NCBI GenBank assembly: GCA_013265495.1 | Contig: MU059523.1 | Coordinates: forward strand, 7,941,503 to 8,005,502 | DNA: 64,000 nt | Direction: 5' to 3' | Source: Vicugna vicugna | Lineage: Eukaryota | Shown: positions 1-64,000 of the stretch, piece by piece | Position numbering within the stretch: the stretch's first letter is position 1 | How the letters are laid out: every line of letters starts with the position of its first letter | Position numbers and translations under genes: made by a program | Notes under the pieces: generated by a model | Database searches by the model: none | Told to the model about the DNA's origin: nothing | The model's input: the letters and a program-made list of their open reading frames with translations, nothing else

Positions 1-1123
1 ACAGGAAACATTTAAGCTTTTTGTGTCTTGCTGAATGTCAAAAATTCATGTCTATTAATTTTAGGTTATGCTAAACTGCGAGCCTGTACAAGCACTTTGT
101 TTTAAGACAAAAAGACACACAAAAAAGTCACAAAACACTACAATTTGTGTGTGTAGTAAACTATCTTCCTTAAAAATAGCTTGTCTCTTTCTTAGTTATA
201 TCACTAGTACAATAAAGTCACTACATTTAATCTTTACAAATAAAAGTAAATTTCTTATTCTGCCCCAATAGACATCCATTTCCCCCTGCTAATCTGCTAA
301 AACTTAGTCTATTTTAGCAATAAAGAGCACATGAAATGAATAGCTCTAGGCTTCTACTCATGGGCTGAATATTTGATTAAATAGTTGCAGCTGATTTGAA
401 ACTCTTGGAAGCTTCAAATTTCAAACTTCATAATTCTTTGATTATTGTACTTCTGTACTTTCATCACCTGTCTACCAATCTCTAACAACAGTGTTCACAC
501 CAGAAACACCAAAGCTCTCTAACATGAGGTGGGTGTTTTCTTCTACAAATATATACATATATAAAAATATCTTACATACTTTACAATATAAATGATAGTA
601 AGTTTATAATTTATATTATATAAAATGTGAGACGTTTATAATCTATATAATAGAAATAACAGTGAGACGTTTAGGTCTCAGCTCCTGCTGGGAACAAAGC
701 ATTAAGAACTCAGTCCAGAGGATTTCCTGAAGAGCCTACCCGCCCAAAAGATGTTATGGTTTTGTAATTGCAGTAGAAGATTTTAAAGTATCACTTATAA
801 AAAATGGTCTTGTCTCTCCTCCCTAAGAGGCTGCTGTCCAGCCAAGAGCCTGAATTTAAAGGCAAGGGCAGGGGAGAAGGTCAAATTCTTAGGGGCACGA
901 TGCTTGCTTCATGCCAGAGGAGTCAGATAACACTCAGACACCTACAGAGCTTGAGCTCCACGTTGTCATCTTTCTCGGAACATCAGATAGAAATAGACAG
1001 TTGACCCTTTAATTGGATCTGTACTTCAAAGAGGGGAGTACTTGAAGTGTGCTGTCTTTCAGAAACTTGTTTTTTCCTAAATAAGTCAATAAAAGACAAG
1101 GCTTTATATGTGTAACCAAACTC

Positions 1124-1145
1124 GTGTGTGTGTGTGTGTGTGTGT
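1124..1145. repeat. (GT)n microsatellite
   Basis: 11 consecutive GT units. Confidence 0.95.
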
Positions 1146-1337
1146 ACACTCACGTGTTTGGTTTTAATCATCATCAACTTTACCAACAACACGGTGACTT
1201 CTGCATCATATTACAGATTTTTATTTTAAAGAGGTGTGATTATAACAATGTTTACCATCTCTGGGTCATACATGGTATCCTATCTGGAGTGTGTCCTCTC
1301 ATGCACCACGCCCACCAGACAGTAGGACGAATTCTAC

Positions 1338-1879
1338 TGCTGAAAGAGCAGGAAATTAGCAAAGTGGCTTCCCTGATGCTGTATGTGTTTGCTGATTCTC
1401 CCTGACTTAAAATCCTTGCAACTTGTTTTTCTCTTTTCTCTGGCAAACCCCTATCTGTGCTTCACTTGCCCAACTGCTTTTTATACTCTCTACTCCCTAT
1501 ACATCCTTTACCTAGAATAGCTTATCCTTTAACCCAGAAGCTGTATTCCTGAAAGGTAGTCACGGGCTGATAGCTTCAGAAGAATGAACAGACCTTCTGG
1601 AGTTTCTCTGTGACGCGAGGTGAATTCCTCAAGATTAAGAAAAATGCAGTGCCCTGGAAAACACCCTGATTGCTGTTGCCTTTCTATTCCATCCAGTTTT
1701 TCTATAAAACCTCAATACACCAACCCCAAGATGGATTCACAGTCACTGAGAAACTAAGCTGCTGTGACTCCTCTTCTGCCTGGCAAAGCAATAAAGCTGT
1801 TCTTTTCTAATTCTCCCAAAACTCTGCTTCCGAGTCTCAATTTGCCCATCAGGGTACAGAAGCCGGTTTTTCCACAACA
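1338..1879 (+). mobile_element. Solo ERV1-class LTR (5' boundary uncertain)
   Basis: TATA-like ctataaaa near 1702, AATAAA at 1790-1795, then an R/U5-like stretch ending gaagccggtttttccacaaca (CA terminus), typical of ERV1 LTR 3' ends. No TSD confirmed. Confidence 0.65.
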
Positions 1880-2344
1880 CTCTGTCACAAGATTTATGTT
1901 AAGAGCAGGCTCGTGCCCCCCATCTGTCTCATATCTCACAGAGAATCTTGCTGGGACCAGTGCACTAGTGGAGGGACATCGCCCTCCTGCTGTTTTATCT
2001 TTTACGGGACAGACATGAGAAAGAAGCCTTGTTGGTAGTAGGATGGACTGACTTCAAGAAAACTGGATATGTGGTTGTCGGCTGTTTACAGAAGGCATCT
2101 GAAAACATCAGCTGCCCAACACCTGGAGGTCTTGGGCCCTGAGGAATGTTGTCATGGAGAGAAGAAGCCTGAATTTCCCTGAAGAGTCAAGATTTCACGT
2201 ATAGCTCCTTCCCCTGCGAAAGCTGGGAGTGAGACGTCCGACTCACCTCATTCATATTCTAGGCAGCGCAGCATGACTTAGAAAATTCTGCTCCTTGCAA
2301 CTAGAATGTTGGATGTGAGCCAAGAGTTGGGATCAACTTTTTTG

Positions 2345-2470
2345 CAAAGTTTATCTCATTTAATACTTCTAATTATCCTAGGAAGCAGAAACTGTTTCAA
2401 TTCTTCACTTTCCAGTTCCAGAAACTGAAATATAACAAGATTATGTAACTCTACCATGGCTCCATGCTAA
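2345..2470 (-). mobile_element. MIR SINE fragment
   Basis: tttatctcatttaat...ccagaaactgaaa resembles the reverse MIR core. Confidence 0.5.
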
Positions 2471-2879
2471 CTCAGATAACCAGGCATTGTAGCTGGGTTT
2501 TCGAAGCACTGCAGAATAGAAGCCCATTTATAAAACATTGACCAAATTTATTTATTTTTACAGTGTCAATGTATTAATGTTAGCATTAAAAATATTACAA
2601 GAAGCAATAAACATGTTGGACTGATGTGAGATTAAGCAACATGGCTGCCTATGGCACCAAAATTCATCCCAAATAAGGAAATGATAACACCTCACAGGGA
2701 TGAATTTCTCCCTATTTATTTCTAACTAAGAAGTGCCAGGAGGCAAGCTAGGAAAGGCAGTGTGACCAAAAGTAGGTCCAGAGTAAAATTATTAATTAGG
2801 TAGTTTGCCATCAGTTTCAGTGTCTGCATAAAATGTAAAAATTCTTGGCACTCTGTCCAACAGCCCCATAAGCCTTCAC

Positions 2880-3533
2880 ACTGTGAGACGTGAGCAAACT
2901 GTAACATGGCTTCTATAGGTCCAAGACTTTCTCCCTAGAATGACTCCAGCCCCCCTCAAAATCCTGGCCTGAGAAAATTCAGCAATGCGAAAAGAATTTA
3001 CCATTTGTTCCACAGCCAAAATATGACTATGGGCCTCGGTCTGCCCTTTTCTTAGAGGAGCTAATTGGAAAGAAAAAAAAAAAACTTGCGATTATAAATC
3101 CTTTCTCTCCCCTTTGAGATGTAAAGCGTCTACCACCCAGAAACATCTTGAGGACCTGGGAGTCATCTTGTTGAAATATAAACATCTAGAGGCATAGTTG
3201 TCTGGGCTCCCAGTTCCCGTGGGAGGCTGAGAATTTAACTTGGTGGGCACCTGGCTCCAATTTGCAAAGCTAGCTTCTCTCCTAAAGATATGAAAAGTTG
3301 TTTCTCTGTCAGATAAGTGCCAATCAGCAAACCACATCGACCAGCCCACCTTAACATCCTTACTACTTTTCTTTGGCACATTGCAGTATTTAAAAAGGCT
3401 CCCACCTTTTTTTTACCCCCAGTGGAATTGAGTGAGCTCAGTTTACACCGAGTCTCTCTCCCCCACTGTAGTTGTCTGAATCAACTCTGACTTACTGGCA
3501 TTCACAGCTGTCCAGCCTTGTTTCTCTTTGACA
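2880..3533 (+). mobile_element. MER34/MER39-like ERV1 LTR (5' boundary approximate)
   Basis: ctaccacccagaaacatcttgaggacctgggagtcatc...ttcccgtgggagg...taaagatatgaaaagtt and terminal tttctctttgaca resemble the MER34/MER39 group. Confidence 0.6.
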
Positions 3534-3689
3534 TGCATATTTATGTAATGTCTTAACACTCTTCCTGTCGAGCAGAGATCACTTGCAATGATATCTAACA
3601 TTGACTTGATATCTCCAGAAATGTCCTTATACCTGGAAGTTTCCTAAAATGCCCTTATAATTTATTTACCTCTCCTAAAATTGTATTAG

Positions 3690-3845
3690 CCCTGTGCTTT
3701 TCAAATATTAACCCACATATGGATCACCTAGGGATCTTGTTAAAATGCAGACTCTTGCCGCTAGATACAGGGGAGGCTTGGGATCCTGCATGTGCTCCAA
3801 ACACCCACATGATACAGATGCAGGAACGTCCTTTAAGCAGCAAGG
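3690..3845. mobile_element. MER5A-like hAT-Charlie MITE
   Basis: gtgcttttcaaa...gatcacctagggatcttgttaaaatgcagactc. Confidence 0.7.
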
Positions 3846-3959
3846 CACAGAAGGACGACTGGTTATAATGACTGACAGACCTTTTTTGGTCATTGTTTAA
3901 TGATCATTCAGTGATGATCTCCTTGATCATGCTGCTTCAAATAGCAAATCCTCCCCAAT

Positions 3960-4190
3960 CCCAATTCTTGACATTCCCTTCTCTCTTTTCTGCAGTTTTC
4001 CTCCAAAGCTTTTTTCACCACCTCAATTATTGTGTATTTTCTTATTTTTTAATAATGTATTCCTTCCCAGAAGGATATAAGCTTCATAAAGGCACACATT
4101 TGTGTCTTTCTTGTTCACAGCCATATCCACGTTGTCTCCAACACTTCTCGCCATACCATATGAGCTCAGGGAATGATTTTGATGTATTAA
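3960..4190 (+). mobile_element. L2 3' end fragment
   Basis: tataagcttcataaaggca...ttcttgttcacagccatatcc resembles the L2 3' tail. Confidence 0.55.
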
Positions 4191-5499
4191 TAGACCATCT
4201 AAATTATAGGTAGAACTAATGGTTTATTGTGTTTGAATCTCTAAGGTAACATGTACACAAGAAATGGGTACAAATGAAACCAAATGGATTGATTAACTAG
4301 CAGGAATTCCAAGCAATACTGGAGGAATATTATGGATAAAAGGACTCGTAGACCTTCGTCAGGTGTTACCATCCAGGTGACTCCTCTGGTTGTCCAAAGG
4401 ATCAGCTACTACTGGGCAGTCTGCAAGACTGAGAGGTTGATTAATTGCTTAATTAATTAATTATTGAAAAATAAAGCCCATGCCTTCTATTTTTAAGTTA
4501 TTCTAATAACTATATTCTGCATTTCAAATGTTATAAATTGGATGATAGGAAACCTACAGGACATGTAGAGCCTAATTTCCTATTTTCAAATTAATTTGAT
4601 AATTTTTCCCTTGCTGCTGCCTATTCTTACTCACTTTTATTCTTCCTAATTCCTAATATTTACTTTCTATTATAAAATGTAATATTATACAGAAATCAGA
4701 GTAGCTGTTTAGCAGTAAGACGAATCCAGAGAATACAGCACAAATCCCTTCACATATCAGTATTTAGGTTCTTATCCCTATCTGAGTCCCCTGTTTATAA
4801 CTAATATTTTACAGTGGTGCCATTACTCTTCTGAAATGACAACCATTGAAAAAATAAAATTTTTTTAAATGAATACATGTCATTTCTTAAGTGTAATGGG
4901 AATCAGACCTAATAGAAAGGTATTTGTAATAAAAGAATTTAAAAGTTAATGTATAAATACTAGTACTCAGTTACATCAGAGTTCTTTTTTTAAAGGTCTC
5001 AATTTCCCTATACAAACCCACACACTCTAGGGATTGATACCCATTAGGTTGGAAGTCTTTACATACAGAATTCTGCTATTGTTAAGTACGCGAGATGATA
5101 TAGCTCTCAGACAGTTTTGTGTGAGCGTACGTAGTATTAGTGGATTTCTTATGTTAGAGTTCTGTGGTCCTTTGATGGCTTTTCTCTGTTGAGTGTGCTG
5201 TATGGGAGCAGAAGCCCTCTGTGTGTCCTGCCCTTTGCACATAGAAATTTCCCCTCCCGCTGAGCCATTCTTTGTCCACTCGTAAGATTGCGCCTCTTTC
5301 ATTTGAAAAGCTGCATTTTGGTTGTTTCTTATTTCTGAAGAGGTCACATTTTCAAGCCTTTTCACACTCTTAGTTCAGTCTACACTCTCCCCTCTCCAAA
5401 GCAGTCACATTTTTTTTTGAGACGAAGTGCCCAGCATTTATATCGATGCCATCGTTAATATCTCATAGCTAAGAAGAGAAGTTCTGAAACAGGCATAAA

Positions 5500-8400
5500 A
5501 ATATCGCAATGCTTTCCCAAACTTTCCTCCTTCCTAATGTAGCCTTTATTTCTAATCTGTTGAAACTGAGCTCCTATAACCTATGTCTTCTCCCTTTACT
5601 TTCAGCATTATAAGCTAACTGGTTCTGCCCCATTCCTTTATTTGTTATTTATTTAAAAAAAGTGTGACTTCCTTTGCAATGCATATCTTTGCTTATGGCA
5701 TACATTTTAACCTTCATTATAAACAGGAGCACATGATTATTTGAGAAGACTTGTCATAACAAATAGATTATTAAGCACATTGTTCCAAAAGATCCATAGA
5801 AAACATCTTTAAAAATCCTGAGGAATCTGTGAAAATACACGAGCAGGAAAGTAGGGGGGGAGAATGTGGTAATAAGTGATGACAGCAGTCAGCCCCTTCA
5901 TGATAACCAAATTCTACGCCACACGTTCAAAACTAAATCTGCATCACCTCTTCAATGTCATATTCCTTTTTGTTCTTTGGAACTAACACGGTGACACTCT
6001 TCACTATCATAATGAATATTTAAAGCTCTTTTCAGATATACATTTGATCTCCGGTGTCATTTTTTATTTTCAGGCACTGTACTTGAACTGCTTTCCCAAT
6101 ATATATATATAATTGGCAAAGTGTGTTTCCTTGTGAATCCAAACGCCTGTAGCCCCTGTGGATCCTAAAACAATGCCTGGTAAGGTGGGGAGGCAGAAGT
6201 CCTGAACTGTGTTGAGGTATAGCAGATGAGCTTGGGACAGTTTGAGAATCGAGACGAGATGTGTTTTTGTTTTTGAGTGGTGGTCAATTCTACACCCCCC
6301 CTTTTTTTTTTGCTTTCAGCTCTAAAATAAGTGAATAAAGTCAGCTTTCAAAATTTCCAAAGCCATCATCTCCTTATATAACACGAGGCTTTGAGTCGTT
6401 AAATATTTCATAATTTGGGGAGATACAGCAGCTTTAGGGAAAAAAAAACCACAACTTTTTTTTTGTTTTGCAAGAAACTTTGCTATTTTTTGCCATCAGA
6501 GAAACATGTGTTTTGAGAACTATGTTGTGCTGAGACTATTGGCAAGAATTGTTTTAAATGAGTTGGTACAGACACTTAACATTTTACAGATATAAACTAA
6601 TTCCTTAGATAGCCGTAACTATTGAAGTCACCTAAAAATGTGTGCAGAAAAGTTTACCTTTTACTGTCATACATGTTACAACTGAAAAGAAAAAGTTATT
6701 TCTCAAAGCTACGTAGGGCCAGAACTTTTTCTGAAACATATTTTACTGTCCTTTTGGAAAGAACTTAACATTCATGATAAAATGCTTGAGCAATTTTCTG
6801 ACAGATTTTCAAGAAATTAAGATGTTTGCTGGGAATATTTCCTCACTCAACTAATACTCAGATTTATAGAAAGGTTAATAATCTTTAACCAGATAATTTT
6901 CTTAAAAAGTGATTGTTAAACCAATCTTTTAATTATCTTCTTATGAAATAGTCCTACTTAGATGGAATCTTTAAACAGGTTTAGACAGAACTCTCTTGTT
7001 AAGTTTGAATTAAAATTTTGACTTCTGTTTGATCAGTTTATATGACAAATTGTTTTAACAAGTTAGATAAAGTCTCAAAACTTGCCAACACTCATAGCTT
7101 GGAGAAATTAACAAAATCACATAGAAGAACTCTGCTTATGTGGCTCTTGTAAAGGCTAATAATAAACTAGCTTGAAAAAGACTAAACTTTCATTACAGTT
7201 ACCAATTTAAAAAGCTATTATCTGAGAGTTTCAAATGTGGAGAAATTAAAGTTCAATACCATGTATTCACAGAAATACAGGATGTCATATGTAATCATCC
7301 CTTTAAAAAGAACTACGCAAAAAAAAAAAAAAAGGCCCAAATAAATGGATTGGATCATTGTTCTATTACAGTAAAAAAACCCAAATGCTTCGGTTAGGTA
7401 TAAAGCTATAGTTATTAGAACTTTATAGATAAACATCACAGATGTTTAGAATCTTGAGAGTTTGAATCTGGAAAGCTAAAGGATCTTGGAACAATGTAGA
7501 AGGCCTTTGGAGACAGTTTATGAGCCACACGTAAAACTGATCACAATTTGTTTTGATCATAGTGATGCCAAACTAATCATTTACTATATTAAGAAAATAA
7601 GGCTTCAAATGAGCTTTGACTGACTCCAAAATTGGAACTTACTGCTCTCAAGTAGAGATAAACCACAGTTGAGGACACGCATATCAACTTGCTACTGGTC
7701 TTTAGAGTGTCCTGAACTGGGTGGCCAAAGGTATTTTGACTCATGCTACTGTCTTTGGGATTTGTGTTTAGCATTTTAAGGTAATTACTGTGAAGAGGAC
7801 AATCACCTGAATCTTTCCATCTGCTGGTTTACAAGCCAATATCGTTAATATACATTTGATCTTTGGCATGCAGTTATATGGAGAATATATGCTATACAGT
7901 GTAGGCAAGTACTTTATCTATTAAGCACTATTTAATATTTCTCAAATGAAATACTTCATTACGTTAGACAGCAGAAAGTCATACTTTGAGCAGTTCATAC
8001 CTGCACCTTTCCAGTACAATTGAGGGAGTAATCAAAACTGAAAAGCAATCAAGTGTCACAAAATCACTAACATTTTCTCCTAAACAACTATAATAAAATT
8101 ATCTTTTTCTGGCAGCAGATTTGTGAATACGCCATAACATTTTTCCTGTGTAGAAAAACTCATGCTTTTCATACGCTAAAGCTATGAAGGAAATGAGGAA
8201 GAACAAAATGACAAAAATTAACAGAAATGTCAATCGCTCCCAGAGAAGGAAGCAATGTGGCCTTTGGTCAAAGACTTCAAAATGGGAGGAGGAGGAATAT
8301 GGCCAATTTGCTTCTAAATCCTTGATGAATTTAGACAAGGTACATTCTACTTTCTTTGTAGTCTTTTAAAAGCAGAGATTCTCTTCATGATTGACTTCAT

Positions 8401-11400
8401 TGTTGGCCAATTTATAAAATATAGATGTCATTTTCTTAAAAAAGGAAAGCATCAAAACTATTTAAGAAAATCACTGCTTCCGAGTGCCAGTAGCAGATAT
8501 ACTTAACCCTGATCGTTCTATCCATTTTTTTTTCCCTAGAAAAAGGGCTGAGTGAATGAAAGTATAGAGCCGAGCTCTAATTCCATGCATGAAGCCAGTC
8601 ATGCTTTAAAATTTCTGACTATTCCTTTCAGGACATAAGTAGCTATTGATGCCCAGTATCCAATTATTCTATAATGACTACATTTCTTTCATATTGTACA
8701 GTGTAAGTCATTTTTCAAATAGAGCGTGTAATGAAGCTTTGCTAGGTGTAATGCAAATGAACAGGATTAATCACACCTGGGTTTTATGACACATATTCTA
8801 GAAGCATAGAGGTAGAAAGGAGAGAAACAGCTTAATGTTATAAATAATGAAACTGAGATCCACAGAAGCAAAGTAGAATAATAAAAGGGACAAACACAAA
8901 CACAAGTGGAAAAAGAAGGCATGGTGTCTTTAAAAATAAACCTGAAAGATGGTAGAGATTGCTTATACTTTGAAGGGTAATTAATTCAGGATTTGAAATA
9001 CTATATCTAAAATTCAAAACATTCTGTTTAAATCACCCCTACCTATTAGGTGTATTCTAGTAACCTGACTCTGTACTTTGTAGTTTCCTGCAAATATTAT
9101 GCTCATTTAGGTTTGTAAATGGAAAAATAACCACCCTTGCAAAGTGGAGCAGTATGCATCAGGGAATTATTCACTTTAGGTGTGGGTGGTCCCCGAGACT
9201 TGGAGACAGGCCATGTATTTGATGAATATAATCTGTTGGCATTCCTGCCACTTATCTGTAGAGTTTTCGAGAATCCTTCACTCACTGTAATAAACTCTGT
9301 CTCAGGCTTCTAGGTCTGATTCAAAATCCACCCATTTGCATAGGGAGGTTCTATCACTTTCCAAAGCCTTTGCAAGACTCAAGTCTATCATAAAATAGGT
9401 TTGTATATGTAAATTATAGGGCAATTATTTGTCATCCTCGTTTCCAATAATAGTACAGAAACGTCTGTGTTTTGAAAATGGACAACAATCATACACTAAG
9501 GAAGTATAATGTGAAGAATTAAAGAAAACTCAACTTGTACATTGTAGAAGATGTAAAACACAGGAATAGCTGGAAAATCCGTGTCTTATTTAAGTTCTTT
9601 GCTTTCTACACGTATAGAAAACCTGTAACTAATTTTACAGTGATTATCGAGTATAAGCCCTCTTGGAAATCTTATGATGTAAAGGCAGAAAGACAGAGGC
9701 AAATCTGTACTCATTAATAAAACAAAACATTTGATTAGACTATATTGATAAAATAAAATATTCATGGTTTTAGTTTATTTTCTGTTGAATTTATTAATAA
9801 TCTTTATATATATTTATATATGTATGGCTTTGAGCAAAGACAAAAGAAATACTCTAACTCATCCCTGATCATACAGTTTTTGTAAGAATTAGCTTTTCTA
9901 CTATTTTCCCAGCAGCAGGAAGACCAGTCTTTTCAATAATACATTTCTTTCTGTACAGTTTAAAACTCCATACTTATGGGCTTAACTATGTACAGAGAAA
10001 AGAGGTCACTTTTCAACTAGCAGTGGACTTTTATATTACAGGAATGTGAGTCAATTTTTCTTAACCTAAGTATATATATTCATACATATATATGTATATA
10101 ATTTACCCTGTACCACTTTATTTTTAACATATAAACCTTAGGGTTTTTTTTTTTTGTCCATTCTGTTACAAAGTGAATAAAAATTTTATGGTTGCACTGA
10201 AAGACCATGCAGCTCAATTTTGNNNNNNNNNNNNNNNNNNNNNNNNNNNNNNNNNNNNNNNNNNNNNNNNNNNNNNNNNNNNNNNNNNNNNNNNNNNNNN
10301 NNNNNNNNNNNNNNNNNNNNNNNNNNNNNNNNNNNNNNNNNNNNNNNNNNATGCTCATAAATTGAAGTTCATTCTCAGTATTTTAATAAAATAAAGGAGT
10401 TTTGTACTGATATGTAAATGGTCTTGCAGCTTCCCCATAGGTTCTAGGTAGACCGAACAATCCCTTTCTTACACCATTCCTGAAGCACCAGCATAGGTCA
10501 CCAGCGTGTTCATGATAACATCACATTGATTCCTTTCACACAAGCTGGGCTGTTAGAAATTAAACATAACAACTCATTTTGGTATTATAGGTATCAGCTC
10601 CATAAAAGGCGTAACAGGCAGCAAGGATCCAATTTAGAGTTTTTGCTTTTGTTTTTGTTTTCTGTCCTCAAGTCTGTCTGGAGGCCCTGCCCCATTTCAT
10701 GCGTGATCTTTGTCAAGTTCTTCTTAAATGGATCGCCAGTGTCAGAGATAAGGAAGACCTTCCTTTAGGTCATTGTCTTAACTTGGGTTGTGTACAGAAG
10801 TCGGTTATTAGGAACCTTCCACCTGTGTTCCAGTCATCCACCATATTCGTGGGATGCATTAGGCACAACTGATCTCTAAGGGACTTCTTTGAGAAGAAGC
10901 AGATGCTCAGAGATCGTGGAAAGAGCTAAGGAAACAGACAAACAAACAAACAATGCTCACAGACATTCGGTTTGACCCCTGCTTGCTGGCACCATGTCTG
11001 TACTTTTTGCAGCACTTTTAAAACACCAAACCTCCTATCTAAGGGCTATGTTAGTCACCACATGCCTTCAGAGTTACTAGCTATTTAGTTACAATACACA
11101 TAGCGCAAAGTGTGTATTCCCAAGCAGACATGATGCTATAGTGTATTTATTTTTTAAATTAACACCACTGTAAACTACCAACTACAGTGAAGACACAGAA
11201 CACACTGGTGACTCCAAATCAAGCTATGGTTTACAAATCATTTTTGAAATAATAATACTACTAATAATGATAATAATAATAATAACATTAAACGAAAGTG
11301 AAAACCTCACTTCTAGACTTAAGTCAGAGATCCAAGTCAGCCTTATAGGAATTTCAAGATAGGCAATTAATGAATGGTTATACTTGTCTAAGAACGAGAA

Positions 11401-12466
11401 ATACTGTAAGCCTTTTCCCTACATGCTTTGAACCTTTTTTTTTTTTTCCCCAAAAAGCATGCAGGGCCTATTTTCGGATGCTTGATTATGGCAAGAAGGA
11501 AGAAAAGGAATGATGTTCGGTGTAATACAAGCAATTTGTAGAATCGAGCATACAGTTTTGCATAAAACATTGCAGGTTAAAATAATATTGTAGGTTTCAA
11601 GCCATTGCATTACAGTTGAGTAAGTGTCACAATTAGGTTTTGTAAAATTTAAAATCTAAGTTTCGAAGTGAAGCAATAAAACTAAATTCTTCAACGAGGA
11701 CTTTTACCTTCATACAGCACAGAATAGGTATTTTTATCTGGGTTGGAAAAGTTATTTACAACTAACATTGATTGAGTCTTGGTAAAAGTCCGATAACACG
11801 TGAAGAGAAATATCCCCTCGGCTCTCTAAAAGATCGTGGACGTGTTTGAGGTTAGAGAAAGTCATAGCGGTGGCAATGCTAGTCCCCTACCACGGCCAAG
11901 CATAAGGTGTGATCTTTAACCTAATTCAAAATTGAAAGCACCAAAAAACAATTTAGAGCTATAAAATGGGATTTGCTCTTGAATCCTCCATAATTAATAA
12001 CTAACAATTTAGATGCAGAGAGACAGCTAATGAGAGAAGTTTTCATTGGTGCTATTCAGTAGCTCACTTGAGTTGCCTTTTTAAAACCAGAGGTTTGTTT
12101 CCATTGAATTCAAGAACTCTTCATAAAATAGAGAAATACATATATCAAAGGAATTAAGTAAAAGTAGGTTAAAAATAAATAATCTTACAACAACATTTTA
12201 AATCCTTTAATGATTTAAAGAAAGGAAGACATATAACACTGAATGCTAAACAAGTCTTTTGAACTTCTCTTGAGACTTTTAGGTGTAGATTTAATCGTAT
12301 ATGTATATATATATATATATTTTACATTTTGCATGTAGGCCAGAGCTGTCTAAAATATCTCTTCATAGTAGGCTATAGGGATCTATCAGGAGATAGAATA
12401 AAATAAGGTCTGAGCATATTCTCAGTTTATTAGAGTATTTCTTTCTGCTTTGACAATCAGCAGGGA
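5500..12466 (-). other. HCN1: Putative long HCN1 3' UTR (distal boundary uncertain)
   Basis: Directly follows the stop codon, AT-rich and nearly free of recognisable TEs. Minus-strand AATAAA hexamers (plus tttatt) at 5545-5550, 5637-5642 and 5648-5653. The start of the UTR resembles the human HCN1 3' UTR as I recall it; the end position is inference. Confidence 0.5.
10223..10350. other. N gap (128 nt)
   Basis: Run of n in the sequence. Confidence 1.
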
Positions 12467-13487
12467 TCATAAATTTGAAGCAAATCGTGGCTTTTCTGCC
12501 TCTGGGTCTGTACTTAAGACTGACGATGACTCTCTCTGATGAGCCGCTGCTGCAGGAGGGGGTGCCGGGGGGACTCCTCGGTTGGGGGGGATGGCTCCCG
12601 ACGACATCTGTCGGAACAGGGTGACTCTCTGGGGGACAGTGCCCCGGCCGGCTGCCTGCACCGCAGTCACGGGCTGAGGGATGGAGGCCAGGGACTCGCC
12701 CACAGTGGGATGCGGTCTGGAAATCATGGTGGAAATCCTGGGTTGGGGGGGATGGCTCCCGACGACATCTGTCGGAACAGGGTGACTCTCTGGGGGACAG
12801 TGCCCCGGCCGGCTGCCTGCACCGCAGTCACGGGCTGAGGGATGGAGGCCAGGGACTCGCCCACAGTGGGATGCGGTCTGGAAATCATGGTGGAAAGCTC
12901 ATGGGGCAGCGAGGGCTGCGAGGCCGAGAGGGGCCGGACTTCGCGGGTCAGGCTGGGGTTGTGAAGCGCCTGCGTGCTCTTGTGCACTTCGTTTTTCGGC
13001 GTCGAGCTGCCGGATGCCTGCGGCTGGTGGGGCGGCGGCTGGGGCGGCGGCGGCTGGGACTGCTGGACGGGCTGCTGCTGAATGAGTGACAGCTGGGAAG
13101 CCGTGGGGGAGGCGTAGTGGAAAGTTCGAGAGGCCAGCGGGCTCTGGACGGGCGGGCTGCAGACCGCAGTGGTGTAGGAGCAGGGCGAGAGGATGGCCGA
13201 GGGCTGCGGGGTCTGCGTGCTGGGGCTGGGGGAGTGCAGGTTGCTGTGCGACAGGCTGGGGGCGGTGTACACCGGCGGAGACTGCGTCCTCACGCGGGAC
13301 GTCGGAGTGGCCGTCGAAGATGTGGAGTTCAGGGCCGTCATCTGGGGATAACTGAGGGGAGCGATCGCCTGCACCATCTCCCGGTCGTGTTTCACAATCT
13401 GCTTCAGGATCTCGTTCTCCTGGTTGTTGAAAACACCAGTGTTCAGATCCTTCTGGAACTTTTGCAGAAGAATTGAATTTTTCTTTC
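12467..13487 (-). CDS. HCN1: HCN1 terminal coding exon (exon 8 in human numbering), C-terminal cytoplasmic tail; interrupted as assembled by a 161-bp tandem duplication
   Basis: Acceptor ctgacag|GAAAGAAAAATTCA at 13487 (phase 1). Translates (G)[43 protein letters not shown]...[15 protein letters not shown]...[16 protein letters not shown]...EKPRFASNL*, stop TGA at 12469-12467. This matches the HCN1 C-terminus as I know it. 1021 nt minus the 161-nt duplication = 860 nt = 2 + 286 codons, in frame. Confidence 0.98.
12540..13390. other. GC/CpG-rich island overlapping the HCN1 terminal coding exon
   Basis: Abrupt switch from AT-rich flanks to dense CpG (e.g. gggcggcggctggggcggcggcggctggg); CpG o/e not computed. 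Confidence 0.75.
12575..12896. repeat. 161-bp head-to-tail tandem duplication within the HCN1 last exon
   Basis: 12575-12735 and 12736-12896 are identical except 12579 c versus 12740 g. Confidence 0.98.
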
Positions 13488-13854
13488 CTGTCAGCGAAAG
13501 AAAGATAGGCCCTTAGAAAGCCTACAAAAGACTGATGGCAACTCCAAGTGAGAGTGGCCTTGCAGACAGAAGGGTGGCAGTGTCTCATGGGAGGGGCTTA
13601 AACGCCACGTACTCACCTTCGGAAACCAAACAGAAACGTGGCTCCTGCCTTTCACGCTTCCTGTATCTTTCTGGGGAATCTTACCTTCTACACAAGTCAG
13701 GTTGAAAAGTGTGTAACATGGCAAAAGCCACCTTACAGAAGAAATGGAGATACGTGTCCTGAGGGCTACCTTGGGAGGGAAAAAAGGGCCTTTGGATCAG
13801 GATGAGCCTGGAATCAAGATTTCAGTTTAAATCTTCTTTTTCAAGAGAGGGCAA

Positions 13855-14050
13855 TGGAACACTTGCTCTGTGACAGGTGCTCTACACAAGACATCAGGTA
13901 GATTTATTTTATTTAATCTTCAACTCTTGAGGTAGGTGAGCTCATAATCCTATTTCACCCAAAAGTAGACTGGAGCGCAGTTAAGAATAATGCCCAAGAA
14001 AACATGGTTACCAAGTGACAGGGCTGGGAAAGGAAACCAGTAACTCTGAT
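13855..14050 (-). mobile_element. MIR SINE
   Basis: acttgctctgtgacaggtgctct...atttaatcttcaactcttgaggtagg...taatgcccaag. Confidence 0.6.
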
Positions 14051-14084
14051 GGCCGACTTACTACAGACTGTGAGCCAGCCACAT

Positions 14085-14210
14085 GTGTATCCCGTGCCTG
14101 TTTGCTGGAAATGAAGGCTCCCGCCCCCACCCCCGCCCTTGCTGAGCAGATGCTGTATTTTAATAGATCCCCAGGTGATTCTCACATGCAAGTTTGAGAA
14201 GCAAAGGCCT
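14085..14210. mobile_element. MER5A-like MITE fragment
   Basis: ctgtattttaatagatccccaggtgattctcacatgcaagtttgagaagca. Confidence 0.65.
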
Positions 14211-15689
14211 TTGCTTCTGACCAGTGCCCCCCACCATGACTGTCCACTCTACTTGCATCTTCTCATCTCTGGAGATTTCCAAGGACTGATTTTCAACTGC
14301 ACCCTGCCAATTAAATTGGCCTAACCAGACGTGGGCCCAGTTTTCAGTACTTTAAAAGCAAATTTCCCCAGGGGGTTCTCATGGGCAACCAGACTGAGAA
14401 GCGTTTCACAATCTTTCCTCTTCTGAAAAGTTGCTGTGAGGACCAAGGGGCATCGTGTATGGCAAGCTCTCGCTCATCGAGGACCTCAGGAAGCAGGGCC
14501 TCTCCTTCCCGCTCTTGTCTGTGGAGTGGTTTGCAGTAAGAAGACATTCTCTATCAAAGTGGCAATTAGAATCAACTGCAGGTTGATGAAAGGGAAATCG
14601 GTGACTTTTTAATGACATCATGAATAAAGTCATACCCAGGTAAATATAGTGACTGAAAAGTAAATTAATTTGCCATCATCACTAAATAAAGTATCACGTC
14701 TAAAGTAACAAGGTATATTTTTGAATGGCAGTATGTGTTATAATTTACTTGGATGCTGGGAAAGGCAATCATTTTAAATGGCTACCGAAATGAATAGTTA
14801 CCTGCCTCTCTTTACAGAATTGTCTTAATTTCCCAAAGAACAAAGACTTCTACATTAGTAGAAAATATAAATGCTTACTTAGCATATTCCTTTAACTATA
14901 GTGTATACATTTATAAGCAATGGCCACAAAACTGAGAAGGATAATATTTGTGATCATGTGAATAGTCAACATTTCATCATTCAAGTATCTGGGCCCTTGT
15001 GTAAAAATACTATAACTTTTAAAGCACTGTTAGAATCCTGTAAGAATTAAGAATGCAAATGCTTGGTGCTCACCAGCAATTTTATTGCCTGTATTATTGA
15101 TTGCAAACCATTTCACGCAAACTTTCTAACGAAAAATCAATTGCAATAAGTTAGATGAGTGTGCTGCTCTATCAGATTAACAGAAATTTTCTATTGAAAT
15201 AACCTGATTTTGGTGCTTTTGCTAAATATGTCTAGCTGGCTTAGAAAAAAAACTCATATACTCAGAAATTAGTCTCTCGCTCTACCATAAATACTCAACA
15301 TACCACAAAGAAGGAAATTATTTTCAAATTAAGTAATGATGCTCTCAGATGTACTCACTTCTTTTTTGGGCACTGTCTCCTGGACACACCATCCTGTTAC
15401 ATCTCTAAACTATCAGTATACTTTCTAATATGTGTGTGATGTCTAATGGTAATGTCCAAATACTACCTTTACTTCTCCTAATCTACTTTCAGATCCTTTT
15501 GCAGTCCGTTGTCCTACCAATATAGGGGAAAAGAAAGATGTAAAGTGCAGAAGAAAAGCTGGCACGACAATACATCAATCAAAAGTCCTTACCTTTTATA
15601 AGAACGAAGCAGTTGAAGTACCTCTTTGTTTACTTTCCAGTGATTCCCAACCCCATCTCCTTTGAGTTCATTGATTCCTTCATCCCTCC

Positions 15690-15990
15690 CTAACTCTCTT
15701 CACCAATATTCATTGTGTACTAGGTACTGTGAATTAACAGTGAATTAGACATGATCTCTACATTCACAAAGCTTAGCATTGCTAGAGCAGCTTAAAGAAT
15801 AAAAGCAGTGCTGTGATGGAGAAATTTCCCAGCGATAAGGGAGAACATATCCAGGGTACTCAGCCTAGTACGGGAGTGGGAGGTCATGGAGGTTTCTACA
15901 GGGAAGTGATGTCTAACTTGAGATAGGAAGGTGGGTAGAGTTAAGCAGGGAAAGGGAGCACAGGAGGGTAGGGTGAGGCAGGAGGATCTG
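15690..15990 (-). mobile_element. L2 3' fragment
   Basis: gtgtactaggtactgtg...cagtgaattagacatgatctctacattcacaaagctta...gggaagtgatgtctaacttgaga. Confidence 0.6.
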
Positions 15991-16716
15991 GGTGTGGAAA
16001 ATGAATGCATACCACCTTCTGACATCAGAATGTTCCAGCATATCTTGGGAAGTTAACAGCAAGCCCATCTGATCTAACTTTACTATGGCAATTATCCAAA
16101 TCTTTAAACTAGTGTAACTAATAAGGTCTAACTTACATATTTTTATCTGAGAGCAGAGAAGACTTTAAAATAAGTTGATCTGTGCAAAGTAAAGCATCTA
16201 TGTGGGTTCTTCTATTAAGGCTTTTTCTGCTTGAGTCTGTATTACAAACATTTCAAGAAGTTTCTCCTGAGACAATTAAAATGCACAAGTTTTCAATTCT
16301 TAATATAAGAATAAAATATAAAGTTGATCCTTAAAAATCTTGTTATAAAATTGGGTTTGTAATGTAGACTCATACTATTGTATTTTTAGTTCTATTTTAA
16401 TGCAATCTAGAATTTTTTTCATTGCTTTTTACCTTAAGATTCAAATTGTTTTGGTATCACTGAGGAAATCAGACTGTGTAGCTAGTAAAAACAGAAATGA
16501 ATAAACAAACCTAGAATAGTTAGAAGAGAAAGTTAGATAGAGCCTCAGATCTTTCTAGAAATATGGCTAGAGCTAATTGCTATTTCTATGCGAATTAAGA
16601 AGCAATCTATAAACTAGCATTTGGGACTTATAATTGAAACTATGTATATATATATATATGTCAGTCCACTTGATTAAAACTAAATTGTGCACAGAGAAGA
16701 AAACTAAGCAGAGTAC

Positions 16717-16881
16717 CTATCCGATCTAGTCGGTCAATGGCAACCGTCTCAAAGGCTCTTCTCATCATTGGATATTCCTCCAGGACCTCATTGAAATTGT
16801 CCACAGAAAGCGAATACAGACGACAATATGTGTCGGCTCGGACACTGGCAGTGCGGCGTCCCTTGGTCAGCAGGCAAATCT
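16717..16881 (-). CDS. HCN1: HCN1 coding exon 7 (CNBD phosphate-binding cassette, B and C helices)
   Basis: 165 nt. Acceptor tctttttag|AG at 16881, donor ATAG|gtactc at 16717. Translates (E)[54 protein letters not shown](G); phases match the flanking exons. Confidence 0.99.
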
Positions 16882-18096
16882 CTAAAAAGACGAGAAAGAA
16901 AGATTTGTTTGGTAATTTTCTGCAAAAGGCCGTTAAAGCCTCCCAGAACTAAAAAAAAAGAAAAAAGAAAAAAAAGAATAAGAGTTTCATGATGTGAGAA
17001 ATCAATGATTAGCAACATTTTCTACTTTATCAGGAAATCCTTTCTGATAATTAAAAGTACCCAATTGCTAACAGTTAATCTGAAAAAAAAATTAAATAAT
17101 TGAGGCTTTTGGTACAAAGGGAAGGCTGAAAGAACTTAATTTTCTTTCAGCTCCCATTCCAATCCCTCTGAAATAACAGCCAAAAAAAAAATGCAGAAAA
17201 AATAATAATAAATCCAAAATGGAGCTGAAAACAAGAGGAGACTATGGTCAGACAGAAGTTTATGAATTCTGGAAGACAGAAACCAAAGTGAGTTCAAAAT
17301 CACTGGCTTAGAAAGTCCTATGATCAAACAAAACTAGATCACAGGTTCAGATGTATGCATTATAGACATGTGTTAGGTGGTTCATATACTCCAATAAGAT
17401 CAGTATAAAACATTATTTTCCTAATTCTCAGAGTGGCTTTTTATGTAAGTAAATTCTAAGGAAAATCCTTTGTTAAAATTTTGATTCCCACTAAAAGGTA
17501 AGCAGACAGTTGCAAATTTGGATTTTCTTATTAGCTCACTAAATTAAAAAAGTGATGATTTTCTATTTCATTTTCCAAAATTTATTAAAATCCTGTAGAC
17601 TTTGCTTGTTTAAAAAATTCAGAATTGAAAAATTTTGCTTCAAGATAACGTATTTGAAAAAAGGAATGGCAGAAGTGTTTCCAAAATGCACAGTCTCCTA
17701 GCAAAAGGAAATACAGCAAAATAATTATTGAAAGCAACCCAAATTCACACTCCAATGAACTTATTTAAAGAAATTCCATCCATGTTGATAAACTTTATGG
17801 GTAAATTATGTGGGAGGCACTAGGTACTTGATGTTAGAGCTGGAAACACAAATCAAACATACTATCTACTTTTGTATGACCTACCTGCTGGTGGTAAAAA
17901 GAAAAATTGGTTCCTTTTAGTTTTCATTTAAATGCAATCTGGTGAGACAAAGAGAATGCAGGCACTCTGGGAGTACCAAAGAAGCGCATCTGAACCAATC
18001 TGGCGATTAAGAGGATTTTAGGAACTGCCACCTAAGCCACCAATTATGTTATTGTTCATGCTGGTAAACATATTTCAAATTTAATAAATAATATTG

Positions 18097-18330
18097 TGGC
18101 GGGGCCAAGATGGCAGAGTAGGATGCACTGAGCTCCCCTCTTCCCTCAGGCACACCAAAATTACAACTATTTACAGAGCAACTGTTGATGAAAACAACCT
18201 GAAGAGTAGTAGAAAAGATCTGCTACAACTAAAGATACAAAGAAGGAAGCACAGTGAGTCAGGTAGGAGGGGCACACATGCGATACAGTCAGGACCCACA
18301 GCCCTGGGAGGCAACCCTAAACAGGAGGAG
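18097..18330 (+). mobile_element. Isolated L1 5' UTR fragment (cetartiodactyl-type, tentative)
   Basis: ggcggggccaagatggcagagtagg...gagctcccctcttcc...cacaccaaaattacaactatttacagagcaact...aaaagatctgctacaactaaagata is a recognisable L1 5' terminus. Confidence 0.7.
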
Positions 18331-19800
18331 GATCACGTTACGAGCAGATGCATCAAAATGCTAATGAAGGCTATTTCTGGGGGATGAGGATTATGGATGA
18401 TTGTCATTTTTCACTTTATGTTTTTATGAATATCTAGTTGTCTGCAATGAACAAACATTGCTTATAAAATTAGAAAGAAAACAGTAAATGCCATTAAAAA
18501 TGAAAAAATATTGCACACTGTTCATATTTGCTTGTTTATGTGTGTGCGTGCACGCACACTGGTAGGAAGGTGAATCTCTACTGGTCAATGTTGGAGGATA
18601 AAGTATATTATCGTACCATGGCATTTTTCAGCTACTGTAATCTAAAAAATGTAATAAAATAATAATATAAAATAAAAATGTAATAAAGTATTTTCCACAC
18701 TATCCCAAAATTAAATTCCTGTGTTGCTAAAGTACTAATGCCATATTATATAACTTAGAATTACAATATTATGACAAAAAAAGATGAGAAATGTATTATT
18801 GCTAAGTGCTGCTTTCAAATCTGTACAGACTGTCATATAGAAAGGTTATAATTCTGACAGAAAAACCCCAATAATATGTAACAAAGATCTGAAGAAGTAT
18901 CCATACTCTTTAACCCAGGAATTTCACATGACAATCCAGCCTAAGGAAACAGTTTGTGATCAGAACAATGTTGTTTACATGGTGATATACATTATGCATT
19001 CATTTATACATCTGAAAATATGAGAATGCCTTAAATAACAGGTTAAGATTCATGATCAATTATGCGGCAGTTATTAAAAGTAAAGCTTTGAAAGTCTATG
19101 TGTTAACAGGAGAATGGTCATGAAAGCTTCAGTGAGAAAAGCTGGATACAAGATTATAACTATAGCATGATAAAAAAGACCACATATAGGTGAGTAAGAT
19201 GACAATAAAATCTACCAATATGCACTGCTCTGGTTGGAAAATGTTCCTTTATGAAGATATACTGTGTACATTTTTTCTTTGTTCAACTTTCTTTTATATA
19301 AATTAATTTTATTTGTGGCTGTATATAACTTTCATTTTTTACATGTTATTTAAAAACTTATATCTAAGTGCACAGAATAGGAAAAAAAACAAGATCTGAA
19401 GGAATATAAACAAAGCTATTAATAGTGATTACTAGTGTTGGAAATTTCCTCAACTTTAGTTTTCATTGTTTTCAATGTATTTCTATTTTGGCACTTATTT
19501 AATGTACAAATGCTTTCCATTTCCCTATGTTTGTTGCTTTCTCGTTATATTCTCCTCTTCTGTTCTGGATGTAATATTCTCTATCTTCTGATAGTTGTTA
19601 AGAGTTCTGGTTTTGAACGATGAGTGTATACTACAACACGGAAAAACCTCAGTATGTTTCACAAACATAGTAGAAGAAGCAAGACATTAGAGTCCACATA
19701 GTACATGATTCCACTGTACAGATACTCTAGAAAAGGCAAATCTCTAGTAACAGGTAACAGGTTAGTGGTTGCTTGGAGCAGTGGGTGGGAAAGGAGATAA
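18331..19800 (+). mobile_element. Fragmented old L1 (L1MC/L1ME-type) 3' pieces
   Basis: ggctatttctggggatgaggattatgg; ccatactctttaacccaggaatttc; atgattccactgtacagatactctagaaaaggcaaatct...ggttagtggttgc. Confidence 0.55.
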
Positions 19801-20454
19801 ACAATAAGTTAACATTTAATGCACAATACTTCAGACATCGGTCTTAGTTTATATCTAAAGTTCCATTGATTTTTATATCTATAGTGCTTCTGTGGCATCC
19901 AGTAGGCACTTAATGTTTGCTGAATTGAATCAGTGAACAAAAAAGCAACATGTTCTACAAGATGAGTTTCAGTCACCCATGGAAAAACTAAGAGCTAAAT
20001 ATAGATTTACACTAGCAAAGTCGTTTTAGAAGTTATCGAATGAGCTGTGTTCACTCCCCACACAAAGCTCTTCAGCCATTATCTCTCAGCATCCCCTCAG
20101 CAATTTCTTAGTAAGGAACAGAACAAATGAGGGCATATTCATAAGAACAGAAATAGTCACTAGTCAGTGTGAAAAACAATTTAATTAGTCCCTTCTTTTA
20201 ATGCCTCCATGTTCTTTATTTCCACCATGAACGGAAATAAACAATACCACACACTTAGCAATGAGAAAAAGTAAGCTTGATCATAAAAGAGTCTTAGATT
20301 TCACGAACCAAATTTCCTAGATTCAATATGAATGGAGCAGATGTTTCTCTCAAAATTAATTTTCTCTTGATATTAAGTTATTTTGGGGATTCATGTATTG
20401 AGTGAAGGGAGTCCTGTGTTAGGTGTTACGGACTGAGTTTTTGTGTATTTACTC

Positions 20455-20513
20455 TGTGTGTGTGCGTGTGTATGTGTATGTATATGTGTATGTGTATGTG
20501 TGTGTATGTGTGT
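20455..20513. repeat. Compound (TG)n/(TATG)n microsatellite
   Basis: tgtgtgtgtgcgtgtgtatgtgtatgtatatgtgtatgtg... Confidence 0.9.
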
Positions 20514-22959
20514 TTGGGTAAAGGACAGAGAGGAAAAAAAACAATTTAGTCATCTGTACATCTGTATCTAATACTCTCCCTTAGGTTCCTTAGAAATTGT
20601 GTATATACTAGTTTATCACTGTTTTTATTTTCTTATACTGTGTTTTCTAATTATTTCCTAAACATTGATCTAATCTCCCTAGCGAGTTTAAGACATTTTA
20701 AAGACAACAGCCACGCAGTAACATTATTTTATCCCTCGAAGTGCCTGCTACCTTGAGTCCTGAGCCCAGAGAAAATTGTTTTCAAATGCTTATGAGTACA
20801 GTGATAGCGGACAAACTCAAGGTTGACAGTAACTTCTAGCCTTCAGTTTCAGATGACACAGATGTCTTGGTTCCCCTGCTGGGCATCGTCCCTTTGTAAC
20901 AGAACTTGCCAAATGCTTTATGTATTTTTCCTAAGCAACACGGTGTATCTTCGAGGTTTTTGCGCAATGTATATAATGAAGAAAGTATACAGAGGATTTG
21001 GTTATGTTTTCTTCAAAGTAGGTATGTCCTTACTCACAGGTTAAAAATTAATTTGCTTTTGGGTGCTCAGATTGACTTCACAAGGAGAATAAAATATAAA
21101 ATGAAGTAAAATTGAACTCCCAAAGAACCAGCTGAGCGTAGCTTACAGATGGAACCTTTTTAAAGCAGTCTTTTGGCATGTTTTCTAGACCCTGTTGGTT
21201 GTTTCAGTCTTTCTGCTTTTTTATTTTTTTCTTGTCTGTTTACTCTCTGAGAACTCAACTAGGAATTTCCTAGTGGTGCAATTGCTGCTTTAAAAATCTT
21301 AGTGGAAGTTTATTTGGAAATACATCCCTTCTTCTGGAAGTAAATTTCTAGACTATAATTAAGTGCACAAGTAATGGGAACTTGGCATACTAATTTTAAT
21401 TCTGCACGATTCTCCCGTTTTTCTTTACAAGATAAGTTATTTTCTTTCCTGGGTAAGTTATTTCACTTACTCAAGAGGAAAACTGAGAGTAATAAATCCC
21501 ATCACAGGAATATTAGAAATCTCTACTTCCAATTTCAACAGTGTAAGAAGTGTGTCCCGGGAGATTAAATGTGGCCTCCCACACTGTGTATGTATACGCT
21601 TTTGATAGTCTTTAGGGGATAAGCTATTTCAACCACCCAAAGCTATTCTTGCTGACATTAGCTAACCTGACTGAACATTTCAGCCCACCTGACATCACTG
21701 CCACCTATATAAATGGTTGTTTTATAAGGCAAGGCAAATGGCCTCAAGAATTTTGCAATTCAGAAATATTTCTCTGACCTCTAAAACAGATTTTGACATT
21801 GCGGTAACACAGAGTTAATCATGAAAATATGGCAGAAATTTGTAAGGTAATGAACATAGGTAACCTGGGTTTCTAGAATTTATGGGAAAATTTGTATTCA
21901 GCAGCTCATAGTAATCTAAGCAAAAGCTATCTTCTTTTGTATCCGATAATCATGAAATAAAAGTAATCCTCTGTTGTGCATCGAAAGACTAATTTCCTAG
22001 AAACTACTTAGGTTTCTAATCCAATGTCTCATAATAATGTGCAAGAGGAAATATCACTTTTTCGTTTTCTGTTTTTATTTGTAATGTTTTCATATTTGTA
22101 CTAGTGAACTAGTAAAATGTCACCTCTGTGGCATACGATATGGTAAAATCCGGCTTAAATCAGTTTGCATACCAAATGTGGCTGGTAGAAGTGTCAAATG
22201 GATTTGATTAAGGATCTAAAGAAACAGAGTAGGATAAAACAAAATAGATGTAAATTTTGTAGCATTTGATGTATTTTGAAAACTTTCACATTTTATATAA
22301 CTTTCTGAAAAAGAGATTAGATACAACATATTTTCAAGTACAGATATTATATTATAGCCTATTATATATAGATTTTATATCATGATAAATACTCTAATAA
22401 ACAGAATTGCCCAATTTTGCTTTTTTCTAAAGATATAATTGATTATTTCAATTTCTGGGGATGCAGTCATACTTGCACAATTACTGGTGTCCTCTATTGC
22501 TGTTTATGCTATTATTTATGATTATTTAGTCATTTAACGATATTGCATTGTCAAACAAATCTTAGCTCTCGCCATATGTCTGGTCAATTTATTTCTCTTA
22601 AAACACAGGATCAGGATCACCTGGGGCTGTGAGTACTGACTCTGGTAGCAACGCCTCAGACAAGTTACACATTGGCAAAACTGTTACAAGGTTTAACTAA
22701 TACAGTGCCTCTAACGTGCCTGGTGTAAGCCTCATACAGTATGGGCACTGTTACAACATGAGTTCCTTTCCTTTTTTCTTTATGTTCCTTCTCTTCTCTC
22801 TGTATTTTCCTCCTTTGATTTTTGGCTCGACTTGCTAGAACCAAAGAAAAAGTAATACTTCATGTATCAAGTAACTCTCCAAATTTGTGAAATATAACTA
22901 TCATCTCTCACCCCCCTACCCTCTCATAAACAACTTGTTCATGAACTAATCATCCCAAT

Positions 22960-23255
22960 ACTTTAGACTTGTCTCACGTACAAGGCTTCACACCGATGGA
23001 CATTTTTTCTCAATTACTCCAGGTAGAATTCATCTTTGTGCCTCCACTCTGATCATCTTGCATCTTAGCCCCTACAGCACATTATTGAACTTATTTGTTT
23101 ATATGCTATTTCTCTACACTAAACTATAAGGTATTTAATGAAAAGTTCAACAGTCACATTTGCGATGTCTAGTCCTTACCATAGAAAGGTACTATGTCAC
23201 ACATTGTCACTTGGTTCATGAAATAAGGAATGAATGAGTCAATCAATTAATGAGA
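22960..23255 (+). mobile_element. L2 3' fragment
   Basis: Ends with the L2-type gaatgaatgagtcaatcaattaatga tail. Confidence 0.5.
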
Positions 23256-24329
23256 AGCAGAGTGACTTACACCAGATTGGAAACATCCTTCATAAAACAG
23301 GGTGCTCACATTTGAACATAGCATCCCAAAGAGCCAGATCTCCTTGAGGAGTGTTGGTCCTATTCACTAGATGTTGCATCGCTCTTATCTTTTATCTGGT
23401 TCCTACTGATTATAAACACGTTTATGACACGATTGTTTCATCCTGTTGGATATGTAGAGGTTTCCATTAAGGTTTATATTTTTCACTCCTTAAATTCTCA
23501 CCCCTTCCCCTTCCTTAGGATATCTGAGGAGTCTTTAAATTTCATTGTGACTCCTTCTACTGGCTAATATCTGTATACAATCACTTTTACACAATACTGT
23601 TTATAAACTGAACTCTATTATGTATATATATAAATTTCTTGTCATTGGCAAGTTAAAGTACTTTATGGCCCATCTCAGTGATTTTCAGACTATCTATTGG
23701 ATAGATAAGAAACAATCACTACTAGCTCTGTGTTAGCCCGCATGATATCCAGAAGATAAAAGGTGATCTGTTATGTGATTGGAACAAAAATCACATAAAA
23801 ATATCAAAGCTAAGAAAAATAAGACCACAGTTTTCCTGTTTCTATCCATCTTTCAAAATCTACCAGACCACTCCAAATCTTTCCTTCTGATTTTAAACCT
23901 ACCAGCACTCAACTCTTAAAAAGTTAATCAAACACCTTGAATTATAAATGCCTTTAAAAAGCAGCCAGCTTTTAAAAGATTCATCAAATGACTTCAGCTC
24001 TTAGATACCCCATGTGTTTTCTGAAGCGGTATCTTGACAGCTCTGTTTTCCTATGTGGTTTAACACAAAAATGAAAAAAAAAAAGTACAGCAGAAAAAGT
24101 AGTCTAAATAGAGAATATATTCACTAGATATTTATGAAGTGAGTCTACTGCAGCAAAAAAGTTGTCTGTCTCCAATATTTCCCCTAAAGAGAACTTATCT
24201 TCTCTAGCTTCTCTTTTTCACACACAACACACATGTACATACGAATGATAAAATAAGATTTAAATACACATTTTCTTGATTTATTTAATGTAAAAAAATC
24301 AACGGTCAGCTGATTCAGACTAGATTCTT

Positions 24330-24500
24330 AAGTGCAGTGTTCCCCACATTTTAATTTGCATAATAGTCACTTTATACATATTAATGTCTTGCTGAAAAGC
24401 AGATTAGGATTTGATAAATCTGAAGTGGGCCCTGAGACTGCATTTCTACCAAGTTCTTAGGTCACACCAATCATGCAGTTTTTTTGGGAAATGAATTCTT
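24330..24500. mobile_element. MER5A-like MITE
   Basis: cttgctgaaaagcagatt...ctgaagtgggccctgagactgcatttctaccaagttc. Confidence 0.6.
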
Positions 24501-24599
24501 GTAGCTGTGAGCACTAAAGCAAAAACAGGGTTCCTTGTTTAAGATAAGTTGGGAAAAGGTGGTGAAAAGAAATGGAAATTAAGGGACAGCATGAATTCA

Positions 24600-25030
24600 A
24601 ATCAACGAATGATTTCCTTGTACCGGCACATTGCAGGAAACTATGGGAAATATGAAAGAAATGAAAGACACTGATCCTGCCTCAAAGAGCTTATCGTTAA
24701 CTAGAAATTCAAGCACAAAATGTAACAAAAGCTTGAGAATGATTTCCAAGCTGCATTTTCTGCTAGTGACTTTAAAGTTTATAAAACTCTAAAAATACAG
24801 ATACTACATCATTTGTCATCGTATAGTTCTGCACACCTCAGGTGGCATGAAAGGCCTTAGGCTCTGAATGAGGAGCAGAAATTAAACTGTTTAGGCCATG
24901 AGGATGGAGAGGACAGGGAGAAAGGAAGGGGAGGGGGGACGAAGGACATTAGAATGAAATAATCATGCGCACAGGTTCAGAGAAGAGTCTGTAAGGAGGT
25001 TTTCATGGAAATGTAAAACCAGCAGCCTCA
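24600..25030 (-). mobile_element. Degenerate L2 fragment
   Basis: gacactgatcctgcctcaaagagctta and downstream purine-rich L2-like sequence. Confidence 0.4.
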
Positions 25031-25759
25031 CAGGATCACAGGAATTTGATAAGGCACAGAGAATAGTCCTCCAGTGGCAAGAAGCTGGGTCTTGATCTGC
25101 GAGGTTCTTAAGGAAGGAATCTGTGCGTAAAGTACTGTCTTAGGAAAGGAGATTATATGAAATAGAGTAGGGAGTTCTAGCTCTCCAGAGTCTTGCCATA
25201 TACAGGAAAAGTGCTCCATCTCTCTCTTTCTCTTAAAAGCAAATGTATTCTCTTTCAAACCTTTTGTTTTATGACACAAGAATATTAATTTATAGTTGGC
25301 TTATAAAATAAACTAAAAGGGAGATTTTTTACAGTTATAAAAAGATCTGTAAAGAAGTTTTGATAATAATTTTGGGTATGAGGTGATGGGAATTTGCCTG
25401 AAATAAAGCTAATGTGCCCAGAAATGATCTCTTCTAAGAATCCTCGTGAAAGGAAGCTTCAAAAGAACTTGAAAGATGATGAAGCATCCGCAATTTTGAA
25501 CCCAGATGTAAAGGAAAACCACTAAACGGTATCTGTCCTGTGAGTGAAGATAAGATGAAAGGCTGTTTTTGAAAAAAATCAACTAAAACTTTGGAACCAG
25601 AGAAAAATCAAGCAAAACTTTGGCATCCAGAGGAAAACCTCATTTCACAAGAATCTTCCTGACATTAAGCCAGTAGCTCCTTTCTATAAAATTGCTTAGA
25701 AGCAGTATTTTTGTATGTGTACAAGCTGGAAAGCTTTTATCACATGACTCTGCATATTT

Positions 25760-26010
25760 GTGATAACTGGTTCCAGTAGTGATGCCTGTCCCAAAGATGG
25801 TCGTCTGTAACTGGTCGGCAGCTCATGGGATGGCCTGGCTGGAAAACTCTTCCTGATGGGGATGCTTTACATTGGATTGGATTAACAGGCCAAATGATAA
25901 CTTCTCATGGGGATTCAGAAAGTAAGGAATGAACAGCCAGAACAGTCTTAAGTTATGGGAAAGGTGTAGCCTTAATGTGGCTCTTAAAAGTCCACTGGCC
26001 TCCCTGGGGC
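25760..26010 (+). mobile_element. LTR33-like ERVL LTR fragment
   Basis: gatgcctgtcccaaagatgg...gggatggcctggctggaaaactcttcc...ggattaacaggccaaatgataacttctcatgggattcagaaag resembles LTR33. Confidence 0.5.
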
Positions 26011-26839
26011 TTCCCAAGCAGCACTCTCACCTGCCACAAAGTCGGGAGGCCTCTGACGGTCTTGACCTGGTTTGCTGTGCTTCCTTTTTTCATGTGCTCG
26101 CTCACAATAGACTCTGTCATCTCAGCTAACCTGCACTTCTCTGTGCCCTTCAGCTCCAAAGTGCCTGTCTCACACACGTCTCCGTCTCCCACCTCCTCTA
26201 AATATTTACTGTCATCCGTCTTGTTAGAAGCCTCTGCCTTCTCTTGTCTCTCCCTCTCTTGAGAGACTACAGTGAGTCCTTCAAGTCCATGACATGAGTA
26301 GTCATAGAGAGGCCTTGAAGTGAGTTGCAAATTAACATCCTACCCTTGGAGGTTGCATTTTCTACTTCTGAGTAATCCAAAGCATCAGTAGAGAGGTCCG
26401 CTGGAAATCTCTTGTTGTGCAAGAGAACAGCAAAAATGTATTAGGCAAGAAAGCACTCTTACCAACATCTCCCCACCAAAAGAACAGGCACATTCACAAA
26501 TTAATCCTAACAAAGGGAACTATCTGCTGATCTTTTCTCACTCCAAGAAGCATCACTCTATTTGACAACAAGTGAGTGAAGTTAAGGTAATAATTGCAAT
26601 CATAGAAATGACGCTGAAGTTCTGCATCAAAGTTTGTGTGTAAGGTCAAGTATATTGATGAAAAAAAAATAATCCACATCAGTAACTAGCTGGTTTAGTT
26701 AGTAGCATGTATTAGTTGATAGAAGAAAAATGCATTAAAGGGATAATAAGTAAAATATATTTCAGTGACTTATTTTTCTTATATTATTCAGAATGAGTTA
26801 AATTGGAAGATAGGCTAGGTTTGAAATGAGAGGTTATTT

Positions 26840-27040
26840 ATATCAAGAGTCCTATAGGCAAATTCAACCATCATATTTTTTGCTACTTTTTGTACTGAGT
26901 TAAGAACAGTTTTCACATTTTTAAAAGTTTGTAAAACAATAAATAAATAAAAAGATAAATATGTGACAGAGACCACATGTGGCCCACAAAGCCTAAAATA
27001 TTTACTATTTGGCTCTTTACAGAAAGTTTGTCAGCCCCTA
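26840..27040. mobile_element. MER58-family hAT-Charlie MITE
   Basis: atgtgacagagaccacatgtggcccacaaagcctaaaatatttactatttggctctttacagaaagtttgtcagcccct. Confidence 0.85.
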
Positions 27041-27519
27041 GGTTAAATAGACTTTTTTTTCCCCTTCTACACAGATAACTTTTATTCTATTTTAACTTAG
27101 TCATATAAAAAAATCTGGAAGGAGTAGTAATCAGTGGGCTAAAGATGTATGAACTAGGTTTTGGCTTATGATTTCTAGCAGAGCGAACTGAAGAATTGGG
27201 TCAAATGTCCAACAGTTTATCCAAACCACATTTTAAGAAATTCCTACTTGGCCAGTTTGATAAATAGACCACAGGAAACCCTCCCACCAGAGATGGCCTG
27301 GCTCTCATCGTGGAGGAAAGCTTTCTAAGCTTAACTGAGAGGTGATTTCATTCTTTTCAAATCATATCCAACAGAAGCTTCACTCATCCAGGTTCTCAGT
27401 CAACCAGTGTTTTCTTCTCAAGTTTGTGGAGAAGGGTGGGGCAAGGGGAACACATCTAAAAAGATAAATGTTATAAAAAGGGCTAATTTTTTCTTATTAT
27501 TTTGATTGTTAAGGTTCTT

Positions 27520-27900
27520 ATTATGGAATATTTAAAATATACAAAAAGAAGAACAGTATAACACTATACTATTAAATACTAGTATGACAGTATAAATCAT
27601 AGTCTAATAAACTTGTATAATAGTGTAAATAATAACAGTAAAATAAATCCTATGTATTCATCACCCAGCTTAAACAATTACTGACTCACAGCTAAACTTG
27701 TTTCACTGCCACCTCACATATTCCCCCTCCTTTATTATTTTGAAGGAAATTGCAAATATATTAATTCTACTGTAAAATTTCTGTATGCATTACTAATATA
27801 TAAATAATCCTACAATAAAATCACCATAATTATCACATGTAAAAATTAACAAGAATAACTTAATATTATCAAATATTCAGTCAGTGTTCAAATTTCTAAA
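27520..27900 (-). mobile_element. L1MC/L1ME 3' end fragment
   Basis: ttattatggaatatttaaaatataca...atgtattcatcacccagctt...atcaaatattcagtcagtgttcaaattt. Confidence 0.65.
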
Positions 27901-28448
27901 CAGGAAGACATTTTGTGGAGAGGTGATTTCCACATCATGTCACAACTCTCTCTCCTTCCCAGGGGAGCCTAAACAGAAATGTCCCCGAGAACCTGTAACA
28001 CTTAAAATAATTAAAAATAAGTTTTGTAAGATGAAAGCTATGCAATCCATTATAATACTGTCCCAGCACAAGAAAAGTATGCTCATTTGCTTCAGAAAGG
28101 GATAGTAACCTATTTTTAAGGAATAGCAATTGAAAACAAAAAGGGATTTTATTTTGTTGAACACCAGCAAAATATAACTAAAACACCATAGACCTGGAAA
28201 ATTGACTCACAGAGGTATATCTTTATTTAGTATTTTTTGCATCATCATCATCATTAGCAGAAATCCCTAAACGGAAGGATGGATGACAGCTGAAAATTCA
28301 GAGGTCATGTGAGAATGAAAGAATTGCTGAAAGAACCTCAGGAGAAAAACAAAACAAATGCAAGAAAGATAATTCTTATTATTGGACTTAATGTATTAAG
28401 TATTGGACTTGTGTTCCAATAATATCAAGCTGAATGAGACTCTCTAGA

Positions 28449-28585
28449 CCAGAGTTTCTCTATCCCTGTTGGCATCTGGGGCTGGATGATTTTTTTGGCA
28501 TCTGGAGCTGACCTGTGTGTTATAAAATGTCCCCCTGCATCTCTGGTCTCTGTCTATCAGCTGCCAGTAGCAAAACCCTCACACT
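28449..28585. mobile_element. MER20 hAT-Charlie fragment
   Basis: ccagagtttctc...tggggctggatgattttt...atctctggtctctgtctatcagctgccagtagca. Confidence 0.7.
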
Positions 28586-31439
28586 AGAAGCACCTTTACT
28601 GATGGACTGACAGTAGTGTTAATGAGGGCATACTTTCAGTGTCACAACTTCATAAACCCTGCTCTAAAATTCCAAGGAGGCAAACATGCTATTGCTTTGT
28701 GTCTCTGTACTTTTGTATCAACTTAACAACAGAAGCTTAAAATTATGTTTTAGATATTGAAGCATTTATGATTAAACTCTTTGAGACATTTGCCTTAATT
28801 AAGCAGTCTTCTTTGGATTATCTTGGAGCACTGTAAACTGAAAGCTAATCACTTTGTTAAAGAGAGAAAGCTATTTAAACACATTAAAAATGCTTTTTGA
28901 AATCTCCATCTATTTTCCTGTCCCATTACAGTCTCAGGTAACTCCAGTTGGTTTCCTAGTTTAATTAAACAGAATAAAAAAAGATCAGCTAAAGAGTCCA
29001 TGACATACAGATACAGAAAGAAACGAGAAAAAGGAAAATAAATTGTATATTAGTGTTAATAAATAGTAACCAATGTGCAGATTGTTTCTGACAGAAAAAG
29101 TTCGATTAAGTTGGGGCTTTCTGACGGTGTGTGGGGACCAAAAAGCATTTGAACGTATGCCAACAGAGCCTAGAGGGAAGGCCTTTTCTTTGATGAGCGA
29201 CATCGTATGGTTAGGGAAATGCTTAGAGCCACATATGACAGTGTTCCTTTAGTGCTGGGATGCCTCCTTAAATCTTCCAGCATTTTCTCTGATACAAAAG
29301 CAGAAAGTTTTTTTTGGGGGGGGTGTAAAGAGAAATGAATAAAATATGTCCAGTATGTGTCACGTGGCACTGTCACATAGTGTCATGAGCAACAGCCCCA
29401 GCAACACGCATACACGCAAGGACTGACTCCATGGAGTAGGTGGGTGAGTAGTAATGCGTGTTAGCCCGGTTAAAAAAGGTGCAGTGCTGGTGCAATACCT
29501 GGCCGTGGAAGACCCTCATCCAGAAACTGGTTTTTGTTTGTTTGTTTGTTTTCAATGCGTCTTTAACTATCTTGAATCATCTTACTGATTTATTTCCATT
29601 TGATTGTCTGTCTGTCTCAGTGAGAACGAAGGCTGCAGGAAGGCAGGCTATTGTTTCTCTTCCTCTCTACTGTACTGCCATTACTGACAACAACAACTGA
29701 CACTTTGCAGTCGTTCAAAACGTATTTGCTGAAGAAAGAATGAATCATTTCACAAATGAAGTAGTTATGATATACTTAGGTATGATGAACCAATAATATC
29801 AAAAACTGTTTAATTAGGAGCAAGAAATAATCAATTCTATTTTTCCCCTTGGTTTGGACACAAATAAAAAGATAAGAAAAAAATTAGGAAAACAATCATC
29901 CACCATCATCATCAGGGCATAAAAGAAAAAGATATTTTAACATAGAAATAGCAAGAGTAATTCCAAAATAAAAAATAAACACAGGACAAAGGGCAGGACA
30001 GTTAAATAAACTCATCTCTAAGAATAAGTCGCTCCATTGTTCTCATATTACTTATTTCATCACAGACCGGTGGAAAATCTTGCAGAGCTCATCCCCTGGG
30101 AGACAGCTATAAAAAGTGGCTTTCCATTACGATACATGAAAATGACATGAATAACTACTAATTGTTATTTTTATCCTGAGCTCATATGTTTCTCCTGAGC
30201 CCCCAGGCTACTGAGTTAGTCTAACTTTAAAGTTTCAAAATATAAAGTATACAGTGCCGGGTAAATCGGCTTTAGGGTCAGAGGTTTGTCTTTACTCTTG
30301 TGCTCATTACCAAAGCCCTTCGTGCTGAATAACTTTCCCTAAGGTCTGGTACGACTCGGCTTCCTTTGTTCTCCTACATAAAGGTTTAATGATGGTGTGT
30401 ATCTTTCCATTGCAGGGATAAATTGTCTTTTCCTCAGCAGAGACAGCTGGAGGCATTCTATCAAGAGTGTTTGTTTTTATAGCCTAACTGACAATTAGAG
30501 TATTAGAGAGCATAACTAGATAGGAAGCTCTGTTCCCTCTCTCCTAAGCAAGATTTATGTATCTTAAGAATTTTACATAAAAATTCCGGGTGCTGTGAAG
30601 CTCAGGTATAGACCTGGCCCTTTCGAGAACAGAAACATCTAGTAATGTATAGAATAGTTACAGAAAAAACATAGGGTTAGAATCATGGATCCAGAAACTT
30701 GTGAGAGGTAGAAAGGAAACTGAATTGTACCTCTAATGACAGGAGCATCACTTCTTTTGCTTTCCCTGTTGATAACTCAGCATACTGTTTAATAGGAAGT
30801 AGGCTGTTCTAATATTAGGGGGAGGGGGAGGGACGTTCTCAGCCAGGGCTCCTAATTGAAACCATACAACAGACAATCATTTCAGTCACTATTTAATGAA
30901 TTCTCACAAGGACGGTATGTGAGTAGTACCATCCTAGACATGTTAAATGCTAAGTTAATTCATTGCTTGTGATATATGACTTAAGACCATAGCGCTTGAG
31001 TCTGTCTGGGCTCTGGTTCAGAAGGGCTGGAGAGTAGCAGACTAAGTGGGGAGAGGACTCAGTATGTTACAACAGATTACGATAGGAGGGGAGACACACT
31101 CTTACAATTTTGTGAGAATTCCCCATGTTTATGAGGCTAGTGATCATCTTTTCTGCTCTCAGGTCAGTGGCAGCTTTCAGAAGGGAATTAATTTTGCTAA
31201 TTTACTGTGAACCAGAGTCATCTCTATCTTCATTACATGCCTGCAGGCCCCTGGTACTGCAAACAGACTACTGATCCTCCTGGACGTTTACAAGCTGCTT
31301 GGTTCACAGGCACTCACTCATCAATTCAACCAACAGATACTGGATAAACACAGGTATTAAATAACTGCAAATGTGGCAATTGTTGGTGATAATACTGTCA
31401 AAATGATGCATTCTTAGAATGTGTAGTCTAGCAAGCCCA

Positions 31440-32260
31440 ACACCCAACTTACTGCTTATTTCCTCCCACTGCTAACCTTGCCAACTTGCTTTAAATATAT
31501 TCACTACCATGGTAAATGGCCTCATGTTTACCCAGTTATCCAAACCAAAAACATGCTATTGTTTGGGGTGCCTCCCTTTCTCTTACTCTCCATAAGAAGC
31601 AGGACTGTAAATTCCACTGATTCTTTTTCCTTAGTATCTTTTCTAATCCTTTCCTGAGAATTAATTTAAATCCTCATAACTTCTCTTCTAGGTTATTTTA
31701 AGACCTTCTTAACTGTCTGTGTACTTGTGCAATGCCTCTCTCTATGGAATACTTATTCCTGAACAAGCAAATTTGATCATTCCATTCCTCATTTTAAAAG
31801 CCTCCAATTCTTGCCCATTACCTGTAGGATGAAATCCTAATTTCTTGCAAACACATAGATCCACAGTCACTCACCTGCTGCTGCTGCCTGCCTCCCACCT
31901 TACATCCCAAACGTTATGGATACTCTATGCTCATTTCCTCAAACCGCCATCTTCTCTCCACCCGCTGCTTTTACACTTGCTGCTCCTTCCATCCGGAATG
32001 CTCATTCCACAAACATCCCCTCAATCTGCTACCTCCTACTCAGACTGTGGGACTCAATTTAGGTGTCACCTCCTCCAGAGAGGATGCTTTTTGGGCAGAT
32101 TCCTCCATCTTAAGTTGTGATTTTATTGAATTGTGATGCATTGAATTGTGCTAGTCTGCATAGTTGTTTGACTTCCTGTTACATGTTTACTTTCTTGAAG
32201 ACATACTGAAGACACAGTGACTGGCATACAGAGTCTCCAGAAAGCTTGTGGAACAAATGA
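31440..32260 (+). mobile_element. L2 LINE, long 3' fragment
   Basis: Pyrimidine-rich L2 3' region: aatggcctcatgtttacccagttatccaaacc...ttgcccattacctgtaggatgaaatcc...tgtcacctcctccagagagg...gactggcatacagagtctcc. Confidence 0.8.
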
Positions 32261-33002
32261 GTATTAGTCACAGCATAAACTGCTGATAACATTATCAGTT
32301 ATATCATTTATAACACAATCAATATTTAACTTAAATGACTAGTAGTAATAATAGGTGGCAAATAATTTTATGCCTATAAATCAGTTAGGAAGATATTGAT
32401 ATAGAATGGGGAAGCAAATGATGAATGGGAAGCAAAATATGCTTGTGTCTATGTACGCATGTATCTGTGTATGGATGGTTATTCCGACACACTTTATCGA
32501 AGACCTACAAAACCCAGGGGGAGGGAACAGAGCTACAAAATTTTATAAAAGTCTAGTCCAGTAGGCAAGCACGGATGATTTAATTGTAATATACTCAATA
32601 AAAAGATGGGAATAAGCTAAGAATATTATAAAAAGAGAGGAGGAATCCATGGATCAGTCTAGAGGTTCACAGCAGGCTTGTTGGAGGAGTAAATATTTTG
32701 AAGAATTAGTTCAAAGTAGAGAAATGAAGAAGAGGAATGGCTGGTTTGTGCCATGTGTGCAAACATTACTAGCTATCACCTTGAACCATGAAATCTAGCT
32801 AAAGAATTTCACTGGAAAATGAAATGTTTCAGAAATCTCCCAGACCTTGGGAGCTTGGAAAGCCATTTAAAGAGAGGCTCAGTCACTGCAAGCACACCAC
32901 CTTAGGACAAATCTTTAACTGAATGGATATGGAGACACATGTGCATATGCTGATAGAGCTGTGGCATTTTATACAGACACTCACAGACACATATATAATA
33001 CA

Positions 33003-33180
33003 TAATCATTTATTCCTTGCAACTGCCCTACAAAGTGAGCATTATCATCCTGATTTTACAGACTGCTGTGCTCAGCTAAGAGAACTGAATTAACCTACTT
33101 AAGGCTAAATAACTCATTGGTAATAGGGCCAACACTTGATTTTCTGTCTGTATGAGGTCATTCCTGTTCCACTATGCCAC
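33003..33180 (-). mobile_element. MIR SINE
   Basis: tcatttattccttgcaactgccctacaaagtgagcattatcatcctgattttacaga. Confidence 0.65.
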
Positions 33181-34135
33181 CTTGACAGATATTCTGAGGG
33201 GCTGATTAAAATGGCACTTATAAAAAAAAGAGAATATTTTAATACACTAGAGGCCCTTTCTTTCCCAACAAACATTTTTGAAATATCTTAGAGGTAGAAG
33301 ACTGCATTCATATAAATTGTTGTAAAGATAAAAATGAAAAGGAAATGAAACAAAAATATATTTAGTAGATAGCTAAGTAGGGGCAAAGTGATCCAAAGCA
33401 TAGCTCCAAAGAGACTTACCATCTGTGCACTGAAACGCTTGTTTTATCAAGTCCAACTGTGTTTCCTAACGATGCCAGTCCCTTCCCTTGGCTAATGCAG
33501 ACTCCAGTTTACAGAATATATCACACTGAAACCTTCTTGCTGAGCAGAGCTGAATGCTGCTTTAACTTCCCAGCCGGGAGCTGGTATTTCATCATGAACC
33601 CGGCATATTAAATTGTTGTGTAAGTGGAAAGACCACAATGTCGGCCATATGGCAGTTTTTCTTCGCAGAAGAGAAGAGACTTTCAAATCAAACTGTTAAC
33701 TCTGATGTCACAGTCATTAGTTTGGAGATATGGACCAGAGACTCCTATATCTCTTACAAGTGTTCCTCCCTCCTTCCTGTGCCCCATAAGAGTGATGGGT
33801 CCATTTAAAGTTGAAAAAAAAAGTGAGGTCAACGTTAAGTATATTAAATTATGAGCAGAACTTCCAGAAATTTCTATTCCATAGCAGAAGGGAAAATGCT
33901 TCTTTAAAATCAATTTCTAAGCCTACGTTTAGGGTCATACTTCCCTCTGGAATGAGCTGGATTGATTTCAGACCATCAGGAATGGGTTTCCTGAGGTGAA
34001 AGAACAGAAGTGGTTCCACATAATTTCCTTCTCTAAAACAAGCCATCCTTTCCTTGAATTAGCTATCTCCATCCCAACTTTTTCTTGGCTCAGCACACTA
34101 CTGAACAGTTTTTACAGCTCAGCTCGGAAATTACT

Positions 34136-34335
34136 TCATTCATCCATCCAAGAAATTTGTATTACAGTCTAATGCCTGCCAGATCCCACTCTAGGTATTG
34201 CAGGTATAAGACAAGTTCCTTATTCTCATGGAACTAACATGCTAGTGAAGGATATGGAAAACCTTAAATGAGTAAGATGACTCGAATAATGACGGCTGCT
34301 GTAGAAAAATAACACAAGGTAATGTGATACAGTGC
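34136..34335 (-). mobile_element. L2 3' fragment
   Basis: cattcatccatccaagaaatttgtatt...aagacaagttccttattctcatggaactaac. Confidence 0.65.
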
Positions 34336-37300
34336 TAGTGCATGTCCAGAACATGATAATCACAGGATTGGGGGTGATTCAGGATTTATTTAATACCTAT
34401 ATTAATCATTTTTAATTTGTTTTAATGATTAGATTTTTCTTCAAAGATTTTCTTTTCCTCAGTTCAAAACATGTAGAGTTTCTGAAGCTTTGATCTAGAC
34501 CCAAGGTTCTCATTGACATGTTCACCTCATCTTGTCTCCCCAAAGATGTTGTAGCAAATTCTAGTCCAAATCCCTGCAATGATGATGATGCCATTAGAGT
34601 TACTAATGGGGGTCTTTTGAGAGAAGGCAAATCTACTCTTTCAGAGTCACTGGCAGAGGCAAACGCTTCCGCCTGAAGGTCATCTCTTTCACCAAATAAT
34701 CACTTCTCTCCTGTGGGATCCACCTCTTCCCTCTCCCTGGCTCCTCTCAGGCCCTCAGGCATTTAGTTCCGGCACAAGTGGGCCAATGAACGCAGCAAAT
34801 GCAGAGAACCAAACATTAAATCCGAGATAATCTTTCTAAAATGTTATCCTCTGGGCTGGAAATGAAATTTCATATCCCCCGGAGGCCATTTTTTTCTCTC
34901 ATTTTCACCCTTCTTATATCATTATAGACTTCTTACTCAGAAGCCACTGGGAATTAGGTTTATTCTTTGGTATTCCCAAAGTCCTACAGACTTAGACACT
35001 TTAAAAACACTAAATTCCATTAGGCAGAGTATTACGCTGAAACATTTTTACTGAATTTTTTCAGTTTTTGGTTATTAAAAGTATCAATATTTTGGCTTTT
35101 TCTTCGTTTCAGTGGTCCCTAAGAAAAATCTCAAGAGGGCAGTCTGAAAATATAGCCAAGACCAATTATCGCCTGTTTCTCTTCTTTTTACAGTTTTAGT
35201 GACAAAAGGGCTTGACTTTGAAGATGTTCAGATTAATGATGGCAGGGATGTTGATTTTTTCCCCCCCCAAACAGTACATACTCTCCTGCAAAACTGCAAG
35301 GTGTAAGTCTACATTCACACAAAAACATGGTAATCCTGACCAATAAGTGATTCAGAAGAGCTCGGTAAACCAGAAATGACCTAGTATTTGTTCAACCGCA
35401 TTCAATAATTCTCTCATACATGAGATATCAGACACCAACTATTCCCAGTCGTCTCTGATAAACTGCCTTTACGGTTTAGGAGAAACTTACAGGAGGCGAA
35501 TTTAAATTTTTAACCAACTACATAGTTAAGGGCTTTTTATCAACCAAGGTTTTGGACAACAGCAAACTTCTACTGGATAAAGTTCATATTTAAGGGGAAG
35601 AGGTTATGATTCAGTTTTTAAATTTCCTTTCTTGATCTCTCCAACAAGAATATATTCTGCAATAAAAGCTCAAGATGCAAAATTATACTTTCAGAATGCA
35701 TTTGCTCTAGAATTATCATTTTCCCTAATTTAGCTTGCCTGAAATTTTCCATGTAAGATTATCTGTCTGGAGCACTAGCATTTTGAAATCCTGTAATATG
35801 TTATTCTTTATTGTAACATTCTCTTGTTCTTGTTCTTCCACAGCTGATCTGTGATCACACGTGATCACAGTCACGTCCAGTAAGAAAATTAATCTCCATC
35901 TACAATACAACATCTTGGTAGAGCTGTGTCCACATACTGCAAGGATGTGAACAGACACCTGTGTGTTTAATTTAACCCAAAATAAAGGAAATCGGAAAAC
36001 TGGAGTCTAGAATGACCAAACAACTTAGTTCAAATCCCTTCTTTACTCGGAACTATGTAGTTGTAGCCAGAATGCCCTGATTCTAAAGGCAAAAAACAAG
36101 CTAGACCGGGTCCAAGAGTCTCACAAACTGGGAATCAACTCTTATCTAGATCACTTCCTTTCTAGTCAGATACAAAAAAGGAGAAGACGTGTAGAACACA
36201 AGATGTGGAAGTACTATTTTGGTTCCTCTTTCACTGGCAAATTTATAATGATAATAATGATACCCTAATCCATTTATATTATTTAAAATGATAGCCTGTT
36301 AGAAAGGACGAGTCCAAACATTGATACTGTATCCTCTCCCTTCTCCAACTCATAACAATACATGTGCAAACATGCATATTACACATACAAAAATGTTTCA
36401 GTACCAATATTTCCAGTCTCTTGTTGAGGCAGGAAATATTTGTGGTTGTTTTACAATTACAAATATCTTATAAACTCCAAGAAAATAAGAACTTTTTGTG
36501 GTGCTCATTTTAAGTCCTTACAATAAGAGGATAAATAAGTATGAACTAAATTAATAAGTGAACCACTGCATTGTGCAATGAATTAAATTAAGATTTCAAA
36601 TGCTCTTTCTTTAAGGAGTCTAATCTGTATTGGACTGTAATTAAGGTTCTCATTCATGTCCAGTGTGATGGTGTTAGTGTGAGTGGCTATTAGTTGACTT
36701 GCTGGCATCAAAAATATTTGGACACATCTTTGGAACCTTCTTTCTTTGGAACCTTCTTTCTTTGGAGCACACATGCATATCCCAGCAAAAGGAACCACTC
36801 ACTGTATGTCATTAAAACATCAACTTGTTGTTAATGTATTTCCCTTGTGACATATAGTATGAGGTACAGAGAAACTTTGTAAATACGCCTGGCACTTTAA
36901 ATTTCTAAGGATATTCAAACATTTCAATAAACTTACTATACCCTGCACAATAGGTGATGAAATGCAATTTAAAGTGACTAAATTTTTCCCACTTCATTAT
37001 CGTTTTGCTGACCTATTCTGACCGGTAATTTCACTCTTCTGTTCTAAGTAAATGCAGCCATGGAGAAGTGTCTCCACGGGTAATAGATAGGTCAAAACAA
37101 TCACGCATAAGTGGAGCATGCTTAGAATTAGCAAGTGCAGATTATTTAACAACAGGCTAGGAGAAAGGAATTGTGTGTGTAATGTGTTTCATAATTCAAT
37201 CTAAGAGGAACAATCCTTGTTTTCTGAAATGCTATGAAGTAATAACATTGTTAACCACCTGCAGGTAGTGTACCTTCTGCTGTATGAAGAGCAGTGGCCT

Positions 37301-37989
37301 AAAGTGACAGTCTATCACTGTCACTGCCGATCTCTGTGGCCTAGGCATCTCTCAGGCTCCTCATTTGCCCAAGGGAATGAGATAATGGATTAGATCCTAC
37401 CTAATTCCAAATTTTATGGAAATGTTTCTGAATAATTTAGCTTTTAAAAAAATATGTCTGTTTTTCCATTTCCCTCCTAATGCATTTGGGAAATTGACAT
37501 TGAAAGTGACAAAGATTATATATTTTTGTAGTTACCTTAATCTAATGTGGAGTTATATATTTCAAATTACTTAGCACAATGCCTGACACATTAAACACAA
37601 GTTATCTGGAGAATCTGGATTTTATGAAATCCTAAGTGTCAGTTCTTGGGGGGGTGTGTGTGAATATGCATATACACATATGCGTATACAATGAGGGAAT
37701 TAGAATTTTCAGAGTCAAGGTTACTTTTAGTTTGTAAAAGCTTTCAAGATTATTTATTTCACTCTCACATTCCTGTGTCCAACCATAGCCACAAACCGAT
37801 TTAGAGTGAATTTCACTGGCATTGCATTAAGACTAACACTGACTCCAAAGAATATACAAATAGATCTTTCAGTTCTCCAGTGCTGATTCACTCGACATGA
37901 GCACTGATTCAAAAATACCTCAGTAACATCTTGCACGGGTATCTGCTGCTCTATATGACATCAGTCCAGTTGCTTTTGTTACCAACTAA

Positions 37990-38190
37990 TATCATGGCAC
38001 AGATTATGTTCCAAGTGTTGCTCTAAGCATTCTGTACGTGTTAAATCATCCACTACTCTAAACAAGCCTAATGAGGTAGAAATTACTATTATCATCCTGA
38101 TGTTACAGATTTGGAAACAGGGGCTTGGAGAAGATCAGAGACTTTCTCAAAACCCAACAGCATCTCAAGATCTGACTCTTAACACCCACA
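37990..38190 (-). mobile_element. MIR SINE
   Basis: ctaagcattctgtacgtgttaaatc...taatgaggtag...gttacagatttggaaacagggg. Confidence 0.65.
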
Positions 38191-40769
38191 CCCTTAAACA
38201 GTATCCTTCTGTCACATTTCAAAGAGCTTCCCAACCAGCCCCTGACACTTTCTACTTTTTCACTACCCATGAAAAAGGGTTGTAGTTAATTTTCATGCAC
38301 TAGAACATGAATCTTCACCAATATCACCTGCCTCCATTTTTTTAATGCTAAGGTCTTGTCCTTTTAATATCCTCAGTGATGATACTTCTGTGGACTCTAG
38401 AATAAGCTAGAAGACACTTTAGATACTCAAAAAGCTACTAAAAACAAGCAAGCTGGCAAAAAGGAGATGCTCCCACGAGTGCCATTCCAACAGAACCACA
38501 GACCTGGAAGGCTGCACACAGCGTCCATTTTAATAACTCATTTTACAGCTGATGATCCCAAGCCTTAAAACGTTAAACAAGTTGCCTGGGGACATGCAGT
38601 TGGATTGGGTCTTGTTGACAGAGATGGCACTGGTCCCTGGCGCTGTGGATGCTGAGCGCTCTGCCACATTATGTGGCTTCCTGATCCTCTTATAGTTTTG
38701 TTCCTAAAGATAGAATTTGATAATTTAATTTGCAATATTATGCGAGCGGAACAATCAAGCAATGAAATATGCTTGAGCTACTGAGACATAACCTTATAAA
38801 TTGCATATGGTGCACAGATCAGCAGGGGTTGCCACTGTACAGCGGTACAGTTTTAGCAATGTGGAACTTCAGACTTGAGGGGAGGGTCTAAATTTAAGAG
38901 TAAGTAAAACTTGGACACAGAATTAAAAGCCTCTGATATTGGCACACGTGGAAGGCCACATGGAAAAGGAGCAAGCTAGAGATAGAGTTGAAATGAGGAC
39001 ACAGTGAGAACCTAGCCATCTGTCTACCAGCAATTACATGCATAAACTAACCACAGGACACCACTGCCTCCAAATGAACTTGTTTAAAGAGTGGCTGTCC
39101 AAGATCATAAATACTGTGTTGGGAGCATTTATCAAATAAGATCTTAACAACGTTTTAAACTGAAATTCTACATTATGATAAAGAGCCTGGAATGCTTCAT
39201 TTGCATACCTCCTAACTCTTTTATAGGATAAAAATATGGCTTTGAGAATGTCATAGAATATTTAATTGCTTCCAAATGTATACCTAATGCTTCACAAGGT
39301 ACCACTTATTATTCCCACAGAAAGATGGTCTTCCTTCGCCTCACCCCACTCTGGGCTAATAGTATAGAATAGAAAAAGTGGGAGGAAAAAAGATAATATT
39401 AAAAATAAAATTTGAACCCAAGCTCTTTCCATGACTTGCTGTCCTTTTACACTGTGTTGAAGTGTGCCTACTCAAAGTCTTTTCCCCCACTTTCTTTCCT
39501 AGACTCCACAAATACAATGAAGTATAATAATGATCCTTAAAGAAGGTGTCACAACAGAATAATAGCTTGCACAACTTTAATCCAAAGAACTGGGAGTACT
39601 TTACTAATGTTAGCTCACTCATCACACCCGCCTGTGACGGGGATGAACAGATCTGCCGAAGTGGGGCAAGAAGACCTTAGTCAGCGATGTGGTACTGCGG
39701 CTCTCAAAGCCAAATGTGAAGCTGAAGAGCAAAAAAAAAAACCAAAACAAAAACAAAATAAAACAACCAATAACACCCCCCAAAAGAAAAGCCAACATCA
39801 ACAAAATAAAAACAAAAAACTCAGAAAACAAAAGCTCAGAAGGAATCTTGCTGCTCTATTCAGCACCAAATGAAGTATTACCAAAATACTAAGTCTAATG
39901 ATGTGGTTCACATTTATGATTTTTGTTAAGAAATTGGAGGAGAAACAAAGAAGGGCAGATACTACAATTAAATGTTTGAAAAATTGAAAATAAATATAAA
40001 TAGAGATCATTTATTAAAACCTTGATAACTGACTTCATGATGTAAAATATTATTTAATTAAAAATGATTTCAAATTTAGATTCAATGCCACAAATATTTA
40101 TTCCATTAAAAAGATCTATCAGGGAATGTGCTAAAGATGAAGATGCAAATAAAAACATAAAATGATCAGTATAGTAGGAATCTTTTAGTCCCGTAATTTC
40201 TGTGTACTTTTTATATAAATGTTGCAAATAAACAGAAGAAAATTAGAGATGGAGAGAAAATAAGGAAAATAGTGTAAATAACACATGAAGGAAAAAAGTC
40301 TTAAAAGTATAACCTTAATTTAGTTTAAGTAGGCCTTCACTGAAATATAGATTCTTCTTTTCGTAACGTTTAAAACATATCATCATTGTATCCATCAGAA
40401 TGCTTGGAGATGTTTCATTTAACACATTGTTAGTGTTCTTTGGTTAACTCACTCTTAACAATATTTCATTTCTATATTTCTATTTAGCCATTATTTCAAC
40501 GGTCATATCCTAGACCTAGTTATCAGTAGCTTAGCCGACTTCAAAGCTGCCATTCAGATCACCACTTCTTGGATTTCCAACTCAATTTATTCTATTGCTC
40601 TAACTCAAGTAATTTTTTTTCTATCCCACAAGTCCATCCAGTTCATTAACGCCAGTTCTTTTTTTCTCCTCTCTGTTTACCACCTTCCCACGTGAACTAA
40701 GTTAGGGTGCCTGGCCTATCACTAAGATGACTTATAAGTACATCATGTTCTATGTATGTCACTAGTTCT

Positions 40770-41220
40770 TTTTCTGGATACAAAATAGAGCTCAGCTTCT
40801 ATAACCCTTCCCATCTCTCCCTTTGCTCTGTCAGGAGTGATATTTTTTGTTCCTGGAATCTACCACCTCTGTTCCCACTTCAGGAAATTTGCTGTTGCTA
40901 TTCTCCATGCCTTTCCTGCAGAAATTAAATGGCTAGTTATCTCTTTTTATTAAGGTCTCTTCTCTACTCAACTCTTCTTTCATTAACTTGTTTTATAATT
41001 TTTTTCATGGCATCTATTACTTGAAATTATTTCATGCATTCATTTATTTTTTTTTGCATGTTGGGTATCTCCCCAATAGTATATAATATCCATGAGTTCT
41101 AAGGTTTTACCTTATTTGCTACTCTATGACAAATACCTAGAATTCTGCCTGGAACACTGAAGATTTTCAATATCTATATGGGAAGGAAAAAAGGATTGAA
41201 GGAGTGAAGGAAGAAAGAAA
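40770..41220 (+). mobile_element. L2 3' fragment
   Basis: tgttcctggaatctaccacctctgttcccacttcagg...acctagaattctgcctggaacactg. Confidence 0.65.
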
Positions 41221-41424
41221 GGAAGGAAATCGGTATCATTTGCTACATTTATGAGATAAATTAACTCTTAGGGATATTTGAGGATTAGCATGAAATAAAG
41301 ATTTTTTGAAAGACTGGAAAATATCTACGAATATAAAAATAGAGAAAGATAACACTCCTTTATACTATGCTAGATACAATAACCTTGTAAATTCCTTTCA
41401 GCCCCTTTTCACAGCAATCTGGAT

Positions 41425-41635
41425 CTGTTTTATCCAATATGGTAGGCACTAGCCACAGGTGGTTATTTATATTTAATCTAAATTAATTACAATAAATGAA
41501 ATTAATCATTTAATTCCCCAGTCACACTAGCTTCAAATGCTCAATAGCTGCATATGGCTCCTGGTTAGTTTTTGAACAGTATTAAGTAGATACTGTTTTC
41601 ATCACCACAGAAAGTTCTACTGGATAGCCTTGCTC
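41425..41635. mobile_element. MER3 hAT-Charlie MITE
   Basis: tccaatatggtaggcactagccacaggtgg...cccagtcacactagc...catcaccacagaaagttctactggatagc. Confidence 0.85.
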
Positions 41636-43814
41636 CAGATTACATTGTTAAATTCTAGAACTATATTATCCTTAATAGAGTGAGATCTATTTAAAATTAC
41701 ATAGAAAGTAATTTAAATATTAACACTGAACTTCTCAGAAACAGGTAATTCTTGTGTTTCATTTAGTTTAGCTTATAATTTATCATTATTATTTGTATTG
41801 ATTTCCAATCTTGAGATAAAGAGAATGAATTGAATCCAGTATAATACAAAAGTGAATGGGATGCTTGACTGCTTTTCTTTTTTGAGGCTGGAGAAAAAGC
41901 AGAAGAAGAGATAGAGATAAAGAATAGAAACATCCACCATCCATTCATCCATTCACTCACTGTACAAGTTCTCACTGACTCTGTGTGACAGTTCAAGCAT
42001 TGTTCCTTGGTGTTGCAGGTTTAAACTGGAAAAAAAATCACAGTATCTAAACTTAGAAAATTCATAATCCAATATGGAAGATTGATGTATAAAATAATAA
42101 TGAAAACAGTTCAATATTAGGTTAAGGTTAAAGTACTATGAAAACAGAAAGAAAAAAATTGCCTGGGGGAGATTAAAAAATAATACTTGAGTGGTGTCAT
42201 AAAAACATGAGAAGCAATGTGTCAGCCTGAAGAATGAAGGGGGTTGTTTTTATTTTAGTTTTAGTTTTTTTTAAACCAAAGGGATCATTCTTTGCAAAGG
42301 CAACGTTTGCTTGCTTATATAAGAACTAGTAGTTTTAGGGGGTTGGGTTAAGGGTGTCAGAAGGGAAAGACATGTACTGAGATTAGGAAAATAGGTTTGG
42401 CCAGACTGTAGAGGGTTTGGTAGACGTTCTTAAAGAATTTGGGTATTATTCTTCTTTGTATAAAAGGCAAGGGACACAATCAGATAAACTTTCCTGAATG
42501 AGGAATAGCTACAGAGTGGATGAAAGCACAAAGAGCAGGGGGCTGGAGCCTCCCCTTCTGGGAGTGCTGGGACACAGGCATGAATGGAAAGGTTGGGCTT
42601 CAAAATAAAAGGCCCACTGGTTCCTCTCAAATCACCAATGCAGATCTCCTCCAAGGAGAACCCTTAAAGAAAACATCAATCCAGGAGATAGCTTTTACTT
42701 AGACTATCCTTATTGGGTGATGTATTTAACCTGTGTTTCCTCCAGTTAGCTTGATAGAAAGCCCTACTTCTTTCTACCCTCTGAGCTATGCAAAATGAGG
42801 GAAAAAATCTTCCATCTGTTCTTTATTACCAGAAATTCCCTTAATAGCATATACAGAGTTTATTGTTGCAAAAGTTGAATAACACAAGTAAAATGTGAGT
42901 ACTAAAGAGTATTGGTAATCAAATTTTCACAATTTATGTTTTCAAAAGAAGGAGAAAGAACATTTAAAAATATTCAAAACAATTTTATATTCTAAGGTGA
43001 GTCATAACCTGCCAGATTTGTTTTGGCTTGCCATAGAACTTCATACCTTTCACGAAAATAATTTTAGAAATGTACAATGGACTAGAGGTAGAGTAAACTG
43101 TAAGCTACAGATTGGCAGATGCTCCATTCCTTTTACAAATAAAGAATAGTCACCATGATGGAATTGTCTGTGGTTTTTCAAACCTGTGGCTTGGTTTAAA
43201 ACTTAAAAATACCAGATGATTGTAATCTGGCCAGATGCATTTTGGCCATAAAACTCTTAAATAGGCACTTTAACTATATAAAGTATCTGGCAGTCTCCTT
43301 GAGGTTGTCAAAATGTTAGACATGATTAAGCAGCGTTTAATACCAAATGATTTACAATGACAACAACTGTGGGAAGTATTTTCTTTCTGCTAAGTTTATT
43401 TCACATCATTATACTATAAGAAGAATTTATGGGATTTGGAAAGAAGCAAAGTCAAGAGACTGAATCAATTAGAACACTTTGGTGTGGAAAGACAACCTCT
43501 AATAGATCAGTGGATAGAAATAATAACAATGAAACATTATATCAGAAAAAAATAAAAGCTTGTCTTTAAAATCATGAACTACTGAATGCAAAGATACACT
43601 GAAATTTTAATGAAGTATATGAACAGCAGTTTAACTTAGTGGATAATATGTTAATGGCATGATTACTTTAATAGGAGAGTCAGGTAGAACATATTGATTA
43701 CAAAATGGTTTAACAAATGCATGTATAAAAGGGCCATGGATGGCTCTGAAGGGAGGCTAAGGTGTACTAATGTTTGAAGCTGACATCCTAGAGGATCATC
43801 ATACCCTCTCTTAG

Positions 43815-44000
43815 GAAGCAGTGAGGAACAGTGGAGAAAACACAGGCTTTGGGGTCAGATTCATAGCTGAGTTTGAAACCTAGCTTTGTTCTTTTCAGGT
43901 ACATGGCCTTTGCCAGATTGTTTAACTTCTCTGAGGCCCATCTCTCTCATACGTAAAAAGAGAATTATAAAAATTTTCCTCATAGAAGGAATCAAGGAGA
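43815..44000 (+). mobile_element. MIR SINE
   Basis: cagtggagaaaacacaggctttggggtcaga...tttaacttctctgaggccc...gtaaaaagaga. Confidence 0.7.
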
Positions 44001-44214
44001 TTAGGAACTTCTTTTTCTGCAAGGGAGACCCCTACTTCTTTAGCACCCAAAACTCACTGCCTCACCATTTACCTGGGCTGAGCCATGAGGACCAATCTCG
44101 TTAGTTATCTTAGCCCCACTGTCCATCACTCTCAGTAGGAAGCCTGGGACTCTTAGGTAATCCCACATGCCCGAATGCTAATCTCCAGCTGGCAAGGAAG
44201 GGCAAGGAGGTGTT

Positions 44215-44440
44215 TCTTATTTCTTCTCTGCTTCAGTTTTCCTTGAAGCATTTATCACCATCTGATACTGTGGCTTAATATTTCAGTAATTTCCAGATTT
44301 CTTTATTACATTTCTTCTTTCTAAAATATAACATAAAAAAGCTCCATGGCTGTGGATAATTTTGTCTATTTTGCTCAATGCTGTATAACTAGTACCTATA
44401 AACCTGCCTAATACACAGCAGGCACTTAGATAATGTTCAT
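44215..44440 (+). mobile_element. L2 3' fragment
   Basis: gctccatggctgtggataattttgtctattttgctcaatgctgtata...cctaatacacagcaggcactt. Confidence 0.6.
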
Positions 44441-44558
44441 TTTCTTTTATTCTGTCTCCTAGAACATTACTTGAAACTCTGTTGGTGAGAACACTGAATA
44501 CAATGATGCATGAGTTAATATAACACACTCTCTCTCCCACCTGCACATAAAAAGGGGG

Positions 44559-44699
44559 NNNNNNNNNNNNNNNNNNNNNNNNNNNNNNNNNNNNNNNNNN
44601 NNNNNNNNNNNNNNNNNNNNNNNNNNNNNNNNNNNNNNNNNNNNNNNNNNNNNNNNNNNNNNNNNNNNNNNNNNNNNNNNNNNNNNNNNNNNNNNNNNN
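44559..44699. other. N gap (141 nt)
   Basis: Run of n in the sequence. Confidence 1.
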
Positions 44700-45589
44700 A
44701 ATAAATCAAGTTAGGAAGTTATGCACAAAACACAGAACTCTGAATGTGAGCTTTCTTCGAAAGTCTCCTTATCTCACTATTTTGCTTGCCATTTAGTTGG
44801 AGTGTATTCTGTGCACTGATTACATTTACTTAATCCAGACACTTTAGAAGAATGGAAAGAGCATTCCTCAGTTGATCCCTGGCTCTTCTGCTTAAGAGTA
44901 CTATGAACTTGCCATGCTCAGCTTATGGGAATGTAAAATTAGTATGCTACAAAAGTTTACTCTATCAATTTCAAAATTTTCATATTAGACACTTAAAGAG
45001 GTATACATTATAAACCCTAACATGCTAAATAAGTACAACTTATTATTATTATCGGGTTCTAATAGCCTTTGTTTGTCTTCTTTGGTTTTTAAATTGAACA
45101 AATATCCACTGCACGTGTAAAAGAATTGAAAGTATGCTGACCTATTTTCTTCCATAAAATTCCCATCAAAGGACAGGTCCACTAATAGCCTGTTCAGGTC
45201 ACCATAGTGAAATTATGAGTGACACTAAAAAGCAGTGAATCCAAACAAAGTATTATTTTGTAGAATTTCTTACTGAAATGAGTTGGGTTGAATAAGTAGA
45301 TATTTGACTCAGGAATAAACTATAGAAGAAATATTTGTTAAATGGTTAAAATGGGAGATAACTTCACTGGTAATCTTATAAGGCTAAATTTAGAACTGAT
45401 CACGTATGTTTTAAGAAATTTAGAAGAAGAATGGAGAAGAATATGTATTTTATATAAAATTGCATTATGATTTTGATAACTATGTTTAGTAATTGAAGAC
45501 CATCTCATTCCTCTTTAAAAACAAACCTCATTTAATCTCATTATCTTTCTTATACATCACTTGCTATCAATACAATTATTGTATTGCTG

Positions 45590-46420
45590 TCAAACACAAT
45601 TCTGGACGATACTGTAATGGTGAATACAAGACAGCAAACATTTGTCAAAAACTGTAAAACTTTACAGCACAAAAATGGAAGTGTAAATCTGATGGTATGG
45701 AAATTAAAAAAGAAATAATTTAGGTAGTCATGAGTTCTCTGGATGGAATTCAGAATGTAACAAAAGAATGTAAGTGTATTACAGTTGTATGAAACCACCT
45801 CAGTGAAGGAGGTGGAGGAATAAGATGCTGACCTAAGCATCTTTGCAAATGAATGAAGAGGCAAAAGGAACTGTATGTAAGACTGTACTCTAGATGATAA
45901 AGTTATTTCTCATGGATGTATTGGTTAACAATTTTAAAACCACTGTAAATCTATACTAGAACTGAATAATTAAGTAAGTAAATGGATGATGGATTATGGG
46001 AACCAAATTTCTTCCTGTTGAGGGTGTACTACAGATAAACAAGGGAAAGAGGCTAGAATAATTTGTGTGGTAATGGATTAGAGTTGGAAATATCAGTATG
46101 TATTCATATTTAGCTTAATATGGATACATATGGCTACACATAGAAATATTTACAGACATGTGTATATATACAAGGTAGTATGTACATATGTTTCACTTTG
46201 CCTTGTCAGCTGAGAGGACCTGGAAGTAATGGTAATAGAAATGAGTCACCTAGTGTCCAGATCATGGTTTCTAAAACCAATCTCCAATCAAAGGAATCAG
46301 GGATCCTTGGAAAAATGGCTGATTCTAGGACTGAGTAAGGAAATGTGTAAGATGAGCTTAGAGCATCATGTAGTGCTAGAAAACAAGAAAAATCTCAAAA
46401 CAAAACAAAACACAAACCCA
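45590..46420 (+). mobile_element. L1MC-type 3' UTR fragment
   Basis: gatggaattcagaatgtaacaaaag...agatgctgacctaag...ggtaatggattagagttggaaatatcagtatg...aaaggaatcagggatccttggaaaaatggctgattctagg, with an A-rich end. Confidence 0.85.
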
Positions 46421-46557
46421 TAAACATTTTTCCCCAAACCACTTCCCCCCAAAGCTGGATTATACTTGTATTGCTTACTATCAGCTTTTATTTATTTCCA
46501 TCAGCTTTCAGTTTCTCTTTTTCCTTGTCAGAATTTTTAACAAAGGAAATTGCCACT

Positions 46558-47022
46558 TGTGATGGTTAATTTTATGTGTCAACTTGACACATGAGGTGCT
46601 CAAATTAAGCATCATCTGGGGGTATGTCCATGAGGGTGTTTCTGGGTGAGATTAGCATTTGAACCAGTGGACTCAGTCAAGTGGACTGTCCTTTCTAGTG
46701 TGTGCATCTTCAACCCACTGGGGGCCTAAATAGGAAAAAAAAAGAAGGCGGCAGAAGGAATTCATTCCTTTTCTCCTGTCTCACTGCTTGAGCTAACATC
46801 TCATCTTACTTTCTGCTCTCAGACATGATTTACACCGTTGGTTCTCAGGCTTTTGGAACCAGACAAATTAAACTACCAGCTTTCCTGTCCTTCAGTTTCA
46901 GAGGGCAGATCATAACACTTGTCAGCCTCCATAGTCACGTGAGTCAGTTTCTCATGATAAATCTCCTTCTGTGTATATATATCCCGCTGGTTCTGTTTCT
47001 CTAGAGAGCCCCGACTAATACA
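46558..47022 (+). mobile_element. Complete solo MLT2 (ERVL) LTR with 5-bp TSD
   Basis: Starts tgtgatggttaattttatgtgtcaacttgac and ends ctagagagccccgactaataca. Flanked by identical CCACT at 46553-46557 and 47023-47027. Confidence 0.93.
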
Positions 47023-47029
47023 CCACTCA

Positions 47030-47420
47030 GCTAGAAGCTACATTTCCCAGCCTTCATTATGCCTAGAGGTACTCTTGTGACTAAATTCTGGCCAATCAGA
47101 TGTGACATGGCAGTGATGTTGGCCATTCTGGGCACACATCTAAAAAGAAACTGCTCACTCTTCACTTCCTCTGTCCCCTCCTCCCTCTCCTGTGGCCCAA
47201 TTTGTGGAAGGGAACCAATGCCTTTTGTGAAAATGAGGAAACACTCTAGAGGATGCCAGACCAACAAAATAAATGAAATCTGGGTGCATGAAAACTGTGC
47301 TGAGGGGAGCCATCTGACCCTTCTGGGACATTTGTTGAGAGGAAAACATACTTTCCACTTGTTTAAGCCACTGTTATTTGGTTTCAGTTCAAGAAGGTGA
47401 AGGACTACTCTAACTAATAG
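47030..47420 (+). mobile_element. MLT1 (MLT1J/I-like) MaLR LTR, 3' part
   Basis: ctagaagctacatttcccag...gtgactaaattctggccaatcagatgtgac...gtttaagccactgttatttgg...ctaactaata. Confidence 0.7.
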
Positions 47421-47615
47421 GGTAATAAGTGCATGTGCCCTGAACGGGCGACCCTGAAATGTGAAAACATACCACATAGACTTTTTATCAGAATTCAAAT
47501 AAAAGCCCATATTCAAAACCAACAAACAACATCCTGACATCTCCAAATTTCTGATAAAGATACTTATCGCAGGTAAATTAAACTTCAGCTCAGTTGAAGT
47601 TTCTTTTTCACTCAC

Positions 47616-47856
47616 CTCCAAAGTAAGAGCCATCTGTCAGCTTCATTTCTTTACTGGATTTTGTGATGACACCANNNNNNNNNNNNNNNNNNNNNNNNNN
47701 NNNNNNNNNNNNNNNNNNNNNNNNNNNNNNNNNNNNNNNNNNNNNNNNNNNNNNNNNNNNNNNNNNNNNNNNNNNNNNNNNNNNNNNNNNNNNNNNNNNN
47801 NNNNNNNNNNNNNNNNNNNNNNCCACTAGTTTCCGACAGTTGAAGTTGACTATCTC
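47616..47856 (-). CDS. HCN1: HCN1 coding exon 6 (C-linker/CNBD), middle 148 nt are N
   Basis: Acceptor ccatctttag|GAG at 47856 gives EIVNFNCRKLV. After the gap GVITKSSKEMKLTDGSYFG(G), then donor GGAG|gtgag at 47616. 34+148+59 = 241 nt = 80 codons + 1. Confidence 0.97.
47675..47822. other. N gap (148 nt) inside HCN1 exon 6
   Basis: Run of n between codons for ...RKLV(A) and (A)GVITK. Confidence 1.
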
Positions 47857-50649
47857 CTAAAGATGGCAAGAATAAACAAATATTAAAAGAGATATTCATC
47901 ATTTCAGGAAGAAAATCATATGTTAAAGTTAAAATTCTATATATAGCATACATTGCAATTTAAATTAAGAATTAAAAATACATAAGCTCTAATAATCTTC
48001 ATATCTTTTCGAAACCAGGGATTATGCTTTATTTTTGTTGACGTATTCCCAGCACGGAGAGCAGTATAGGCACATATCAAACATTCAATAAAGGTGAATT
48101 AAATATATACCAGTTTACCTTTTATAACTTTCCATTTCTTTATTATTCTTTATATAGAATTAGAACAAAATTGTGGAAGAGTTTTAGCCTCCCTTTGATC
48201 TGCTTTTATGAAGAAGGGAAGCCGCAACACTTCCTATTAGCCATGACATTACTGCTTTGATGGTCACAACTGAAAAATCTAACTTGCACCTACTGACTGG
48301 AGTTCTGAAACAAGAGCCCAGCTGCCAACAAAATGCCAGCAGCATTTTGACATTTTTTTCTTAATGTTGCTCCCATTAAAGCAAGGAGACGTAGTGTCGC
48401 ATTACACATTGCACAAAGGAGACTAGACATAATCTATAATTATACATTCAGTCTGTTTCTGGGCTAGATCAGAAAATCCCTCCTTAAAAAACCTCCTGGG
48501 CTTTCATGGGAAGTCTTGGACTGGACAGAAGCCATATTTTCCTTTTCCTGAATTGTTCATTTTATTTCTGGGATCAGGACAACTCTAAATTAAGAGATTT
48601 ATATGTTTGACTTCATTCTATGGATTCTAGTCCAGATTAGACATAGGGTTGTCATTATGAACCAAAATAGGGGTGTGGGGCCAGTCATTTTTAATCCTGC
48701 AAATTAGATATGGAACAGAATAAACAACAGGAATCTAAATTTTACCACAATGCCGTTTCTCAGAAATATCTTCTCCAGTGAGCCACCAAAGAACAAGGTT
48801 GAACCTGAGTTTGTAACTTGTTTAAGAGACACAGAAAATGAAGTCACCTCTGCTAAGGGGTGGGAAAAGGGCAAAAAGATTCGGGAGTATTGAAAGAAGT
48901 TTGATGTCTGAATTCTTGCTCTGGGAATACAAAATTCCAGTTTCTAAGACTGGGAAACAAAGTTTCCCCAGTCTTACTTCATAAAATCACCCAATATTAT
49001 CTCAGGATAGTTAACAAAATTTCAGCTGATGCAGAGGGCACAAAATTTTGCGTCCACCATGGAAAAGAAGGTGTTTCATCTTCAACAATATGTTGTGATT
49101 TCAGCAGAGCAGAGAAATATCTCTAATAGCAGGTTTCATGGAGGATGGTAGAATATTTAAAAATCAGCAATAATAACTAGAAAGTAAAGACAAGAGAAGG
49201 ATGTTACATGTGGTACTTGGTGCAGCACCATCCAGGCCCCACAGTACACAGCGGACTCCACGCGTGGCTGTACCTTACATGATCTGTGCTTAGTATTAAC
49301 TGGTGCTGAAGAGCCGTGGTAGGAGTAGACCGGGGCTACAATAAGTTCAGCACATAGTAAGTACTCAATAAACATGCCTGCAGGTCTGAATGAACAGAAG
49401 GCAGAGAAAAGGAAGAATGCGGGGAAGAAGGAAGATGGAGTCTGGCAGTGGAAAAAAAGTGCTCACAAAGCCTAATTTTTATTCTTGTCGGGAAGTGACT
49501 ACTGAAAACTCTTAGAATGCTTTCTCAAGCAAATAGCTTGGGAAACAAGTCTTATGTCTATAAAATGTGCTTTTTTTTTACTCTTCAATATACTTCTATA
49601 CAAACACCACAGGAAGATAAAAGGTGAACCATTCGAGGTACTCAAGGTAACTACGTGAGTTAAAAGAAGACAGAGATACGTCCATTAAAATGACCAAACT
49701 GGTTCTTAAAGAGTTAATAACTTCACATGTAAAATGACGTAGAAGGATACTGTGTAGGAAACTGAAAATAAGTCAGGTTGCAGAGAAAATAAATGTCAAA
49801 CAAAAATAATAAAGCAAAGAGAATCTTTTCATCTATGTTTTTTGTTTCCACTATACAGATTTTTTCTCTTCATTGTTTTCTCACCTTTTATTTTAGAAAA
49901 TACTTGAAAGTCTATTTTATAAACAAGTAAATGGGTCTTTGTTAATATAAACAACTCTTTTTCCATGATACATCACATATTCAGGTGCACCATTGGAACT
50001 GCCTTGATTATATCACTGCGAAGATGATTTCACATTATTGTTACTGCTTGAAGGAATCCATTCATTTTTCTCTGTCTCTGTAGAACTTTTATCTCTATGT
50101 GAATACTTTCTGATTTAAACTGTAAATTCTAACAAATATTTGACAGAAATAAGATGTCTTGAGACAGAAACTTATTTGCATTTAAAAGCCCTTCGTCTTC
50201 CAGTGAAATTTGTTTGCTTTGAGGGTATGTAGTTTAATAGAAACAATGAAGTGAGTCTAAAAGTTAAGCAAAACTTTTAAAGGCTCTTCCCCATCAATCA
50301 CATTTTTATAGCACAGTTTTGCAGAGGGAACATATTTAGTTATGTTATTAATATCTCTCTATTAGTAAAACAAGACTTTTAAAGCTCTTCCATCAATCAC
50401 AGGTCCTTATAGCACATTGTATTACATAAAACACACAGTAAAGCTATGAATATCTCTAATCTCCAACCAGATTCTTTATGGCGGTTGTTATGAGGTGTTT
50501 TTTTTTAGCAACATGTTTGACCTGAGTTAGGAATATTGTCTATGTGCATTAAATTGAGGAATGCTCGCTCCCTAAGGGAATCAGATATGTGGTCCTGACC
50601 TTAATAATAATGGCTCCAAACTACTAAGCTTACTTCATAACTTAAAAAA

Positions 50650-50960
50650 AGTACAATTATTTCTTTCCTAGAGCATCTTATCCTACCAGAAAGTATGGTC
50701 ATGCTAGAAAACAAACAAAGTAACAAGCAAAAACATCAACAAAAAAAATGAAAAGAATATTTCAGGATGAAAAGAATATTTCAAAGAGGCCAATTGAAAG
50801 AGCTAACAATTTGAGTAACAAAATAAATAGTGTAACATTGGCTTAATTAATGCCAAAATATAAAATAACTATGAGGCTGTACTTATATAAATAAATGATT
50901 GAGTAAATTACAAAAAGTGAGAGAAAACAGACAACTCTATTCAAATTCCAAATAAATCAA
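50650..50960 (+). mobile_element. L1MC 3' fragment
   Basis: atttcaaagaggccaattgaaagagctaacaatttgagtaacaaaataaatagtgtaacattgg...ataaataaatgattgagtaaatt. Confidence 0.6.
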
Positions 50961-51149
50961 CTTTTTTCTATTAAAAACAGCATGATGCAAAAATCAAACA
51001 AGAACAATGAAGAGCCCTGCATTTGATCTTAACTTTGACATAATGTCAGTTTATTTAAAGTATGAAAGTCTTTCTTTTTCAGCAGTCCTTCCCATTATTT
51101 TGCTAAAGTGCAACAGAATTATTCATGTTCATTTTTGGGTCACAGTGTA

Positions 51150-52110
51150 GAGTTTTTTTTTTTTTTAACCTGTAACACAGATATAGAAAAGCACACAAAT
51201 CATAAGTGTTCACAAATCTTATATGAGATTTTCAAACACGTGAAACTATATAACCACCCAGGTCCACATATGGAACATTTCCCAGGAGGCTTCATTTTTT
51301 TCCTTTCCAGCCAACCCCAGAGGCTCTGGCTGTGCTGATCACCATCACTACAAGCGGTCTTACTTGTCCTTGAAATTCCCATAAATGGCATCGTGCAACG
51401 TGGAGTCTTTGGTGTCTTGTTTCTTTCACTCATTACGTCAGCATGATTCATCCATGTTGCCGTGTGGTGGCAGTTCTTTCTTTTTATGTTTCCGGCTGTA
51501 TTTCATTTTATGACTATGCCCCAGTTTATTTCTTCATTCTACTCTTCATGACATTTGGGTTGTTTCTAGTTTTAGGCTAATAAAATAAACCTGTCATAAC
51601 CATTCTTGAAGTGCCTTATACACTGATTTCTCTTGAATATTTGCCTTATGTTGGAATTGCTGGGTAATAGGATAAGTGTATATATAACTTTGGTAGACAT
51701 TGTCAAAAGTTTTCTAAAATGATAGCATTATTTTCTCATATACCAGCAATATATAAAGTTCCAGTTGTCTTACACCGTTGGCAAAATTTGATGTTATCAT
51801 TCTTTTTAATTTTAGCCATTAGTAGGTATGTAGAGATATCTTATTTAAAATTCTTTTTCATTGTGGTTTTGTTTTACATTCCCCAATGATTAACATTGTT
51901 ATGTACATATTCATAGGCTTATTGGTCAGATGAAGATCCTGGTTGGTGAAATGTCCAGGCAATAGTTTTCCCTGTTTTTTTCTATTGTAGGAGTTCTTTC
52001 TATGGTCTTGACAGGAGCTCTTTGCTGAGATACGCATTGCAAGTATCTTCTTGCCATGTATGACTTGCCTTTTCAGTGGCTCTCTGTGGTATCTTTCATT
52101 GTTATTGTTT
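51150..52110 (-). mobile_element. L1ME-type 3' fragment
   Basis: Begins with a T-run; ctttcactcattacgtcagcatgattcatccatgttgc, ggaattgctgggtaatagg and ccagcaatatataaagttccagttg are typical reverse L1M 3' motifs. Confidence 0.8.
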
Positions 52111-52859
52111 TGTTGGTAATTTGATTCCTAGTTTGTTTAACTTTACGACAATAAGAAAAAATGGGATTTGATATATTTAGATTGCTTCAAGAAGGATTCG
52201 TTTTAACCATGAATCTGTGCTTTGGAATCGTGCATACATTGAGACCCTGGGAACTTTTAAGCAATATCTTGTTTGTTATTACAACGCGCAGCAATGTTTT
52301 AAGGCTCCTCCTAGCACTACAATTCTTTATCAATAACTCAAGTATCACTGTGGAAATTTCCATTTTGTGAAACATTCAGCTCTCCATTCTCCATGATTTT
52401 ATTCTACACAGTATAGTTCTAAAAAGTTTTAAGAATGGTAGCTATAAATATAATTACCATCATTACAATAATGAATCATAGAGTAATCTTAACAAAACAG
52501 AGCTGCTGTTCCATTGCTAAATCCCTACACCCAACACACCCTGTATTTTTAGACTGTGCAGAGCACACAAGAGCTTTCTTCTAAGAACTTACATCAGACA
52601 GACATTCGGATGGCATCCAGATGTGCAGGCTTCTATGTATTAACTTGAGAAACAAGGAAATACATACAGTCAAATCTGTATCAAATGACACTCTGTCACC
52701 TAGAATACCCTATAAAACAGTGCTGCTGACGTCCTATTTTTTTTTCCAATTCAGTAGCCAGGGGTAGTTAGAATCAAAACAGAGTAATCGGATGTGTTAG
52801 GGATTTCCGTAAGGCCGATAATTTTAAGAAAGAACACGGTAAAAATAGGAGACAATATT

Positions 52860-53040
52860 TATTAAATTCTTGCTGGTTTTACGTATTGCTCTAAGTGATT
52901 TACAAGTATTTATTTTATCCTCACAAAATCCTAGGCCACAGCTATTATTACTATTCTGCCTTGTAGAAGACATTGAGTAATACGCCAAGGACCACTCACT
53001 CACAAGGGGAGGAACTATGGTTTGTCAGGCAGCCCGTCTT
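52860..53040 (-). mobile_element. MIR SINE
   Basis: ctaagtgatttacaagtatttattttatcctcacaaaatccta...acgccaaggaccac. Confidence 0.55.
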
Positions 53041-53619
53041 CTAACTTAGGGTGTTGATGGATTCGAAGATGCCATCTTACCTTTACAAATACCTAGAATC
53101 ACCATAAACCCTGGAGATTTTGATGTTACCTATTAATTTGTTCTTTCCAACTTTACACATTTTGAGAGCTTGACATGTAAGGCGGCAAACGTGGCTGTTT
53201 TTATTCCCCCCACAGCAATTAATTTTAAAGATCTGAATCTGACAGTCTTTACATTGGCATCCATGCTCCATGCTGCCAGTTTTTAAAACATGCTACTTCA
53301 TACAATTAGGCTATCTGACTGGCACTGTAAATCAGTAAAATCTGAGATCTTTGAACTGCAAAGAAAAGAGAAGGAGACCAGCATGTGCTGTGGTTGTTTG
53401 CGGGAGTGGGTATGTCTTGTGTTATAGGGGTCAGTGTTGATGTGTGCCCTTTACTTCTTCCTTTTAAAGAAATGTTTCTGGCCATTTGTTTCTTCAGTGA
53501 TATCTCCAGTTCTCCCTGAATAGCCCCCAAAGGAACATTGTAATTGAATTTGACAAGTTGAAAGTGGCATGTGGAAAGAAAGAGAAAGGGAGTAAGATTT
53601 ATTAAGTGCACATAATAAG

Positions 53620-53830
53620 CAGGTACTTCACATACTACATCTCATTTATTCCTGGAGGAGAACAAGCAAAGAATAAACTTGAATTTGGTTCTATTTTCCC
53701 AAATATACAAGAGAATGAAGACAGTGGAGCTTAGAGGGGGGAAATACATTGCCCAAGCCTCAGAGCTAGAATACGTCTAAAGAAACTAACCATTATGTTT
53801 GACTTCCAAACCATTGCTCATTCAACTTCA
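53620..53830 (-). mobile_element. MIR SINE
   Basis: catctcatttattcctgg...tacattgcccaagcctcagagctagaa...tgacttccaaacc. Confidence 0.5.
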
Positions 53831-54769
53831 CCAAGGGGCCTCCCTATTACCTGGATCAAAATCACAAAAGCTTATTAGCAGTTAGAATTAACCTCACCCT
53901 TACATTCTGCAATTCTGCCTATGCTTTGGATTGAAAACAGTCACTTTTAGTATTTTATAACATTTTAAATCTAAAATTTTACCTATTTCAGGCAAATAGC
54001 TATTGCTTTTTTACTTTGATGTACTTCTGAAATTATTTACATTTTTAACTAATTTGAATGCCACATTTTATGCAATATACATATTTTCAGGGCAGATTAT
54101 TACACAGCAAGATATTTACTGCTGTGGAATTCTTCAAAAAACACAAGATTCTAGTTAAAAATACATAAAACGGATCTTGCTTGTGTTTACTATATGTGAA
54201 CCAATTGCTATGAAAATACAGCTGCTTTAACAATAATTACCCCAAAATTATTTTGAAAACTAAGAAATATAATGGTTCTTTTACGTACTAATCTAATTTT
54301 ATCTTCAATTATCAGCATTCGTTTACATGTCTGGTAAATAAGAAGCACTTTCTCTTCATCAGAAATTAGTGTAAAAGGTAAATGTGCAAGAAAACAAATG
54401 AGATCTTAAAGGATAACTAAATGACTTGGAGTATACTGATAAATAAGCCTCCAAGTCAACATGAACTCATTTCCTCAGAGAACCCCATGACATAGACACA
54501 AATATGAAGGGCATGATGGGGAACTGGTGGCTGAATACGTACAGCAGTTAATACAAATCATGCATTGTAAAGCTGGGGCCTGAAGATACTTGACAAGGGT
54601 ATTGGGCTTCAGGTAGCTGCCCCGAACCTGTTGGAAGTTGCACACAAACAGGTGTATACTGTCCCTGTGTCTCATGTGAGACAGATGGCAGTGCTCACAA
54701 GATTTCCAAAGGGGCCATTGTCAGCAACAGGGTAAGTGCCATTGGTCTAAATGTAGTATGGCTGTGATG

Positions 54770-54950
54770 ATGATGATCGCTAATACTTACTGAATGTTTT
54801 TTGTCTTTTCACATTTAATGATAACAACCACCCCATGAAATAGTTATATTATTAACCCAGCAGTATAGATGAGCCAAATGAGCTTAAAAGAGATTGTCAT
54901 TTCACAAAAATCACATAGCACGTGGGAAGTGAGCCCAATATTTAACAGCA
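54770..54950 (-). mobile_element. MIR SINE
   Basis: tcacatttaatgataacaaccacccc atgaaatag...tatagatgagccaaatgagctt...aaatcacatagc. Confidence 0.55.
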
Positions 54951-54959
54951 TTTAAACAG

Positions 54960-55470
54960 TCTGTTCCTAGAGTGACAGTGTCTAACATGGTAGCCACTAG
55001 CGACATGGAGTTAGTGACCACTAGACATGTGGCAAGAGTGACTGAGAAAATAAATTTTTAATAGGTTTCACTGTCACCATTTAAGTTTAAAGTTAAAAGC
55101 TGGTAACTGAGCTATTAGAAAATGTTAAATTGTTTGGAAAAGCTTGGATAGGTGAATATGCATTTTCAACTGTAAGTTTCATGAAATCTATAAACAGATC
55201 AAGGATTTTTATAAAAAAAATAGCATCCCAATTGAGATATTCTGTAATTATTAAAAATATACCAGATTCTGAAGACTTAATACAAAAAATAATGTAAACC
55301 ATCTCATTAATGATGTTTTTATATTGATTACATGTTGAAATTATATGTTGAATACACTTAGTTAACAAATTTATTATACTTAATTTCACATATTTCTTTT
55401 TATTTTTAAATGTGACTACTAGAAAATTTAAAATAAATATGTGATTCACACTACATTTCTACTGGACGGA
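54960..55470. mobile_element. Charlie1/MER33-type hAT-Charlie deletion derivative
   Basis: tctaacatggtagccactagc...ttttcaactgtaagtttcatgaaatcta...tatattgattacatgttgaaat...atgtgactactagaaaatttaaaat...catttctactggac. Confidence 0.85.
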
Positions 55471-56184
55471 GAACACTGCCATAGAACAAACATGATTTAA
55501 TACGTAAGAGGACTGGCAAACAGAATTCAGCTCTAGATTTTTTTTTAAAACCTTCATGTTAAATATGTTATTTACTGAAGAACTCAGCAAGAAAAACATA
55601 AAGAATAATTTTTCGACATTTATTTAAACTTTGAAGAGAGAGGTGAAACAGAATGAGAAACTTCCATAGAAGAGTAAAATGTGGTTTACTTTGACTCCTG
55701 GAAAGAGTAAATTTAGATCCCAAGACTTCCATGAAGAGTAAATCAATATCTGAAAATTGCTAACCAAAGTTTCTTAAGAGACCTCACTGAAAAGTTCTAA
55801 GGAAGCCATCTGCAATCATACCTTCAAGACCACTACATGAAGTCTGTGGGCAATAAATAAAATAGCCTCCATATCAGCGTCTAAGCAGTCTTTAGTGTCC
55901 TAGGTGAGGGCTCTTATGAAACGACTGCTGAAGGGTCCAACACAGGGCAGGGTGCATAGAAAATGCCCAGAGTCGGGTAAAGTCAGGGTTTGTTGGTATG
56001 CTGCAGAACTGTTCTGGGGAAATAACAGAACATATTCAAGATGAGTCTGTGGGACCTCACCCTTATCATGGCTCTCAAGTAGACAGCACCGATTAAAAAA
56101 AAAAAAAAAAGGCTTCAGTGACCTACCAAAGACAGCAGTCTCCTCTCTGGATATATTTATGGCATTTTTTTCTAAAGTACAGTT

Positions 56185-56310
56185 TACTAGGCTCCAGTCC
56201 AGATTCAGAGAATCTGAATCTAAATCTTCAGGGGATATGACTCAAGAGCTGTGCTTTTAATAACACACTCCGAGTCATAAGCAGTCAGATGTGGAAACCA
56301 TGGTTCCTAA
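56185..56310. mobile_element. MER5A/B-like MITE fragment
   Basis: ggctccagtccagattcagagaatctgaatct...gatgtggaaaccatggttct. Confidence 0.55.
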
Positions 56311-56425
56311 AATAAAGCAGTATCTGAAAGTTTATAGTTCAAGAAGCAAGATACATAATATAGGTACATATTCATTATAAGATAACTGTAAAGAATAAAA
56401 TAAACATGGCAGAATCTCTCTCTCC

Positions 56426-56466
56426 TGTGTGTGTGTGTGTGTGTGTATGTGTGTGTGTGTGTGTGT
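56426..56466. repeat. (TG)n microsatellite with one interruption
   Basis: About 20 TG units with one TA. Confidence 0.95.
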
Positions 56467-56469
56467 CTG

Positions 56470-56680
56470 TATATGGGCTCAATCCCTAATTCCAAAACTG
56501 ACTGACTTGGTGACTGTAGTAAGTGACCCATACTCTTCAATCTTAACATTTTCACCTGTAAAATTGAGATAACACTAGCAACTCTATCATAGATAATTGT
56601 GATGATTAAATTAAATAACCAAGTAAAGCACTTAACAAAGTTCACTAAATGTTACCTATTATTAACCATTATAACTAACA
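56470..56680 (+). mobile_element. MIR SINE
   Basis: ttttcacctgtaaaattgagataacactag...tgtgatgattaaattaaataac...aaagcacttaac. Confidence 0.7.
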
Positions 56681-58919
56681 GTTGTATTATAAAACAATAT
56701 CTGTTAAAATCAAATGAATGGTAAAGACCATATATTCTATAAAATTTCAAAGAAAGACTTCAAGGTAATTTGTTAAGAAGATATTAGGTCAGATTAAAAA
56801 AAAAGTTGAGTGGGAACCGGTTATTAAATATCAAAATCATAATGGGTGCAGGGATTCAGAAGATAAAAATGACAAGACAGTCTTAGTGAAATTTCCTTTT
56901 GGCTAAAGTCAATGAATAAAAGATAAGATTCTTATAATAAAGCTGTCCTAATGGTATAGTAAATTTGGAAGGTGAATTGTAAATTACATATTCCATTTTT
57001 TTAAAGGAAACACATGGGGGAAATTTAAAAAATTTCCTCAGCATTTCCAACTGGCTTATACTGATCTGCTAGTTTGTCTTCTTAATTGCAAGATGGTTGA
57101 CTGCATGTGTAAGTAAATCAACCCATACAAATCTTAATGTTTGAAAATGTTATAAACATTTATCCAAATATTGACTAACACATTAGGTACCTGCTTCAAT
57201 CTCTTAAACTCAAAGCATTTCCCCTGATTTCTGTGTCTCTATTAGGGAGGATTTATGATATACTGTTTCTCTAGTTGAGATAATGTGTCTTATTTTTCAA
57301 GACAGTGTTTATAACCCCTAAATAATTTGAATATAAAAATAATATAATAAAATTCAAAGATAAGAAATACTTACCTTTAACATTTATTTTGGGGAAGTTA
57401 ATGGAGTTAGAGATAAGAAAATGAGGACTGATGAATTAATAGAGGGAGATTCGATCTTAGTTTACTGTAGTTTTCCATCTCATTAAAGAAGAGTAATCAA
57501 TTTTTCTTATTAGCAAACAAATTGTATTTTTAAAAACATCTTTAAAAACAAAATGAGTATACACATATCCTTTAAAATATGTAAAAGAAAAAAATCTCTA
57601 TATTTTTTCACCGTAATGAAAGTAATTTAATACATTTATATATTCTCTTAATATAATCTCTATTCACTTTAATATAATTGTAATCATAATACACATTCAA
57701 TATTTGTTTCTATTTTCCCTACTTTTAATAGTATAAAATATTTACCATTTTGAGCTATAGTCCTCATTGCTATTCTTTTTAATGGCTACACAATATTCCA
57801 CCTTGTGTTAATCATAGTTTATTAAGAAAAATTCAATAGAGAGAGAGAGAAAAATTGTCTGCAGTGGCCTCTTAAATATTGGCAAGCTTTAGCATTTTTC
57901 ACGATTTCTTGTTTTGAAACTCAGCTATACCATCAATTGCTAGATGCATAGTCTCTTCAAATTATGAGTTAAAAAGCAATCAGCCTAAAATCTTAGCATA
58001 TACAAATGGCAAAGTATGATTAAGTGGCTTGAATGAAATCTGCCTGTTTGCAAAGGATAGCTCAGAACAAGCTGAATATTGAGAGACAGATTCAACCATT
58101 TTAACGTTTTCTGTAGTTACAGTTCTCAGAAGCATCTAATTTGGTTTTGAGATAATAAATCACATTTAAACTTCACAATATGAATGCACACGAAGTTTGA
58201 AATTAATTTGGTCTTAGCATAGTCCTACTGTTTTGCTTTCCTAGAACAAAGGAACATATTACTCAGTTAGGTACCATGCAGGATGTCAGCAGATGACATA
58301 AAGTTCTCTCAGCATTCACTTAAATTTGCTTATATAGGAAAGAAAATGATGTAGAAGCAGACCAAAAAAACCCTAAATCAAAAAACTGTGTATTGACAAC
58401 GACAGTGTTCATTAGAGGCTTCATATCTCTGCCCGGTTCTGGAACCCCAGGCTGAAGCTCAGTTAGGATTTGTGTAAACACCAGCAGAGCACAGCTTCAG
58501 TGGCCGGCAAGCGGTAAGCAAGGTGTCAGAGTCATCTGCAGAATAGGAGGTAAGCCTACTTGACAAGGGAGAAACAGATTAATTTGGACTGTCAAATACA
58601 GCAAATACATCAGACAGCTAAACTAAAAAATTTTGCTAAAACAAGACCAGCAGATAGTATGTTGAATTAGAACATTTAACTCTGAGAGGTGATTTGGAGA
58701 ACTTGATAAAAACCTTTATTTGACATTTTACAATATAATCCACATAAATTCCTCTTCTTCATCAACAGGTCAGGAATGGAAATAATCCCTACGTAATAGT
58801 ATGTGCACATGTTACAAAGGACATGAGGAAATCAGGCCACACCCTAAAACCAGGCAGGAATTCTATGATGCATTACACATTCATTTACTTGCCACTTTAG
58901 CTAGATTTGTATGGAGCAT

Positions 58920-59275
58920 TGCATGTGTTGGCAGGCATGTGTGACACCTCTAAATTCATATTTTGAAGCCCTAACTCCTAGTACCTGAGAATGTGCCTGT
59001 ATTTGGAGACAGGACCTTTAAAGAGGGGATGAAGTTAAAATGAAGCTGTTAGAATGGGCCCTAATCCAGTCTGACCGCTATCCTTATACGAAGAGGAAAC
59101 TGGATACACAAAGAGAAAAGTGGTCTTCTGCTAGCCAGGGAGAGAGGCCTCAGAAGAATCTAAACTGGCCGACACCTTGATCTTGGACTTCCAACCTCCA
59201 GAAATGTGAGAAAATAAATTTCTGTTGTTTAAACCACGGTGGTATTTCGTGATCGCAGCCTGGCAAACTAATACA
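58920..59275 (+). mobile_element. MLT1A/MLT1B-like MaLR solo LTR
   Basis: aaattcatattttgaagccctaactcc...tgggccctaatccagtctgacc...caccttgatcttggacttccaacctccagaaatgtgagaaaataaatttctgttgtttaa...caaactaataca. Confidence 0.88.
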
Positions 59276-59614
59276 GCGACTTAGGCTGTGGCAGGCAGGA
59301 TGAAGCTGCCCCCTTCTGGGTATCTGCCAAGACATGGTGGTAATGGGAGCTGATGGGAGCAACTTAGCTTAGTGGTGTGGGTAATATTTATGATCCAGAT
59401 ACAGCTGGGATCCCTTTGAGGAGGTGTGGGACACAACTCACACACTTACAACTACCGAGCTCAGGTCTGGAGTGACATAAATTCAAAAAAATTTTTTTAC
59501 TTATGTGAAAAAAGGATTTTCTTTGTTTTTGTATCGAGTGTGAAGCATCACAGGCATTCAGGTGACAAGAGTCACGGGCAGATGGAAATGGCTCTGGAGA
59601 TCAGGACTAGCTAG

Positions 59615-60520
59615 TCACAATGTTGTGTAACCATCACCACTATCCATACCTAAAACGTTTGCATCAGTCTCAACAGAAGTTCTGTAACCTTTAAACTCTT
59701 AACTCCCCCTTTCTCCCTCCTCTTAATCCTCAATAACTTCTATTCTATGTTCTGTTGCTATGAATTTGCCTATTCCAGGGGCCTCATAAGTGGAATTATA
59801 CAATATTAGCATAGGACCAATTTTTGAAGTCCTAGAAATAAGCACTGACATCCACGGAAATACTGAATGGCGGGGGGCGAGGGGGGGAGTAGCGAAGCAC
59901 CGTTAGGAGAAATCAGGGAAAAGGCCCAGTAACCTGGCTCCTGCTCAGTGACACAAACCATCTTCCCCATGCCACTGATGACACTGCCAGGTGCCCGATT
60001 CCCTTTTATTCACATCTTCCCTGACACTCATGAAATCTTGTCTTTTGATAATAGCCATTCTAACAGGTGTGGGGCGCTATCTCATTGTGGTTTTGATTTG
60101 CGTTTCTCTAATATTAGTGATGCTGAGCACCCTTCCATATACACCTGCTGGACATCTGAACATCTTCTTGGTCCTTTGCCCACATTTTAATCAGACTATT
60201 TGTTTTCTTGCTATTGAGTTGAATGAGTTCCTTATATACTTGGAATACTAACCCTTTATCAGATGCGTGGGTTGCAAAAATTTTTCTCCCATTCCATAGG
60301 TTGTCTTTTCTTGTGTTGATGATTTCTTTTGTTGTGCACAAGCTTTTCAGTTTGATGTAGTATCACCTTTTACTTTTGACTTTATTGCTTGTGCTTTAGG
60401 TATCAGATCCAAAAAAAAATCATTACAGCAAGACCCATGTCAAGAAGCTTTTTCCTATGTTTTCTTCTAAGAGTTTTATGATCCCAGGTCCATACATTTC
60501 AATCTTTAATCCATTCTGAA
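59615..60520 (-). mobile_element. L1MA/L1MB-type 3' fragment with an internal deletion replaced by non-L1 sequence
   Basis: gtgtaaccatcaccactatcca...cataagtggaattatacaatatt (to about 59807), then resumes at cttttgataatagccattctaacaggtgtgggg...gttgagttc...tttgactttattgcttgtgcttt. Confidence 0.85.
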
Positions 60521-61214
60521 TTTCAGTGTAGTCTGCTTTTCTCTGGCAATTAACTATATGTGACTTCCTACATTTCTTGTATTTTTAGTAATGTATTTTA
60601 ACCTTTCCTTTGTAGTTTTCCTTAAAAAGTATTTTTATCTTGTCTCTACAAGCATATAGTAAGCACTGTGAGATTGAAAACCACGTTTTACAATTTACCT
60701 TCCCATCACGCCTGGGTCAATACCTTGCACACATTAAGAAATCATTAACTGTTTTTGTCTGTTTGTTTTCTAGAAACTAGAGATGAAGTCGAAAAGCTCT
60801 AGGTTAAAAGAGAGAAGATAACCCAACTTCTTTGCTTGGTAATGTGACCAAGACCAGGCCACTTACATAAATTTTCTAGCCTTTGGTTACTGTGTCTCTT
60901 ACAAAAGTATCTGATAATTTAGAAGATCACACAATAGCTTTACAATACTATGATTCCAGTCTATTTTAATTAATCTTAACTAAACACATTTTCAGAAGGC
61001 ATTTAAAGAAATCAAGTATATACTTTAAAAAAATGATTCTGAATCACATTAAATAAATACTCATGCAAATTATGGTTTCTTCCTTAACAGTCTATTCGAC
61101 AAATTAAAGGTCAGAAGGACCTCAGCCCAATTCATGTTCTGTGAAAATGAAATATACTGACGTCCTATATTCTCCTGGAACACATGATCTGTACCTATTT
61201 TCAGCCCACGGCTC

Positions 61215-61346
61215 NNNNNNNNNNNNNNNNNNNNNNNNNNNNNNNNNNNNNNNNNNNNNNNNNNNNNNNNNNNNNNNNNNNNNNNNNNNNNNNNNNNNNN
61301 NNNNNNNNNNNNNNNNNNNNNNNNNNNNNNNNNNNNNNNNNNNNNN
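61215..61346. other. N gap (132 nt)
   Basis: Run of n in the sequence. Confidence 1.
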
Positions 61347-61791
61347 AAAATAGACCTTACTTTGTACACATTCCAACAGGCTCTCATAAGCAGAAGGGGA
61401 TGGTTCACTGAATTTTTCTAATTAGTTTTTAGTTTTAAAGATACTGCCTGCTTTTACTAAAGCGTCATCAGTCTCTGATCCTAACATTTCAATGCCAAGT
61501 TTAGAGGCTAAGACACTGTCTCCAGAAGACTGGCTGTTAAAATGGAGGCAGAGCCTATTAGCAGATTGCATGAATAAATTCAGAAAGAAATGAGACATAT
61601 GAGAAGCCTGGACTCGGTGTCCCTCCGGTGTAAGGCCTAACGCCCTCTGAATGACCCTCTCACAGCACTTATACACAGTTGTAATTGCTGATTTAAATTT
61701 CCGACTCTCACTTAGCTGTAAGAGCCATGAGGGCTGGGACATATTCTATTCTGCACTGAATCATAGCAGTACCAAGACTTAAATTGCACTG

Positions 61792-62015
61792 GCTACTTAC
61801 TGTGTGCCGGGCACTTTTCCAACTTTTTATATTTTTTGCTCATTCAATCTTATAACAATGCTGTGAGGTAGTTATCGTCCTCATTCATATTTAAAAATGC
61901 GGAAAGTGGAAAAGCATACAAGTTACAAAGTAGCCCAAAGTTGTACACAGTAAGTCGTGGAGCTGGATTTAAAAGAGGCTGGTGGAACCAGGGCTTTGCC
62001 CTTAACCACCATAGT
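61792..62015 (-). mobile_element. MIR SINE
   Basis: acttactgtgtgccgggcact...ctcattcaatcttataacaatgctgtgaggtag...cccaaagttgtacacag. Confidence 0.7.
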
Positions 62016-63179
62016 AGGTTTTCACCCAGGACTTGATATATAACTGAAGGTACACCCAGAACTATTAGTGGCACTGAGACTACCATAAAGCGGATTTAAA
62101 CTATTCAAAACACTGAAACTGAACAGTTCTGAGCAGCCGGGGAGAAAAGGAGCGTATCATACATGGATGGAGGGAAAGGAAAGAGGAGAGCTCTTCAGAG
62201 AAAGCTGGGACAGGTACCAACTGGGAAGGAGAGGAAGTTCCTAGAGATCACTGAAGTCCAGCTTTGCAGTCTCAGAATTTTAACTAGACACAGCCACAGA
62301 GTAACTGGAGAGTGAAGATTGCAGATGACGGATGATGAATGCATCACAAAACAGTGGCTCTAACATAAAATTCCAAGCTTCTGAGTACCATCTTAAGTAT
62401 TTTTCTTAGAAAACTGTAGTTGTTCCTTTACTTCCTGGCCCATGTATTTTAGTTCACAGCGAAACAAAGATAATTTTTTATGATGACTTTACAATCTCTT
62501 CCCAGACTGCTGACAATGCAGTAGAGCCAGTACTCAGGTCACATGGTCTAGACTGAGGATGAAGAATACACTGATTTATCTGTCCCTCTGAATCTTCTAC
62601 ACCTGGAGGTGGCTCACTACTGAGGTTTGGACAAGGAATCCAGCAACTTTCATTTTGTGAGCCACTGGCAATATTCTAGGCAAAACTGGCATAGCAATCT
62701 AAGAAAAGAAGTACTTATTTCTATCTATTCCATGGATTTATTAGATTACAGACACTGTACAAAACACTTCTATACCTTTGATAATGGTACTCTGTTGGAA
62801 TATTCCCCCACTACCAGGTGGACTCTTCAATAAACCATTAATGTGTGTAAATCTCGAGAAAGTTAAAAAGGAAACAAAAACAACCACATTCAAGACAGAA
62901 ACTTCTGGCTTATGATGCAGATATCAAAATAAAATCACAGAGGAATCTGAAAAGGCCAACATCCTTTTGTTATATACTAGAGACAAGATACTCCATAGTA
63001 TCATCTAAAGTGGTACTAAGGAAGCTGCCTGGCCACAGAACCTCATAGTTCTGGGCATCACTTTTCTTATTAGTGCCACCACCTCTGACTTGTCTATAAA
63101 ACGCTCTCTCCAAGCTCTGAGAATCAATGATTCTTTGAGATGGTTTGCCAAGTGTGAGATCTTTATTAATTTGCCTTTT

Positions 63180-63440
63180 CTCATTTATCCAGTAAGTAAT
63201 TATTTAATATGAACTATCTAGGGGCTGAAGCAACGGTGAAAAATCAAGAAAGACAAAGTCCTTGCTTCCTTGGATCCTGAGTTCCTATAGAAGAGTGGAC
63301 AATTAAGTAAAAAGAGAAGACAAGACAAAAGAGTGATGTGTATACAACAAAATGGCTGATGTGATGGAGAATGACTGTGAGGGAATTAATTTAGATGAGG
63401 AGGTAACATCCATGAGACCTGAACAGTAAGAATGAGCCAG
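63180..63440 (-). mobile_element. L2 fragment
   Basis: catttatccagtaagtaattattt...aagacaaagtccttgcttcc...gaggtaacatccatgagacctgaac. Confidence 0.6.
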
Positions 63441-64000
63441 GTGTTTGTTGAAGGCATTTCAGCACTTTGTTTTCAGTGTATGAAAAAGATAAATCACCTA
63501 ATTTCTGCACAGAAATGGAAGTAGAAGAATGCTCTCAATAAAGCAGTGCTTTCAAAATATCCACAAGCTGAATTAATTTGCATATGCATGATATGAGTTT
63601 TTTGTAAGAGTCTTCAAAGGTCACACAAATGAAATTTTCTGCCATTTTACATCTTAGAGATCCTTCATATATAAAAACATTCCAACACACTGGAAAGAAA
63701 GACTGGAGAATAAAATGAATATAACATAATATAGACTTACTTGATTATGAGTGTACAATAATTTTTACATTCATAAATATTGCATTTTACTTTCTTTATT
63801 TTTAAGCCATAGGTTTTTTTGTATAAGTTTTTGAGAATTTGAAGTTTGATCTGTCCTTCACTTTTATACATTCCTGAGTACCCAGACTTGGGTTAGCAGA
63901 AATCATTGCCCTTAAGTATACATTAGCATCTCAAATTATGCAAAATACTTTCATAAAAATGAGCCTTCTGGACAATGAAGCATTTTAAGCTAAAAGTCTT

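What the first reader, a model, noticed from the sequence alone, without database searches (positions are those of the whole stretch)
12575..12896. 161-bp tandem duplication frameshifts the HCN1 last exon and removes the C-terminal SNL motif
Seen: two adjacent 161-nt copies, 160/161 identical, with the only mismatch 5 nt from the junction. 161 is not a multiple of 3, so the spliced frame ends ...[16 protein letters not shown] (TGA 12726-12724) instead of ...PPNRGVPP...KPRFASNL*. Established: the HCN C-terminal SNL tripeptide binds the TPR domain of TRIP8b (PEX5L), which helps control channel trafficking and dendritic targeting; a stop in the last exon normally escapes NMD. Inference: if real, this is a natural SNL-less HCN1 with an intact CNBD. 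However, near-perfect identity, a mismatch beside the junction, no flush microhomology, a GC-rich G-run context and N gaps elsewhere all fit two overlapping contig ends that failed to merge. I rate the artefact more likely.
Basis: partly seen in the sequence, partly recalled or inferred. Interest (0 to 1): 0.8.

Follow-up and report, generated by a model that had tools for sequence, protein, structure and literature searches.

The report
False 161-base duplication in HCN1
The last coding exon of the pacemaker-channel gene HCN1 in this camelid assembly holds a real-looking 161-base tandem repeat that breaks the reading frame, but it is most likely an assembly error, not a natural tail-less channel.

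Summary
Bases 12575-12735 and 12736-12896 are adjacent 161-nt copies, 160/161 identical. The only mismatch is 12579 C against 12740 G. They lie in the last coding exon of HCN1 on the minus strand. The frame then ends ...IPPNPGFPP* at TGA 12726-12724 instead of ...KPRFASNL*.

The evidence favours an artefact.
- Deleting either copy restores the frame.
- A RefSeq HCN1 from an independent chromosome-scale Vicugna assembly (GCA_048564905.1) matches all 248 residues up to the break. It shares a lineage-specific 5-residue deletion, has the segment once and ends in SNL.
- Ten other mammals are also single copy.
- At least 14 DNA runs of two organisms hold 90-93% of the locus's sampled 31-mers, yet none holds any of the three sampled junction words. 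One run of a third organism holds one of the three.
- The derived base sits 5 nt from the junction, and a second unusual C/G change lies 22 nt outside the repeat, in 66% GC sequence.
- Unchecked first-stage notes list several similar frameshifting tandem duplications elsewhere in this genome.

Read laying failed (filter, then cap), so the source animal was never tested. I put the artefact at about 0.85 and a real private allele at about 0.1.

The parts
12736..12896 (-). Copy read first in the transcript (upstream in the gene). It encodes STMISRPH...GAIPPN and carries the derived base 12740 G, which turns codon cGa (Arg) into cCa (Pro) on the coding strand.
12575..12735 (-). Copy read second in the transcript. 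It carries the ancestral 12579 C (Arg codon, as in all orthologues) and continues into the normal tail ...KPRFASNL, but is out of frame in the assembled sequence.
12735..12736 (.). The novel junction (plus strand ...GGTGGAAA|TCCTGGGTT...). There is no microhomology. Thirty-five 31-mers (starts 12706-12740) are specific to it: 30 span the junction and 5 carry only 12740 G.
12724..12726 (-). Premature TGA created by the +161 (that is, +2) frameshift. The protein ends ...IPPNPGFPP.
12467..12478 (-). Normal end of the gene: Ser-Asn-Leu codons (12478-12470) and TGA (12469-12467). They are reached only if one copy is removed.
12467..13487 (-). Coding part of the HCN1 last exon (exon 8), entered from a cag acceptor at 13490-13488. 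GC is 0.64, against 0.37 for the whole window.
16717..16881 (-). HCN1 exon 7 ([11 protein letters not shown]...AIDRLDRIG), with intact AG acceptor and GT donor. It sets the frame of exon 8.
12553..12553 (-). A second unusual C/G difference, 22 nt outside the repeat. The window reads Ala (gca) where the Vicugna RefSeq protein and nearly all the other aligned mammals read Pro.

Best explanation
The 161-base tandem duplication is an assembly artefact. Two sequence blocks (contig ends, or blocks from merged assemblies) that truly overlap by 161 bases were laid end to end instead of being merged. The likely cause is a base difference 5 nt from the start of the right-hand block (12740 G against the true C), which is either an end-of-contig error or the other allele of a heterozygous site. 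The animal's HCN1 would then have one copy of this segment and a normal ...KPRFASNL end that binds the TPR domain of TRIP8b. The sequence facts, the absence of junction words from other animals and the single-copy state in another assembly are shown. The failed-merge mechanism and the state of the source animal are inferred.
For: (1) Removing either copy restores the frame to ...KPRFASNL*.
(2) XP_072807162.1, HCN1 of Vicugna from the independent assembly GCA_048564905.1 (120.7-Mb contig), matches the window over all 248 exon-8 residues up to IPPN. It shares the 5-residue deletion that other mammals lack, holds the segment once and ends in SNL.
(3) Ten further mammalian orthologues are single copy with SNL.
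(4) Fourteen DNA runs of organisms A and B, from at least six studies, hold 0.90-0.93 of the sampled 31-mers of 12100-13500. A query made only of junction-specific words (12706-12770, 3 sampled words) returned none of them.
(5) The only mismatch is 5 nt from the junction. The derived state is in the junction-side copy, and orthologues have Arg there. One random later mutation would land that close with a probability of about 0.06.
(6) A second unusual C/G change lies 22 nt away, in 66% GC sequence. This fits a locally poor consensus.
(7) Leads only: first-stage notes on the same genome list frameshifting near-perfect tandem duplications in TPO, HDAC4, NKD2, RERE, MUC2 and VENTX within about 400 windows. 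That is far more than a living animal would be expected to carry in constrained genes.
(8) False duplications are a documented and common class of assembly error (PMC9516828). One published alpaca assembly was built by merging two assemblies with Metassembler and then scaffolding (PMC6598621). I could not show that the window comes from it.
Against: No reads or contigs of any run were laid on the window. The call was stopped by a filter on 12100-12140 and was still counted. The best holders reach only 0.93, so the source animal's own data may not be among the indexed runs, and a private heterozygous allele in that one animal would escape every test made here. One run (X27, organism E) holds one of the three junction-specific sampled words, and I cannot tell which word. 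There is no N gap next to the repeat. The four N runs show no overlapping flanks, and no other such repeat occurs in this window. The artefact therefore has no internal precedent within these 64 kb.
Confidence: 0.85

Rival explanations
1. A real, young tandem duplication, private to (and probably heterozygous in) the sequenced animal. Its mRNA would escape nonsense-mediated decay because the stop is in the last exon. It would give an HCN1 lacking the last 37 residues, including SNL. That protein would lose the downstream TRIP8b (TPR) contact while keeping the contact through the cyclic-nucleotide-binding domain. Distal dendritic enrichment would be expected to suffer while basic channel function remains.
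For: The sequence as given contains it, with clean unique flanks and no adjacent gap. No test reached the source animal. One run of a third organism holds one of the three junction-specific words. Error-prone break repair can place a point change near a duplication junction (own knowledge). Loss of the SNL contact should be viable. In heterologous cells a single TRIP8b site suffices for surface trafficking, while both sites are needed for dendritic enrichment in CA1 (PMC7153792).
Against: The junction words are absent from every run that holds the locus. An independent Vicugna assembly and all other mammals examined are single copy. The SNL end is kept in every full C-terminus read here, which were all mammalian. 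If the mismatch arose after the duplication, 1/161 divergence implies an old allele, which conflicts with its absence elsewhere. The same genome reportedly holds many similar exon-breaking repeats (leads only).
Confidence: 0.1
2. A variant of the artefact (a heterotype false duplication). 12740 G is a true second allele (Arg to Pro) of a heterozygous site. The two haplotype ends were kept side by side, so the repeat is false but the G variant is real.
For: Five of the 35 window-specific 31-mers carry only 12740 G without the junction. A run holding exactly one of three sampled words (X27) is what a G-carrying, unduplicated genome would give. Heterozygosity is the main documented cause of false duplications (PMC9516828).
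Against: The word held by X27 is unknown. None of the organism A or B runs holds any of the three words. Arg is the residue at this position in nine of the ten mammals and in the Vicugna and reindeer proteins; one Logan-derived sequence reads His.
Confidence: 0.25

Closest known systems
False (artefactual) duplications in draft genome assemblies, of heterotype or homotype kind (Ko et al. 2022, PMC9516828)
   Same: Near-identical adjacent copies on one scaffold that break a conserved gene model. The difference between copies sits at the block end. The duplication is absent from another assembly of the same genus.
   Different: Those described are mostly kilobase-scale and often separated by a gap. 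This one is 161 bases and gap-free. The defining read-depth and read-pair signs could not be measured here.
HCN1 lacking the C-terminal SNL tripeptide, the engineered deletion used to study TRIP8b (reviewed in PMC7153792)
   Same: If the duplication were real, the encoded protein would lack the TPR-binding SNL end while keeping the rest of the channel.
   Different: The window's form would lose 37 residues and gain PGFPP, not just lose three residues. It is probably not a biological allele at all.
Vicugna HCN1, XP_072807162.1 (assembly GCA_048564905.1)
   Same: Identical over the 248 exon-8 residues before the break, with the same 5-residue lineage deletion. The tail is identical except for one residue.
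   Different: The segment occurs once, the frame is intact and the protein ends in SNL. It has Pro where the window has Ala (position 12553).

Membership tests
HCN1 gene (last coding exon) | Orthology of the translated exon to HCN1 C-termini, with the correct splice frame from the preceding exon | tested here: met
   E-values of 1e-131 and similar to mammalian HCN1 C-termini. 248/248 identity to Vicugna HCN1. Exon 7 to exon 8 frame is G|GA KKNSILL.
HCN1 gene (last coding exon) | C-terminal Ser-Asn-Leu in frame | tested here: not met
   As assembled, the frame stops at 12726-12724. SNL (12478-12470) is present but out of frame. It is in frame after removal of one copy.
Assembly false duplication (unmerged overlap) | No reads span the novel junction, and depth per copy is reduced | not testable with these tools
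Assembly false duplication (unmerged overlap) | Junction absent from other individuals and from other assemblies of the taxon | tested here: met
   None of the runs holding 0.90-0.93 of the locus words holds a junction word. GCA_048564905.1 encodes a single-copy protein.
Assembly false duplication (unmerged overlap) | Copies (near-)identical, with any difference at the block end | tested here: met
   160/161 identical. The mismatch is 5 nt from the junction and the derived base is in the junction-side copy.
Assembly false duplication (unmerged overlap) | Adjacent gap, or other examples at gaps in the same sequence | tested here: not met
   No N next to the repeat. The flanks of the four N runs share no more than 8-11 bases, as in controls. 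No other repeat of this kind occurs in the window.
Assembly false duplication (unmerged overlap) | Recurrence of the same error type across the assembly | tested here: inconclusive
   First-stage notes list similar exon-breaking tandem duplications in TPO, HDAC4, NKD2, RERE, MUC2 and VENTX. These are unchecked leads from other windows that I could not read.
Real germline tandem duplication allele | Junction-spanning reads in the carrier, and the junction found in independent data | tested here: inconclusive
   Only one of three junction-specific words was found, in one run of a third organism. The carrier itself was not tested.

The most novel reading that the evidence does not exclude
The duplication is a true private allele of the sequenced camelid: a natural HCN1 that lacks its last 37 residues and the TRIP8b-binding SNL end, expressed because the stop lies in the last exon.
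Probability: 0.1. Interest if true: 0.5.

Novelty: not a real feature. Interest (0 to 1): 0.1.

Why it matters
If this is an artefact, its main value is as a warning. Gene models of HCN1 from this assembly will show a false truncation or a 'low quality' fix. If the first-stage notes on TPO, HDAC4, NKD2, RERE, MUC2 and VENTX hold up, the assembly carries a systematic class of short tandem false duplications, which would inflate counts of gene loss in camelids. If the duplication were real, it would be a natural counterpart of the engineered SNL deletion, in a large mammal. That would be of moderate interest for how TRIP8b steers HCN1 into distal dendrites.

Tried and rejected
- Exact look-ups found nothing on record for the truncated product (217 aa from the ATG at 13377) or for the 86-aa tail ORF.
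- A scan of metagenome contigs for the 20-mer at the end of the repeat unit gave 18 hits, all unrelated bacterial sequence by their flanks.
- A homologue search with the 86-aa tail found nothing. The search with the 253-aa exon translation found no camelid-like ORF; the best hit was 88% identical.
- I reached a full-length Vicugna protein only indirectly, through the representative search, then P0121, then the cluster listing.
- P0184, a 919-aa 'LOW QUALITY PROTEIN', looked like a possible read-through of the duplication, but it has a normal single-copy C-terminus.
- I checked whether the N runs are flanked by unmerged overlaps. They are not.
- DNA of the other Vicugna assembly was not returned because the gene range is too long. 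I did not pursue it further, partly because that range would cover the equivalents of the N runs.
- I could not establish which assembly the window comes from. 'Alpaca-type' rests on an earlier agent's note plus the 248/248 protein identity to Vicugna.

Full report
**What is there**

Tandem Repeats Finder reports a single array at 12575-12896: period 161, exactly 2.0 copies, 99% matches, no indels, score 637. It is the only array scoring 100 or more in the whole 64-kb window. A base-by-base comparison gives 160/161 identities. The one mismatch is 12579 C against 12740 G. The similarity stops dead on both sides, so the junction has no microhomology.

**The gene**

A primate HCN1 protein aligns to the minus strand at 13500-12751 and 12760-12470 (last exon), at 16888-16694 (exon 7) and weakly at 47856-47617 (exon 6).
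- Exon 7 runs 16881-16717 with an AG acceptor and a GT donor.
- Its last base plus the first two bases of exon 8 (starting at 13487, after a cag acceptor) make the Gly codon of ...DRIG|KKNSILL.
- In that frame the exon reads through the first copy and then ends ...[11 protein letters not shown] at TGA 12726-12724.
- The second copy, now out of frame, continues to ...KPRFASNL and TGA 12469-12467.
- Deleting either copy restores a 285-residue exon translation ending in SNL.
- The exon 6 match lies largely inside the N run 47675-47822. The claim of an intact cyclic-nucleotide-binding domain therefore cannot be checked, and I did not try to fill the N run.

**Comparison with relatives**

Ten mammalian HCN1 C-termini found with the exon translation all hold the segment once and end in SNL. 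All but one (a Logan-derived sequence that reads His) have Arg where the junction-side copy has Pro.

No camelid sequence surfaced in the length-limited searches. I therefore reached full-length proteins through the representative library and a cluster listing. The cluster holds XP_072807162.1, HCN1 of Vicugna, 876 residues, encoded on a 120.7-Mb contig of assembly GCA_048564905.1. That protein:
- is identical to the window's exon-8 translation at all 248 residues up to IPPN;
- shares a 5-residue deletion ([11 protein letters not shown]) that other mammals lack;
- holds the segment once and runs on to KPRFASNL.

The window is therefore from a South American camelid or a very close relative, and an independent assembly of that group is single copy. 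The tail differs at one residue: the window has Ala (base 12553) where Vicugna and nearly all the other aligned mammals have Pro. This is a second C/G change, 22 nt outside the repeat.

**Evidence from public runs**

Fourteen DNA runs of two coded organisms, from at least six studies, hold 0.90-0.93 of the 132 sampled 31-mers of 12100-13500. Thirty-five 31-mers (starts 12706-12740) are specific to the duplicated form. Thirty of them span the junction and five carry only 12740 G.

A query consisting only of those words (12706-12770, three sampled words) returned none of the fourteen runs. Its only holder was X27, from a third organism, with one of the three words. The junction is thus not a common or fixed feature of these animals.

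X27's single word cannot be interpreted, because I cannot tell whether it spans the junction or only carries the G. A genome with the G variant but no duplication would give exactly this result.

The direct test was to lay contigs of X27, X1, X4 and X15 on the stretch. No top holder exceeds 0.93, so the source animal's own data may not be indexed. The source animal therefore remains untested.

**How it most likely arose**

The pattern is what two overlapping sequence blocks give when they are abutted instead of merged.
- The left block ends at 12735 with correct sequence.
- The right block starts at 12736, which is 161 bases 'too early'.
- The right block's fifth base differs from the true sequence, enough to defeat an end-overlap check.
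- The derived base lies in the junction-side copy. A random later mutation would fall within 5 nt of the junction only about 6% of the time.
- If the mismatch did arise after a real duplication, 1/161 divergence would imply an old allele, which conflicts with its absence from all other animals.
- The stretch has 64-66% GC in a 37% GC window and carries another unusual C/G change nearby. Both fit a weak local consensus.

False duplications caused by heterozygosity or read errors are well documented (PMC9516828). One published alpaca reference was produced by a MaSuRCA hybrid assembly, then a Metassembler merge with an older assembly, then two rounds of scaffolding (PMC6598621). The llama, guanaco and vicuna drafts were made with SOAPdenovo (PMC7331169). 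I could not determine which assembly the window belongs to, so the specific software step is not assigned.

**Leads from the scan's own notes**

These are unchecked. An earlier agent called the same genome alpaca-type. First-stage notes on it list near-perfect frameshifting tandem duplications in coding exons of TPO (80 bp), HDAC4 (94 nt), NKD2 (37 nt), RERE (124 bp), MUC2 (295 bp) and VENTX (14 bp), among about 400 windows read. If those notes are as accurate as this one, the rate extrapolates to hundreds of exon-breaking duplications per genome. That is not plausible for a living animal and is typical of a systematic assembly fault. I could not read those windows, so this counts as a lead and not as support.

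**What speaks for a real allele**

The sequence is clean. No gap adjoins the repeat. The flanks of the four N runs do not overlap each other (longest shared words of 8-11 bases, as in 190 control positions). The operators note that N runs may be deliberate masks.

Loss of the SNL contact would probably be tolerated. [quoted passage not shown] A heterozygous private allele in the donor animal is therefore biologically possible, and nothing done here excludes it.

**Verdict**

Within that, a heterozygous C/G site as the trigger has about 0.25. A real private SNL-less allele has about 0.1. The decisive test is to look for junction-spanning reads, or to run a PCR, on the donor animal.

Noticed in passing
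window 47617-47856 (N run 47675-47822): The weak match to HCN1 exon 6, part of the cyclic-nucleotide-binding domain, falls largely inside an N run.
   Followed up: no
window 12810-12830 and 12649-12669 (both copies): Camelid HCN1 lacks five residues (HGxGL in other mammals) between PVTAV and QAGGRG. The Vicugna RefSeq protein shares the deletion, so it is a true lineage feature and not an error of this assembly.
   Followed up: partly
window 12553: The window reads Ala (gca on the coding strand) where Vicugna XP_072807162.1 and nearly all the other aligned mammals read Pro. This C/G change, 22 nt from the repeat, is either a polymorphism or a consensus error.
   Followed up: partly
window 12100-13500 (runs X15, X16): Two 2025 RNA-seq runs labelled 'reproductive system metagenome' hold about half of the sampled words of the HCN1 last exon and 3' UTR. 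This suggests HCN1 transcripts in that tissue.
   Followed up: no
window 12100-13500: Eight runs from several studies and two organisms all stop at exactly 0.93 of the sampled words. About nine words are missing everywhere, of which three are junction words. The other six suggest roughly two more window-private differences, 12553 being a candidate.
   Followed up: no
window 13020-13058: A short imperfect GCGGCTGGGGCGGCG-type repeat (period 12-15, 2.6 copies) encodes the Pro/Gln-rich stretch of the HCN1 tail. Its length varies between mammals in the alignment.
   Followed up: no
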